A stretch of 64,000 bases of DNA from Acidobacteriota bacterium (GCA_030650395.1 JAUSDY010000030.1:5108-69107); one strand, 5' to 3'; shown: positions 1 to 64,000, numbered from the stretch's first letter. Translations and numbers: made by a program. Notes: generated by a model not told the origin, from the letters alone.

Positions 1-116
1 TGGCGGGCGATCTGCGCGCGGCGCAGGCGGCGGATCAGCTCTTCGCTCTTGCCGCTGAACATGCTGCCGACGATGACTTCGATCCAGCCCGTAGAAGGGG
101 TTCGGACGACGTCCAT
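1..116 (-). CDS. tdk: thymidine kinase, 5' part (runs off the window edge)
   Basis: Hand translation from ATG 116: [38 protein letters not shown], the TK P-loop GSMFSGKS. Not in the ORF track. Confidence 0.93.
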
Positions 117-153
117 GCTCTGATTATACGGACTCGCGCTTCACGGCGCTCGC

Positions 154-702
154 TTACCTCTGCTCTGGAAACTCGGGGCTCGTACAGAACACAGCTACCC
201 TGTAGCTATCCAGCGCAGGGAGCGTTGGGTCGCCGGCCGCTCCGCCGTCCCACGTGCCCCGAACCAGGCACGACACGCCCGCCTTTCGAAACGCGAACGA
301 GGTCCCGTCCGTTCCATCGGCGCTATACGCAGCCATCTCCTGCCACGCGCGCGCCGAAAAGTCTTCGCGCAGGCGCACGGCGGCGTCGCCCGTGCTCTTT
401 GCTCGAGCGAAAGATCCGGAGATCGCCAATCCGCATCCGAAGACCGGATTTCGAAGCGTTTCATCGCGGAAAGTACCCGTGCGACGGCGGATCGACACAC
501 CAGGAGTCTTCGCGGCCACTGCATACGCCGAATCGCAAGCGACGCGCACCGCCTTCGACGCCGTCTTCGCCGTCGGCGACGGCTTCTGCTGTGTGGCAAG
601 GGCCGAACTGTTCGGGCCAACCAGCAGGACGAACAGCGACGCCGCCGGCGCGAGCCAGGCGACTTGCTTATACGTGTTGATCCACCAGTATCGTGTTGCC
701 AT
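154..702 (-). CDS. hypothetical secreted protein with 4 Cys
   Basis: 182-aa ORF with a hydrophobic N-terminal segment, co-oriented between efp and tdk. Confidence 0.6.
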   Translation of the reverse strand: MATRYWWINTYKQVAWLAPAASLFVLLVGPNSSALATQQKPSPTAKTASKAVRVACDSAYAVAAKTPGVSIRRRTGTFRDETLRNPVFGCGLAISGSFARAKSTGDAAVRLREDFSARAWQEMAAYSADGTDGTSFAFRKAGVSCLVRGTWDGGAAGDPTLPALDSYRVAVFCTSPEFPEQR

Positions 703-711
703 CTGAGCCTT

Positions 712-1278
712 CTAGGCTCGAGTCTGGTACTCGCCGGTTTCGGTGTTGATCCGGATCACGTCGCCTTCGCCGATGAACGGCGGCACCTGGATCACGACGC
801 CGGTCTCGAGTGTTGCGGGCTTGGTCTGGTTGGTGGCGGTCGCGCCCTTGATCGCCGGCATCGTCGACACCACTTTCAGGTCGACGGTCTGCGGCAACTC
901 GATGCCGATGGGGTTCTCACCGTAGAACTCGACCTGGATGTTCATCTCGGGCTTGAGGAAGCCGACCGAATCGCCCATCAGCTCCGGGGACAACCGCGCC
1001 TGCTCGTAGGTCTCGGTATCCATGAAGTGGTACCCCTCGCCGTCGTTGTAGAGGTACTGCATCTGCTTCTGTTCGAGCGACACCCGCTCGACGATGTCTT
1101 CCGAGCGGAACTTCTCTTCAGCCATCGAGCCGTTGCGCATGTTGCGCATTTTGACGCGCACGAAGCCGCGGAGGTTTCCGGGCGTCACGTGCTGGCGGTC
1201 GAAAATGCGATAGAGGTCCTTGTCGATCTTGACGATCATCCCCTTGCGGAGCTGGGTTGCGAGCAGGTTGTCAGCCAT
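712..1278 (-). CDS. efp: translation elongation factor P (PGN-loop variant)
   Basis: LRKGM N-terminus, MQYLY, KPATLETG..IQVPPFI.EG C-terminal EF-P motifs. Confidence 0.97.
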   Translation of the reverse strand: MADNLLATQLRKGMIVKIDKDLYRIFDRQHVTPGNLRGFVRVKMRNMRNGSMAEEKFRSEDIVERVSLEQKQMQYLYNDGEGYHFMDTETYEQARLSPELMGDSVGFLKPEMNIQVEFYGENPIGIELPQTVDLKVVSTMPAIKGATATNQTKPATLETGVVIQVPPFIGEGDVIRINTETGEYQTRA

Positions 1279-1371
1279 AAAGCCTTTGTTATCAGTTAGT
1301 AGAACCTATCGAGCTTAACACAGCGCCTCGGCTTCAAGCCACCTCGGGGGCCATGCTACGATGCTTGGGTC

Positions 1372-1773
1372 GTGCCATTTGCGCGCTGGGATCCATTCCG
1401 GGATCTGATCACCATTCAGCATCAACTCGAGCGGCTTGCATCGAGCGGGCCGCAGGGCTGGGCGCCTGCCGTCGACTTGTGCGAGACCGCGGCCGCGTTC
1501 ATTTTCACGGCCGAGCTGCCGGGCCTTACCCGCGAGCAGATCAAGATCGAAGTGATCGACGGGCGGCTGACGCTGCAGGGGCGCCGCGACGCGCGCGTGT
1601 CGTGCGAGCAGTATCACCAGGTCGAGCGCGGCCACGGCGAGTTCTGCCGCACCTTCGCGTTGCCCCAGGCCGTCGACACTGAGAACATCGCCGCCGATCT
1701 GGTGAACGGCGTGCTGACCATCACGGTGCCCAAGATTCCCGTGCCCGAGCGGCGCCGCGTTTCGGTGTCATGA
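1372..1773 (+). CDS. Hsp20/alpha-crystallin small heat-shock protein
   Basis: RWDPFRDL, AELPGL, ER..G.F.R.F.LP, NGVLTITVPK. Confidence 0.93.
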   Translation: MPFARWDPFRDLITIQHQLERLASSGPQGWAPAVDLCETAAAFIFTAELPGLTREQIKIEVIDGRLTLQGRRDARVSCEQYHQVERGHGEFCRTFALPQAVDTENIAADLVNGVLTITVPKIPVPERRRVSVS

Positions 1774-2951
1774 TCACGCGCCTGTCGGTCGTGGGCCTGC
1801 TGTTTGCCGCTGGCCTCGTCGCCGGCTTGGCGCTGTCCGGCCGCGCGGACGATAACATCATCGAGCTCGACAGCACGCCCGCGCCCGTCGCCGTCGACGA
1901 CCAGGCCACGGCCGTGGCGCCGGTGGCCGCGCCCGCAAGCGGCGGGCCCGACTTCACCCGCGTCGCCGCGCAGACCGTCAAAGCCGTCACCAATATTTCG
2001 TCGGTGCAGGTCGTGCGCCGCAACGCCTCGCCCTTCGCCAACGATCCGTTCTTCCAGTACTTCTTCGGCGACCAGGGCGAGATGTTCGGCCGCGGCCGCG
2101 CCGAATCGAGCCTCGGCTCGGGCGTCGTGATTTCTCCGGACGGCCTGGTCGTGACCAACAACCACGTGCTCGGAGACGATGTCGCCGAGGTCACGGTGAC
2201 GGTCGGCACCCAACGCGACGTTCGCGCGAAGATCATCGGCGTCGATTCGTGGACCGACCTCGCGCTGCTCAAGATTGACGCCACCAACCTGCCCGTGATT
2301 CCGTGGGGCGATTCGTCGAAGCTCAAGGTCGCCGAGTGGGTGCTGGCCGTCGGCAATCCGTTCTCGCTGAACCAGACCGTCACGCTCGGCATCGTCAGCG
2401 CGCTCGGCCGCGCCAACGTCGGCATCACGGCGTATGAGGATTTCATCCAGACCGATGCCGCGATCAATCCCGGCAACTCGGGTGGCGCGCTGATCAACTC
2501 CCGCGGCGAGCTGATTGGCATCAACACCGCGATCTTCTCGCAGAGCGGCGGCTACCAGGGCATCGGCTTCGCCGTGCCGAGCAACCTGGTGCGCCGTGTT
2601 GTGAAAGACCTGAGCGAGTTCGGGCGGGTGCGCCGTGGCTCGATCGGACTGGTGGAAGTGATGCCGCTCAACTCGCGTCTCGCCGACGAGCTGCGGGCGC
2701 CGCGCGCCGACGGCGTGGTCGTGAACCAGATGGCGCGCGCCTCTGCGGCGTATCGCGCCGGCCTTCAACCTGGGGACGTGATTCTCTCGGTCAACGGGCA
2801 GGCCATCGTCGACCCGTCGCAGTTCATGCGGGTGATCGCCGATAGCGCGATCGGCTCGACCGTGCGGGTCGAAATTCTCCGCGAGGGCGAGCGCTCGACG
2901 CTGCGCATCCCGGTAGAAGCCCAACAGGATCGACGCCAAAGGCGACGCTAA
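1770..2951 (+). CDS. HtrA/DegP-family periplasmic serine protease, one PDZ domain
   Basis: Signal peptide, TNNHV, DLALLKI, IQTDAAINPGNSGG, C-terminal PDZ; ATGA overlap with hsp20. Confidence 0.95.
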   Translation: MITRLSVVGLLFAAGLVAGLALSGRADDNIIELDSTPAPVAVDDQATAVAPVAAPASGGPDFTRVAAQTVKAVTNISSVQVVRRNASPFANDPFFQYFFGDQGEMFGRGRAESSLGSGVVISPDGLVVTNNHVLGDDVAEVTVTVGTQRDVRAKIIGVDSWTDLALLKIDATNLPVIPWGDSSKLKVAEWVLAVGNPFSLNQTVTLGIVSALGRANVGITAYEDFIQTDAAINPGNSGGALINSRGELIGINTAIFSQSGGYQGIGFAVPSNLVRRVVKDLSEFGRVRRGSIGLVEVMPLNSRLADELRAPRADGVVVNQMARASAAYRAGLQPGDVILSVNGQAIVDPSQFMRVIADSAIGSTVRVEILREGERSTLRIPVEAQQDRRQRRR

Positions 2952-2954
2952 GGC

Positions 2955-4052
2955 ATGCAAGCCTCGCCCGCCACAGCGACGCTGCCCCACAACAGTCTCG
3001 AAGTCCTGCTCGCGTTGGCGATGGCGGCACTGGTCGCCACGGCATTCGCGATGCTCGCCGGCGCGCTGACCCGCCGCCTGTTAATGTCGATTGAGGGCGA
3101 GCGGTTTCATACCAGGAGCATCGCCGACCGCACCGTGAGCGTGGTGCGCCGCCTCACCTTCGCGATCACGCTGCTGGCGCTCGTCTTCCCCGCTCTCGAT
3201 TTCGCCGGCGTCGACATCGCCGTGGGGCTGCGCGATGAAGACCTGGCGCAGTGGGCGGCACGAACCGGCGTCCGCGTGCTGTTGCTGCTGCTGCTCGCCT
3301 TTGCCGCCAACCGCTTCGCCGGTTCGGTGATTCGGCGCGCGGAGCACGAGATCGTGCAGACCGGTGAGACGCAAGGGTTCGAACGGCGCAAGCGCGCGCA
3401 CACGCTTGGTGCCGCGTCCAGGCGTTTCGTCTCGTCTTTGATCTGGATCACCGCCGCCCTCGTGATCCTCCGCGAGCTCGACGTCGACATCACGCCCGTG
3501 CTCACCGGCGCCGGCATTCTGGGGCTTGCCGTGGGTTTCGGCGCGCAAACGCTCGTGAAAGACATGATCGCCGGCATTTTCATCATCGCGGAGGATCAGG
3601 TGCGCGTCGGCGATTCCGCAATCGTGAACGGCATCGAGGGCGCGGTCGAAGAGATCAACCTGCGCACCATCGTCCTGCGTAACGGCGAAGGCGTCGTCTA
3701 CACGATCGCCAACGGCGACATCCGCACGCTGGCGAACCGATCCAAGGACTTCGGATATGCAGTGATCACGCTCGAGGTGAGCTACCACGACGATACGGAT
3801 GCGATCGTCGAGGCGGTCAAGGCGGCAGGCGATGAGCTCGCCCGCGACCCATCGATGGCATCGTCGCTGCTGGCGCCGTTGGAGGTGCTTGGCATCGACG
3901 ACTTCGCGGCCGGGCAGGTGACGCTGCGGTTCCGCATCAAGACCCTGCCCGTGCGGCGGGACGAGGCCGGCCGCGAGCTGCGACGGCTGATCAAGAAGAC
4001 GCTCGACGGCCGCGGCATCAAGCTTTTCGATGTGCGTAGAGCGGACCTTTAG
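2955..4052 (+). CDS. MscS-family mechanosensitive channel
   Basis: GAGILGLAVGFGAQTLVKD..G.FI..EDQ.RVGD; the stop codon lies inside a REP loop. Confidence 0.92.
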   Translation: MQASPATATLPHNSLEVLLALAMAALVATAFAMLAGALTRRLLMSIEGERFHTRSIADRTVSVVRRLTFAITLLALVFPALDFAGVDIAVGLRDEDLAQWAARTGVRVLLLLLLAFAANRFAGSVIRRAEHEIVQTGETQGFERRKRAHTLGAASRRFVSSLIWITAALVILRELDVDITPVLTGAGILGLAVGFGAQTLVKDMIAGIFIIAEDQVRVGDSAIVNGIEGAVEEINLRTIVLRNGEGVVYTIANGDIRTLANRSKDFGYAVITLEVSYHDDTDAIVEAVKAAGDELARDPSMASSLLAPLEVLGIDDFAAGQVTLRFRIKTLPVRRDEAGRELRRLIKKTLDGRGIKLFDVRRADL

Positions 4053-4098
4053 GTCCGCTGTGGACGCGGTCGCTCGCGGATCTAAAGATCCGCGCTAC
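4036..4098. repeat. inverted pair of GTAG-type REP hairpins
   Basis: GTAG-AGCGGAC-CTTTAG-GTCCGCT (4036-4059) and CGCGGAT-CTAAAG-ATCCGCG-CTAC (4075-4098). Confidence 0.85.
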
Positions 4099-4709
4099 AC
4101 CGTCGGCGGGCGTCGTCCAGACACCGATTGGTGACCGGCGACCGTCGCCCGCCAGGGGCGATCGGTTCCCACACGGATGCCGATGCGCGAATCCCAGGCG
4201 ATGTCGCCCGCGGCGATGCCGCGATCCTGAATCGTCAACGGGCCGCGTGTCAGCGGACGCAGGTTATCGGCGAGCGTAATGCCCAGCGCGCGCGTCAGGT
4301 TGCCGGGGCCGCGGCACAGCTCGTGATCGGCGACCGCCGGCTTGCCCTTTCGCCACGGCGCGCGCGATCGCCGGCGCCGCATCAGCGGCACACCTTCGAG
4401 CGGCTCGAGCGCCCTGATCAACACCGCAGAGGGGTGGCCCTCTTCTTCGGTCACCGCATTCATCATGTCGTGCAACCCGTAGTTCAAGTAGACATACGCG
4501 CGCCCGGGCGGGCCGTAGAGCGGCGCGTTGCGAACCGTGCGGCCGACCGCGGCATGACAGGCGGGATCGTCTTCACCGATGTAGGCTTCGACTTCGACGA
4601 TGCGCCCGGACGTGGTGCCGGGCGCGGATCGATAAACGAGGACCATGCCGATCAGCTCGCGCGCGACGTCGAGCGTGGGCCGTGCGTAGAAATCGACCGG
4701 CAGGATCAC
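4095..4709 (-). CDS. mpg: DNA-3-methyladenine glycosylase (MPG/AAG family)
   Basis: GRIVEVEAY, AYVYLNYG, AVLIRALEP, GPGNL, RIGI. GTG start at 4709 overlaps the upstream TGA; the ORF-track start at 4868 is an overextension. Confidence 0.93.
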   Translation of the reverse strand: MILPVDFYARPTLDVARELIGMVLVYRSAPGTTSGRIVEVEAYIGEDDPACHAAVGRTVRNAPLYGPPGRAYVYLNYGLHDMMNAVTEEEGHPSAVLIRALEPLEGVPLMRRRRSRAPWRKGKPAVADHELCRGPGNLTRALGITLADNLRPLTRGPLTIQDRGIAAGDIAWDSRIGIRVGTDRPWRATVAGHQSVSGRRPPTV

Positions 4710-5545
4710 AGCTCCGGGAAACCGAGCTCCGCCAGATAGCCGCGCGCCTGGCCGTGCCGTTTCTTGTCGTCCATCGCCTGCCGGAGCACGGCGATGGAAC
4801 CGTCCTTCAGGAGGCGCTCGCGGGCGAACGTCACCGCAAGAGCGGTGGCATCCTTGCCCTCGGCCCACGGGTCGGCCGCGAGCCGCTTCACGAATTCCGC
4901 CGAAGACGGATCGCCGATTCGTGCCATCGCTTCGACCGCACCGCCGGCAAGGTTGCGTTTTTTTTCGTCACGATAGAAGTTGTAGCGCTCGGCTAGTGCC
5001 GCCAGGGCGCCGCGCTCGCGAAGTTGTCCCAACGCATCCATCGCCGCCAATTGCTCAGTGTCGTTCGAGCTGTTCCACATCTGGTACAGGGCTTCGATCG
5101 TTCCTTGCGGCATTGCCGCGGTGGCCCGCGACTCGAACGGCACCGCGAACACCCGTCCGGCAACGCGGGCGCCGACAATGCGGGTCTTGCGATCCTGCGA
5201 CCCGATCATCTCGAGCAGGGCCCACCCTGCCGCCGTCAGCTCGCCGGGCGCCACCTCGGGAGCGGCTCGTCCCGCCAGAATGCCGAAGGCAAATGCGGCG
5301 GCGATCCGATCCGCGCCAGTCGACGTCCTCAGCGTCGCCAGCGGCACCGCGAACGACCCTGGCGTCGGTTCGAGGAGCGGATCCTCGTTCTCGTCGAACG
5401 CCCACTCGAGGCCGCGTTCTCCCGAGAGCGTCACGCCATGGCGCTCAACCCATTCCACCAATACGGGCTGCGCTGCCGCCGGCGCGCAAAACAAGACCGT
5501 CGTGAGGAAGACCAGCTGAATTTTGATCTGTGTAATCTGTGTCAT
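4706..5545 (-). CDS. HEAT-repeat-like exported hypothetical protein
   Basis: Signal-like N-terminus (..CAPAAA-Q), AAMDALGQLRE and AVEAMARIGD HEAT-like helices; start codon lies in a 9-mer repeat. Confidence 0.65.
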   Translation of the reverse strand: MTQITQIKIQLVFLTTVLFCAPAAAQPVLVEWVERHGVTLSGERGLEWAFDENEDPLLEPTPGSFAVPLATLRTSTGADRIAAAFAFGILAGRAAPEVAPGELTAAGWALLEMIGSQDRKTRIVGARVAGRVFAVPFESRATAAMPQGTIEALYQMWNSSNDTEQLAAMDALGQLRERGALAALAERYNFYRDEKKRNLAGGAVEAMARIGDPSSAEFVKRLAADPWAEGKDATALAVTFARERLLKDGSIAVLRQAMDDKKRHGQARGYLAELGFPEL

Positions 5546-5571
5546 CTGTGGCCCTGGTGTATTTATCTGCG
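5526..5571. repeat. 46-bp ATCTG(C/T)GT(C/A)-type element, copy A
   Basis: 40/46 identical to 7951-7996. Confidence 0.8.
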
Positions 5572-5574
5572 GCC

Positions 5575-8511
5575 CTACTTCGCCGTCATTTGAAACATCT
5601 TGCCCGAAGACAGGATCTCGCGGATGTAGCGGCCGGTGTGCGACTCGGGCACGTGCGCGACCTGCTCGGGGGTGGCCATCGCGAGCACGCGGCCGCCGTC
5701 TTCGCCGCCTTCGGGGCCGAGATCGATAATCCAGTCGGCGACCTTGATCACGTCGAGGTTGTGCTCGATTACGAGCAGCGAGTGGCCGGCTTCGAGCAGC
5801 TTGCGGAAGGCGGCCAGCAGCTTGGCGATGTCGTCGAAGTGCAGGCCCGTGGTGGGCTCATCCAGGATGTAGAGCAGGCGTTCGCCGGAATGCGACGACA
5901 GGTGCGCGGCGATCTTGATGCGCTGCGCCTCGCCGCCCGACAGCGTGGTCGCCGGCTGCCCGAGGCGCAGGTAGCCGAGGCCGATCTCATCGAGCACCTG
6001 CAGCCGCCGCATCACCTTGGGCGTGCCGCTGAAGAACATCAGCGCCTCACGCACCGTCATCTCGAGCACCTGCGTGATGTTCTTGCCGCGGTAGCGGACG
6101 TCGAGCACCTGCGACTTGAAGCGGCGGCCGTCGCACTGCTCGCACGGCACGAACACGTCGGCGAGGAACTGCATTTCGACGCGGACTTCGCCTTCGCCCT
6201 GGCACGCTTCACAACGCCCGCCGGGCACGTTGAACGAGAAATGACTGGCGGTCAGGCCGCGCGACTTGGAGTCTTTCGTGCTCGCAAAGAGCTCGCGGAT
6301 GGGATCGAAGGCTTTCAAGTACGTGACCGGGTTCGAGCGCGGCGTTCGTCCAATCGGCGTTTGATCGACCAGCACAACGTCGCTCACGTAGTCGTGGCCC
6401 TCGAGCCGCTGGTGCGCGCCGACCTTGCGATCCCAGTCACCCTTGGCGCGCTTGATCGCCGCATAGAGCACGTCATGCACCAGCGTCGATTTGCCCGAGC
6501 CGCTGACGCCGGTGACGACGGTGAGCGTGTTCAGCGGCACTTCGATATCGACGCCCTTGAGGTTGTGCTCGGTGGCGCCGAACAGCCGGATGCGCTGCGG
6601 CGAGCCCTTGCGCCGCGCCGCCGGCACCGGAATGCTCAGCTCGCCGCGCAGGTACTTCGCGGTGAGCGAGCGCGGCTCCTGCATCAAGGCTTCGAGCGTG
6701 CCCGAGAACACCACCCGGCCGCCGTGCTCGCCCGCGCCCAGCCCCATGTCGACGACGTGATCGGCCACGCCGATCATGTCGGCGTCGTGTTCGACCACGA
6801 TCACGGTGTTGCCTTGATCGCGCAGCTGCCGGAGGATCTGGATCAAGCGCGCGTTATCGCGGGTGTGCAGGCCGATCGACGGCTCGTCGAGCACGTAGAG
6901 CGTGCCGACCAGTGCCGACCCGAGCGACGTCGCCAGGTTGATGCGCTGGGCCTCGCCGCCCGACAGCGTCGACGACAGCCGATCCAACGTCAGGTAGTCG
7001 AGGCCGACGTCGCGCAGGAAGCCGAGGCGCCGCCGGATCTCCTTCAGCACCTTGTCGGCGATCACCGCTTCCTTGTCGGTGAGCTGCAGGTCGGCAAAGA
7101 ACTGCTGGGCCTCGCGGACGGTGCGCGCCGAGGCGCGGTCGATGGTCACGCCGCCGACATGCACGTCGCGCGCCTCGCGGCGCAGACGTGTGCCGCCGCA
7201 ATCCGCGCAGGTCAGGTAGCCACGGTAGCGGCTCAGGAACACGCGGACGTGGACCTTGTACTTCTTGCGCTCGAGCCAGCGGAAGAACCCGCGCACGCCT
7301 TCATAGTGCGCCACCTGCCGTGAGCCTGTCGAAGGGTCGCCTTCGACGACGAAGGCCACTTCCTCCGGCGTGAGGTCGCGCCACGGCACGTCGAGGCGAA
7401 CGCCCGTGGTCTTGGCCGCGCGTTTCAGATCGGCCAGCTGCGATCGATAGTGCGGCTTGGTCCACGGCTCGATCGCGCCCTGGTTGATCGACTTGCCCGG
7501 ATCGGGCACCACGAGATCGAGGTCGAGCTCGATGATGTTGCCGAAGCCATGACAGGTCGGGCAGGCGCCGAACGGGTTATTGAACGAGAACAGGCGCGGC
7601 TGCGGATCCTCGTACGGGATGCCGCAGGTGCGGCACTCGAAACGCTCCGAGAACATGTGCCACGCCGGCTCGGCGCCGTGGTCCGCGAGCTGCAAGGCCC
7701 AGGCGGCGCCGCCGCCCTCGGTGTAGGCCGTCTCGATCGAGTCAGTCACCCGAGTACGCGCCTCAGCTGCGACCTTGATGCGATCAACGACTACTCTCAG
7801 TACCGATGCGGTCTTAACCACGGCCGGATCGACATCCTCAAATGCCACGGCGTTGCTGCCGATGAGCAGACGGCCGAAGCCCTTCTTTCGCAAGTTGTCG
7901 ATCAAGGCCGAGGATGGCGAGGCTGATGACGCAGAAAATAAATTGTCTTTATCTGTGTCATCTGCGTCATCTGCGGCCCCGGTGTTTTCATCTGCGTCAT
8001 CGGCGGCTCCCGCATCCATCTGCATCACGGGCAGATCGAATCCCAGGAGCAGACGCGCGCCCTCTGGCAATGCGAGCAACTTGTTCGTCACGACCTCGGC
8101 GGTCTCGCGGATCACTTCCTGCCCGCATTGGCGGCACATCGTCCGCCCCACACGGGCATAGAGCAGCCGCATGTAGTCGTGGATCTCGGTAACCGTGCCG
8201 ACGGTGGAGCGCGGGTTGCGGATACTATTTTTTTGTCGGATGGCGATCGACGGGCAGATGCCGTCGATGCGATCGACGTCGGGCTTCTCCATCCGCTCGA
8301 GGAACTGCCGGGCGTAGGCCGACAGCGATTCGACGTAGCGGCGCTGCCCTTCCGCGTAAATGGTGTCGAAGGCGAGCGAGGATTTCCCCGAGCCGCTGAC
8401 CCCGGTGAAGACGATCAGCTTGCCGGTGGGCAGCGTCAGATCGACGTTCTTGAGGTTATGCGTGCGGGCGCCGCGAATGACGAGCGCCGAAGCGTTTGAA
8501 GAAGGCGACAT
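5575..8511 (-). CDS. uvrA: excinuclease ABC subunit A
   Basis: Two GVSGSGKS Walker A motifs, LSGGEAQRI twice, zinc fingers, LFSFN..GAC. Confidence 0.97.
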   Translation of the reverse strand: MSPSSNASALVIRGARTHNLKNVDLTLPTGKLIVFTGVSGSGKSSLAFDTIYAEGQRRYVESLSAYARQFLERMEKPDVDRIDGICPSIAIRQKNSIRNPRSTVGTVTEIHDYMRLLYARVGRTMCRQCGQEVIRETAEVVTNKLLALPEGARLLLGFDLPVMQMDAGAADDADENTGAADDADDTDKDNLFSASSASPSSALIDNLRKKGFGRLLIGSNAVAFEDVDPAVVKTASVLRVVVDRIKVAAEARTRVTDSIETAYTEGGGAAWALQLADHGAEPAWHMFSERFECRTCGIPYEDPQPRLFSFNNPFGACPTCHGFGNIIELDLDLVVPDPGKSINQGAIEPWTKPHYRSQLADLKRAAKTTGVRLDVPWRDLTPEEVAFVVEGDPSTGSRQVAHYEGVRGFFRWLERKKYKVHVRVFLSRYRGYLTCADCGGTRLRREARDVHVGGVTIDRASARTVREAQQFFADLQLTDKEAVIADKVLKEIRRRLGFLRDVGLDYLTLDRLSSTLSGGEAQRINLATSLGSALVGTLYVLDEPSIGLHTRDNARLIQILRQLRDQGNTVIVVEHDADMIGVADHVVDMGLGAGEHGGRVVFSGTLEALMQEPRSLTAKYLRGELSIPVPAARRKGSPQRIRLFGATEHNLKGVDIEVPLNTLTVVTGVSGSGKSTLVHDVLYAAIKRAKGDWDRKVGAHQRLEGHDYVSDVVLVDQTPIGRTPRSNPVTYLKAFDPIRELFASTKDSKSRGLTASHFSFNVPGGRCEACQGEGEVRVEMQFLADVFVPCEQCDGRRFKSQVLDVRYRGKNITQVLEMTVREALMFFSGTPKVMRRLQVLDEIGLGYLRLGQPATTLSGGEAQRIKIAAHLSSHSGERLLYILDEPTTGLHFDDIAKLLAAFRKLLEAGHSLLVIEHNLDVIKVADWIIDLGPEGGEDGGRVLAMATPEQVAHVPESHTGRYIREILSSGKMFQMTAK
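7314..7336. repeat. short element inserted in frame in uvrA (encodes PSTGSRQ)
   Basis: CCTGCCGTGAGC-CT-GTCGAAGGG, with the same termini as the glpK insertion at 57161-57216. Confidence 0.7.
7951..7996. repeat. 46-bp element, copy B, in frame in uvrA (acidic loop ADENTGAADDADDTD)
   Basis: 40/46 identical to 5526-5571. Confidence 0.8.
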
Positions 8512-8533
8512 GGTCTATTGCGAGGGAAGGCCC

Positions 8534-8621
8534 ACAGGCGCGGATTTCAGCCGCGCCTGTAACCTTTGATTTTACCCCAACTGTCGCAAATGTAGAGGCG
8601 GGTCTTAAGACCCGCCTCTAC
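8534..8621. repeat. REP-like hairpins between the TPR gene and uvrA
   Basis: ACAGGCGCGG-ATTTCAG-CCGCGCCTGT (8534-8560) and the perfect 30-bp palindrome GTAGAGGCGGGTCTTAAGACCCGCCTCTAC (8592-8621). Confidence 0.8.
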
Positions 8622-8631
8622 GGCGCCGCCT

Positions 8632-10230
8632 CTACCGTGCGTCGGTGCTTGGGTTGCTGAACGGCTTGCCCTTCCAGAAACTGTTCAGTGTCGCCAGGCG
8701 TTCGGCGGCGATCTCCTTGTGCCCTGCCGCGGCGTGCGCTTTCACGGCGCCCATCAGCGAGCGCGCGCGGTTCGGCATCCGCAGCAGGCTCGCCTCGAAG
8801 GCGTCGGCGGCCTCGGCCGGTTTGCCGGCTTGCAGCAGCACTTCGCCAAGCAGCTCGTGCGACGGCTTGATCGGATCGGCCGCGCCGTTCGGTGGACGCA
8901 TGCTCTCTTCGATCTTCGCCGCGTCCTTCAGCAGCGCGATGGCCTGGTCTTTGTCGCCCTTCGCCAGGGCGATCGAGGCGGCCAGCTCCTTGTGCATGAT
9001 GCGGACGGACTTGCCCGTGTCGTTCGCGCCAGGCGCTGCCGGCGGAGGCGCACCGCCGTGATCGGCGTGCGCGCCGGCGTCAGGTGCGCCGCCCGGGGCC
9101 GCCTTGGCTTTGGCCGCGAGCAGGGCTTCCATTTTGGCCGCGGTGGCGGTGTCGCCGGTCTTCACCGCGCTGATGCCGTTGGCGAACACGGTATTGTCCG
9201 AGGCGTTGTCGGCGACCGGCTCGACCTTCCACTCTTCGGTCTCGATGATGTAGCGGGCCTTCTGGAGCGCCAGCGCACCCACCGCGCGCTGGTGCTTCGT
9301 CGTTTCGGCCATCTTCGCGAAGATCTCGATCCTGTTGCGCGCACCGGCGTAATCACCGAGCTGCAAGAACCCGTATTGGCCCCAGTCGCCCGAGTGCGAC
9401 ATATCGCTCGGCACGTCGCCGGGCTCCCAGAGATCCTGCGCGATCTGATAGGCGCGCACGTTCTGGTTGACTACTTCATTCCACATGCCGTGCTGGATGA
9501 AGATGTGCGTCGGCATATGGACCGCGTGCGACACGGCCGGCACGATGTCGGCGTAAACGCGTGCGGCCCTGAGAGCCAGCGGCGCGTGCACCGGATCGTC
9601 GAAGGCGTGGATAATGTAATGCGTCGCGCCGGGGTGCTTGGGATTGTGCTCGACGATTCCAATGGCGAGGGCGCCGGCCTTGTTGTTGTAGCGGTTGGTG
9701 GTGTCGTCGAGGGCGCCTCCGCCGCTCAGCAGCGACAGCGCGTAAAACGCCGTGACCTCGTCGTCTTTCGGGAATTGATTGTAGAGACGTTCCATCGCGC
9801 GCATGTAGGCGAGGCGGCGCTGACGCCAGTCGCCGCTCTCGGCCCACAGGTCTTCGACGGCGCCGAGGAAGCCCTTCTCGCGCGCCGTAGGCGCCTTGGC
9901 TAAGCGCGCCGCGCGGTCCGGCCCGAGCCGCGCCAGCACGGCGCGTGGGTTCTTGCTGTCCTGCTCGGCCTGGAGCGGATGGTTGTAGGCGAGGGTTTCC
10001 CCCCAATACGCCATGGCGAAATCCGGCTGTGCCTTTTGCGCGAGCTTGAATTCAGCGATCGCCTGTTTCCAGCCGAAGCTGTGGAGAATCGCCACGCCGC
10101 GCAGGAAGTGTTGCTGGGCGGCGGCCGATCCCGACGTCGGGAACGACAGTTGCCCGACGTCTTGCAGCTGGGCGGCGGCGGGCGCGACGAACGTGAAAGC
10201 GATGACGGCGCAGAACAGTAGACGACGCAT
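8632..10230 (-). CDS. secreted TPR-like alpha-helical protein with conserved His motifs
   Basis: Signal MRRLLFCAV..AAA-Q, GGAGG RBS, HPGATHYIIHAFD, HAVHMPTHIF, TPR-like helices. Confidence 0.8.
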   Translation of the reverse strand: MRRLLFCAVIAFTFVAPAAAQLQDVGQLSFPTSGSAAAQQHFLRGVAILHSFGWKQAIAEFKLAQKAQPDFAMAYWGETLAYNHPLQAEQDSKNPRAVLARLGPDRAARLAKAPTAREKGFLGAVEDLWAESGDWRQRRLAYMRAMERLYNQFPKDDEVTAFYALSLLSGGGALDDTTNRYNNKAGALAIGIVEHNPKHPGATHYIIHAFDDPVHAPLALRAARVYADIVPAVSHAVHMPTHIFIQHGMWNEVVNQNVRAYQIAQDLWEPGDVPSDMSHSGDWGQYGFLQLGDYAGARNRIEIFAKMAETTKHQRAVGALALQKARYIIETEEWKVEPVADNASDNTVFANGISAVKTGDTATAAKMEALLAAKAKAAPGGAPDAGAHADHGGAPPPAAPGANDTGKSVRIMHKELAASIALAKGDKDQAIALLKDAAKIEESMRPPNGAADPIKPSHELLGEVLLQAGKPAEAADAFEASLLRMPNRARSLMGAVKAHAAAGHKEIAAERLATLNSFWKGKPFSNPSTDAR

Positions 10231-10339
10231 GCGGGCCTCCGGGGAGATTCTACCCGAGTTCAAGAGATTCACAGGAGGATCAGAAGGTCAGGAGTTCAAT
10301 CGATCAACGAATCAACAGAGAGATCGGAAGATCAACAGC

Positions 10340-10813
10340 TCACAAGCTCACCAGATTGATGCCTCCGTCGCCGGTAGTCATGCGACGCAGATAATCGATC
10401 TGTCCCAGGTGATAGTTGAGGTGGCCGCTCAGGTGGATCACGAATTGGCGCGTCGTGATTGGCGCCCCTAAGACCTGCTCCGGATAGATCGCCTCGAGCT
10501 GTTGCTTAGACAACGCTTTGATCACGCGCGGGACCATGTCGCGGACCGCTTCGATCCGCGCGACGAGCTCCTGCTGCTCCACTCCCCGCTTGCTGAACTC
10601 GAGCGGCCGATCCCGCGCGAATTCGATCCCGCCAAGCTGGCGGCCGATGTACTCCCGCAGGTTCCCTTCCAGGTGGAGGGCAAGCGTGCCGGCGGCGTTG
10701 GTCACGCCCGGCGCAGTTTTCCAAAGGGACGCAGTGTCAGGAAAGGCCGTCAGCTCCTGGATCAGCCTCTTGAGATCACGCGCAAAGAGCGCGGCAAGCT
10801 CGCTTGAAAGCAT
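10340..10813 (-). CDS. DinB/YfiT (DUF1572-like) family protein
   Basis: N.AG.L.LHL.GNL, RDRPLEF, H..YH.GQI.YLRR. Confidence 0.88.
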   Translation of the reverse strand: MLSSELAALFARDLKRLIQELTAFPDTASLWKTAPGVTNAAGTLALHLEGNLREYIGRQLGGIEFARDRPLEFSKRGVEQQELVARIEAVRDMVPRVIKALSKQQLEAIYPEQVLGAPITTRQFVIHLSGHLNYHLGQIDYLRRMTTGDGGINLVSL

Positions 10814-10856
10814 CTGGCGAGTCTAGCCGGTTCAGACCATAATCCCTGACGGGGTC

Positions 10857-10937
10857 GTAGCGCGGAACTTTAGTTCCGCGATTCACGTTCCGGAGTTCCG
10901 CGATTCACGTTCCGGAGATCCGCGATTCACGTTCGGG
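10857..10937 (+). repeat. GTAG REP followed by three 22-bp tandem units in the ggt leader
   Basis: GTAGCGCGGAACTTTAGTTCCGCG; unit AG(T/A)TCCGCGATTCACGTTC(C/G)GG at 10872, 10894 and 10916. Confidence 0.85.
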
Positions 10938-10946
10938 AGAAATGAC

Positions 10947-12770
10947 ATGAGAACCCAACACAGGGCATGGAAACTGGCGGCGGTGGCCGTCGTCATTTAT
11001 GCGGCAACCGGACTGGCGCAGTCGCAGAACCCGTTTGGCATCCCGACTCCCGACAAACCGCAGCCCTCGGGCACGATCGAAGCCGTGCCGGGATCGCGCG
11101 CGCAAGGGTGGCTGTCGCAGGGCCGCTCTGAAGTCCTCGCGCGGCATGGCATGGTCGCCACCAGCGATCCGCTCGCCGCGCAGGCCGGTCTCGAGATCCT
11201 GCGCAAGGGCGGCAACGCCATCGATGCGGCCGTTGCGACCGGCGCGGTGCTCGATGTCACGTCGCAGAACGATACTGGCATCGGCGGCGATCTGTTCGCG
11301 CTGGTGTGGGTCGCCAAAGACAAGAAGCTCTACGCGCTGAACTCGGCAGGTTGGGCGCCGGCCGGCTGGACGCCGGAGTTCTTCACGAAACAACTGGCCG
11401 TGACCCGCGTGCCCGGCAACGGCGTCAACTCCGCCACCGTGCCCGGAGCGATCTCCGGCTACGACGCGCTGATGAAACGGTTCGGCACCATGACGTTCAA
11501 CGAGACGTTCGAGCGGGCCGCGCAACTGGCGGACGAAGGATGGGCGCTCGCCGAACGCCGGCACTCAGATCTTCGTGGCGCGGTTAAGGGACTGCTGGCG
11601 GATCCGGATTCGAAGCAGACGTTCCTCAAGGGAGACGACGCGCCCGCGCTCTACAGCATCATTCGCAACCCGGGCCTGTCGCGCGCGCTGCGCATCATCC
11701 AGAAGCAGGGCCGCGACGGCTTCTACCGCGGCGAGATCGCCGACGCCATCGTCGCCAAGGTTACGAAGAACGGCGGCGTCATGACGAAGAAGGACATCGA
11801 AGAGTTTCAGTCGGAGTGGGTCGAGCCGATCTCGACCAACTACCACGGCCACGACGTCTTCGAGCTGCCGCCTCCGGGCCAGGGGTTTGCGGCGCTGGAG
11901 ATGCTGAACATCCTCGAGGTGTGCGCGCCCACGCTCAACGTCAACCTGGCGACGCTCGGGCCGTCGAATCCGATGTACTGGCACGTCATGGTCGAAGCGA
12001 AGAAGCTCGCCTACTCGGATCTGCTGGCGCGAAACGCCGATCCGAAGTTCGCGAAGGTGCCGCTCGACGAGCTGCTGTCGAAGTCGTACGCGGCCAAACT
12101 CTGCAAGAAGATCGATCCGAATGTCGCCTCGGTCCCGTCGGTCGGCGGCGGCACCGACGGCGGCACTATTTACCTGACCACCGCCGATCGCTGGGGCAAC
12201 ATGGTGTCGCTCGTCCACAGCGTCTTCAGCGTGTATGGCAGCCGCGCCGTGGTGCCGCCGTTCGGCTTCGTGCTGCACAACCGCGGCAGCGCGTTCTCGC
12301 TCGATGCGAAGAGCCCGAACCTCGTCGCGCCGCACAAGCGGCCGTTCCACTCGATCATCGCCGGCTTTGTCATGAAGAACGGTCTGCCGATGATGACGTT
12401 CGGCAACATGGGCGGCAGCGTGCAGCCCGAAACGCACGCGCAGCACATGGTCAACCTGATCGATCACGGCATGAACGTGCAGATGACGACGGATGCGGCG
12501 CGGTTCACGCATAACCAGAATTCGAACCAGCTGTCGTTGGAGACGGCGCTGTTCAACCTGGTCGGCGCTGCTCTGAAGGGCAAGGGCCATAATGTGCGCG
12601 CGGCTAACGGCGGCGCTGTGGGCGGTTACCAGGGGATTCTCTTCACGCGCGACGCGACGCTGCCGGAGCCGACGTTCGACGAGCGCAGCATCAGGCTTGA
12701 CTTGCCGGTCAACGGCATTTACCGCGCCGGATCGGATCACCGCAAGGACGGGCAGGCTGTCGGGTGGTGA
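10947..12770 (+). CDS. ggt: gamma-glutamyltransferase family protein, secreted
   Basis: GGNAIDAAVA, GIGGDLF, Thr nucleophile in GTIY..D..GN.VS, KRPFHSI, D.RKDG.AVGW. Confidence 0.93.
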   Translation: MRTQHRAWKLAAVAVVIYAATGLAQSQNPFGIPTPDKPQPSGTIEAVPGSRAQGWLSQGRSEVLARHGMVATSDPLAAQAGLEILRKGGNAIDAAVATGAVLDVTSQNDTGIGGDLFALVWVAKDKKLYALNSAGWAPAGWTPEFFTKQLAVTRVPGNGVNSATVPGAISGYDALMKRFGTMTFNETFERAAQLADEGWALAERRHSDLRGAVKGLLADPDSKQTFLKGDDAPALYSIIRNPGLSRALRIIQKQGRDGFYRGEIADAIVAKVTKNGGVMTKKDIEEFQSEWVEPISTNYHGHDVFELPPPGQGFAALEMLNILEVCAPTLNVNLATLGPSNPMYWHVMVEAKKLAYSDLLARNADPKFAKVPLDELLSKSYAAKLCKKIDPNVASVPSVGGGTDGGTIYLTTADRWGNMVSLVHSVFSVYGSRAVVPPFGFVLHNRGSAFSLDAKSPNLVAPHKRPFHSIIAGFVMKNGLPMMTFGNMGGSVQPETHAQHMVNLIDHGMNVQMTTDAARFTHNQNSNQLSLETALFNLVGAALKGKGHNVRAANGGAVGGYQGILFTRDATLPEPTFDERSIRLDLPVNGIYRAGSDHRKDGQAVGW

Positions 12771-12797
12771 CCGTGATAAGCTAGCTTTCTCTCCGAG

Positions 12798-12873
12798 GCC
12801 GGCGTAGCTCAGTTGGTAGAGCAGCTGATTCGTAATCAGCAGGTCGTCCGTTCAACCCGGATCGCCGGCTCCA
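12798..12873 (+). tRNA. tRNA-Thr (anticodon CGT)
   Basis: 76-nt cloverleaf GCCGGCG...CGCCGGC-T-CCA; anticodon arm GCTGA-TTCGTAA-TCAGC; T-loop TTCAACC. Confidence 0.97.
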
Positions 12874-13041
12874 AATTCCCTCAGAACAATCCGCGATGCT
12901 TTTCCATCGGCTCCCTCATTACTCGCCGCGGGGAGCATCCGGGGAGCAACGGAAAGCCGTCCGCAACCTCATCTCGTACAAACCCCGACACCGCGATTCC
13001 GCCCCGTCGACGACCCGATACCGACCTCATCACCTGTCGGT

Positions 13042-13357
13042 TCAGATCCTCTGAATTGCCTCGTAGATCCCGTCGTACACTCGCTGAAAGAACTCATTCG
13101 CGAGCCCGGTCACGATCTGAACGACGTCCCTGAAGTTGCCCTTGTTGAGAGCGGTCCGGAGCTGCTGCCAGGTGATCCGCCGTCCAACGCCGTCCTTGAT
13201 CGCACTGCGGAGACGGGTTACGCCAACTCCACGAAAGTAGCTGCCAAGCACGCCGCCGGCCGCCTCAGACGCGCCGGCCAACACGCAGTTGTCGAGCGTA
13301 GCACGTGAGCTTCCGCGAACTGGGTTGGTTGTGAGGCGAAGTGCGCGACGTTCCGCT
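13042..13357 (-). pseudogene. orphan C-terminal gene fragment
   Basis: Open frame ending ..VVQIVTGLANEFFQRVYDGIYEAIQRI*, with no convincing start or RBS. Confidence 0.35.
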
Positions 13358-14419
13358 TCAGTGCGACAGCTTATTGAGCTGCCGTTCGAGATCCAGCACC
13401 GACATCATGATCTCGTCGAAGCCTGGCACCTCACCGAAGATCATGCCGGCCATGCTCTGATAGTCGCGCTCGAGGCGCTCGCGCATCTCGCGTGCCGGCG
13501 AAAGAGCGAATGAGCCTGGGGCAGCGGTCGCCAGATCCAGATCGGGTCGATCAAAGAACATCCTCGCATGGCGAGCGCATTCCGCTCCCAATGCAAGGTC
13601 GGCGAGCCCGGCTACGCCTGCGGCGCTCCCGCGCAGCAAGTGCACATCGTAGTAGTGCCTCGACACACGCTGGCCTTCCTGCCGCAACTCGCCTCTCCTC
13701 TCGAACCAGCGCCGAAGCCCGTGGAGGATGATCACCTTGTCCCACAACGTACGGGCTGGCTCAATTGTCGTCACGCCTGTGACGGACAGATCCCCAGACT
13801 GAAGGTCCGCAGCCACGTAGGGCGTGACCGTTGCGCTGACGTGAGGGTCGAGCGCCGACTTGGCGCCCGATTCAATGCGGACGGACGGTCGCACGTACGG
13901 ATCGGCATTGCGAACGATGCTGGGGTAGCGGACCAAGAGCGTCTGCCCGTCGTCGTCGGCAGGGTCAGGCTCCACGCTGCCTGAGTCCGCCGGCTGGCCA
14001 GCGCCGCGGAGGAAGTCAGCGAACACAGTGACCAGCTGTTGGTGGAGCTCGCCGTGAATGTAGCGCTGGCACGCCTCCTTGATGGCATCAAGACGCGCAC
14101 GCTGTTTCTTGCCGCTCAAGGCTTCGAGTTCGTCGAGCGAGACGGACTCTCCGAGGTCTGAGCGGAAGACGGTGATGTCGATGTCTTCGGAGAAGCGGCT
14201 GATGAGACCGAACGCCTTCGACAGTGACGTACCACCTTTAAAGAGCAGGCGCGGCCCGCCCGGTGGCAGCCCGTGAAAAAGCGCGTCGAGCGTCCAGCAG
14301 ACCCAAAAGTCTTTCTCGATGTTCTGCTCTGTCGTTCCAACCCGGCGCGCTGTCGTGGCGAACAGCGCACGTCTGTCCTCCTCCGACGCGGCGATGACCC
14401 GACCGTACTCCGTGTTCAT
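13358..14419 (-). CDS. abiEii: AbiEii-type nucleotidyltransferase toxin (type IV TA)
   Basis: IEKDFW, LLFKGGTSL..RFSEDIDI, RTLWDK, RHYYD. Confidence 0.92.
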   Translation of the reverse strand: MNTEYGRVIAASEEDRRALFATTARRVGTTEQNIEKDFWVCWTLDALFHGLPPGGPRLLFKGGTSLSKAFGLISRFSEDIDITVFRSDLGESVSLDELEALSGKKQRARLDAIKEACQRYIHGELHQQLVTVFADFLRGAGQPADSGSVEPDPADDDGQTLLVRYPSIVRNADPYVRPSVRIESGAKSALDPHVSATVTPYVAADLQSGDLSVTGVTTIEPARTLWDKVIILHGLRRWFERRGELRQEGQRVSRHYYDVHLLRGSAAGVAGLADLALGAECARHARMFFDRPDLDLATAAPGSFALSPAREMRERLERDYQSMAGMIFGEVPGFDEIMMSVLDLERQLNKLSH

Positions 14420-15141
14420 GCGGGTGACCGTGAGGGGGTGGATGGCTGCCGCCTCGTCGTCCCTCGAGAGATATTACTCCGCGTTCGCGGCACGCGCGGG
14501 GTCGTGTCGAGGACCTCTCTTGCGACCGACTGCATCCAGATCGGTAAGGTTGGCAGGCCGTCCTGCAAGTCAGCGCGCATCGCGTCGCCGTGGGCCGGAT
14601 CCTTCAAGATGCGTCGGAGCTGCGTGACGATCCGCGGACGATCGGTGCCCAGCATGTCCTGCAACCAATAGAGTGCTTGCACGATCCGCATGGCAGGCCG
14701 ACCGGCCCAGTGCAACCGACTCGGCGCTGCGGCGCGGAAGGTGATCTGCTGACGGCCGAGCGTGATTGGACGAAGACGCGCATCCGTCAAGACGGTGACC
14801 CGCGCGGGAACCGCCGTCGTCAAGCCCAGGTCGTTCGCGGCAGTGAGGCCATCGACGACGACGCGCGTCTGGTCACGGCGCGCGACCGCGTCGATGACGG
14901 CGGCCTGATCCGGTACCGTCGGTTTCCCTGTCAGCGCGTTGTGCCCTGGGAAGTAGTACAAGCCTCGATCGATTCGGATGATTGCCTTTTGAGCGGCCAG
15001 GCGTTGTAGAGCCTTGTCGACGGCCGCCCGTGGACCCAGATCGAGGAAGTCGACCGGCGTCCACACGCGCCCTGACTGCCCATGGAATCGGTCCAGAATG
15101 CGGCCTTTCAGGTTAAGGGCCAAGCCCCTCAGCGTCGACAT
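14416..15141 (-). CDS. abiEi: AbiEi-type antitoxin / wHTH regulator (DUF6088-like)
   Basis: DFLDLG.R.AVDKALQRL...I.RI.RGLY, AAN.LGLTT.VP; ATGA overlap with the toxin gene. Confidence 0.88.
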   Translation of the reverse strand: MSTLRGLALNLKGRILDRFHGQSGRVWTPVDFLDLGPRAAVDKALQRLAAQKAIIRIDRGLYYFPGHNALTGKPTVPDQAAVIDAVARRDQTRVVVDGLTAANDLGLTTAVPARVTVLTDARLRPITLGRQQITFRAAAPSRLHWAGRPAMRIVQALYWLQDMLGTDRPRIVTQLRRILKDPAHGDAMRADLQDGLPTLPIWMQSVAREVLDTTPRVPRTRSNISRGTTRRQPSTPSRSPA

Positions 15142-15213
15142 TTGTCCACAATACTACACGTATTTCGGACAAATATCAACTCTGTCCGAAATATGACACG
15201 TGCTTCGGACAGA
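15140..15213 (-). promoter_or_regulatory. abiE promoter with two palindromic operators
   Basis: TTGATA (15179-74), 17 bp, TAGTAT (15156-51); TGTCC-N19-GGACA boxes starting at 15143 and 15183. Confidence 0.8.
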
Positions 15214-15226
15214 TGTACGGGCGCCG

Positions 15227-16035
15227 CTACGCGGAAATACTGAACCTGAGCAGTTTGCCGCGACGCCCGTGCACTAGATCATCAACCCGCTTACCCCAAA
15301 AATCGAGCGCGGCTCGTTTCTCAAGGTCGTAGCTGTGCCGGTCGTAGACGGCCGTCACACCCGACTCGACATGGTTGAGAATCTTCGACACTACGAGGCG
15401 AGGCACACCAGCGCCGACCATGAGACTCGCCGCCGTGCGCCGTAAATCGTGTCCTCTGAAATCCACGCCTGAGGCCTCGACGATCCGCTCGATGGCCTTC
15501 TGGGCGTGCGCGATGTGCGGCCCGTCTTTGCGGCTGCTCGGGAACACCCACGGTGAATCACCAGCACTCGGCCGCCACGCTTTGAGAATGCGCACGGCCT
15601 GCGGCGACAACGGCACGCGGTGCGCCAAGCCGTTCTTGCTGCGCTCGGCTGGAATCGTCCACCAGGCGGTCGCAAGGTCGAACTCCGCCCATGCTGCACC
15701 GTGAACCTCTCCACCCCGCTGCGCGGTCAAGAGTCGAACACGGAACAGAGGACGTCGCACCGCTTGATGTCTTTGAGCCTGCGCGTCCCCCAGCGGGTGA
15801 CCAGCGGCACATGAGGTATCTTGCCCGTCTTCTTCTTGTGCGGCGAGCCGTTCAGTAGCCGGACGTCCTCACGTCCGCTGCGCTTCTTGCTGGCGTGGTG
15901 CTCGATATACTCGCGAGCGAGATCCGAGAACGTCTCTGCGCGACGTTCCTCGATCTTCTGCCTGCCGGGATCCTGGCCTTTGGCGGCCTCGCGGAGCGCA
16001 TCCGTCGCCTTCTCACGAGCCGCGGCCAGAGCGGG
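15227..16035 (-). pseudogene. tyrosine integrase remnant (5' truncated, internal deletion/frameshift near 15750)
   Basis: Catalytic half with TAQR, SKNG, HDLRR, LNH, VYD; upstream in another frame LAAAREKA..GQDP..ETFSDLAREYIE. Confidence 0.85.
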
Positions 16036-16102
16036 GTCCGCCCACTGGGCCGTCGGCGCGACGATCGCCTTGAGTGCGAGCAGCTTGGGATTAGCGACAT
16101 GG

Positions 16103-16816
16103 TCACGGGGCCAACGGGGCGAGGGGAACGACCATGACGAACGACAACGACCATGGGCTCGCCTTGTTCAGGAACCGTTCGCCTCCAATGACGTCGCCCG
16201 TTTTGGGCAGTCCTGTGGCGACGTAGTCCAGTGAGACCTCCGCCTCAACGTTCCGCAACCAGTGACCTTGCGGCAACCGATTAAACACATGAAAGGCCGT
16301 ATCCCACTCGAAGTTGAGCTTATGCGTGTACACGCTCCCGGCCCGCGGCGTCTTGCCGGGGCTGAACTTGTCGACGACGTCGAAGTGGGACGAGACCCAG
16401 CCGCCGGTTTGCTCGGTACCGAACAGATCGAAGTTGAGCTCCGCTTCGATCTCGATGCCATTGTCGCGGATCTCGTCGCGCCCCGCCTCGGCGGCCGTTG
16501 CACCCGTGAAGGGATGAACGGAGGTCCCGCCAAACGGGATGAAAATGGCCTCGAGCGTGAGCCCGACGCGCGGGATGGTGGTGGGCACGTTAAGCGCAAA
16601 GATCAGCTCGAACACCGATTCGCGCGCGGCCCGCTCCTCCTGCCCGTCGATCTCAACCTTCGGCCGAGCACCGAGATTCTCGATCGTCCACGTCGGCTCG
16701 ATCTTCAGCTCGGGCGCACACAGAAATGCGCAGCGCGGCTCATCCTGCGCGCTGGCAGGCGCCGGCAGGAGCAGCAGACCCGCAATCCAGCCCGCACAGT
16801 TCATTGCTCGTCTCAC
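16103..16816 (-). CDS. secreted hypothetical protein, possibly a small outer-membrane beta-barrel
   Basis: Signal ..PASA-Q; several alternating amphipathic strands; directly downstream of the cytochrome gene. Confidence 0.65.
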   Translation of the reverse strand: MRRAMNCAGWIAGLLLLPAPASAQDEPRCAFLCAPELKIEPTWTIENLGARPKVEIDGQEERAARESVFELIFALNVPTTIPRVGLTLEAIFIPFGGTSVHPFTGATAAEAGRDEIRDNGIEIEAELNFDLFGTEQTGGWVSSHFDVVDKFSPGKTPRAGSVYTHKLNFEWDTAFHVFNRLPQGHWLRNVEAEVSLDYVATGLPKTGDVIGGERFLNKASPWSLSFVMVVPLAPLAP

Positions 16817-16844
16817 TACTCGTCGGCTCCTCGGGTGCAGGCGA

Positions 16845-18983
16845 TTACTTGAACGCTAACTCGCTCACTTGGTGGCATGTCCCGCACGCCCCCGTGTAAG
16901 GGATGGGCATCGCCCGACCCGGCGGCACTCCGTCAACTCCCACATTTGTTTTCAAGGGCACATCGAACACATGGGACTTCAAAGGGCCTTGCCAATAGGC
17001 GTTGTTCTCTTCCTCCAGGGCATTGGCATACGGAGGCGTCTTGATCATCCTGCCGAAATCGCCGGCAATGCCCCCGGTATTGGCGGTTCCTGGCATATGA
17101 CAGTCGATGCAGCGGGTCAGCTGACCCTTCATTTTTGCGTTCAGCTTCGTTTCCATATGCGAAAGCACGTTCACGGTATGGCATCGCTGACACAACGGGG
17201 AGGCGGGGTCATTCGCGTCGTGAATGAGCCAGCGTGGATTGGGTGTGCCGCCATGCAGGTCGTGGCAGTCCGAGCAGGTGACCAACAATCGATCGTTCCT
17301 GTACATCTTTGACTTCAGGAAGTCCGCATACTGCTGATGGGGCTTATTCGAGTGGACATCGTCTGGCCAGATATTGTCCTCCCGTCCGGGTCCTCGCATC
17401 GTCGGCCCCTTCTTGATGGGGTCGGTATACTTCGTAATCAGCTCGTGGCGGCTGATTCCGGGCTTCGCGAGCTCTCCCGCCTCGCTGATCGCTTGCGTGT
17501 AACCGTTAGTCGGTCCGCCATACCCCTGCCTTCTGTCATGGCACCGGCCACAGACCGCGCTGGACCGCTCGGCCGAGAGGAGCTTGGGGTTGACGATGAA
17601 ACGGGAACGGCCTGTGTTGGCCACATGTTCGGATCCCGGCCCGTGACAGCTTTCGCAGCCAACATTGATCTCGTCCAGCTCGGGATCATCGTCGATGTTC
17701 ATGTCGCCGCCGGGATCGTTGACGGCCCGTACGAGAAACTGCCCCGTCGCCTTGTCTTGATATCGCTCCCAGCCGGTCAAATGACAGCCGGCGCACATGG
17801 TTTGCACGGCATTCGTGTTGACCGGCGGAGCCGTCAGCACATCGTCGGACGTGCCGTGCTTGGCATCGACGCCGGCCGACCACCACATGTAGAACTTGTA
17901 GTCGTGCCACACCCGCCGCTCTCTGTGCAGCCTGTTGTCTCGCCCGGTCATGTTGTACCGCAGCACGGTGTACCACCCCTGACGAGCGCCCAGTCCTGGC
18001 GGAACCGAGACGATGTATCGCTGGTCGTGGACCGCCCCGCCGTAGAGAAGCTTGATCTCCAGGTGTGCCGGGCTATTGGGGTCCTGCGCGTTCAGCCGGT
18101 TCACCATCGTGATGAAGTACTTGTTGTCGCGAGCGTTCTTCCACAAGTACACATCGGCATAGGTCGTCTCGATAGGCAGGCGAGCATCGCCGGATGCTCG
18201 CAGCTTGAACTTGTCGTCGTTTCTTGCCGGGTCGTAGTCCCCGAGCTCGAGGCGCGTGCCGCGCGCGTAGTCGTCGACCGCGGGAAACGATTCGAGCGCG
18301 TCAAAGTAGTCCGGATGCCTCGAAAAATCCTGCATCCGTCCTGGAGCTCCTGGTACGGTCCACCCGAGCTTGTGCGCGGTCTGCTGCCAATGCTCCTTGT
18401 TCGTGTGGCAGGCCAGACAACTCGAGCTGCCGACATACCGGGCAGTCGTAGAAGGGCTGCTCGAGACCTTGATCGTCATCGATTGACCGCGCAACTGCTC
18501 GGCCGAATAGCTTCGTCGGCTCTGGTCCCCACCAGGCAGGTGTTCGGGATCCTTGGGCGCCGGTGTCACATGGACAAAGAACTTGCCGTCGGGCACGTTC
18601 GCGATAGCGAAACGTCCTTGCGCGTCCGTGGCGGATTGCGGAAAGGCGGTTCCTCTGAGTCGGATCGCGTCCTCGAGCGGTTCATCGTAGGCTTCTGCAG
18701 GAAATGGTGGTGCATAGATGGCACTGGCGGTCATTGCCGTGGTGATGTCAATCGCCGTGATTGGAACGAGATGGACCGTTGCGCCGGCAACGGGATGGCC
18801 GGGATTGGTGGCCGCGCCGCCGACAAACACCGCGCCGGAAGCGCTCACGACCTGGCCAGCAAACGCACGTCCTGCAGCTTGATTGGCTGCTCCGGCGGCT
18901 GGGACCATCGACGCGGTGATCAGCATCACGGTGAGCAGTAATGCCGCCAGACCGAAGACTGTGGTGGCGTTGTGTTGGCGCAT
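16845..18983 (-). CDS. periplasmic octaheme cytochrome c with an N-terminal beta-sandwich domain
   Basis: Eight CxxCH: CLACH, CAGCH, CESCH, CGRCH, CSDCH, CQRCH, CIDCH, CGTCH; signal peptide. Confidence 0.92.
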   Translation of the reverse strand: MRQHNATTVFGLAALLLTVMLITASMVPAAGAANQAAGRAFAGQVVSASGAVFVGGAATNPGHPVAGATVHLVPITAIDITTAMTASAIYAPPFPAEAYDEPLEDAIRLRGTAFPQSATDAQGRFAIANVPDGKFFVHVTPAPKDPEHLPGGDQSRRSYSAEQLRGQSMTIKVSSSPSTTARYVGSSSCLACHTNKEHWQQTAHKLGWTVPGAPGRMQDFSRHPDYFDALESFPAVDDYARGTRLELGDYDPARNDDKFKLRASGDARLPIETTYADVYLWKNARDNKYFITMVNRLNAQDPNSPAHLEIKLLYGGAVHDQRYIVSVPPGLGARQGWYTVLRYNMTGRDNRLHRERRVWHDYKFYMWWSAGVDAKHGTSDDVLTAPPVNTNAVQTMCAGCHLTGWERYQDKATGQFLVRAVNDPGGDMNIDDDPELDEINVGCESCHGPGSEHVANTGRSRFIVNPKLLSAERSSAVCGRCHDRRQGYGGPTNGYTQAISEAGELAKPGISRHELITKYTDPIKKGPTMRGPGREDNIWPDDVHSNKPHQQYADFLKSKMYRNDRLLVTCSDCHDLHGGTPNPRWLIHDANDPASPLCQRCHTVNVLSHMETKLNAKMKGQLTRCIDCHMPGTANTGGIAGDFGRMIKTPPYANALEEENNAYWQGPLKSHVFDVPLKTNVGVDGVPPGRAMPIPYTGACGTCHQVSELAFK

Positions 18984-18998
18984 TTCAGCGTCTCGAGT

Positions 18999-19050
18999 TT
19001 GACCGTCGTAACACTTTCCATATACTCTGAAACTGTCGTTACAATGTCAA
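18999..19050. promoter_or_regulatory. overlapping divergent promoters with an imperfect palindrome
   Basis: Plus strand TTGACC-16-TATACT; minus strand TTGACA (19050-45)-17-GAGTAT; GTAAC (19008)...GTTAC (19038). Confidence 0.65.
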
Positions 19051-19076
19051 GATTCCGGTCATCGACGAGTTAAGCC

Positions 19077-20155
19077 ATGACAGCGCGCCCCGAGGCTCAA
19101 CCACCAGTCACGACTGTTGGCGCGTCCAGGACAGCCCGCCGTTGGCTTCTGTTTGTTCATCAGCTGCCCTCGACACCATCGAATCTGCGCGTCCGCACGT
19201 GGCGGCGGTTGCAACAGCTCGGCGCGCTCCCGATCAAACAGGCGGTCTATGCCCTTCCGGATACGCCCACTGCCCGCGAAGACTTCGAATGGCTGAAGAC
19301 GGAGATCAAAGCAGCCGGAGGGGACGCGAGCGTGTTTGCCTCGGACAACGTCGATGCGTGGTCGGACGATGCGCTGGTGGAAGAGTTCAGACGGGCGCGG
19401 CAGGAGGCGTACGCCACGCTCGCGCGAGACATCGAGCGGGTACTCGGACGGCTCGGAGCCACACGGCGGCCCCGCGGAACGCGCGCGCCGGCGGTGCGAC
19501 GCCTCGTCGAAGTGTTCAGGGCACGCTTGAGCGCGATCGAGCACGTCGATTGGCGGTGCTCCAACAGCTCGAGGAGAAAGCCTCTGACTCACCCAGGCCG
19601 GCCGAACGACCGCGGCCGGCAGGAAGCGCCGATGCGCAGAACTATGCGAATCGTCTGTGGGTGACGCGTCCGCGTCCCGGTGTCGACCGAATGGCGTCCG
19701 CATGGCTCATCAAGCGCTTTGTGGCCCCCCAGGCACGCTTCGCGTTCGTCGCGGACCGCGAATCAGCGCCACACGACGCCGTTTTGTTCGACATGTTCGG
19801 CGTGGAGTTCAGCCACCAGGGTGAAGGGTGCACGTTTGAAACGATCTGTGCTGTCTTCGCGATTCAGGAGCCGGCCGTCGCCCGCATTGCCGCGATCGTG
19901 CATGACCTCGATCTGAAGGATGGACGCTTCGCGGCTCAGGAGGCCCCGACCGTCGGGACCGTGATCGAGGGCATGCAACTCTCGGTCTCGGATGACGACA
20001 TGCTGCTGGAACAGGGCATGGCGCTCTTCGAGTCCCTCTACCGCGCGTTCGAACAGTCTGCGCGGTCCGCTGGTCCCCGACCTGTGGCACAGTCGCGCAC
20101 GCGTGCACCATCGCGAAGAGGGAAAGGCGGCACCCACCGGCGACGCACGGGATAA
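19077..20155 (+). pseudogene. chrB: ChrB-like chromate-sensing regulator, frameshifted near 19551
   Basis: N-domain WLLFVHQLP..LRVRTWRRL..GA; C-domain WVTRPRP.VDR.ASAWLI.RF...FD..G.EF.H....C.FE in a different frame. Confidence 0.82.
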
Positions 20156-20309
20156 CCCGGTGAACGAGGTGCTGATGCCATCGTCGGGTTAACGATGGCG
20201 GCGGTGTTTTGAGTCGCCTCTCGAAGCCGACCGGTGACGGACCTGCCGCAGGCAACGTGACGGCACATCGGCTATGGCCAACAGCGGCGGCTCGGAAAGG
20301 AGCAATCTT

Positions 20310-20969
20310 ATGCGAATGACGAACGTTCTCATCGTCTTTGTCGTCTTCGGCGCAACGATGCTCGTGCACGGCGCGACTCGAAAGGTCGATTTCTCTGACG
20401 ACACGATCGGACAGCCGCCGAAGGGATTCGAGTTCGGCCACACTGCGAAGGCGGGTGCACCGGGCAAGTGGGTGATCCAGGCGGAAGGAACGAACAAGTA
20501 CTTAATACAGAGGGATCCCGACTCGACGCGCTCACGCTTCCCCGTCGCGGTACTCTCCGACGTGAGCGCAGCGGATCTCGATCTCTCAGTACGATTCAAA
20601 CCGGTGTCCGGCCGAGTTGATCAGGCGGCAGGTCTCGTGTGGCGCTACCGGGACCAGGATAACTACTACATCGTCCGCGCGAACGCGCTCGAGGACAACG
20701 TGGTGCTCTACAAGGTCGAGAACGGCAAGCGCATCGACCTCCCCCTGAAGGGCGAGGGCCGCACCTATGGGAAAAAGGCTGACGTGCCGGCCGGTCAGTG
20801 GAGCACATTGCGGGTCATCGCGACTGGGGCACTCTTCGAGGTCCATTCCAACGGGACAAAACTGTACGAGGTGGAGGACCGGACATTCACGCAGGCTGGC
20901 AAAGTGGGCGTGTGGACCAAGGCCGACTCTGTGACACAGTTCGACGACCTAACGGTCGTCACGAAGTGA
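20310..20969 (+). CDS. secreted ConA-like / DUF1080-like protein
   Basis: AAGGAG RBS, signal peptide, DQAAGLVWRY.D.DNYY..RANALE.NV, GKVGVWTKADSVT.FDD. Confidence 0.75.
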   Translation: MRMTNVLIVFVVFGATMLVHGATRKVDFSDDTIGQPPKGFEFGHTAKAGAPGKWVIQAEGTNKYLIQRDPDSTRSRFPVAVLSDVSAADLDLSVRFKPVSGRVDQAAGLVWRYRDQDNYYIVRANALEDNVVLYKVENGKRIDLPLKGEGRTYGKKADVPAGQWSTLRVIATGALFEVHSNGTKLYEVEDRTFTQAGKVGVWTKADSVTQFDDLTVVTK

Positions 20970-20971
20970 CC

Positions 20972-22012
20972 ATGTCCTTCCTCAATCGGGCCGCCGCTCT
21001 TCGGATTCTTTCGATGCTCGCGGCGATCGGATTCGTCGCTTGTGGGTCGCCGGAGCAGTCGCGGACCGCCACTCGCACGGTCACCGTGTACGTCTCGACA
21101 GATCGCGTCTTCTCTGAGCCGGTGTTGCGGGAGTACGAACGGCGATCGGGCGTCAAGGTGAACGCCGTCTACGACACTGAAGAAACCAAGTCGACGGGTC
21201 TCGCCAATCGGCTGCTGGCCGAAAAGGCTCGTCCACAGGCGGATGTGTTCTGGTCGAATGAACCGGTCCGCACGCTCGTACTGAAGTCGCGCGACGTACT
21301 GGCGTCGTATCGCTCGCCGAGCGCCGAAGGGATCCCGGCCGCGCTCCTCGATCCTGACGGGTATTGGACTGGGTTCTCGGCGCGGATCCGCGTCATTGCC
21401 TACAACACGAAGACTGTCGGGGCGGAAGACGCGCCACAATCCATCTTCGATCTGGCCGAGCCCAAATGGAAAGGACAAGTCGCGATAGCCGATCCCCGGT
21501 TCGGCTCGACGTCGTTCCACGTCGCGGCGCTCTACGCCCTGGCTGGTGACGACAAGATGGACGAGTTCTTTCGCCGATTGAAGGCGAACGGCGTCCGCAT
21601 TGTTGAAGGCAATTCCGTGGTCCGTGATCTTGTCGCTCGAGGTGAGGTGAAAACGGGGCTGACCGACACAGACGACGTCAACGTCGCGATCGAGAACGGT
21701 CAACCGGTAGGAATGGTCCTCCCCGACAGGGAGGGACTGGGCGTGCCGGTGATGCCGAATATGGTGTCGTTGATTGCGGGCGCTCCGCACCCTGAGGAGG
21801 CGCGCAAGCTGATCGATTACCTGTTGTCTGCCGATGTCGAGCGACAGCTCGCCCAATCGGAAGCGGTTCAGATTCCGCTGCATGCCGGCGTGCCCGGTCC
21901 GAAGAACATTCCGGCGATCGAGACCTTCAAACCGATGACGCTTGACTATGCGAAAGCTGCCAGTCGAGTCGACGATGTCACGAAGCGACTCGCGACGATT
22001 CTGGGTCTGTAG
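20972..22012 (+). CDS. ABC transporter substrate-binding lipoprotein (Fe3+/thiamine-like class)
   Basis: Lipobox FVAC, RL.AE...P.ADVFW, W.G.VAIADP..GS. Confidence 0.88.
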   Translation: MSFLNRAAALRILSMLAAIGFVACGSPEQSRTATRTVTVYVSTDRVFSEPVLREYERRSGVKVNAVYDTEETKSTGLANRLLAEKARPQADVFWSNEPVRTLVLKSRDVLASYRSPSAEGIPAALLDPDGYWTGFSARIRVIAYNTKTVGAEDAPQSIFDLAEPKWKGQVAIADPRFGSTSFHVAALYALAGDDKMDEFFRRLKANGVRIVEGNSVVRDLVARGEVKTGLTDTDDVNVAIENGQPVGMVLPDREGLGVPVMPNMVSLIAGAPHPEEARKLIDYLLSADVERQLAQSEAVQIPLHAGVPGPKNIPAIETFKPMTLDYAKAASRVDDVTKRLATILGL

Positions 22013-22054
22013 TTTCACGAGCCGGCCGTCCACCAGAGAGACGCGCAAACAGAT

Positions 22055-23626
22055 ATGTGGCGATGGCAGTCCAGTCGAACGGCGGTAGTAGGCGCGGCTA
22101 TCGCGGTGTTTGTCGTGTGTTGCGTGCTCCCGGTCGGCTATCTGCTCACGGTGTCGCTGAGTAGCGTGGACGCGTTCTCGGCGTTGTTGCTGGACGCGCG
22201 ACAGCGCCAACTGCTCTACAACACGGCTCTTCTCGGCACCGGCACAGCGCTTCTCGCCACCGTGATCGGCGCCCCACTCGGTCTCGCGCTCGCTCGTATC
22301 GCACTGCCTCGGAAGGCTATTCTTCGGCTCGCGCTCGCAGCGCCAGTCCTGCTACCGCCGTACATCGTGGGGTTGGCCTGGACGTACCTCGGAAGCAGCC
22401 GCGGGTGGGTGGCGACCCTCGCGGGCCACGACCTGCTCTCGGCGTGGACCTACAGCCTGCCGGCGGCCATTGTTGTGCTGAGTGTGGTGTTCTACCCACT
22501 GTCGATGCTCGCGACAGAGGTGGCGATGCGCCGCATTGACGGGCGCCTCGAAGAGGCCGCGCTCGTGGTCGCGCCGCCAGGCCGCGTGATGTCGCGCATC
22601 ACCTTGCCGCTCGCGGCCCCCGGCGTGTTTGCCGCGGCCCTCGTCATTTTTGTGCTCGCCGTATCGGAGTTCGGTGTTCCGGGATTACTGCGGGTGCGCG
22701 TGTACACCACAGAAGTCTTTACCGCATTCGCAGCGCTCTACGACTTTACTCGAGCCATTCTCCTCGCTGTGCCGCTTCTGCTGCTGTGCCTCATCGTCGC
22801 AGCCGTCGCCGCCGCGCTGCTCGGAGACCGTCTGGTGATCACGCGCCGGAGTGCCGGGACCCGTCCGGCTCTGTTCGACGAATGGCAACGACCAGCCACG
22901 CTGGGCGCACTCGTGGTGCTCACGGTAGCGCTCTTACTCCCGCTTGCGATCCTTGTAAGTGAAGCGATGGCGGCTCAATCGATATCCGCCGTACTCGCAG
23001 GGTTCGGTAGCGCCATCGCGAACAGCCTCGTGCTGGCGGCGGCAGGTGCAACGGCCGTTGTCAGCGTCGCCGTGTGGCTCGGGTACGCCCGGGCGAGAAC
23101 GGCCGGCCGAATGGGCCAAGGTGCAGACATCCTCTTCATCGTCCTGTTCGCGGTGCCGAGCACGATTGTCGGCGTGGGCCTGATTCTTCTGTGGAATCGG
23201 CCGGGGCCGTTCGGCGCGGTGTATGGAACGGACATCATGCTTCTTCTGGGGTATCTGGCGAGATTCGTTCCGGTGGCGGCGCTGGCACTCGCCGCCAGTG
23301 CCCGATACGTGCCGGTGTCGCACGAGGAGGCCGCCGCCGTCAGCGGCGCGGGATGGCTCCGCACCATGTGGGGGATTGTTCTTCCGCAGATGCGGCTCGG
23401 GCTGGCTGCGGCGTGGGTGGTCGCGTTCGTCCTGGCGTTCGGGGAGCTTGGCGTCAGCATTCTCGTCGCACCGCCGGGTGAAGCCACGCTGCCCATTCGC
23501 ATCTACACGATCATCGCGAATACGCCTTCATCGCACGTCGCTGCGCTGGCGCTCTTGCAAACCGCCGTCATCTTCGTGCCTCTCGCGGCGCTCGGGGCGG
23601 CCATGTCACTCCGCGAGGCCAGGTGA
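22055..23626 (+). CDS. ABC transporter permease (FbpB-like, duplicated)
   Basis: About 12 TM segments and two EAA loops (LEEAA, HEEAAA.SGA). Confidence 0.9.
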   Translation: MWRWQSSRTAVVGAAIAVFVVCCVLPVGYLLTVSLSSVDAFSALLLDARQRQLLYNTALLGTGTALLATVIGAPLGLALARIALPRKAILRLALAAPVLLPPYIVGLAWTYLGSSRGWVATLAGHDLLSAWTYSLPAAIVVLSVVFYPLSMLATEVAMRRIDGRLEEAALVVAPPGRVMSRITLPLAAPGVFAAALVIFVLAVSEFGVPGLLRVRVYTTEVFTAFAALYDFTRAILLAVPLLLLCLIVAAVAAALLGDRLVITRRSAGTRPALFDEWQRPATLGALVVLTVALLLPLAILVSEAMAAQSISAVLAGFGSAIANSLVLAAAGATAVVSVAVWLGYARARTAGRMGQGADILFIVLFAVPSTIVGVGLILLWNRPGPFGAVYGTDIMLLLGYLARFVPVAALALAASARYVPVSHEEAAAVSGAGWLRTMWGIVLPQMRLGLAAAWVVAFVLAFGELGVSILVAPPGEATLPIRIYTIIANTPSSHVAALALLQTAVIFVPLAALGAAMSLREAR

Positions 23627-24321
23627 ATTCATCGCTGCTCTCCCTGACGAACGTCACGAAGCGATTCGTGTCACACGAGGCCGTGCACAGCGTGTCGTTG
23701 GACGTCGTCGCCGGCGACGCTATCGTGATCCTCGGACCCAGCGGCTGCGGCAAAACCACGCTACTGCGCTTGATCGCAGGACTTGAGATTCCGGACAGCG
23801 GCGAGATCTGGCTGGCCGGCGCGCAGGCAGCCGGGGCAGGTCGCAACATGATGCCGGCCCACGAGCGGGGAATCGGGTTTGTCTTTCAAGATTTGGCGCT
23901 CTGGCCGCACCTGACGATTCAGCGGAACCTGAACTTCGTCCTTGAGTCGGTGAAGATGCCTCGCGCAGACCGAGCGGCAAGAGCCTTGGAGGCCCTAAAG
24001 CTCGTTCGCATTGAGCAACTGTCCAGTCGGTATCCTCACCAGCTCTCGGGTGGCGAGCAGCAACGTGTGGCGCTCGCCCGAGCCCTGGTCGGTCAGCCGC
24101 GCGTATTGCTCCTCGACGAGCCCTTTTCAAGCCTAGACCCCGAGTTACGGGACGCCCTTCGTAGCGAGCTCGCTCGCTTGCAGCGCACGCTCCATGTGAC
24201 GACGGTATATGTCACCCACGACCAGGGGGACGCGGCGATTCTCGCGGATCGCGTCATTGAGATGCGCGCCGGGCGGATCGTGGCCGTCAACGACACCAAA
24301 AGGAAGGAGCAAGGGGCGTGA
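23623..24321 (+). CDS. ABC transporter ATP-binding protein
   Basis: GPSGCGKT, LSGGEQQR, LLLDEP, VTHD. Confidence 0.95.
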   Translation: MNSSLLSLTNVTKRFVSHEAVHSVSLDVVAGDAIVILGPSGCGKTTLLRLIAGLEIPDSGEIWLAGAQAAGAGRNMMPAHERGIGFVFQDLALWPHLTIQRNLNFVLESVKMPRADRAARALEALKLVRIEQLSSRYPHQLSGGEQQRVALARALVGQPRVLLLDEPFSSLDPELRDALRSELARLQRTLHVTTVYVTHDQGDAAILADRVIEMRAGRIVAVNDTKRKEQGA

Positions 24322-24349
24322 GGGCCGTGGTCCTCCGCCCATGGTCTAC

Positions 24350-24493
24350 CTACGACCGCGTTCCCTCGCCGCTCACGACATCGTCAGGATGCGCATACGC
24401 GAGTTCGACCGATCGGAAGAATTCACCTTCGAGGGGCGAGGCTTGCTCGACGAGCGCGAGGGCGTGCTTCTGCCATTGTCGCGGGAGCGTCAC
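24350..24493 (-). pseudogene. RES-domain toxin, N-terminal fragment
   Basis: Hand translation MTLPRQWQKHALALVEQASPLEGEFFRSVELAYAHPDDVVSGEGTRS*, cut before the GGR motif; GTGA overlap with the antitoxin. Confidence 0.6.
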
Positions 24494-24662
24494 ACCGGCT
24501 CGCCGACCTGCATGCGGCGGAATTCCCAGAGGAGATCTCGCGGTCGTCCCTCAATAATCCAATCTCGGGGGGCGTTCCCTGCGGACGCGTCGTTCGGAGA
24601 GATCAACCAACTCTGCCGCTGTTTAGGGTCGATGTATCTTTCAGCTTCACCGGCATTCCCAT
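24490..24662 (-). pseudogene. Xre/MbcA/ParS antitoxin C-terminus joined out of frame to an MGMPVKL antitoxin-like start
   Basis: YIDPKQRQSWLISPNDASAGNAPRDWIIEGRPRDLLWEFRRMQVGEPV*; AGGAG and ATG at 24662 in another frame. Confidence 0.6.
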
Positions 24663-24676
24663 GCACCGCTCCTGTT

Positions 24677-24694
24677 GGTAGTATTTTTACTACC
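24677..24694. promoter_or_regulatory. palindromic operator upstream of the antitoxin remnant
   Basis: GGTAGTA-TTTT-TACTACC, perfect 7-4-7. Confidence 0.6.
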
Positions 24695-24845
24695 CGATGG
24701 CGCTTTCGGCAACCGATTGGCGCTACGACCTCCCGCTTCGACCGAACGCGGGCGGCAGCCTACGGCTATCAGCCTTCGACAGTGCTGTGCGTTTAGAACG
24801 AGAACTGAAGCCCAACACGCGCCGTCTGCCCGGAGTGACGCAGCT

Positions 24846-24869
24846 CGCGGAACTAAAGTTCCGCGCTAC
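24846..24869 (-). repeat. GTAG REP that supplies the radical SAM stop codon
   Basis: Exact reverse complement of 10857-10880. Confidence 0.85.
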
Positions 24870-26280
24870 GCACCGCAACCGGGGCCGGTTGGTCTTCGCG
24901 GCTCTTCGCGGACACTTTCGATAACACGCCCTCGAGCACTGGCGTCATTGTGCGCAGTTGCTTCGCGCGGATCACGACATCCCACAGGGGTTCGAACTTC
25001 TTCCAGCCTGCCGCGTAGAAAAAGTGCTTGGCCTGGTGCTTGAGCGAGCCATGCTCGAGCGAGGCCCGCGCGATCGAGGACCAGCGATAGAACTCGCGAT
25101 AGGCCCAGTCGTAGCCGGTCTTGAGCGCCTCGGGCGTCAGGCGCGCCGGTTGATAGACCACGTGCCTGGTGTCGTAGAGATCCCAATCGCGCGTCAGGAT
25201 GCGGCCCTCCGCTTCAGTGCGCGCAAACAGCCGCGTCCCCGGATACGGCGTCTGGATGTGAAAGGTCGCCGTCGTAATCCCCCGCTCGACCGACCAGTCC
25301 ACCGTGCGCCGGAACACATCCTCGTCGTCATCGTCCATCCCGAAAACGAAGCTGCCGTTGATCATGATGCCGAGGCTGTGCAGCCGCTCGGTGACCGCGG
25401 TGTAATCGCGGCCGAGATTCTGGCGCTTGTTACTTCGCACGAGGTTGCCGGGCGTGAGCGTCTCGAATCCAACGAACAGGCTTCGCAGGCCGGCCGCTGC
25501 AGCGCGCTCGATCAGATCACCGCGAAGAATTGAGTCCACCGTCGCGGCGCCCTGAAACAACCGTCCCATTCCGCGCATGCCCTCGAATAACGCCTCGCCG
25601 AAGCAGCGATCGCCGAGGAGATGATCGTCCAGAAAGTAGAGGTGCCGTCCCGGCAGCCGATCGATCTCAGACAGCGCGTCATCGACACGCTGGGTGTAGA
25701 AACCCTTCCCGCCCTGGAAGAACGCGTCCTTGTAGCAGAAGTCGCAGTGCTGCGGACAGCCGCGTGTGACGACAATCGAATTCGGCACGAGGTAGCGGCG
25801 CCGATCGATCAGGTCACGACGCACCGGCGGGATCCGGTCGAGCGTGCGGCCCTCGGTCGACCGATACAGGCGCTGCGCCCTGCCCTCCCGAAACTCCGCC
25901 AAAAACTGCGGAAAGGTTTGCTCGCCCGGTCCGAGGAAGATTGCGTCGGCGTGGGGCGCAGCCTCGTCCGGCAGCGCCGTCACATGCAAGCCGCCAAGCG
26001 CGACGAACACGCCTTTTGCCCGGTAGTGGTCGGCGAGCAGGTAGGCCCGGCGCGCGTTGGTGATGTAGACCTGAATCACCACGAGATCCGGCATATCGTC
26101 CGTCGTCAGCGGCATGACGTGCCCGTCGAGCAACACCGCATCGTCATCCGGCCGAAGGTACGCGGCGAGCGTGGCGAGGCCGAGCGGAGGAAACAGCGAG
26201 TACTTGATCGGCCGCCAGTAGGGGCCGGTGGCCTCGGTCAAGGCCGGCAGGATGAACTTGACGCGCAACGGACGGCTCAT
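24853..26280 (-). CDS. B12-binding radical SAM protein
   Basis: PPLGLATLAA, GGLH, TRGCPQHCDFC (CxxxCxxC), TPYPGT. Confidence 0.93.
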   Translation of the reverse strand: MSRPLRVKFILPALTEATGPYWRPIKYSLFPPLGLATLAAYLRPDDDAVLLDGHVMPLTTDDMPDLVVIQVYITNARRAYLLADHYRAKGVFVALGGLHVTALPDEAAPHADAIFLGPGEQTFPQFLAEFREGRAQRLYRSTEGRTLDRIPPVRRDLIDRRRYLVPNSIVVTRGCPQHCDFCYKDAFFQGGKGFYTQRVDDALSEIDRLPGRHLYFLDDHLLGDRCFGEALFEGMRGMGRLFQGAATVDSILRGDLIERAAAAGLRSLFVGFETLTPGNLVRSNKRQNLGRDYTAVTERLHSLGIMINGSFVFGMDDDDEDVFRRTVDWSVERGITTATFHIQTPYPGTRLFARTEAEGRILTRDWDLYDTRHVVYQPARLTPEALKTGYDWAYREFYRWSSIARASLEHGSLKHQAKHFFYAAGWKKFEPLWDVVIRAKQLRTMTPVLEGVLSKVSAKSREDQPAPVAVRSAEL

Positions 26281-26313
26281 CGAGCCGCCCGCTGCCACCG
26301 CTCTTTCACGGAT

Positions 26314-26345
26314 TAACTTTATTTTACAAAGTTATTTGCTGTCAA
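26314..26345 (-). promoter_or_regulatory. promoter and operator of the radical SAM gene
   Basis: TTGACA (26345-40), 18 bp, TAAAGT; palindrome TAACTTT-N7-AAAGTTA. Confidence 0.6.
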
Positions 26346-26960
26346 GTCCGGCGTGATGAGCTCGCTGTCCTCCGTGCGCCGGTCGACCTCGCGTCCCAGC
26401 GCCTGTTCGGGGCTCATGTAGTTGACAGTCCCCAGAATCAGGCCGGGAACGGTGTCGACCCGCGTCTGGGTGTCTTTGGCGGCCTCCCTGTCGTCCAGCT
26501 TCGCGAGGCCGAAGTCGAGGACCTTGACGCGGCCCCGCCCGGTCATCAGGATATTGGCCGGTTTGAGATCGCGATGCACGATCCCGCGGGCATGCGCTTC
26601 TTCGAGCGCGTCAAACGTTTGAATGGCGATCTCGATCACGTCGGCCGGCGCTGACGGTCCGCGCTGCACGCGCGCGCTCAGCGCTTCGCCTTCGACGTAT
26701 TCCATCGCGATGAAATGGACGCCGTCGGCCTCGCCGGCCTCGAATATCTGCGCGATGTTCGGGTGGCTGATGGCAGACGCGAGCCTGGCTTCCTGCGCGA
26801 AGCGCGGTGCGCGATCGGAATCGGGTCCACCCGACGGCGTCAGGATCTTCAGCGCGACGCGCCGGCCGAGCGTCGTGTCCTCGGCGAGGAAGACTTCGCC
26901 CATACCGCCGGCACCGAGCCGAGATTCGATTCGATACCGCCCAATCTGACTCGGTGTCAT
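26319..26960 (-). pseudogene. Hanks-type Ser/Thr kinase truncated before subdomain IX
   Basis: [29 protein letters not shown], then unrelated sequence from about 26370. Confidence 0.85.
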
Positions 26961-26982
26961 GCCGCTCGGGGAAGGCGGTCGA

Positions 26983-27309
26983 TCACCTCGCGGCCAGCAG
27001 CCCGCGGGAGGCCGCCAGTTGCAGATCGCGGTTGACCTGCGCCAGATGCCGCAGCGTGTGGCCACTCGCCCACTCGCTCATCTGATACACCGACACGACG
27101 TTCCATGGCAACTGCACGCACAAGGCGGCGCGCTTTTCGTCGAGTGACGCGATTGCCGGCTTCAGCCGTGCCGCCGACTCCCGTAACTGCGCCGCGGCCG
27201 CCGCGCGCCCAATTCCGGGAGGGGGAATGAGGATGCCCGGCGCCACGACCCCGCTGGGTGGGGCGTACATCGACCATCTCTCATCCGGGAAGTCGGACGT
27301 GCCTGCCAT
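26983..27309 (-). CDS. DinB-like protein or fragment
   Basis: C-terminal W..GH..RH..Q motif; 5' end uncertain. Confidence 0.4.
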   Translation of the reverse strand: MAGTSDFPDERWSMYAPPSGVVAPGILIPPPGIGRAAAAAQLRESAARLKPAIASLDEKRAALCVQLPWNVVSVYQMSEWASGHTLRHLAQVNRDLQLAASRGLLAAR

Positions 27310-27634
27310 GGCGGCGATGGGTCCGCCCCCCAGCAGGACGCCGACGAAGCCCTCCTGCCTCTCTTCGGAAGAGTATACCGGCGAAGTCTGGGTCGAACTG
27401 GTTTCGCAGTACCTACGGCTGAGTGTGACATCTGACTCTCACTTTCGGTTCAACGCCGAGCGGCTGACGAGACTCCGCAACCTGTTCTGTATTGAACAGC
27501 AGTTGGGCGACCGTCTTCCCCAGTCCTTCATCTGGGTGCAGGGTTCGGACGAGTACGAGGAGTAATTCTCGACTGTGCCATTGGGTACATCTTTGGCCTG
27601 CCGACGCTCGTAGGCTGGGATCTCTGGTGTAGCT

Positions 27635-27940
27635 ATGAACAAATCTGTCGTCCGAACGCCACGCACGTCGGAAGCCGCCAAGGATGAGGCCGAGCAGCTG
27701 CGGCGGCTCGCCGAGACTGCACGTCAGGAGCGGGAACACCTGCGTGAGACCGCCGAGGCGGCGCGCGCCGCGACCGAAGAGGCACGTAGGGCCGCTGAAG
27801 ACGCGCGTCAAGCCGTCGCCGAAGCAGTTCGCGCCACTACCGACAGCCTCGACGCGACGCTCGAACAGATGAAAAGCGTCGAAGAGATGCGGCGCACGCT
27901 GCGTGAGTTCAGGGATCTCAAGCTGCGCGGCCCGAACTGA
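27635..27940 (+). CDS. small coiled-coil hypothetical protein
   Basis: A/E/R-rich heptads. Confidence 0.55.
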   Translation: MNKSVVRTPRTSEAAKDEAEQLRRLAETARQEREHLRETAEAARAATEEARRAAEDARQAVAEAVRATTDSLDATLEQMKSVEEMRRTLREFRDLKLRGPN

Positions 27941-27949
27941 TTTCTCGAT

Positions 27950-27996
27950 CGACAAACCTAAAGGTTTGTCGCCACGCTAAAGGTTTGTCGCCACGC
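27950..27996. repeat. GTGG-variant REP with a partial tandem duplication
   Basis: CGACAAAC-CTAAAG-GTTTGTCG-CCAC followed by a repeat of CTAAAGGTTTGTCGCCACG. Confidence 0.8.
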
Positions 27997-28051
27997 CGTT
28001 CTTCCTCACCCGACCAGCGCGGCCGGTCGATGTCGGCGTGCGTTCGGCCAC

Positions 28052-30097
28052 TCAGGGAAGACCGTAGGCGACCAACTCGCCCGAATACGCACCGCCGCTG
28101 ATGGCGACCACCAGGAACTGTTTGCCGTTCACCATGTAGGTCATGGGCGAGCCAGATTGTGGCGCCGGCATGAAGACCGCGCCGACTTCCGTGCCGGTCA
28201 CCTTGTCGAACGCACGCAGCATGGCCCCGCGCTGGCCGGAAGGCGTCGGTCCATAGTTTTTTTCCCCGGCCACGACCAGCGTCCTGGTCACCAGGGTTCC
28301 CGAATTGTTGCCCGGGCGGCCCAGGGGCGGAAGGTTCAGCCCTTTGAGGGCCGGGTGATTGCGTATGGTCTCGGGAGTGGCGCCAAACGGCACCTGCCAT
28401 CGGAACTCGCCCTTGTCGAGATCGATCGCCGTGAGGCGACTATACGGCGGCTTCACAAGCGGCAGGCCCTGGATGTTCAGGCCCCCACCCCCGCCACCTT
28501 CCGGCGCGGGCTCCGCTGGCGGCGCTGCGGAGGCCGCACCGGAGCCGGAACCGCCCGTGCGTCGAGCGCCCGACAGCACTGTGCCTTGAAAATACGGTAC
28601 GTCCGACGCCCCGGGTGGTGGCGGAACCAGGCCGAGCGTCGCAATCGCGGTCTGCGACGCGACGAAGACTGTGTGCGTTTCGGGATCGTACGATCCGCCG
28701 GGCCAGTTCGAGGCGGCCGCCTGGGCGCCCATCGTCAGCGTGGCAATCGGTCCCTCCGCCCTGCTGACCGACGGCGGCGTGAAGACAGGTCCGATTCGGT
28801 AGCGTGACACCAGCTTCACCGCCTCAGCGCGCAACTGCGGTGTGAAGTCGATCAAGTCGTCGACCGCCAGCCCCGTCCCATCGTACGCCGGGGGCCTGAT
28901 GGGAATCGGCTGTGTCGGCGCGTACCACTCACCCGGCGTGTCGCCCTTGGGTACCGGCCGTTCCTCGATGGGCCAAATCGGCTCGCCGGTTTCCCGATTG
29001 AGGACGTACAGAAATGCCTGCTTGGTCGGCTGGGCAAGCGCCTTGACAGTCCGGCCGTTGACGGTGATGTCGGCGAGAATCGGGGCGCATGGAATGTCCA
29101 TGTCCCAGATGCCGTGGTGCACCAGCTGATAGTGCCAGCGCCGGCGGCCGGTCGCGAGTTCCACAGCGACGATACTCTCGCTGAACAGGTTATGGCCCGG
29201 ACGATCGCCGCCGTAGTAGTCGTGGGTCGGCATTTCCACCGGCAAGTAGGCGAGGCCAAGGGCCTCGTCCGCGGACATCTGCGCCCACACGCCCGTGTTA
29301 CCGGTGTAGACGGCCGATTCGTCTTCCCAGGTGTCGTGGCCAAAATCGCCCCGCGAGGGAATGGTTCGAAACAGCCACAGTCGCTTGCCGGTCCGCACGT
29401 CGAAGCCCCGCACGTAACCCTTGATGTTTTTCTTGCTCTTGGGGTTCGCACCGGTCTCGAACGCCGCTCCCACGATCACCACATTGCGCGCCACCAGCGG
29501 AGTGGCGTGCAGACCGACTGCCGCCGTGATCGGATCGACCACCTGGTCGAAATCCTGTTTCAGATCGACAATCCCGCCGCGACCGAACTCCCGCACCGGC
29601 TGGCCATTTCGGGCGTCCAGCGCGACCAGCTGGTACCCTGGCGTGACATACAGGATGCGCTCCTGTTTGCCGTCGGTCCAGTACGCGAGACCGCGGCCCG
29701 ACAGTTGTCGCGGCGCGGCCTGTCCGCGCGCGCCCTCGTTCTCGCTGTGCACCCAGAGCAGCTCACCGGTCGCCGCAGCGACGGCAAAGACGGCGCGCCT
29801 CGTGCCACCGGTTGAGAACAGTCGACCGTTGACCATCAACGGCGTCGACTGAAAATTGAACTCCCGCTGCGGACCAAGGTTATCGGTCTTGAATCGCCAC
29901 ATCGGCACGAGGCTGGAAAAATTGTCGCGGTGGATTTGATCGAGCGGCGAATAGCGGGTGTTGCCGAGGTCACCTCCGTAGGTCGGCCATTCGCCGTTGC
30001 TGGGGCCCGACTGCCCTCGAACCACGGGCCCGCCGCACACGAGCACGACAACAATCGCCAGGGAGCCCAGTGTCCATACCATCGGCTTTTTTAACAT
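28052..30097 (-). CDS. PQQ-dependent dehydrogenase (glucose/quinate-type beta-propeller), secreted
   Basis: WPTYGGD..NTRYSPLDQI, G.VRGFDV.TG..LW, HHGIWDMD, PMTY..NGKQ. Confidence 0.9.
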   Translation of the reverse strand: MLKKPMVWTLGSLAIVVVLVCGGPVVRGQSGPSNGEWPTYGGDLGNTRYSPLDQIHRDNFSSLVPMWRFKTDNLGPQREFNFQSTPLMVNGRLFSTGGTRRAVFAVAAATGELLWVHSENEGARGQAAPRQLSGRGLAYWTDGKQERILYVTPGYQLVALDARNGQPVREFGRGGIVDLKQDFDQVVDPITAAVGLHATPLVARNVVIVGAAFETGANPKSKKNIKGYVRGFDVRTGKRLWLFRTIPSRGDFGHDTWEDESAVYTGNTGVWAQMSADEALGLAYLPVEMPTHDYYGGDRPGHNLFSESIVAVELATGRRRWHYQLVHHGIWDMDIPCAPILADITVNGRTVKALAQPTKQAFLYVLNRETGEPIWPIEERPVPKGDTPGEWYAPTQPIPIRPPAYDGTGLAVDDLIDFTPQLRAEAVKLVSRYRIGPVFTPPSVSRAEGPIATLTMGAQAAASNWPGGSYDPETHTVFVASQTAIATLGLVPPPPGASDVPYFQGTVLSGARRTGGSGSGAASAAPPAEPAPEGGGGGGLNIQGLPLVKPPYSRLTAIDLDKGEFRWQVPFGATPETIRNHPALKGLNLPPLGRPGNNSGTLVTRTLVVAGEKNYGPTPSGQRGAMLRAFDKVTGTEVGAVFMPAPQSGSPMTYMVNGKQFLVVAISGGAYSGELVAYGLP

Positions 30098-30114
30098 GCT
30101 GGTCCTCTCGGGTG

Positions 30115-31491
30115 TCAATTGACTCGAGCACCGGTCCAGCCGGCTCTCATCCGCGCCCGATCCACTTCCTTTCCTCGAAGATAGACCCGGGCAATGCGTC
30201 GTGTATTGGTGATGTCGTCCAGCGGGTTGGCGTCGAGCACGACAAAGTCTGCGCTCTTGCCCGGAGCGATGGTCCCGAGCGCATCCAGATCGAGAATCTC
30301 CGCGGAGGTTCGCGTGGCGGCAACCAGCGCTTGCGCCGGAGTCATGCCTGCCGCCACCAGGTTCTCCACTTCGGTGTGCATCGTCCAGCCGATGAATTGA
30401 TCGCCCAGCTGCCCGCCGCCGTCGGTTCCGGCGCCGATCCGCACACCAGCGTCGTTCAGTCGGCGAATACCGGCCGCCAACCGTGCCCAGTTGGCTTCCC
30501 CGCGCGTGCGCGCCTCAGGAATCTCGGACGCGAGCCGATCGCGCAGCCGCTTGATTTGCTCCGGGCGGACCGTTTCGGTGATCAGCGGATGCGTCGGGTT
30601 GAGCCAAGGCGCGTAGATCTGGCGCCGCGGCCCGCCGAGCGCCGAGAGCACGGCGGTCTTTGGATGCTGTTTGAATAACTCCACCAGTTCGTCATCGACG
30701 TCGCCGATCATGTGCGCGAAAATATCCACGCCCGCTCGCAGCAGCGCCTTGGCGTCGGCCAGGCCGGTCGCATGCACCGCGACGCGCAGCTTACGTTTGT
30801 GCGCCTCGTCGATGATCGCGGTGTACAGCTCCGGCGGGAGCTTCCGCACACTCCCGCCCCGGTCGTCAACCCAAGTCTTCACGATCTTCACGTTCCGCTC
30901 CGCCAATTCCTGCACGGCTGTCCTGGCATCGGCTTCGGTCCTGATGACGTAGGCGGCGTGCCGCATGTTATCGGGCTTCACCTCGTCTTCGGGGGCCAAA
31001 CCGCGCCCGGCTGTCAGGAAACGCGCGGCGTCTGGGTATTGGCCCGATTGAATCTCGTCTCGCAATCCGTACCACGCGTCTCCGAAATCGGATCCCATGG
31101 CCTGGCTGGCAGCCACGCCAAAATACGCGAAGCGGTACATGTGATCGAGGATGTGCTCCCGTGTGTAGTTCTGCGGGCCGCTGGTCAGGTGCTTCATGTA
31201 GCCGATGTGCGAATGCGCATCGACGAGCCCCGGAATCACCGTGGTGCCTGTGAGGTCGACTCGTGCCGCGCCGGCCGGCACTTCGACCGCGCCCCGGCGT
31301 CCGACGCGGGCAATCTTGTCGTTGTCGACCAGGATGGCCGCGTTCTCGATCGGCGCCGAACCATCGCCCACAATCACGCGGGCGCCTTCGAACACCGTGA
31401 CGTGGCCCGATGGCGGCGTGTCTTGGGCCGGTGGCGACGAACACGCCGACAGGATCAGGTGACCGAGGAGCCCTAGTGTCAGCGGACGCAT
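30115..31491 (-). CDS. amidohydrolase-family lipoprotein
   Basis: Lipobox LSAC, PGLVDAHSH, VAVHA, GTD, G.IAPGK.AD.VVLD.NPL. Confidence 0.9.
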   Translation of the reverse strand: MRPLTLGLLGHLILSACSSPPAQDTPPSGHVTVFEGARVIVGDGSAPIENAAILVDNDKIARVGRRGAVEVPAGAARVDLTGTTVIPGLVDAHSHIGYMKHLTSGPQNYTREHILDHMYRFAYFGVAASQAMGSDFGDAWYGLRDEIQSGQYPDAARFLTAGRGLAPEDEVKPDNMRHAAYVIRTEADARTAVQELAERNVKIVKTWVDDRGGSVRKLPPELYTAIIDEAHKRKLRVAVHATGLADAKALLRAGVDIFAHMIGDVDDELVELFKQHPKTAVLSALGGPRRQIYAPWLNPTHPLITETVRPEQIKRLRDRLASEIPEARTRGEANWARLAAGIRRLNDAGVRIGAGTDGGGQLGDQFIGWTMHTEVENLVAAGMTPAQALVAATRTSAEILDLDALGTIAPGKSADFVVLDANPLDDITNTRRIARVYLRGKEVDRARMRAGWTGARVN

Positions 31492-31529
31492 AGCGTTCCT
31501 CACCCTGGAGGCGCGGTCAGGCGGCAGGC

Positions 31530-32092
31530 TCATTTCTTCAGTAACGCGGTCCAGTTGAGAACCACCGTAATCGATGGAGGCGTCGTGCCTTCGATCGGCG
31601 CCTTCATCAGAAATCGCCGTCCGTCGGCCGCAGGAACGTAGTCCATCCGGTAGGCGTTCATGTTCGTAGAAAGCGCGGTCTTGAACAGAGGGGTCACCGC
31701 TCCGGGCTCGAACGCCGGCTGCGTCCGAACGGCAACGGCCATCAACATTCCGTCCGACCGCAGGTAGAACAGCTCGCGGCCGTCCTTGCTCCATCGTGGC
31801 TGCGAGCCGCCGCCAGTCGATACGGTTGTTTTCTGAGCGATACCCAAATCGGGAAAACTCTGAACGTAGATCTCGTACTTCCCGGACTCGTCCGAGGCGT
31901 ACGCGATCCATCGGCTATCGGGCGACACGGCCCCTTGGACTTCGTTGTATTGAGCACGAGCGATGGAAATCGGTTTCGCGACCTGCGATCGAGCCTCGTG
32001 TCGCGCGCTTTGTAGACCTCGCCCATCCCGCCGGCGCCAAGCGGCGACAGGATTTCATACGGGCCGAGCCGGGCGCCGATGCTGAGCGGCAT
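31530..32092 (-). pseudogene. Ser/Thr kinase with PD40 propeller, large internal deletion
   Basis: Start [36 protein letters not shown] joined near 31983, out of frame, to C-terminal [31 protein letters not shown]. Confidence 0.88.
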
Positions 32093-32160
32093 TTAGAGGG
32101 TTCGCGCATTATACCGGGCGACACGCCCGCCGGGCCGGGGCGGCGGCGCGTACCGGTGCC

Positions 32161-32292
32161 AAGGGGGCGCTCCAGGCGCCCCCCTGGATGCGTGGGTTCG
32201 GGGCGCTCCGGACGCTGACGAAGGAAACCGCACGAATTCAGGCGCGTATCGATCGCGAGTTCGAGGTCGTCGAGCCGCAGGACCGCGAGTGA
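32161..32292 (+). pseudogene. VapB-like antitoxin lacking its N-terminal DNA-binding part
   Basis: PPWMRGFGALRTLTKETARIQARIDREFEVVEPQDRE*, GTGA overlap with vapC; nearest in-frame ATG at 32188. Confidence 0.6.
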
Positions 32293-32669
32293 TCCTCGAC
32301 ACCAATGCCCTTTCGGCCTTCATCGACGGCGACCGGGCGGTCGGCGAACATTTGGCGGCCGGCCACAGGCACCCCGCGATCCCAGTCATCGTGCTGGGTG
32401 AATTCCGGTATGGCGTTGCCGGGTCCCGGCACCGGGCCGCCTACGAAGCGTGGCTCGACGCGCACCTCGCGGACTTCGACGTCCTCTCGGTGACCGAAGC
32501 CACGGCGGTCGTCTACGCCGATCTCCGGGTCGCCCTCAAGAAGGCCGGCCACCCCATGCCCGCGAACGACGCCTGGATTTCCGCGTTGGCCCTCGAGCAT
32601 CGCCTGCCCGTGCTGACGCGCGACGTGCACTTCGACGCGGTGCCGGGCCTTAGACGAGTCGGGTGGTAA
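32289..32669 (+). CDS. vapC: VapC PIN-domain toxin
   Basis: ILDTN, V.GE..YG, P.NDAWI.A.A.EH...LTRD.HF. Confidence 0.92.
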   Translation: MILDTNALSAFIDGDRAVGEHLAAGHRHPAIPVIVLGEFRYGVAGSRHRAAYEAWLDAHLADFDVLSVTEATAVVYADLRVALKKAGHPMPANDAWISALALEHRLPVLTRDVHFDAVPGLRRVGW

Positions 32670-32671
32670 TT

Positions 32672-32697
32672 GGACAAACCTAAAGGTTTGTCCCTAC
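32672..32697 (-). repeat. GTAG REP
   Basis: GGACAAAC-CTAAAG-GTTTGTCC-CTAC. Confidence 0.85.
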
Positions 32698-32704
32698 ATC
32701 AGCT

Positions 32705-33928
32705 CTACGGCGTGCGCGGCCAGACGGTGCCCTGGTGGAGCGAGGTCACGGGCGCCAGGCCCTTGTTGACGAACTTCTGCAGGCGCTTGCCTTCCCAGGT
32801 TTCAGTCGTGTAGAGGTTGCCCTGCGAGTCCACGGCAATGCTGTGCACGCCGTAGAACTGTCCGGGCTGGCGGCCGCCGTCGCCGAAGCTCGTGAGGATC
32901 TGCATGGTGTCGCGCTGCAGGATGTAGATGCGGTCGTTGATGCCGTCGGCGACATACAGGAACCGCTGCTGCGGGTCCTTCGAGAACGCGACGTCCCACA
33001 CCGAGCCGGACGCCTTGGTGTTCTTCGCGATGAACACTTCCTTCACGAACGTGCCATCGGGACGGAAGACCTGGATGCGATCGTTGACGCGATCGCACAC
33101 ATACACGAAGCCGTCGTGGGACAAGTCGGCGCAGTGCACGGGATTGCGGAAGTGCGGAAACGGCGGCGCCGCGGGGTCATACGTCCCGAGCGGGACTGTG
33201 TCGTCCGGCGGCTTGCCGTACGCGCCCCAGAAGCGCTTCATCTTGCCGGTGCCGGCGTCGAGCACGGCCACGCGGCGGTTGAAGTAGCCGTCGGCGATGT
33301 AGGCCTCGTTGGCCTTCGGATCGACGAAGATCTTGGCCACCCGGCCGAAGTTGGCCGGGTCGCTGCTGCCGGGCGTGAACGTCGGTTGTCCCTCCGCATT
33401 CTTGCCGGTCTGCCGCGCGTTCGGCTTGCCGTACTGGGCGACGAACTTGCCATCCTGCGTGAACTTCATGATCTGGGAGTCGCCCGGACCGTTGCCGCCG
33501 ATCCACACCATCCCGGTGTGATCGACGAAAATCCCATGGTTCGACGTCGGCCAGTCGTAGCCCGGCCCGGGCCCGCCCCAGTTGTGGATCAAGTTCCCCT
33601 GACGATCGAAGGCGAGCACGCCGGGCGCGCCGGCGCAGCAGTCTCCGGCCTTCAACTCCAGTGCCTTCTCGTTGGCGGCGAGCGTCGCCGAGCCGCGGTG
33701 CACGATCCACACCTGATCGCGCTCATCGACCCACACGCCGATGGCGTTGCCGAGCAGCCAATGATTCGGTAACGGCTTGGGCCAGAACGGGTCGACCTCG
33801 AACCGCGGCGCCTGGACGCCGCCCCGGGTTTGAGCGACCGCGATCTTCTGGACGGCAAACTGGCCGACCCCGAGTGCGACGAAGAGGACGAGTAACGCGC
33901 CACCGGCTTGAAAACGATTCCATTTCAT
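32705..33928 (-). CDS. secreted NHL-repeat beta-propeller protein
   Basis: FEVDPFWPKPLP, YIADGYFN.RV, YVCDR.N.RIQVF, HSIAVDSQGNLY. Confidence 0.88.
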   Translation of the reverse strand: MKWNRFQAGGALLVLFVALGVGQFAVQKIAVAQTRGGVQAPRFEVDPFWPKPLPNHWLLGNAIGVWVDERDQVWIVHRGSATLAANEKALELKAGDCCAGAPGVLAFDRQGNLIHNWGGPGPGYDWPTSNHGIFVDHTGMVWIGGNGPGDSQIMKFTQDGKFVAQYGKPNARQTGKNAEGQPTFTPGSSDPANFGRVAKIFVDPKANEAYIADGYFNRRVAVLDAGTGKMKRFWGAYGKPPDDTVPLGTYDPAAPPFPHFRNPVHCADLSHDGFVYVCDRVNDRIQVFRPDGTFVKEVFIAKNTKASGSVWDVAFSKDPQQRFLYVADGINDRIYILQRDTMQILTSFGDGGRQPGQFYGVHSIAVDSQGNLYTTETWEGKRLQKFVNKGLAPVTSLHQGTVWPRTP

Positions 33929-33940
33929 AGCGGCCTCCGC

Positions 33941-33970
33941 AAAGAAACAGGGCGGCCGCGAGGGCCACCC
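33941..33970 (-). terminator. putative intrinsic terminator after the BACON gene
   Basis: Minus-strand GGGTGGCC-CTCGC-GGCCGCCC followed by TGTTTCTTT. Confidence 0.45.
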
Positions 33971-34031
33971 CTTTACCCGGGGCCCCAGCGCGGCAGCCGC
34001 GCTGGGGTGGAAGAAACGAACGTGTGAGAGA

Positions 34032-35315
34032 TCAACAGGTAAACAGCTTGATGGTGAGCACCGGCTGGCTGCCCGATCCCGATGTCACCGTGTCCGTGCC
34101 GCTTGGATCGGTCACGGTCACCGTCACATTCAACGCGCTGTCGGCGCCTTCGGCGGTAGAGCCTGCGCCGTTGCACTGTTCGGTGAACGTGAAGTTCGGG
34201 CTCGTGCTGGTCTGCGTTTTCGTGATCGTGGTGGCGCCGTACAGGTACGTCGCGGTCCACGCGAAGGTCGCCGTCGCCGATGTGACATTCGAGGTGGCCG
34301 CAAACACGCATGGCGTGGCGGTCGATCGAATGTGACAGCTCGTGCCCGTCCCGGTTCCCCGGAACGGATCGCTCATCGTGAACGCCGTGGCCAGCGCCGC
34401 GCCGGCCTGGTTGATGTCGAGCAGCGTCGAGCCATTGGTCCAGCGCACGCGAATTTGTCCCGACCGCGCGTTACCCGTGTTTGGAGCCACGGTGTAGGTC
34501 AGCGTCCCCGTATCCGAGCCGGTGCCCCCGCCCGTGATCGAGACGAATGAGGCGAGGACGTCGGAACTATACGTACAGCCGCTCGAGATCTTGGTGACCG
34601 TCACGGTGAAGGTACCGCCGGCGGCCGGCACGGTCTGGCTCGACGGAGAGATGCCGTAAAGACACGGCTGCACAAAGCAGGTCGCCGCGACACCGCCGCC
34701 GTCGATCTGCGAGAACACCTTGTCGACCGACGTAGTGTGGTCGCACGCGTTGACGCGGTAACGGAGATATTCCTGCGTCCAGATCACGCCGCCCTCTCGG
34801 TCGGCGAACAACGGGTTCTGACCGCGCCCCATCGCCCCGTATTTCGATTCGAGCGAGTTTCGGAACTCGAACGAGTCGCCGCGGCCCGGGAACAACACCA
34901 GGCCGTCCGGCGGCGCGCCGCACACCCCGCCGGCCGCGTTGCCGTCGATCTGCGTCATCACGCGCTGCAGGGCGGTGCCGTGGTCGCAGCCGTTGACGCG
35001 GTAGCGGATGTATTCCTGCGTCCAGACCACTTCGCCTTCGATGTCGACCGTCGTCGGCGACCCGCCGCGACGGAGGCCGTCTCGATACTTGCCCTCGAGG
35101 CTGTTGCGGAATGCAAACGAGTCGTTGCGGCCAGGAAACGACACATCCATCGGACCTGACACGCCGCCGGGCGCCACCGATGAGGCACCGAGCAGCGATC
35201 CAGGCGCCGCCGCCGAAGGCGCCGTCGGCGAACCTGCCGAAGACCGTTCGGGGTTGCGGGAACATCCCGCGACCAGGGCGAGCGTGCAAAGTAGCAGCGT
35301 CAGGTAATGTGACAT
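34032..35315 (-). CDS. lipoprotein with two tandem ~80-aa domains, a BACON domain and an Ig-like C-terminus
   Basis: Lipobox VAGC; FPGR.DSF.FRNSLE.KY...WTQEY.RYRVN.CDH twice; YTVAPNTG.ARSG.I. Confidence 0.82.
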   Translation of the reverse strand: MSHYLTLLLCTLALVAGCSRNPERSSAGSPTAPSAAAPGSLLGASSVAPGGVSGPMDVSFPGRNDSFAFRNSLEGKYRDGLRRGGSPTTVDIEGEVVWTQEYIRYRVNGCDHGTALQRVMTQIDGNAAGGVCGAPPDGLVLFPGRGDSFEFRNSLESKYGAMGRGQNPLFADREGGVIWTQEYLRYRVNACDHTTSVDKVFSQIDGGGVAATCFVQPCLYGISPSSQTVPAAGGTFTVTVTKISSGCTYSSDVLASFVSITGGGTGSDTGTLTYTVAPNTGNARSGQIRVRWTNGSTLLDINQAGAALATAFTMSDPFRGTGTGTSCHIRSTATPCVFAATSNVTSATATFAWTATYLYGATTITKTQTSTSPNFTFTEQCNGAGSTAEGADSALNVTVTVTDPSGTDTVTSGSGSQPVLTIKLFTC

Positions 35316-35450
35316 GAGGACTCTCCCGGAAGCCACAGACCGATTAGCAGGCGCGAGCATAAACGGATCGGTCACCAATCATAGTCCCGTCTGGCGATCC
35401 GGGTAGAGGCTTTCACACATCTGCGCAACGCGTCGTCCCACTACGGACCC

Positions 35451-35484
35451 TCGGTTTGTTATTTGTAATTGGTTATTGGTTATT
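35451..35484. repeat. heptamer array TNGT(T/A)AT x4, copy A
   Basis: Near-identical to 58022-58056; contains the TAA of the adjacent gene. Confidence 0.8.
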
Positions 35485-36562
35485 GCGGTTTCTTAACGGC
35501 GAAGGGTCCGACTTCCGGTTGCCCTTGAGTGTTGGCCAGGTTGCCGAGCTCGGCGGCGACACCTCGCGCGATGGCCGCGGTTTCACTGCCGGCCTGGAAG
35601 CAGGTGAAGTCGGGGCGATCGCGCCACGCGAACGGGCCGCAGAGCCGCACGCCCGCCTTGACCGCGGCGTCGTGCACGATGTTGATGGCGCGTTCGTAGT
35701 CGGGCGTCCCCTGCCGGTATCCCGAGAAGTTGCCGAGGTCGCCGCTGGCGGCGAAGATCGCGCTCACGCCGGGGACTCTTGCGATCTCATCGGCGTTCTT
35801 CAAGCCCTCGAGCGTTTCGATCATCAGGACCAGCACGATGTTGTCGTTGATGGTGTTGCGGTAGCCACCGGGCACGCCGCCGTACATGGCGGCGTCGAAC
35901 GCCGGGCCGCCGCCGCTGCTACGGCGCCCGAGCGGAGGGAAGTAGACCCAGTCGCGGGCCTGGATCGCCTCCGCCACGGTGTCGACGGTCGGCACGACGA
36001 TCACGAGCGCGCCGGCGTCGAGCGCGTGTTGAATCTCCCGCTCATCGGTGGCGGCGATGCGCGCGCCGGGCACCGCCTTGGCATGCGGACAGGTGCGCCA
36101 CATCCGCGCCACCGCCTGCCAGTCCGTCTGACCGTGCTGCATCTCGGTCCAGATGAAGTCGTAGCCGGCACCGGCCATCGCGCAATACGTCGAGGGATCG
36201 GTCGCCCCGAACAACGTCCCTCCAGTGACCTTGCCACCTTGCGTCAGCTTGAGCTTGGCCGGGTTCCAGACCTTCGAGCCGGCAGGGGCGTTGAAGGCCG
36301 GGCCGTACTTCCACGTGGCCGGATCGAACGCGCCCTGGTTGATCGCGCCTGGGGGGGGCATCTGCTTGGCGCCGCTGTCTTTGCCCGCCGGCGCGGCCAG
36401 CGGGAATTGCGTGGCGCCGGGGTTCGGGTTGGTGGCGTAGGGATCGGCCGTTGGCGCCGGCGTCGGCGCGGGGCGCTGCGGTTGCGGCGCTTGGGCGCGC
36501 ACACCGAGCGCGCTCAGTCCAATCGCCGTACAAAAAACTGCCGGACGAAGCATGCGTTTCAT
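35480..36562 (-). CDS. HpcH/HpaI aldolase-family protein with a signal peptide
   Basis: GYDFIWTEMQH, ALDAGA...VP.V, FPPLG.RS, MIET.EG..NA.EIA.VPG. Confidence 0.85.
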   Translation of the reverse strand: MKRMLRPAVFCTAIGLSALGVRAQAPQPQRPAPTPAPTADPYATNPNPGATQFPLAAPAGKDSGAKQMPPPGAINQGAFDPATWKYGPAFNAPAGSKVWNPAKLKLTQGGKVTGGTLFGATDPSTYCAMAGAGYDFIWTEMQHGQTDWQAVARMWRTCPHAKAVPGARIAATDEREIQHALDAGALVIVVPTVDTVAEAIQARDWVYFPPLGRRSSGGGPAFDAAMYGGVPGGYRNTINDNIVLVLMIETLEGLKNADEIARVPGVSAIFAASGDLGNFSGYRQGTPDYERAINIVHDAAVKAGVRLCGPFAWRDRPDFTCFQAGSETAAIARGVAAELGNLANTQGQPEVGPFAVKKPQ

Positions 36563-36587
36563 GCGCGCCACTGTAACATTGAAGCCC

Positions 36588-37937
36588 GTGCAGAAGGTCG
36601 CACACCTCACTGCGCATTTCGAAGGCCTGGGCATGACGCCGGCCGACGCCGATTCGCGGGCCGCGCTGGTCCATGAAGCCGAAGAACAGGGCCGTTCGTT
36701 CATTGGCGGGCCACCTCAATGGCGCTGGTTCGTGCCGGGGCGGGTCGAGATCCTCGGCAAGCACACCGGTTATGCCGGCGGACGCTCGCTGCTCGCGGCC
36801 GTGCCGCGCGGCATCGCCGTGATCGCGCGGGCGCGGACCGACGGCGTCGTGCGCCTGCACGATGTGCGTGACGGCCAGAAGATCGAGATCGATCCCGCTC
36901 ATCCGACGCCGCCCGGTTTTCATGGAGTCCGCCGCTACGTCCAGGTGGTCGCCCGCCGCTTGTTCCTGAATTTCCCAGGCTGCAACCTCGGCGCCGACAT
37001 CGCCATCGCCAGCGATCTGCCGCGCGCCTCCGGCTTGAGCAGCTCGAGCGCGCTGGTGTGCGGCGTGGCGTCGGCGCTGGCGCGGCGGGCCGCGCTTGGC
37101 GATCGCGAGGAATGGCAGGCCCACATCCCGTCGGTGACCGCGCTGGCGTGGTATCTGGGCTGCGTCGAAAACGGCCTCGACTACCAGGGCCTGCCCGGTT
37201 CGTCTGGTGTCGGCACCCACGGGGGCAGCGAGGATCACACCGCGATCATGGCCGGCCGGCTGCATCACGTGAGCCAGTGTCAATTCGTGCCGGTGACGCC
37301 GCTGGGCGACGTGCCGATGCCGAGCGATTGGTCGTTCGTGATTGCGTCGAGCGGCGTGCAGGCCGACAAGGCCGATTCGGTGCGCGAGCGCTACAACCGC
37401 GCCGCGAATGGCGTGCGCGCGCTGCACGCGGCGTGGAACGCGCGCGCCGAACACCCCGCCCGATCGCTTGGGGCGGCCCTGCGCAGCGCGCCCGGCGCCG
37501 CCGCGCGGCTGCGTAACTGGATCGCGGATTCAGCCGACGATCGGTTCACCAATCAGGATCTCAGCACGCGACTCCAACATTTCGTGAACGAGGACGGCCG
37601 CGTGCCCTCCGCCGCTGAGGCCTTCGCCAACGGCGACACCGCGGCGATCGGCCAACTGTCGCGCGACTCGCAACAGGACGCACACGAGCTCCTGGGCAAC
37701 CAGATTCCGGAGACGATGGCACTGGCCGCGGCGGCGTGTGAGACCGGCGCGTTCGCCGCGAGCAGTTTCGGTGCCGGCTTTGGCGGGAGCGTGTGGGCGC
37801 TCATCACGGCCGCAGACGCCGAGCGCTTCGCCCGCGAATGGATCCAGCGGTATGCCGCCGCGATGCCGTCCGTTGGCGCCGTGCCGTGGTTCACGGCGCG
37901 GCCCGGACCACCGCTCACCGAGCTGCCGACCGAATAA
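36588..37937 (+). CDS. galactokinase-like GHMP kinase
   Basis: PGRVEILGKHT.Y, P.ASGLSSSSA, GAGFGGSV. Confidence 0.82.
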   Translation: MQKVAHLTAHFEGLGMTPADADSRAALVHEAEEQGRSFIGGPPQWRWFVPGRVEILGKHTGYAGGRSLLAAVPRGIAVIARARTDGVVRLHDVRDGQKIEIDPAHPTPPGFHGVRRYVQVVARRLFLNFPGCNLGADIAIASDLPRASGLSSSSALVCGVASALARRAALGDREEWQAHIPSVTALAWYLGCVENGLDYQGLPGSSGVGTHGGSEDHTAIMAGRLHHVSQCQFVPVTPLGDVPMPSDWSFVIASSGVQADKADSVRERYNRAANGVRALHAAWNARAEHPARSLGAALRSAPGAAARLRNWIADSADDRFTNQDLSTRLQHFVNEDGRVPSAAEAFANGDTAAIGQLSRDSQQDAHELLGNQIPETMALAAAACETGAFAASSFGAGFGGSVWALITAADAERFAREWIQRYAAAMPSVGAVPWFTARPGPPLTELPTE

Positions 37938-37957
37938 TACGGCGCACACCGTTTTTC

Positions 37958-38016
37958 GTAGGGCACCCCTTTATGGGGTGCCTCAGTTTCGTAGGGCACC
38001 CCTTTTATGGGGTGCC
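37958..38016 (+). repeat. two tandem GTAG REPs
   Basis: GTAG-GGCACCCC-TTTAT-GGGGTGCC at 37958 and a TTTTAT-loop copy at 37991. Confidence 0.85.
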
Positions 38017-38035
38017 TCAGGTAATATGTCGACCG

Positions 38036-38500
38036 ATGCGTACGCTGCTGTGGCTCGCGCCACTTGTCGTCCTGGGCGGTTCGTCGTGCTCGCGTCCGGC
38101 CCCGCCTCCTCCCTCGCCGCCATTTCAGACCGTGGCCACCGGCAAAGAGCTGATGAATGCCGTCCTCGATCCGGCGGTCGATGTGATCTGGGACGCCGTC
38201 GGTTGGATCGTGACGTCCGAGGGCACCTTTGCGAAAGCGCCCGCCACTGATGATGAGTGGGCCACCGTGCGCGCCAGCGCCATCCAGCTCGCCGAATCAG
38301 GCAACCTGCTGATGATCGGCAACCGCTCCGGCGGATCGCCGGAGTGGATCACGCAGTCGCAGGCGCTGATCGACACCAGCAGGCGCGCCATCCAGGCGAT
38401 CGACAAGAAAGACAAGGACGCGCTCTTCACCATTGGCGGCGATCTCTACGACGTCTGCACCAATTGCCACCGGCAATTCATGCCCGGCGCTCGTCAGTAA
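38036..38500 (+). CDS. monoheme cytochrome c'-like lipoprotein
   Basis: Lipoprotein-like signal (..GGSSC), helical body, C-terminal CTNCH. Confidence 0.78.
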   Translation: MRTLLWLAPLVVLGGSSCSRPAPPPPSPPFQTVATGKELMNAVLDPAVDVIWDAVGWIVTSEGTFAKAPATDDEWATVRASAIQLAESGNLLMIGNRSGGSPEWITQSQALIDTSRRAIQAIDKKDKDALFTIGGDLYDVCTNCHRQFMPGARQ

Positions 38501-38510
38501 GTAACAGCTG

Positions 38511-39077
38511 ATGTCGCTCCTGGCGTTTTGTGAATGGCTGGCCGCAACCCGCGGCAGCATCGCGCTGCACGAGTCGCTCGTGATGTACCCCCTCATCGAA
38601 TCAACCCACGTCCTGGCGTTGACGTTGTTCGTGGGCCTGGCGGTGATTCTCGACCTGCGCCTGCTCGGCCTCGCCCTGACCCGCGTGCCGGTGACCGACA
38701 TCGCCACGCGGCTTCTGCCGTGGACCAAGGTAGGGTTCACGGTGATGGTGATCACCGGCGTCCTGCTGTTCTACGCGATTCCGGTGCGGACCTATCAGAG
38801 CATTTTCTTCCGCGTCAAGGTGGTGATGCTGATTCTCGCCGGCCTCAACGTCTGGATCTTCAACAACCGCGTCTTCCTGCGCGTCGGCGAGTGGGACCGC
38901 GACGCGAGAACGCCGAAGGCCGCGCGGCGGGCCGCGCTGTTTTCGTTGATCTTGTGGGGCGGCATCATCGTGGCCGGGCGGATGATTGCGTATAACTGGT
39001 TCGACTGCGACATCCAGCCGCAGCCGGCCATCGTCAACTTCGTGGCGGGCTGCGTCGTGCCGCCGCCGGCACCCTGA
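38511..39077 (+). CDS. DUF6644-like 4-TM membrane protein
   Basis: YP.IES.HVL.L....G...DLRLLG, TG.LLF, F..K, SL..W......GR.IAY. Confidence 0.8.
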   Translation: MSLLAFCEWLAATRGSIALHESLVMYPLIESTHVLALTLFVGLAVILDLRLLGLALTRVPVTDIATRLLPWTKVGFTVMVITGVLLFYAIPVRTYQSIFFRVKVVMLILAGLNVWIFNNRVFLRVGEWDRDARTPKAARRAALFSLILWGGIIVAGRMIAYNWFDCDIQPQPAIVNFVAGCVVPPPAP

Positions 39078-39089
39078 GGAGCCGCGCAG

Positions 39090-39563
39090 ATGCTGCTGCC
39101 CTTCTTCGAGTGGTGCGAACAACTCTGGCTCGGCCAGTTCATCGTCGGCTCGAACTGGCTGTTCCCGGTGATCGAGTCGGTGCACCTGCTCGGGCTCTCG
39201 GTACTCGGCGGCGCGATTCTCGTCGTCGATATGCGGCTGCTGGGGCTGGGATTGAAGAACCATCCCGTGACGGAGCTGGCGCGCGACGCGCGGCCGTGGC
39301 TGATCGGCGCGCTGGTCGTGATGATCGCAACGGGTATCCCGCTGTTCCTGTCGGAGTCGGTCAAGTGCTATTACAGCCAGGCGTTCTGGAACAAGATGAC
39401 GGCGCTGGCAATCGGCCTGGTGTTCACGTTCACGATCCGCGCGCGCGTCACCGAAACCGAATCCGTAGGTAACACAGCGCGCCGCCAGGCTGTGGTCGGC
39501 GCGCTGTCGTTAGCGCTGTGGTTCACCGTTGCCGCAAGCGGCAGGTGGATTGGCTTTTCGTAG
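39090..39563 (+). CDS. DUF6644-like 4-TM membrane protein (paralog)
   Basis: FP.IESVHLLGL...G...DMRLLG, F..KM, SL.LW..V...GRWIGF. Confidence 0.8.
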   Translation: MLLPFFEWCEQLWLGQFIVGSNWLFPVIESVHLLGLSVLGGAILVVDMRLLGLGLKNHPVTELARDARPWLIGALVVMIATGIPLFLSESVKCYYSQAFWNKMTALAIGLVFTFTIRARVTETESVGNTARRQAVVGALSLALWFTVAASGRWIGFS

Positions 39564-39572
39564 GCGGGTCCA

Positions 39573-39604
39573 TCGCGGATCTAAAGATCCGCGCTACACC
39601 GTCG
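39573..39604 (-). repeat. GTAG REP
   Basis: 32 bp identical to 4074-4105. Confidence 0.88.
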
Positions 39605-39605
39605 A

Positions 39606-40058
39606 TTATCTGCCTGGCGGTTTCTTTGGTTTCTCGGTCGGGTCGCGGCCGTCCGTCGGGGCGCCGGTGCCGGACGAGCCCATGAACAGCTTGCGGCCGT
39701 CGGTGAACGTCACGTCGCGGCCATTGGCGCGCTTGAGCGAATGATCCTTCGTCTGGTAGCCGTCGACGATGATCTCGGTGCCGTTGATCAGCGAGTCCCT
39801 CGTCACGCCCCGGCGCAGCAGCGTATTCGGCGTACCGCCTTCGATCATCCAGACTTCGGGCTTGCCGTCCTTGATGACCTCGATGTGAATCCAGGTGTGC
39901 GGATTGACCCACTCGAGCCTGACGATCTTGCCCTGCAGGCGGATCGGCGCATTCGGATCGAACTCCGCGCCGAACGCGTGATGCGCCACCACCGGCCGGC
40001 CGGCGAGGATCAGCCCCGCGCCCACCACTATGGTCCCGATTGTCGTTCGCATGCTCAT
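39606..40058 (-). CDS. DUF6152-like secreted protein
   Basis: Signal then AHHAF.AEFD, WVNPH.WI, W..E.G.PN.L.R.G. Confidence 0.82.
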   Translation of the reverse strand: MSMRTTIGTIVVGAGLILAGRPVVAHHAFGAEFDPNAPIRLQGKIVRLEWVNPHTWIHIEVIKDGKPEVWMIEGGTPNTLLRRGVTRDSLINGTEIIVDGYQTKDHSLKRANGRDVTFTDGRKLFMGSSGTGAPTDGRDPTEKPKKPPGR

Positions 40059-41131
40059 TGTTGTTTCCCCGTCCGCTTCTCTTCGTTTCGCGCGCCGCTC
40101 AGCACGTTCGACAGGGCGTAGTTCCCTTCGTGGCACGCGTACTCATAGATTAACTCGTTGGTGGCCTGGAATGGAATCTCTCCGGTAAACGGGCTCACAA
40201 AGGTGGTCGGGTCCTGAACCGTAAACCGGTAGTTGATGGTCTTCGCATCGACGCGACGGAAGCGCTCGATCACGTGCAGATTCGCCGACGAACCCCGGAA
40301 ACTCTGCTGGGGCGGGAAATTCGTGGTGTCGACGACGAGCGTGTCGCCTTCCCAGTGTCCGATCGAGTCACCCATCCAGGGGCGAATATGCGACGGCACA
40401 TGCCTGCCGCCGATGCGCACCACGCGGGCGTCGTGAACCATTTCCATGAGAATCATCACGTGGTCGGGCGTCTGCACGATCTGCAGGTTGTTGTTGTAGA
40501 AGTAGTTCGGAACGAGCGGGGTCGTCGGCCCGAACGACAGCAGGCAGCGCTCGGCCAGCGGTCGATTTTCGGGGTGATCGTATTGGCCGCCGCGTGACGC
40601 ATTCGTCTTCATGCGCTCCTGCTGCCGCGCGCGGTAGTCGGCGGTAAAGGCGGGCAAGCGGCCGTTGGGCGGATCAATCAGCAACGAGCTTCGTTTCTGG
40701 CCGTCGACCACGGCGACGCGATCGCCGGGGTCAAGCCAGAAATTGTTGTAGCCGCCGACGTTGCCGGCAGCGCCGGTGGAGCCGTCGCCGCCCTTCGGAG
40801 GAGCGGCACGGTTGGGGTCGCTCGCTTCGCCGAGCCGCTCGACGCGATCGGCCGTAGCTTTCTCCATGCGCGCGGCCTCGGCATCGGTCAGCACCAGGTT
40901 GGCGACGGTGGCCGGCCGCTCGAGCGGCGTGATGGTCGCGTTGGTCCAGATGCCCTGCAGGTCCGGTTTTCCGTCACCCGTCCGCGGCATCGTCCATGGC
41001 TTGGCAATGCCCGACGGCGGCGCGATCGGGCGCTGGCCCGCGATCGCGGTCACGCCGAACGCGGCGATCGTCGCCGCGGCAATGGCTCCGGCCACCAAGT
41101 TTCGTTTCGCTTCCATGTGCTTTCCTTCCAT
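40055..41131 (-). CDS. secreted hypothetical protein (GKPDL.G.W / C-terminal EYAC.E family)
   Basis: GKPDLQGIW, ERC, G.SIGHWEGDTLVV.T, ERF.R, YEYACHEGN. Confidence 0.8.
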   Translation of the reverse strand: MEGKHMEAKRNLVAGAIAAATIAAFGVTAIAGQRPIAPPSGIAKPWTMPRTGDGKPDLQGIWTNATITPLERPATVANLVLTDAEAARMEKATADRVERLGEASDPNRAAPPKGGDGSTGAAGNVGGYNNFWLDPGDRVAVVDGQKRSSLLIDPPNGRLPAFTADYRARQQERMKTNASRGGQYDHPENRPLAERCLLSFGPTTPLVPNYFYNNNLQIVQTPDHVMILMEMVHDARVVRIGGRHVPSHIRPWMGDSIGHWEGDTLVVDTTNFPPQQSFRGSSANLHVIERFRRVDAKTINYRFTVQDPTTFVSPFTGEIPFQATNELIYEYACHEGNYALSNVLSGARNEEKRTGKQQ

Positions 41132-41181
41132 GGATAAACCTAAAGGTTTGTCCCCACCTGCCTAAGGTTTGTCCCCACCTG
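41132..41181. repeat. GTGG-variant REP with a partial duplication
   Basis: GGATAAAC-CTAAAG-GTTTGTCC-CCAC followed by CCTAAGGTTTGTCCCCACCTG. Confidence 0.75.
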
Positions 41182-41187
41182 CATTGT

Positions 41188-42060
41188 TCACGGGACCGGC
41201 GTCTTGCGGAACTTGCCGTACAACAACTCTTCGACGAACTCGACGCACTTGAACTGATTGAGCCGCGCGTCCGGGTTGATGTGCCGGTAGAGCGGCATGC
41301 GGATCTTCCACGGGCGGCTGAACGTCTGGGGATCTTCGATGGTGGCTTCGTACCAGATGTGATCGGGACCCTGCGGCGTATAGCGCTCGGTGACCTTCAT
41401 CTTTTCGCTGTGATGATTGCCGGCGCGATCGAACCACGTCTGATCGTTCAGGCCGGTTACGGTAATGACGAGCGTATCGCCTTCCCACTTGCCGACCGAC
41501 TGCCCCATCCACGAATCAACCGGCGCAGGACCAGGATCGGTCATGAAGATGTTGCGAACGGCGCCTGCATATTCGTAGGCGAAGAAGATCGCCTTCTCGC
41601 TCTGCAGGATCTGGAACGGGAACGGCAGGTAGTTCGCGCGCGGCACGCCGGGCAGGTAGCACTTGATCTCCGGATCGGAGTCGAGCCAGCTCTCCTGGTT
41701 CTTCTTTTGCTTCGCGGCGGCTTCGGGCAAGTACGGAATCTCGTCGCCTTCGACGACGCCGACGCCGCCGGGCACCGCGCCGACCGCGCCAAACGCCAGC
41801 ACCGGCGCCGCCGGCACGGGCACGATCGGCCCCGGGCGAAACGCCAGCGCGGCGCGCGCGTTGTGCGAGCGGAGTTCGTAGTTGGCGGTGTTGAGGGCCT
41901 GCCAGACGCCGTTGAAATTGGGTTTGCCGTCGGCGGTGCGCGCCGGACGTGCGGCCTGCCCGGTGGCAGGTTCGGCCGTCCAGAAGCCGGCGGCGACAAC
42001 GGCTGCCGTCGCAAGAGCGATCGTGATGTCTCTCAGTGCTCTGCGCTCGATCAACGGCAC
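41188..42060 (-). CDS. secreted hypothetical protein, paralog of 40055-41131
   Basis: GKPNFNGVW, DP..KC..PG.PR, G.SVGKWEGDTLV, ERY, FKCVE. Confidence 0.8.
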   Translation of the reverse strand: MPLIERRALRDITIALATAAVVAAGFWTAEPATGQAARPARTADGKPNFNGVWQALNTANYELRSHNARAALAFRPGPIVPVPAAPVLAFGAVGAVPGGVGVVEGDEIPYLPEAAAKQKKNQESWLDSDPEIKCYLPGVPRANYLPFPFQILQSEKAIFFAYEYAGAVRNIFMTDPGPAPVDSWMGQSVGKWEGDTLVITVTGLNDQTWFDRAGNHHSEKMKVTERYTPQGPDHIWYEATIEDPQTFSRPWKIRMPLYRHINPDARLNQFKCVEFVEELLYGKFRKTPVP

Positions 42061-42101
42061 CTCCGGGGTTGGTCAAGATCATGCCACAGTTTCCCCCTCT
42101 G

Positions 42102-42220
42102 GAGTTCAGAGTTAAGAGTTCAGAGTTAAGAGTTTCAAAGTCAGAAAACGTCGGCATTTTCCCCGCTCTGCACTCTTAACTCTGCATTCTGCACTCCTGT
42201 CTCTGCACTCGTAACTCTTC
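42102..42220. repeat. inverted arrays of 7-mer tandem repeats
   Basis: GAGTT(C/A)A x4 and degenerate copies facing CTCTGCA/CTCTTAA-type units x7. Confidence 0.8.
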
Positions 42221-42234
42221 GTTAGAATACGGGC

Positions 42235-44169
42235 ATGTTGACGCGACAATTCGTGATCGCTTTATCGTGCGCGATATGGCTCGCAGCTGTTGAGGTACCA
42301 CTCGAAGGCCAGGGCGGGCGCAAGCCGGTCGTGCGCCCGCAACCCGCGCCGGAGGTCGAGCTGTTCGAGGTGTTCGAGCAATCGATCCTGGATCTGCAGG
42401 CCGCGCAAACCAGCGGCCGGGTCACCTCCCGCGCGCTGGTCGACTCGTACCTGGCGCGCATCCAGGCCTACGACCAGGCCGGGCCGCGGCTGAACGCGAT
42501 CGTCGTGCTCAACCCGCGTGCGCGGGAAGATGCGGATGCCCTCGATCGCGAGCGCGCCGCGACGGGGCCGCGCGGTCCGCTGCACGGCGTCCCCGTACTG
42601 GTGAAAGACAACTACGACACCGCTGACATGCCGACCTCGGGCGGCGCGCTTGGCCTGGCGACGATGCAGCCGGCCGCCGATGCGTTCCAGGTGAGGAAGC
42701 TGCGCGACGCGGGCGCGGTGATTCTCGGCAAGACCACGATGCACGAGCTCGCCGCGGGCATCACGACGATCTCGTCGATGACGAGCCAGACGCGCAATCC
42801 GTACGACTTGTTGCGCGTGCCGGGCGGATCCAGCGGCGGCACCGGCGCGGCCGTCGGCGCCAGCTTCGCCACGGCGGGCATGGGCAGCGACACCTGCGGA
42901 TCGATCCGCATTCCGGCTGCGAATCAGAATCTGGTCGGCCTGCGCGGCACGCACGGCCTGTCGAGCCGCACCGGCGTGATCCCGCTCTCGTCCACGCAGG
43001 ACATCGCGGGACCGCTCGCGCGATCGGTGACGGACCTGGCGATCATGCTCGACGCGACGGTGGGCGCGGATCCCACCGATGCCATCACCGCCGAGAGCGC
43101 GGGACGCATTCCGAAGACGTATCGCGATTCGCTCAAAGCCGACGGGCTCAAGGGCGCGCGCATCGGCACGCTGCGCTCGCTGTTCGGCACGGCGCCCGAA
43201 GACGACGAAGTCGCGGGCATCGTCCGCAAGGCGCTCGACGGGTTGAAGGCGCAGGGCGCGGAAGTGGTGGAGATCACGGTGCCCGGGCTGGACGATCTCC
43301 TGCGCGACAGCAGCTTGATCAACGACGAGTTCAAGTTCGACCTGGCGGCGTACCTGGCGAAGCAGCCGAACGCGCCGGTCAAGACGCTGGGCGAGATCAT
43401 CGACCGCGGCCTGCATCATGCGCAGCTCGATCAGACGTTCAGGCTGAGGAACGCGCCGGAGAAGCGCGAGACCGAGCACTATCGGCAGGTGATGGTGAAG
43501 CGGCGCGCGCTGCGGGCGGCGGTGCTGGCCGCGATGGAAGAACAGCGCATCGACGCGCTTGCCTACCCCACGCTGCGGCGCAAACCCGCATTGATCGGCG
43601 AGGGCCAGGCGGGCAGCGCCTGTCAGCTCAGCGCGCACAGCGGCCTGCCCGCGATCTCGATGCCGGCCGGGTTCAGCCCCGACGGCTTGCCGATCGGCCT
43701 CGAGCTACTCGGTGCAGCGTTTTCCGAGGAGACGCTCTTGAAGTACGCGTTCGCGTGGGAGCAGGCAACGAAGCCTCGCCGCCCGCCGTTCAGCACGCCC
43801 GCGTTGATCAAGGGCGTCGCACCGGGTCCCGTGACGCTCGACATGACGATCGCGGGCGCCGCCACGGGCGCGTCGGCCCTCGTCAAGCTGACCTACGACC
43901 GCACGACGGGCACGCTTCGCTACGATGCCACGACGTCGGGGCTGGCGACGTCTGACCGCGTGCTCGCGCTGACGCTGCAACGGAGCATCGCCGACAAGCC
44001 GGGCCCGATCATCGCGCACATTCTCGCGCCGAATCAGATTTCAGGAAGCGGGACGCTGACCATGCGCGGCCGCGATCGCGACGACCTCGTCGCCGGCACG
44101 CTCTACCTGCACTTCTACACGCGCCAATCGCCGCTGGGTGTGGCTCGGGTAAAGCTGGTCCTGCCCTAG
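42235..44169 (+). CDS. secreted amidase (AS family) with a C-terminal CHRD-like domain
   Basis: GPLHG.P..VKDN, GGSSGG, GSDT.GSIR.PA. Confidence 0.92.
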   Translation: MLTRQFVIALSCAIWLAAVEVPLEGQGGRKPVVRPQPAPEVELFEVFEQSILDLQAAQTSGRVTSRALVDSYLARIQAYDQAGPRLNAIVVLNPRAREDADALDRERAATGPRGPLHGVPVLVKDNYDTADMPTSGGALGLATMQPAADAFQVRKLRDAGAVILGKTTMHELAAGITTISSMTSQTRNPYDLLRVPGGSSGGTGAAVGASFATAGMGSDTCGSIRIPAANQNLVGLRGTHGLSSRTGVIPLSSTQDIAGPLARSVTDLAIMLDATVGADPTDAITAESAGRIPKTYRDSLKADGLKGARIGTLRSLFGTAPEDDEVAGIVRKALDGLKAQGAEVVEITVPGLDDLLRDSSLINDEFKFDLAAYLAKQPNAPVKTLGEIIDRGLHHAQLDQTFRLRNAPEKRETEHYRQVMVKRRALRAAVLAAMEEQRIDALAYPTLRRKPALIGEGQAGSACQLSAHSGLPAISMPAGFSPDGLPIGLELLGAAFSEETLLKYAFAWEQATKPRRPPFSTPALIKGVAPGPVTLDMTIAGAATGASALVKLTYDRTTGTLRYDATTSGLATSDRVLALTLQRSIADKPGPIIAHILAPNQISGSGTLTMRGRDRDDLVAGTLYLHFYTRQSPLGVARVKLVLP

Positions 44170-44196
44170 TCCGGCGAGGCGGCAGCCGGCCCCGCT

Positions 44197-44294
44197 ACGC
44201 GACGAGAGGTTGCTTTGAGCAAAAAGCGTTGGGCCCAGCTCATGGAGCGCCACGTAAGCTCACCGCTTTTTCTCAAAGCAACCTCTCGTCGCGT
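44197..44294. repeat. 98-nt long hairpin between convergent genes
   Basis: 31-bp inverted arms ACGCGACGAGAGGTTGCTTTGAG(C)AAAAAGCG with a single bulge. Confidence 0.85.
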
Positions 44295-44359
44295 CTCCGC
44301 GCCCTCCGGCTGCGAGTGGTGCCGATGCGCCCGCTATCCTTCGATGACGGTTCCCGGCC

Positions 44360-46372
44360 TCACGGTTTAATCCACCGCATCATCCAGTCGAAGTTGCGCT
44401 GCATCACGCGGCGCTCCTGGATCGGTTCGTAGAAGACATGTCCGCCGCGCGGGTAGATGTCCATTTCCACCGTCTTGCCGAGCACGCTCAATGCGCGATA
44501 GAACTTCTGCGCCGTGGCAAGCGGGACGCGCGGGTCGCGATCGCCATGCTGAATCAACAGCGGCGTCGTGACGTTCTTCGCATGTGTCAGCGGTGAGTGT
44601 GCGGCGTAGCCTTGCGGATTCTCCCACGGCAGCTTGAAGTACTCGGTCATCAAATCGCCGCCGTCGGTCAGGTAGTAGAGGTCGCTGAGGTCGGCGATGC
44701 TCGCGCCGGCTGTCGCCGCCTTGAATCGCCCGGTCTGCGTGACGATCCAGTTGGTCATGAAGCCGCCGTACGACGCACCCATCACGCCCAGGCGATCGGA
44801 ATCCGCGACGCCGCCGGCGATCAGGTGATCGACCCCCGCCATGATGTCCTTGTAGTCGGGCCCGCCCCAATCGTTGACGATCATCTTGTGACCGGCTTCG
44901 CCGTAACCCGAGCCGCCGCGCGGCATCGGGAACAGCACCGCATAACCCGCGCTCGCGAACGCTTCGGTCGGGTACGGATCGATCTGACCGGGCACGTGCA
45001 TGAACTGCGGAAAAATCCCGAGCGTCACGCCGCCGATCGGCCCGCCATGGCAATACACCAGCAGCGGCACCCGCGTCTTGCCGTTGTACCCGGGCGGCGT
45101 CAGCAGCAGCCCCCAGATTTCCATGCCGTCGAACGATTGCCACGAAACCGGCTTCAGGTCGCCGAGCGCCAGCGCGCGCAGCTCGGGATTGACCGTGGTG
45201 ATCTTGTGCGATCGGCCGCTCTCGACGTCGAGCACCGCCACATCACCCATGGTGCGGGCTTCGACTTCCCGATACGCAATCGTGCGGCCATCGCGGCTCT
45301 GGCTGATCGAGTACTGCACCGCCGCGCCGATGCCAACCCGTGTCGCATGCCCGGTATCGAGCGCCACTCGCACGATCGGCATCTCGAACATCTGCGCGCC
45401 CGCCGCGAACGTGCCTTCGTTCATCGTGACGAACAGCGACTGGCTGTCGCGGGCCCACATCATTTCGGCGATCCACGCGCCGTTCATCGGATAGGTCTTG
45501 ATGGATTGCGGCGTTCCGCCAGTGGCGGGCGCCACGGCCAGGCCGCGAGGCGCGATGATTCCGGTGCGGCCGTTCGTCGTGACGAACGACACGTGGCGCC
45601 CGTCTGGCGAAAACTGCGGCGACACGTTCATGCCCGCGCGATCGACAACAGCACGAGCAGCACCTCCGGTTGCCGGCACTGCAAAGATGCGGGTCGAATA
45701 GGGCGCCATGAATCCCGTCACCGGCGCAAACGCGTACGCAATCTCCCGGTTATCTGGCGACCACGAGAAGCTGTCGACGTATTGGCCAGCGGGTGTCAGC
45801 GACTTTGCCGTGGACGGTTCGGCAAGCGACTGGACCCACAGCCGAGTGAGCGGCGGCAGCGCGCCCGCGGCGTTGGCAATCGGCGGCGGTGGTGACGCGT
45901 CGCGTGATAGAAACGCCAGCGACTTGCCGTCGGGCGAGATCTCGTAGGCACTCACACCTTCCGAGGCCGCGGTGAGAGTCCTGGCCGCGCCGCCGGCGGC
46001 CGGCGCCGTCATCACCTGCGGGCGGCCGTCGGCCAGCCCGAGAAACGACACCCGCTCGCCATCGGCGGACCACCGCAGCCGCGGCGCCGGCAACGCCGGC
46101 ACGAAAATTCGCGCTTCCGGCGCCACCCGCACCGGCGTGCCACGGGCGATCGGAACCACATACAGCTCGGCCTCGTGAGCGTTGCGCGCCACCGACGGCG
46201 TCGACACCACGAACGCAACCCGATCGCCTGCGGGAGCGATCTTGACGTCGTTGATCGTCCTCAACGCCATCAGGTCGTCAACCGTGACTCGGCGAGGTTG
46301 TTGCGCGCTGACCGGCCAGGTGATGGCAGCGCCGACGATCGCCAGCGCTGCGAAGCGGCAAATTCTTTTCAT
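44360..46372 (-). CDS. S9-family (acylaminoacyl/prolyl oligo) peptidase, secreted
   Basis: Beta-propeller repeats, HGGP, GASYGG, HG..D.RVP, GH. Confidence 0.93.
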   Translation of the reverse strand: MKRICRFAALAIVGAAITWPVSAQQPRRVTVDDLMALRTINDVKIAPAGDRVAFVVSTPSVARNAHEAELYVVPIARGTPVRVAPEARIFVPALPAPRLRWSADGERVSFLGLADGRPQVMTAPAAGGAARTLTAASEGVSAYEISPDGKSLAFLSRDASPPPPIANAAGALPPLTRLWVQSLAEPSTAKSLTPAGQYVDSFSWSPDNREIAYAFAPVTGFMAPYSTRIFAVPATGGAARAVVDRAGMNVSPQFSPDGRHVSFVTTNGRTGIIAPRGLAVAPATGGTPQSIKTYPMNGAWIAEMMWARDSQSLFVTMNEGTFAAGAQMFEMPIVRVALDTGHATRVGIGAAVQYSISQSRDGRTIAYREVEARTMGDVAVLDVESGRSHKITTVNPELRALALGDLKPVSWQSFDGMEIWGLLLTPPGYNGKTRVPLLVYCHGGPIGGVTLGIFPQFMHVPGQIDPYPTEAFASAGYAVLFPMPRGGSGYGEAGHKMIVNDWGGPDYKDIMAGVDHLIAGGVADSDRLGVMGASYGGFMTNWIVTQTGRFKAATAGASIADLSDLYYLTDGGDLMTEYFKLPWENPQGYAAHSPLTHAKNVTTPLLIQHGDRDPRVPLATAQKFYRALSVLGKTVEMDIYPRGGHVFYEPIQERRVMQRNFDWMMRWIKP

Positions 46373-47469
46373 GGTGAAGGCCCTTCGACTCGCGTGTCTC
46401 CCGCGTGGCGCGAGACCCGCTCGCTCAGGACAGGCCGGGTGGTTCGATACACGCTCGCGGCGCCAAGATCGGCCGGGCGCGGCGCGCCAGGACTTCCGAG
46501 CGCCAGTCGCATCTGATCGCCGACGATGTCGTAGAGGCCGAGGCGCGGGCCGGTTGGCGTGACGAGATCGATCGTCGCAAACGGCCGCGCCAACACACGT
46601 AAGGTCACCGCGCCCGATTCGATCGCGGTGCCCGACTGCGTCAACACCAGATACCCATGGTCGGCGGCAACGCCGCTGGTGCGGGTGAACGACAGGCCGG
46701 CAGGACCATCGCCGCTGTCGAGCCGCCACGTCCGCGTCAACGGAAACCGCTGATCGCGAGACATCGAGATGAACGGCTCCGTCGGTTCCTGCGCAAACGC
46801 CGAGCGCAGCCAGATTCGATCAAAGAGCGCGCGGCCCTCGGCGTTCAGGAACGGCTCCGGACTCACGGCTTTCGGATCCACACCTTCTCGATGGATCTCG
46901 AAGTCATCGACCTGGAAGTGCGACATCGCGTACGTCACAGCGGTGGCCGCAATCGTCGCCGTCACCGTCCCGGCAACGCCGATCGGCTGGCCACGGACCA
47001 CTGCGCCCCCGAGGATGATCTGTTCGCGGATCGACGACAGGTTGGCGTAGACCGTGCGGTAGATGTGCGCGCCGAGCGCGTGCTCGATCGTGACCTTGGT
47101 GCGGCCGGGCACGATGATGTCCGGCTCGATTGCCTGCACCACACCGTCTGCGGCCGCGCGCACCTGCGCGCCCTGTCGATACTCGATGTCCCACCCCGAA
47201 TGTCCCCCGCCGGCATGATCGGCGCCGTGGTACCCGAACGGCAGCAGGCCGAACGCATTGCTGGCGATGTCTGCGCCGTCGATCGGCATCGCGATCGACA
47301 ACACCGCACCGGTCACCGGCGGAACCACCGTCACCGGTGAACTGTTGCCGGGAGGCGTCGTTGGAAAGACGGTGTCGGACGGTGTGGTCGGCACACCTCC
47401 ACTGTTACAAGCGGAGACGAGGAGCGAGAGCAGGACAACGACGGCAACGAGCACGCGCCATCCTAGCAC
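46369..47469 (-). CDS. M23-like lipoprotein (degenerate active site)
   Basis: Lipobox VSAC, HSGWD, VRAAADG.V, V.RGQPIG..G. Confidence 0.75.
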   Translation of the reverse strand: MLGWRVLVAVVVLLSLLVSACNSGGVPTTPSDTVFPTTPPGNSSPVTVVPPVTGAVLSIAMPIDGADIASNAFGLLPFGYHGADHAGGGHSGWDIEYRQGAQVRAAADGVVQAIEPDIIVPGRTKVTIEHALGAHIYRTVYANLSSIREQIILGGAVVRGQPIGVAGTVTATIAATAVTYAMSHFQVDDFEIHREGVDPKAVSPEPFLNAEGRALFDRIWLRSAFAQEPTEPFISMSRDQRFPLTRTWRLDSGDGPAGLSFTRTSGVAADHGYLVLTQSGTAIESGAVTLRVLARPFATIDLVTPTGPRLGLYDIVGDQMRLALGSPGAPRPADLGAASVYRTTRPVLSERVSRHAGDTRVEGPSP

Positions 47470-47569
47470 TGCCGCCGGGCGGCCCAGGTCCGCGTCATGC
47501 CGGGTTATCTGAAGATCAAGTCTGGATCACCGGTGGCGATCGATCGGTCGTCAAGGTGCGGACCTTGCG

Positions 47570-47968
47570 CTAGATCAGCCGCGATCGAATTTCCGGCGGC
47601 GGGATCTCGCACGCGTTCGATCGGCCGGCCAGGCGATGGCGCACCGCGGCGACGACGCGGTACACAGCGTCGCGGAGGGGAACGGGAATCCACAGCAGGG
47701 CGGCGGCCAGCTTCCAGGGAAACCCGAGATGCCGGGCGATGCGAAGCGTCGCGGTCGAGCGGAGATAGACGTGGCCGTCTTCGATGAAGATGATGCTTCG
47801 CGCCGATTCCCGGTCCACGCCGTAGCGCTTGAGGATTTCAGCCGCCTGCGGCGACTGCGACGCACCGAACCGTAAATAGCCTTCGCGATCGCGCCGGGCC
47901 ATGAACCGCACCGAGCCTTCGCAGAAGGCGCACGTTCCATCGAACAGCACGATGCCTCCGGATGCCAC
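47570..47968 (-). CDS. DCC-family thiol-disulfide oxidoreductase (DUF393)
   Basis: VLFDGTCAFC, RD.VY..VA..R. Confidence 0.9.
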   Translation of the reverse strand: MASGGIVLFDGTCAFCEGSVRFMARRDREGYLRFGASQSPQAAEILKRYGVDRESARSIIFIEDGHVYLRSTATLRIARHLGFPWKLAAALLWIPVPLRDAVYRVVAAVRHRLAGRSNACEIPPPEIRSRLI

Positions 47969-47970
47969 TG

Positions 47971-48420
47971 TTATTTCTTATTGATGCTGAATGGCAGGCC
48001 GACGCCTCCGACCGCAAGCGCGAGCAGCCCGCCCATCACCGGCAAGCCGAAGGCATTGGTGAAGAAGGCGTACTTGAAGATCGCACCGCTGGCGACATGG
48101 AAGTTGAGAACCATCAGCAGCGCCATGAAGGCGGCAAGCCGCGTATACGTCCCCGTCACGAGCGCGAGGCCCGCGGCTGCCTCGCCAAGCGGCACCAGTC
48201 GCGCGAAGATCGCCAACCCCGGCAGGCACACCGTCTCGAGATACCAGCGGCTGGTCGGGCCCGCACCCTGCAACCAGGCATGCAGCATCGTGCTGAGCGG
48301 CCCGGTGTCGAACAGCCACGCCCGCTTCCCTAACGCTTCGAAGATGAAGAACACGCCGAGCAGGACCCTGAGGACCGCAAGCCCGCGCGCTTGCGGATTG
48401 CCGGACAACATGAACGCCAT
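47971..48420 (-). CDS. DoxX-family membrane protein
   Basis: LR..LG.FF....K, GE...GLAL..G..TR.AA. Confidence 0.82.
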   Translation of the reverse strand: MAFMLSGNPQARGLAVLRVLLGVFFIFEALGKRAWLFDTGPLSTMLHAWLQGAGPTSRWYLETVCLPGLAIFARLVPLGEAAAGLALVTGTYTRLAAFMALLMVLNFHVASGAIFKYAFFTNAFGLPVMGGLLALAVGGVGLPFSINKK

Positions 48421-48869
48421 TACGGCAACACTGCGGTGGCTTCGATTTCGACCTTGTACTCGAGGCTCGCCAGCCGCGCCACGCCAACGAGCGTGCTGGC
48501 GGGACGATGGGCGCCGAAGTATTTGGCGCGAATCGCCGCGGCATCCGGCGCGCGGATCGCGTCGACGTCGGTGGTGTAGATCGTGATTCGCGTGATGTGC
48601 GAGTAGTCGGCGCCCTGCGACTTGAGCGCGATCTCCAGGTTCTTCAGCACCTGTTCCAGCTGCGCCACCATTCCGGGACCGACCACTGTTCCTTGCGCAT
48701 CGGCGCCGACCTGGCCGGCGATGTACAAGGTCTTGCCGGCGCGAACGATGTGGGAATAGGTCGCCGGCGTGCTGAGGCCTGGAGGATTGATCCGTTGAAT
48801 CGCCTGTGCAGCGAGACCAACTGACAGCGCGACCGTGATCGCGGCCATCGACAACATCCGCTTCGTCAT
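48420..48869 (-). CDS. RidA/YjgF-family protein with a signal peptide
   Basis: YSH.V..G..LYIAGQ, PASTLV.V..L....VEIEA.A. Confidence 0.88.
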   Translation of the reverse strand: MTKRMLSMAAITVALSVGLAAQAIQRINPPGLSTPATYSHIVRAGKTLYIAGQVGADAQGTVVGPGMVAQLEQVLKNLEIALKSQGADYSHITRITIYTTDVDAIRAPDAAAIRAKYFGAHRPASTLVGVARLASLEYKVEIEATAVLP

Positions 48870-51088
48870 TGCCAGCTCACCCGTGCACCGACGCGGATCG
48901 TCCGCGGCCAGCCGATCGACCGGATCGGGGTGCGCGCCGTGTCGAACTCCTCGTCGGTGATGTTCTCGATCGCGACAAACGCGTTCAAGCCGCGGGTAAT
49001 CGCGCGGGTCACGTTGGCGTCCCACACGACATAGGAGCCGAGCACGAACGCCGCGGTATTGAGATCGTCATCGAACTGCTCGCCGCTGAATCGCACCTGC
49101 GTGGCGGCCGTGAGCCAGCGCGGCTCCGCCCAGGTCAGGCCGAAGCCGCCCTGCCACACCGGCACCTGCGGCACGTCCTTGTCGGCGATCGCCGGGGTCG
49201 CCTTCGAGCCGCGGAAGTGGCTCGAGGTCAGCACCACTTGCCCGTTGAAGCTCAGGCTCTGCGTGAGGCGGGTATCGAGCTCGATCTCGACGCCTGTCGC
49301 GCGAATCGAGTCGGAGTTGGCACGCTGGCGAATGATCTGCGTCGGCGTCTGGCTCAGCGTCACGTTCGCGATGGCATCCTCGAGGTTGTTCACGAACGCC
49401 GTCGCGCGAACCGAGACGCGATTGAACTGCACCAGCGCGCCGCCCTCGACGCCGGTGAGCGTCTCGGGCTCGAGCAACGGGTTGGCGTTGGTCACGGCGG
49501 TGCCGGCCGCGAAGCGGCGATGCAGCTCGTTGAGGGTCGGCGTGCGATAGGCGTGATACGCAGAGGCCTGCGCCTGGAACCGGCCTCGGCGCCATGCCAC
49601 GGCACCGCGCGGGCTGAAGAAGCTCACCGACTTGGTCGGCTGCGTGGTGTCTTCCGGCTCCGAATTCCACGCATCGCCACGGCCGCCGATTTCAAACGTC
49701 AAGGCGTCGGTGGCGTTGATGCTGGCGCGGGCGTAGCCGGCGGTGACACGTTCGGTACCGCCGGACTTGAAGGGACCGCTCGCGGTGTTGACGCCGCTGA
49801 CGAGGGCATAGCGGAGCTCATCCTGGACTGAATGGGTACGGCGATAGTCGCCGCCGAGGATCACCGTGGCCCGGCCGATCGGACGGGTCCACTGCGCATT
49901 CCCCATGCCATGCTTGGTGTCGATGGTCTGCGCAAACGTCAGGCGCTCAGTGGCACGGCCGGCCGCGACGAAGGAAAACGTCTGGTAGTAGTCCTGGTTG
50001 CTGCCGGCGAATTGCAGATCGAGTACGCCGCCCCCGACCACGCCGCCGACCACGGCGGACAACTGCTTCCAATCCGTCGTGTTGACTTGCACGGGCGTGC
50101 CGTTGCCGCGCTCCTCGGTGTAGCCTGCGCCCCGCAGCGTGACATGCCACGCGTCGGTATGGCGGCTCCCGGTGAAGAAACCGGTTTGATAATCGCTGTC
50201 GGCCTTCCTGTCCACTGCGCCGCGGACCTCGGAGCCGATCACGAAGGCGCCGTCGGTGCGCACGCCTTCGTACGCGCCTGATGCCGCCCATCCGTTTCGT
50301 TCGGCGGCAGCAAACAACGAGCCCCGGAACGTGTCGTGAGAACCGCCGTCAACCGTGGCGCGTGCGCGCGTACGGATCGGCTGTACCGTGAGCAACTGCA
50401 CCACGCCGCCGAGCGCGCCAGCTCCGTAGAGGTCGCCCGTTGCGCCGCGAACAACCTCGACGCGATCGACCGCCGCCATCGGGATGCGGTTCCAATAAAC
50501 CCAGCTGCCGAATGGATCGTTCAGCGGCACGCCATCGGCGAGGACCAGCGTGCGGCTCGCGCCGGAGCCCGAGACCCCGCGCAACGTCACGCCCTGCGTC
50601 GTCGGGTTTGCCACCCGAGACGACGAGCGGCGGAACAACGTGAACCCCGGTGTCGACCTCAGCGCATCGTCCAGCGAGCCGGCCGCCATGTTGCTCAACT
50701 CGGCGGACGTAATGACGGTGGCGCTGGCGGCGGTCGGGAGCCGCTCGGCGCCGCGCGTGGCCGTCACGACCACGGAGTCGGCAAAATTGACCGGGCGCAG
50801 GATCACGCTGATTGGGCCGGGGCCGGTGACCACGATGTCAGCGTCTTCGAAGCCCTCGGAGCTGACGCGCACGCGCGCGGCCGCGACGCCGGTGTCGAAG
50901 TTGCCGTCCGCGTCGCCCTGCACGGTGACGCTCTTGCCGTCCTTGGTCACGGCGGTGACCGACGCTGCCGGAATCACCCCGCCCGAAATATCCAGCACTG
51001 TGCCGGTGGTGGATTGCGCGGCGGCCGGAGCCGCAAACAGCAGTACGGCGCAACCAAATGCGACAGCGAGCCTCGCCAGTGGGTTCAT
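48866..51088 (-). CDS. TonB-dependent receptor
   Basis: VVVTATR TonB box, LRG...RTLVL.DGVP.ND, RVEVVRG, YG..ALGGV, PR...G....W C-terminus. Confidence 0.93.
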   Translation of the reverse strand: MNPLARLAVAFGCAVLLFAAPAAAQSTTGTVLDISGGVIPAASVTAVTKDGKSVTVQGDADGNFDTGVAAARVRVSSEGFEDADIVVTGPGPISVILRPVNFADSVVVTATRGAERLPTAASATVITSAELSNMAAGSLDDALRSTPGFTLFRRSSSRVANPTTQGVTLRGVSGSGASRTLVLADGVPLNDPFGSWVYWNRIPMAAVDRVEVVRGATGDLYGAGALGGVVQLLTVQPIRTRARATVDGGSHDTFRGSLFAAAERNGWAASGAYEGVRTDGAFVIGSEVRGAVDRKADSDYQTGFFTGSRHTDAWHVTLRGAGYTEERGNGTPVQVNTTDWKQLSAVVGGVVGGGVLDLQFAGSNQDYYQTFSFVAAGRATERLTFAQTIDTKHGMGNAQWTRPIGRATVILGGDYRRTHSVQDELRYALVSGVNTASGPFKSGGTERVTAGYARASINATDALTFEIGGRGDAWNSEPEDTTQPTKSVSFFSPRGAVAWRRGRFQAQASAYHAYRTPTLNELHRRFAAGTAVTNANPLLEPETLTGVEGGALVQFNRVSVRATAFVNNLEDAIANVTLSQTPTQIIRQRANSDSIRATGVEIELDTRLTQSLSFNGQVVLTSSHFRGSKATPAIADKDVPQVPVWQGGFGLTWAEPRWLTAATQVRFSGEQFDDDLNTAAFVLGSYVVWDANVTRAITRGLNAFVAIENITDEEFDTARTPIRSIGWPRTIRVGARVSWQ

Positions 51089-51116
51089 AGCAGGTAAACT
51101 CTACACCATTCCCGCT

Positions 51117-51839
51117 ATGTCAGAACCCGATCGCGTACTGCTCGAAGGCCCTCATTCCCGCATCCAGGAGATCGCCCTGCTGATCCGGGCGGGCCGCGAT
51201 TTCGTGCGCGGCTTCCGGGCGCTCCATTTTGTTGGACCGTGCGTAACGGTGTTTGGGTCGGCGCGCTTCGACGAACATCATCGCTATTACGCGATGGCCC
51301 GCGAGGTCGGCGGCGGGCTGGCGGGCCTGGGTTTTACGGTGATGACCGGCGGCGGTCCTGGCGTGATGGAGGGCGCCAATCGCGGGGCGCGCGAGGCCGG
51401 CGGCCGGTCGGTCGGCTGCAACGTCGAGTTGCCGTTCGAGCAGTCGCACAACCCGTATCTCGATCGATGGGTGACGTGCCGCTACTTCTTCGTTCGCAAG
51501 GTGCTGCTGGTCAAGTACTCGTACGCGTTCGTGGTGTTGCCGGGCGGCTTCGGGACGCTCGACGAGCTGACCGAGGCGCTGACGCTGATCCAGACCCGCA
51601 AGATTCTGCAGTTCCCGATCGTCTTGATGGGACGCGATTACTGGGCGCCGTTTCTCGCGATGATCCGCACGATGGTGGAGGCGGGGACAATTGCGGCGCC
51701 CGATCTGGATCTGATGCTGGTGACCGATTCAACGCCGGATGCGATGGCCCACCTCGAGAAATACGCGGTGGAACATTTCGGACTGAAGCGGCGGAAGATC
51801 GACGCCTCGACCTGGCTGGGCGAACGCCCTCTCACGTAG
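51117..51839 (+). CDS. LOG-family (TIGR00730) nucleotide phosphoribohydrolase
   Basis: VTVFGSAR, TGGGPG.ME, RK..L, PGGFGTLDE. Confidence 0.92.
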   Translation: MSEPDRVLLEGPHSRIQEIALLIRAGRDFVRGFRALHFVGPCVTVFGSARFDEHHRYYAMAREVGGGLAGLGFTVMTGGGPGVMEGANRGAREAGGRSVGCNVELPFEQSHNPYLDRWVTCRYFFVRKVLLVKYSYAFVVLPGGFGTLDELTEALTLIQTRKILQFPIVLMGRDYWAPFLAMIRTMVEAGTIAAPDLDLMLVTDSTPDAMAHLEKYAVEHFGLKRRKIDASTWLGERPLT

Positions 51840-51920
51840 CAGTTCCGGGGTCGTCCCATGATTTCGCACTCTGGCGCGCACCACGGGCTGGCGGTGCGAA
51901 CCTGCTAAGCTTGCTCTGTT

Positions 51921-53798
51921 ATGCGCCTCGCAAAGCTGGCGGTCGCGAGCGTCAGCCCGACGGTGGGAGCCGTGGCTTCCAACGTCTCGCGGCTGGTGAC
52001 GGTCGCCCGTGAAATGGCGGCCGCCGACGTGACCATCGGCGCATTCCCGGAACAAGTGATCGGCGGCTACCCGCCCGAAGACCTGGTGCACTGGCGCGGG
52101 TTCCTGGATGGCCAACGCCGCGAGCTCGAACGCTTCGCCGCCGAGACCGCCGACACACCGGCCGTATTCGTCCTCGGCTTAGCCGTGTCGGTCGGCGCCC
52201 AGCTGTTCAACTCGGCGGCGGTCGTGCACCGCGGCCGCGTGCTGGGGTTGGTGCCGAAGGAAAAACTACCGACCTACAACGTGTTTTACGAAGGCCGCAC
52301 ATTTTCGCGCGGCGGCCCCGGCCTCACCCTCGACGCCGGCGGCATCCCGCTGGGCGATTACCTGTTCCGGTTCGATTTCGGCGATGTGGCCGTCGAGGTG
52401 TGCGAAGACGCGTGGTCGCCGGATGGACCGATGCGCCGGCGCTGCTACTCGGGCGCCGAGATCGTCGTCAACGTCTCGAGCTCGCCGTATCGCATGGGCA
52501 TCGACTCCACTCGCCGGGAAATGCTGGCGACCCGTGCCGCGGACAACCAGGCGGTCTTGATTTACGCCAACGCCGTCGGCGGCCAGGACGGGCTGATCTA
52601 CGACGGCGGCGGCTACGTGTTTCAGAACGGCCGTCTCGTACTCGACGCACCGCGATTCGTCGATGGCTGGTGGTCGTCGATCGTCGACCTCGATCGCACC
52701 CGGCGGCTGCGGATGGAAAACACGACGTGGCGGAGCGACTGCGAAGCGTTCCGGCTGCAGCGCGAAACGGTGCCGACAGTGACGGTCACCGAAGGCACGT
52801 CGAACCGATCGGCGCTGACCTATCCCGCGCCGGAAGGCGGCAGCTTTTTCCTCCCGGCCAGCACGGGCCCGGCTCGCGATCCACGCGACTGCGCGCTCGA
52901 CGACCTCTTCGAAGCGCTCGCCATCGGGGTCAAGAGTTACTACGAGAAGACCGGGGCATTCCGATCGCTGGGCATCGCGCTCTCGGGCGGCCGCGATTCG
53001 ATGCTCACGCTGCTGGTCGCCTGGCGCGCGGCCCAGATCATCAAGGGCGGCGCCATCATCGCGGCGTTCTACATGCCGAGCCGGCACTCGCAGGACGACA
53101 CCAGGAACGCGGCGCACGTCCTCGCCGCCGAGCTCGGCGTCTCGCTGCAAACCGTGTCGATCGACGACGCCACCGATCGCGAGGTCGCAGCGACGCGCGA
53201 GATGCTGGGCGGCCAGGCCCTCACCGAGAATACGCGTCAGAACGTGCAGGCGCGGCTGCGCGGCCAACGGATGTGGAACTGGGCCAACTCCTCGGGCGCG
53301 CTCTTTCTGCAAACCGGCGACATGAGCGAGAAGGCCGTCGGCTACACCACGATCGGCGGCGATCTCGAGGGCGCGCTCTCGGTGATTGCCAACGTGCCGA
53401 AGACCGTCGTGATCGCCCTGCTCGAACGTCTCGGCGTGCGCTTCGGCTTCAAGGGCATCGCGGCCACGCTCGAAACCGATCCCGGTCCGGAGCTGGCCGA
53501 CGCACAGGTGGCCGAGAACGAGCTGATGCCGTTTCCGGTGCTCGACGCCTGCCTGCAGCTCTACGCCGGCGAAAAGATGTCGCCGCACGAAGTCGCGGCC
53601 GCCCTCAAGACGCTGTTCGGCGATGTGCCGCCGGAGCGGATCGACAAGTGGGCGTCGCGCTTCACGACGCTGTTCTCGCAGTCGATCTACAAGTGGGTGC
53701 AGTCGCCGCTGTCGCTCCACGTCGGCTCACTCGATCTGGATCGCGAACGGGCGCTGCAGATGCCGGTGGTGCAGAAGAATGAGTGGCAACGGGAATAG
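51921..53798 (+). CDS. nadE: glutamine-dependent NAD+ synthetase
   Basis: Nitrilase domain FPE, K.KLP.Y..F.E.R.F, CED; synthetase SGGRDS, NVQAR.R, SE...GY.T..GD. Confidence 0.95.
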   Translation: MRLAKLAVASVSPTVGAVASNVSRLVTVAREMAAADVTIGAFPEQVIGGYPPEDLVHWRGFLDGQRRELERFAAETADTPAVFVLGLAVSVGAQLFNSAAVVHRGRVLGLVPKEKLPTYNVFYEGRTFSRGGPGLTLDAGGIPLGDYLFRFDFGDVAVEVCEDAWSPDGPMRRRCYSGAEIVVNVSSSPYRMGIDSTRREMLATRAADNQAVLIYANAVGGQDGLIYDGGGYVFQNGRLVLDAPRFVDGWWSSIVDLDRTRRLRMENTTWRSDCEAFRLQRETVPTVTVTEGTSNRSALTYPAPEGGSFFLPASTGPARDPRDCALDDLFEALAIGVKSYYEKTGAFRSLGIALSGGRDSMLTLLVAWRAAQIIKGGAIIAAFYMPSRHSQDDTRNAAHVLAAELGVSLQTVSIDDATDREVAATREMLGGQALTENTRQNVQARLRGQRMWNWANSSGALFLQTGDMSEKAVGYTTIGGDLEGALSVIANVPKTVVIALLERLGVRFGFKGIAATLETDPGPELADAQVAENELMPFPVLDACLQLYAGEKMSPHEVAAALKTLFGDVPPERIDKWASRFTTLFSQSIYKWVQSPLSLHVGSLDLDRERALQMPVVQKNEWQRE

Positions 53799-53806
53799 GG
53801 CCGCCG

Positions 53807-54646
53807 ATGGCTGTTCCTGTTCGCATCGACACGCTCGACGATCCGCGCGTCGCCGAGTACCGGCACGTCACCAATCCCGCACACCTGCTCGCGCGATCGC
53901 TCTTCGTGGTGGAAGGCAGGCTCGTCGTCGAGCGGCTGCTCGCGCTGCCGCAGTGGCAGACGCATTCGGTGCTCGTCACGCAGGCCGCATCCGACAACCT
54001 CGGCGCCCCCCTCGATCGCACCGACGCGGCGATTTATCTCACCGAACAATCGTTGATGAACCAGATCGCCGGGTTCAACATTCACCGCGGTTGCCTTGCG
54101 CTTGCGGCGCGGCAGCCGGAGCGCACCCTCGATCACGCCGGGGCCGATCGGGCGCAACGGGCCTTGATCCTCGAAGGCGTCAGCAATCCTGACAATATCG
54201 GCGGACTGTTCCGCAGCGCCGAGGCATTCGGGGTGGATCTGGTGGTGCTCGGCCCGGAGTGCGGCGATCCGCTCTATCGAAAGGCGATTCGCACCTCGAT
54301 GGGGTCGACCCTGGCTGTGCCGTTCGTTCGTGCCGGTGACTGGCCCGCGGCGATTGGCGTGCTCCGCGCATCGCGTTTTCAGGTCGTCGCGCTCACCCCC
54401 GCCGCGAGCGCGTTACCAATCAGCAGCATTACGCCTGCAGGCCCAAAGGTCGCGATACTCGTGGGCGCGGAGGGAGCGGGGCTGTCGGCGCCGGCGATGG
54501 CGGCCGCCGACTTGCGCGCGCGCATCCCGATGAGCGGCGCGATCGATTCGTTGAACGTCACGACGGCTGCGTCGATCGCGCTCTACCACTTTTCACTACA
54601 CTCAGCCGGGCCCCGCGCGCGGCAGCCGCGCGTGGGTGGGAGATGA
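53807..54646 (+). CDS. TrmH/SpoU RNA methyltransferase
   Basis: LE...P.N.G..RSA.AFG, R.SMG, GAEG.GL, IPM...DSLNV. Confidence 0.92.
   Translation: MAVPVRIDTLDDPRVAEYRHVTNPAHLLARSLFVVEGRLVVERLLALPQWQTHSVLVTQAASDNLGAPLDRTDAAIYLTEQSLMNQIAGFNIHRGCLALAARQPERTLDHAGADRAQRALILEGVSNPDNIGGLFRSAEAFGVDLVVLGPECGDPLYRKAIRTSMGSTLAVPFVRAGDWPAAIGVLRASRFQVVALTPAASALPISSITPAGPKVAILVGAEGAGLSAPAMAAADLRARIPMSGAIDSLNVTTAASIALYHFSLHSAGPRARQPRVGGR

Positions 54647-64000: not shown

What the first reader, a model, noticed from the sequence alone, without database searches (positions are those of the whole stretch)
38036..42060. Candidate undescribed periplasmic metal/redox system: cytochrome c, two DUF6644-like, DUF6152-like and two Cys-pair proteins
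Seen: two convergent operons of six envelope proteins with no assigned function. These are a lipoprotein with C-terminal CxxCH; two paralogous 4-TM proteins, each with IES.H in TM1 (the first also has a Cys pair in its tail); a secreted protein whose predicted mature N-terminus is His-His plus an NPH motif; and two paralogous secreted proteins, each with exactly two Cys and WEGDTLV. Established: an N-terminal His after signal cleavage is the His-brace copper site of CopC and LPMOs, and TM His pairs ligate heme b or copper. Inference: a heterodimeric membrane module passes electrons or metal, via the cytochrome, to a DUF6152/Cys-pair enzyme complex. This is my best protein-level candidate for a new system in the window.
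Basis: partly seen in the sequence, partly recalled or inferred. Interest (0 to 1): 0.76.

Follow-up and report, generated by a model that had tools for sequence, protein, structure and literature searches.

The report
Undescribed six-gene periplasmic metalloprotein module
Six neighbouring genes for exported and membrane proteins of unknown function are a unit that soil bacteria of at least two phyla keep together, most likely a small histidine-tipped metal protein bound to barrel proteins and wired to the membrane through a cytochrome; no paper describes it.

Summary
The six genes are a class II cytochrome c lipoprotein, two DUF6644 four-helix membrane proteins, a DUF6152 protein whose mature end is His-His, and two unnamed two-cysteine proteins.

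They are one conserved unit. In 151 genomes of the window's phylum, DUF6152, DUF6644 and the barrel family occur in the same 13 genomes. In 101 genomes of a second phylum, DUF6152 and strong DUF6644 pairs share the same 5. Of 80 loci found through DUF6644b, 43 show the exact order and convergent orientation.

New here:
- DUF6152 folds as an OB barrel, not a CopC or LPMO fold.
- The two-cysteine proteins are calycin barrels.
- A complex model supports DUF6152 binding barrel A (score 0.66, best control 0.01).
- 42 of the 80 loci add a seventh gene, a cytochrome c fused to a quinoprotein-like propeller.
- DUF6152 and barrel genes multiply (at least 30 copies in one genome), while the cytochrome and DUF6644 genes stay at one to three sets.

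Best reading, at about 0.4: a periplasmic metal-protein complex exchanges electrons with c-type cytochromes and, through DUF6644, with the membrane. Metal import is the main rival. No metal or haem was measured. Earlier notes of this scan found the same module on other DNA.

The parts
38036..38500 (+). Probable lipoprotein, a class II (four-helix-bundle type) cytochrome c of 154 aa. It has Cys18 after a signal-like N-terminus, a Pro-rich linker, invariant Met40 and C-terminal C141-T-N-C144-H145.
   Evidence: ORF and motifs. A profile of 31 relatives matches cytochrome c' 1cpr at E 1.3e-4. 24 of 31 relatives hit Pfam Cytochrom_C_2 at E<=1, all below its cut-off. M40, C141, C144 and H145 are invariant in the 31. 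The lipoprotein reading is inferred: the Cys is conserved but the lipobox here is atypical.
38511..39077 (+). DUF6644 membrane protein 'a', 188 aa, about four TM helices. IESTH sits in TM1 (His33). The C-terminal tail carries Cys166 and Cys181.
   Evidence: Pfam PF20349 at E 2.5e-12. E30, H33, D48, R50, K103, C166 and C181 are each kept in at least 90% of 83 aligned sequences. Hydropathy and the positive-inside rule suggest N-out, C-out (inferred).
39090..39563 (+). DUF6644 membrane protein 'b', 157 aa, a paralog of 'a' (33% identity). IESVH sits in TM1 (His32).
   Evidence: Pfam PF20349 at E 2.2e-29. H32, G41, D47, R49 and G82 are invariant in 50 DUF6644 sequences of both types. Fused a-b forms exist.
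39574..39593 (.). Perfect 8-bp inverted repeat (CGCGGATC, loop TAAA, GATCCGCG) in the 42-bp gap between the two convergent stop codons. It may be a two-way transcription stop.
   Evidence: Read directly from the sequence. The terminator scan does not list it because it has no T run. Its function is inferred.
39606..40058 (-). DUF6152 ('H'), a secreted 150-aa protein predicted as an OB fold. The mature N-terminus is predicted as His26-His27, followed by the NPH motif (His54) and Glu73.
   Evidence: Pfam PF19649 at E 1.1e-27. H26, H27, H54, W70, E73 and G93 are invariant in 62 orthologs and paralogs. AlphaFold2 model: pLDDT 86.3. OB-fold matches: 4dam_A at Z 8.3, rmsd 2.9 over 85 residues and Foldseek E 6.7e-4. 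The start codon overlaps the stop of barrel A at 40055-40058.
40055..41131 (-). Barrel protein A, 358 aa, secreted, from an unnamed family. Features are Cys196, Cys333, WEGDTLV and the C-terminal motif YEYACHEGNY.
   Evidence: No Pfam or NCBIfam family. At least 8000 homologs were found (the scoring cap), none with a Pfam family and none named other than 'hypothetical protein' among the 120 listed. C196, R236, D255, W260, E289, Y301, D307, E330, C333, H334, E335 and N337 are invariant in 58 sequences. The complex model with DUF6152 passes its controls.
41188..42060 (-). Barrel protein B, 290 aa, secreted, a paralog of A. It is predicted as a calycin (FABP/lipocalin-like) barrel with a helical insertion. 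Features are Cys134, Cys272 and WEGDTLV.
   Evidence: AlphaFold2 model: pLDDT 88.5, pTM 0.82. Calycin matches: 5xn9_A at Z 8.3, rmsd 3.5 over 120 residues, plus FABPs and nitrobindin at Z 6.8. Best Foldseek E is only 2.6e-3. 10,533 cluster representatives match at E<=0.001.

Best explanation
The six genes encode one envelope system made of two parts.

Part 1 is a periplasmic complex. The small OB-fold protein DUF6152 has a processed N-terminus of His-His, plus His54 and Glu73, which most likely hold a transition metal (copper is the best guess). It binds a calycin barrel protein (A, and probably B) whose conserved Cys pair and CHEGN motif lie at the interface. The barrels probably hold a small organic ligand.

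Part 2 is a membrane hub. It consists of a class II cytochrome c lipoprotein with His/Met haem ligation and a DUF6644 heterodimer. Each DUF6644 subunit offers one invariant His in the periplasmic half of TM1. I propose these two His ligate a haem b.

Proposed working: the hub links the quinol pool to periplasmic c-type cytochromes, which reduce or oxidise the metal centre of the DUF6152-barrel complex. In most other lineages a cytochrome c fused to a quinoprotein-like propeller dehydrogenase, encoded just upstream of B, is a second electron partner. The logic resembles cytochrome-fused dehydrogenases that drive His-brace copper enzymes. One hub serves many DUF6152-barrel modules of differing specificity.

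Shown: gene unity, folds, conservation, and a complex model that passes its controls.
Inferred: the metal, the haem b, the direction of electron flow and any catalysis.
For: One unit:
- DUF6152 occurs in 14 of 151 genomes of the phylum.
- DUF6644 occurs in 15 of 151, 13 of them over the cut-off.
- The barrel family occurs in 13 of 151. These are the same 13 genomes.
- In a second phylum, DUF6152 occurs in 5 of 101 genomes. The 5 genomes with two strong DUF6644 matches are the same ones, with the genes no more than about 2 kb apart.
- The exact arrangement c>a>b>H<A<B< appears in 43 of 80 loci, and all six families in 49 of 80. It also appears in 6 of the 7 single-module loci of the phylum sample (L006-L011), with a variant in L012.

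DUF6152 with the barrels:
- 18 of 20 DUF6152 paralog loci carry A and/or B within 5 kb.
- The A stop and DUF6152 start overlap.
- Complex model of A with DUF6152: ipSAE 0.66 (runs 0.66, 0.70, 0.36), best of 3 controls 0.01. The runs agree in at least 81% of contacts and the partner pLDDT is at least 71. In the tool's calibration 58 of 80 solved complexes and 2 of 110 mismatched pairs reach this mark. The counts hold only roughly because my own alignments were used.
- The interface joins DUF6152 51-56 (NPH) and 73-83 to A 326-350 (CHEGN) and Cys196.

Metal site: H26, H27, H54 and E73 are invariant in 62 sequences. Secreted proteins with an N-terminal His are experimentally metal binders (passages read in PMC12537917).

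Redox context:
- The class II cytochrome c has an invariant Met40 and CxxCH.
- A cytochrome c fused to a quinoprotein-like propeller lies directly upstream of B in 42 of 80 loci.
- PQQ-type propellers are the most frequent Pfam family among 89 neighbour ORFs of the paralog modules, at 5 members.

Hub and clients, as DUF6152 copies against DUF6644 matches: at least 30 against 4 (G122), 16 against 6 (G044), 14 against 4 (G110), 11 against 2 (G073), and 3 against 2 in this genome.

DUF6644 as a pair: tandem nearly everywhere, with fused forms and one invariant His per subunit.
Against: - No metal, haem or activity was measured.
- The complex model does not place His26 or His27 in a confident contact, so a single site built from all four invariant residues is unproven.
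- DUF6152 has no Cys and no conserved Met, so it lacks the usual Cu(I) or type-1 copper ligands.
- DUF6644 has no detectable kinship to any characterised haem protein. UPF0093/HemJ is hit by only 2 of 50 members at E<=1, and there is no solved relative.
- The propeller gene is absent from this window's cluster. Its homolog in this genome lies elsewhere with no module nearby.
- Three full-length loci carry the DUF6644 pair without DUF6152 or barrel genes within 8 kb (L041, L070, L102).
- Expansion into many copies would also fit a nutrient-binding role.
- The fold matches (Z about 8) are at the level the tool calls common, so they assign a fold class only.
Confidence: 0.4

Rival explanations
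1. Metal capture and import. DUF6152 uses its N-terminal histidines to fish a metal ion (Cu, Ni or Zn) from the periplasm and hands it to the DUF6644 heterodimer, which acts as a permease. The cytochrome reduces Cu(II) to Cu(I) for transport. This is the logic of CopC-CopD, YcnI-YcnJ and the 'anglerase'-HupE/UreJ fusions.
For: - The N-terminal His-His, His54 and Glu73 are invariant.
- DUF6152 lies next to the DUF6644 pair across two phyla.
- DUF6644 has a conserved Glu and His in the periplasmic half of TM1 and invariant Asp47 and Arg49.
- N-terminal-His domains that hand metal to permeases are described in PMC12537917 (passages read).
- Abstracts listed report copper exchange between YcnI and YcnJ (PMC12362106) and a copper-binding domain in YcnI (PMC8424229).
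Against: - It gives no role to the two barrel proteins or to the cytochrome-fused propeller.
- It does not explain 11 to at least 30 DUF6152 copies per genome against one to three DUF6644 sets.
- hhalign finds no similarity of DUF6644 to E. coli YebZ (probability 0.2%) or of DUF6152 to YobA (6.6%).
- The OB fold is not the CopC or YcnI fold.
- In the model, His54 and Glu73 sit at the interface with barrel A rather than exposed for hand-over.
Confidence: 0.22
2. Ligand shuttle without redox chemistry. The barrels bind a small organic molecule that crosses the outer membrane, such as a scavenged cofactor like PQQ for the many quinoprotein dehydrogenases, or another nutrient. DUF6152 caps or loads the barrel. 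The DUF6644 pair takes the ligand up or anchors the complex.
For: - The barrels have a calycin fold, a class of small-ligand binders.
- Many Arg, Tyr and Trp residues are conserved in the barrels.
- PQQ-type propellers recur beside the modules, and this genome has 48 PF01011 matches.
- Three TonB-type outer-membrane barrels are among the 89 neighbour ORFs.
- The propeller also resembles the NCBIfam 'acido-empty-quinoprotein' family (E 2.2e-22, far below its cut-off).
Against: - It gives no role to two c-type cytochromes.
- An invariant N-terminal His-His points to a metal rather than an organic ligand.
- Nothing shows that this genome lacks PQQ synthesis. The PqqC search was uninformative because its control rang nowhere.
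Confidence: 0.12
3. Dedicated thiol-disulfide maturation. The DUF6644 pair, with the Cys166/Cys181 tail of subunit a, is a quinone-linked oxidoreductase in the manner of the four-helix DsbB or VKOR. It forms or reduces the conserved Cys pair of the barrel proteins.
For: - A Cys pair is conserved in the periplasmic tail of DUF6644a, each residue in at least 90% of 83 aligned sequences.
- A Cys pair is conserved in every barrel.
- The membrane proteins have four helices.
- A peroxiredoxin-domain gene follows the DUF6644 pair in one locus, L016.
Against: - Subunit b and the more distant DUF6644 pairs lack the tail cysteines; they are not conserved across the 50-sequence alignment.
- The family's invariant residue is a His, not a Cys.
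- The idea needs neither the cytochrome nor DUF6152.
- No similarity to DsbB or VKOR appeared in the Pfam scans.
Confidence: 0.05
4. Two unrelated operons that merely converge here.
For: They are transcribed from opposite strands. A few loci hold one half without the other (L041, L070, L102).
Against: The same convergent arrangement appears in 43 of 80 loci from two phyla. The families share 13 of 13 and 5 of 5 genomes in the two samples.
Confidence: 0.02

Closest known systems
His-brace copper enzymes (LPMOs) driven by cytochrome-bearing partners: cellobiose dehydrogenase, the PQQ pyranose dehydrogenase with a cytochrome domain, and the bacterial c-type cytochrome CjX183
   Same: A secreted protein whose processed N-terminal His is invariant. 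Genes for c-type cytochromes and, in 42 of 80 loci, a cytochrome-fused quinoprotein-like dehydrogenase lie beside it. For PMC8981238 and PMC10952591 I saw only the title and the start of the abstract in the listing. The fungal examples are recalled.
   Different: The fold is OB, not the immunoglobulin-like LPMO fold. There are two histidines at the tip. The protein has an obligate-looking calycin barrel partner and no carbohydrate-binding context. Copper and any oxygenase activity are unproven.
CopC-CopD copper uptake pairs (E. coli YobA-YebZ; B. subtilis YcnI with YcnJ)
   Same: A small periplasmic protein with an N-terminal His is encoded next to a polytopic membrane protein. Two DUF6644 subunits of four helices each add up to about eight helices, as in CopD (the CopD helix count is recalled).
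   Different: No profile similarity (hhalign probability 0.2% and 6.6%). CopD is hit by only 1 of 50 DUF6644 members at E 0.3. The fold is OB rather than a beta-sandwich. Barrels and cytochromes have no counterpart.
N-terminal-His metal binders found by 'signal strapping': DUF4198 (Ni), DUF6702, and anglerases fused to HupE/UreJ permeases (PMC12537917, passages read)
   Same: A secreted protein with a conserved His at position 1 after signal cleavage, and a proposed hand-over to a membrane protein.
   Different: DUF6152 is not among the DUF families in the 12 of 22 passages I saw. The paper describes DUF6702 and the anglerases as sharing a beta-sandwich architecture and DUF4198 as a divergent fold; DUF6152 is predicted as an OB barrel. 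DUF6152 comes with barrels and cytochromes.
Pfam DUF2214 and, more distantly, UPF0093 (HemJ, a haem b protein by recall)
   Same: Small proteins of about four helices with a conserved His in the first helix. DUF2214 is hit by 20 of 50 DUF6644 members (best E 3.9e-6).
   Different: DUF2214 is itself uncharacterised. UPF0093 is hit by only 2 of 50 members (best E 0.029). DUF6644 occurs as a heteropair or as a fusion.
Class II cytochromes c (cytochrome c' and cytochrome c-556)
   Same: CxxCH at the C-terminus and a profile match to cytochrome c' (E 1.3e-4). The invariant Met40 near the N-terminus sits where low-spin c-556 has its sixth ligand (the c-556 detail is recalled).
   Different: Every member scores below the Pfam cut-off. 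The protein is lipid-anchored through a Pro-rich linker and is always encoded with a DUF6644 pair.
Calycin barrels (FABP and SAHS proteins, nitrobindin, lipocalins)
   Same: Predicted barrel fold: Z 8.3 to 6.8 over 109 to 127 aligned residues.
   Different: The match shows fold class only, with no sequence relation. The barrels carry a helical insertion of about 90 residues, a conserved Cys pair, many conserved charged residues and a protein partner.

Membership tests
Pfam DUF6152 (PF19649) | Match to the family model above its cut-off | tested here: met
   E 1.1e-27, 96.3 bits against a cut-off of 27.
Pfam DUF6644 (PF20349) | Match to the family model above its cut-off | tested here: met
   47.7 and 103.1 bits against a cut-off of 27.
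Class II cytochrome c (Pfam Cytochrom_C_2, PF01322) | Match to the family model above its cut-off | tested here: not met
   14.6 bits against a cut-off of 26.5. 24 of 31 relatives hit at E<=1, the best at 2.5e-4, all below the cut-off.
Class II cytochrome c (Pfam Cytochrom_C_2, PF01322) | C-terminal CxxCH haem site on a four-helix bundle, with an optional N-terminal Met ligand | tested here: inconclusive
   CTNCH lies at 141-145 of 154, and M40, C141, C144 and H145 are invariant. The profile matches cytochrome c' at E 1.3e-4 over the last helix only. The fold was not modelled.
CopC (periplasmic copper chaperone) | Beta-sandwich (cupredoxin-like) fold | tested here: not met
   The model's best matches are OB-fold proteins: SSB, PriB and tRNA-synthetase N-domains at Z 8.3 to 6.5.
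CopC (periplasmic copper chaperone) | Sequence kinship | tested here: not met
   hhalign of 62 DUF6152 sequences against E. coli YobA gives probability 6.6% over 21 columns. The template was a single sequence, so this is a weak test.
CopC (periplasmic copper chaperone) | N-terminal His as a copper ligand | not testable with these tools
   His26 is predicted to be residue 1 after cleavage and is invariant. Metal binding needs experiment.
CopD (PF05425) | Sequence kinship | tested here: not met
   hhalign against E. coli YebZ gives probability 0.2%. 1 of 50 members hits PF05425, at E 0.3.
LPMO (His-brace monooxygenases) | Immunoglobulin/fibronectin-like beta-sandwich carrying a His1 plus second-His brace | tested here: not met
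   DUF6152 is predicted as an OB fold. The His1 and later-His pattern is present, but its geometry is untested.
HemJ / UPF0093 (PF03653) | Sequence kinship | tested here: inconclusive
   2 of 50 members hit at E<=1, the best at 0.029. No HemJ genes were found in 41 genomes of the phylum, so no profile could be built and no profile-profile test was run.
Calycin superfamily | Closed antiparallel barrel of the FABP/lipocalin type | tested here: inconclusive
   Z 8.3 (5xn9_A, rmsd 3.5, 120 aligned) with many FABP and nitrobindin rows. The best Foldseek E is 2.6e-3. The tool rates Z about 8 as common, so only the fold class is likely.
PQQ-dependent alcohol dehydrogenases (seventh gene of other loci, not in this window) | Match above the NCBIfam TIGR03075 cut-off | tested here: not met
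   97 bits against a cut-off of 480. Pfam PQQ is matched over positions 4-292 of 595 only.

The most novel reading that the evidence does not exclude
A previously unknown class of periplasmic metallo-oxidoreductase. An OB-fold subunit whose N-terminal His-His holds copper (or another redox metal) docks onto interchangeable calycin barrels that present small organic substrates. It draws electrons from the quinol pool through a new haem b quinol dehydrogenase (the DUF6644 heterodimer) and a class II cytochrome c, or from cytochrome-fused quinoprotein-like dehydrogenases. Expansion to at least 30 modules per genome in Vicinamibacterales-type Acidobacteriota would make it a major, unrecognised oxidative toolkit of soil bacteria.
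Probability: 0.2. Interest if true: 0.9.

Novelty: categorically new. Interest (0 to 1): 0.72.

Why it matters
- Five of the six proteins belong to families with no studied member. One of them, the barrel family, has more than 10,000 clusters at 50% identity and no database name.
- The genes behave as one inherited unit in two phyla of abundant soil bacteria, and the modules multiply to dozens of copies in some genomes.
- If the DUF6152 tip is a metal site, it would put N-terminal-histidine chemistry on a new fold and with a new kind of partner.
- If DUF6644 holds haem, it would be a new way of wiring periplasmic proteins to the membrane.
- Either result would give function to thousands of 'hypothetical' genes and bear on how Acidobacteriota and Gemmatimonadota process soil compounds.
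- The system is directly testable with ordinary protein biochemistry.

Tried and rejected
- Protein Atlas look-ups gave nothing usable for barrel A or for DUF6644b. For barrel A none of the 30 nearest clusters has a common Pfam family. For DUF6644b there was no usable hit once PF20349 was set aside.
- Profile searches against solved structures found no sequence relative for the barrels, DUF6152 or DUF6644.
- I looked for HemJ (PF03653) and DUF2214 (PF09980) genes in 41 genomes of the phylum to build profiles. Neither family scored over its cut-off, so the profile-profile test against HemJ was not done.
- A PqqC search in this genome found nothing, but the control genomes rang nowhere either, so it says nothing about PQQ synthesis.
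- A search for longer forms of DUF6644 found only 9 proteins. Three are clear DUF6644-DUF6644 fusions (P0271, P0273, P0275), and none is fused to a cytochrome or to DUF6152.
- The longer forms of DUF6152 include barrel-DUF6152 'fusions' such as P0288 and P0298. Each is a single sequence on a single contig. The two genes overlap by 4 bases, so these may be gene-calling or frameshift artefacts, and a fusion would bury the N-terminal His. I do not count them as evidence.
- The promoter and terminator scan gave nothing above shuffles: 0 promoters, and 4 terminator-like sites against 3.3 expected.
- Sequencing runs: no RNA holder is listed. Four soil runs of one study hold part of the stretch and their RNA status is only a guess. 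I did not lay reads.
- Paper searches for 'HemJ'+'CopD', 'histidine brace'+'OB-fold' and 'empty-quinoprotein' returned 0 papers. 'DUF2214' returned 2 papers that only list it.
- Only one complex job was allowed, and I spent it on barrel A with DUF6152. B with DUF6152, DUF6644a with b, the cytochrome with DUF6644, and DUF6152 with DUF6644 remain unmodelled.
I could not measure the Cys-Cys distance or the position of His26 and His27 relative to His54 and Glu73.

Full report
**What is in the window**

Searches confirm six ORFs in two convergent groups.
- On the + strand:
  - a 154-aa protein at 38036-38500 with a signal-like N-terminus ending in Cys18, a proline-rich linker and CTNCH at 141-145;
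  - a 188-aa membrane protein at 38511-39077;
  - a 157-aa membrane protein at 39090-39563.
- On the - strand, in order of transcription:
  - a 290-aa secreted protein at 41188-42060 (B);
  - a 358-aa secreted protein at 40055-41131 (A);
  - a 150-aa secreted protein at 39606-40058 (DUF6152, called H in the arrangement strings).

The gaps on the + strand are 10 and 12 bases. The stop of A overlaps the start of DUF6152 at 40055-40058, which suggests coupled translation. The 42 bases between the two convergent stops hold a perfect 8-bp hairpin.

- IESTH and IESVH in the first helices of the membrane proteins;
- Cys166 and Cys181 in the tail of the first;
- AHH followed by NPH in DUF6152;
- exactly two Cys, plus WEGDTLV, in both A and B.

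Pfam names the membrane proteins DUF6644 and the small protein DUF6152. A and B match nothing in Pfam or NCBIfam. The flanking genes look unrelated: a GHMP kinase, an HpcH-type aldolase, an amidase with a CHRD domain and an S9 peptidase.

**Is it one system?**

They are not.
- Window's phylum, sample of 151 genomes:
  - DUF6152 is in 14.
  - DUF6644 is in 15, 13 of them over the cut-off.
  - The barrel family is in 13 at E<=1e-10.
  - The 13 genomes are the same in all three searches. The extras are one genome with weak hits to both DUF families and one with a weak DUF6644 hit only.
- Second phylum, sample of 101 genomes. I reached it through locus L042, whose record is titled Longimicrobiales.
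  - DUF6152 is in 5.
  - Exactly those 5 carry two strong DUF6644 matches on the same contig, 150 to 2000 bases from DUF6152.
  - Eight further genomes have a single weak DUF6644-like match.
- Phylum-sample loci fetched:
  - Six (L006-L011) show cytochrome, DUF6644a and DUF6644b convergent with DUF6152, A and B.
  - A seventh (L012) shows the same with an insertion.
- 80 loci found through DUF6644b in one genome per species:
  - By my reading of the record titles, 22 are Acidobacteriota, 54 Gemmatimonadota and 4 'Gammaproteobacteria' MAGs.
  - 43 have the exact string c>a>b>H<A<B<, and 49 hold all six families.
  - Many of the rest are cut by contig ends.
  - Three full-length loci (L041, L070, L102) have the DUF6644 pair without DUF6152, A or B within 8 kb.

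These loci were chosen as relatives of DUF6644b, and kin are not independent. The counts show conservation among orthologous clusters, not a statistical test.

**Two parts with different copy numbers**
- This genome has three DUF6152 genes but one DUF6644 pair.
- Each DUF6152 gene sits beside A- or B-type genes, and further A/B pairs stand alone.
- In related genomes DUF6152 is expanded. The counts are at least 30, 16, 14 and 11 copies, against 4, 6, 4 and 2 DUF6644 matches.
- I fetched 20 of these paralog loci. 18 have an A and/or B gene within 5 kb, none has DUF6644, and one has a cytochrome.
- Outside this order, three genomes I checked have a single DUF6152, in the canonical cluster.

So DUF6152 plus barrels is a multiplying module. 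The cytochrome plus DUF6644 pair is a hub of one to three sets.

**The proteins**

*DUF6152*
- In 62 orthologs and paralogs, H26, H27, H54, W70, E73 and G93 are invariant. An Ala or Gly precedes the His-His as a signal-peptidase site would require.
- The AlphaFold2 model has pLDDT 86.3.
- Its best matches are OB-fold proteins. The top VIA-align match is 4dam_A at Z 8.3, rmsd 2.9 over 85 residues, with PriB and tRNA-synthetase N-domains following. Foldseek gives 6.7e-4.
- This is not the CopC, YcnI or LPMO fold.

*Barrels A and B*
- B's model has pLDDT 88.5 and pTM 0.82.
- It is a calycin-type barrel with a helical insertion of about 90 residues. The top match is 5xn9_A at Z 8.3, rmsd 3.5 over 120 residues, followed by FABPs and nitrobindin at 6.8. 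Foldseek is only 2.6e-3.
- The tool itself says Z about 8 is common, so I claim the fold class and no more.
- The family is huge and unnamed. At least 8000 homologs were scored at the cap, and the 120 listed have no Pfam family and no name other than 'hypothetical protein'. There are 10,533 representatives at 50% identity.
- In 58 A-type sequences, the invariant residues are C196, R236, D255, W260, E289, Y301, D307, E330, C333, H334, E335 and N337.

*Cytochrome*
- A profile of 31 relatives matches cytochrome c' (1cpr, E 1.3e-4).
- 24 of the 31 hit Pfam Cytochrom_C_2, all below its cut-off.
- M40, C141, C144 and H145 are invariant, and His145 is the only His in the protein.
- An N-terminal Met as sixth ligand is, from recall, the mark of low-spin class II cytochromes such as c-556. 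That would fit an electron carrier.

*DUF6644*
- In 50 sequences of both subunits, H32, G41, D47, R49 and G82 are invariant.
- Hydropathy and charge distribution suggest four helices with both ends in the periplasm. The His would then sit in the periplasmic half of helix 1, and the Cys-pair tail of subunit a would lie outside (inferred).
- The nearest Pfam family is the equally unknown DUF2214, hit by 20 of 50 members with best E 3.9e-6. HemJ is hit by 2 of 50 and CopD by 1 of 50.
- No solved structure is related.
- The pair is fused into one ORF in two loci (L015, L022) and in three database proteins. This supports a heterodimer.

**Do DUF6152 and a barrel bind?**

- The score was 0.66 (runs 0.66, 0.70, 0.36) against a best control of 0.01.
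- The runs agree in at least 81% of contacts, and the partner pLDDT is at least 71.
- In the tool's calibration, 58 of 80 solved complexes and 2 of 110 mismatched pairs reach this mark. The counts hold only roughly because my own alignments were used.
- The model supports binding. It does not show it.
- The confident interface joins the NPH loop (51-56) and residues 73-83 and 97-126 of DUF6152 to three parts of A. These are the conserved SDPNR segment (101-115), Cys196, and the C-terminal stretch 326-350 that carries E330, C333, E335 and N337.
- So the invariant His54 and Glu73 of DUF6152 and the invariant Cys-His-Glu motif of A are predicted to face each other.
- His26 and His27 are not in a confident contact. 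I could not read coordinates, so whether all these residues form one site is open.

**A seventh gene elsewhere**
- Clustering the flanks of the 80 loci revealed a protein of about 620 aa directly upstream of B on the same strand in 42 of 80 loci. It is also in three phylum-sample loci, with fragments in two more.
- It has an N-terminal cytochrome c domain and a quinoprotein-type beta-propeller. The propeller is distant from true PQQ alcohol dehydrogenases:
  - Pfam PQQ matches at E 2e-25 over half the model.
  - TIGR03075 scores 97 bits against a cut-off of 480.
  - The best PDB match is sorbose dehydrogenase at 3.4e-15.
- It is not in this window's cluster. The homolog in this genome lies on another contig with no module nearby.
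- Among 89 neighbour ORFs of the 20 paralog loci, PQQ-type propellers are the most frequent Pfam family, with 5 members, ahead of TonB-type outer-membrane barrels with 3. Several lie directly beside a module.
- This genome has 48 PF01011 matches, one of them in the window at 28052-30118.

**How it most likely works**

*Shown:* the unit, the folds, the conserved residues and a passing complex model.

*Inferred:*
- DUF6152 holds a transition metal with its N-terminal amine and histidines.
- The barrels hold a small ligand next to it.
- The cytochrome carries electrons.
- The DUF6644 pair, with one invariant His per subunit, holds a haem b and connects to quinol.

Two c-type cytochromes and a dehydrogenase-like propeller make a redox reading the best fit. 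It is the logic by which cytochrome-bearing dehydrogenases or c-type cytochromes reduce His-brace copper enzymes. For PMC8981238 and PMC10952591 I saw the title and the start of the abstract in the listing; the fungal cases are recalled. The layout of many modules and few hubs fits one reductase serving many enzymes. I put this at about 0.4.

The main rival, at about 0.22, is metal capture and import in the manner of CopC-CopD, YcnI-YcnJ or the anglerases (passages of PMC12537917 read). It explains the DUF6152-DUF6644 adjacency. It does not explain the barrels, the propeller or the copy numbers. Kinship to CopC and CopD was tested and not found.

A ligand-shuttle reading and a thiol-maturation reading are weaker.

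**What is known**
- Full-text searches return no paper with 'DUF6152' or 'DUF6644'.
- The signal-strapping paper on N-terminal-His metalloproteins treats DUF4198, DUF6702 and the anglerases. DUF6152 does not appear in the 12 of 22 passages I saw. Its supplements were closed.
- Earlier notes of this scan describe the same module on other genomes. They give the leads I tested here: OB fold, calycin barrel, CopC/CopD, HemJ, and paired or fused DUF6644. They are unchecked AI notes, not independent support.

**Verdict**

Five of the six families have no studied member and the assembly matches no described system, so I rate it categorically new, with interest 0.72.

Noticed in passing
L034:10912-12774 (-), and 41 other loci of L025-L104: A protein of about 620 aa with an N-terminal cytochrome c domain fused to a quinoprotein-like eight-bladed propeller. 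It lies directly upstream of barrel B in 42 of 80 loci but is absent from this window's cluster. It scores far below the cut-offs of true PQQ dehydrogenases and also resembles the NCBIfam 'acido-empty-quinoprotein' family.
   Followed up: partly
window 28052-30118 (-): A full-length PQQ-type dehydrogenase (Pfam PQQ at E 6e-177) about 8 kb upstream of the module, followed by an amidohydrolase at 30115-31911 (-). The genome as a whole has 48 PF01011 matches, an unusually large set.
   Followed up: partly
window 42235-44169 (+): An amidase (Pfam Amidase at E 1.5e-102) with a C-terminal CHRD domain, divergent from barrel B. Amidohydrolase genes also recur near the module in 20 of 80 other loci.
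   Followed up: no
window 34032-35378 (-): A 448-aa probable lipoprotein with an internal duplication: the motif FPGR.DSF.FRNSLE.KY...WTQEY.RYRVN.CDH occurs twice. It has only a weak BACON-domain hit and is otherwise unnamed.
   Followed up: no
L016:11419-13299 (+): In one related genome the DUF6644 pair is followed on the same strand by a 626-aa protein with a C-terminal 1-Cys peroxiredoxin domain and about 400 unnamed N-terminal residues.
   Followed up: no
G000:C101:24995-25345: A second copy of the class II cytochrome c (34% identity) elsewhere in this genome. Its neighbourhood was not examined.
   Followed up: no
P0135 (528 aa): A database protein made of two barrel domains in tandem (B-type then A/B-type). 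It hints that two barrels work side by side.
   Followed up: partly
L034, L036, L046, L049: Four records titled Gammaproteobacteria MAGs carry a cluster 60-62% identical in DUF6644b to the window's, like the Gemmatimonadota copies. This could be mis-binning or horizontal transfer of the whole cluster.
   Followed up: no
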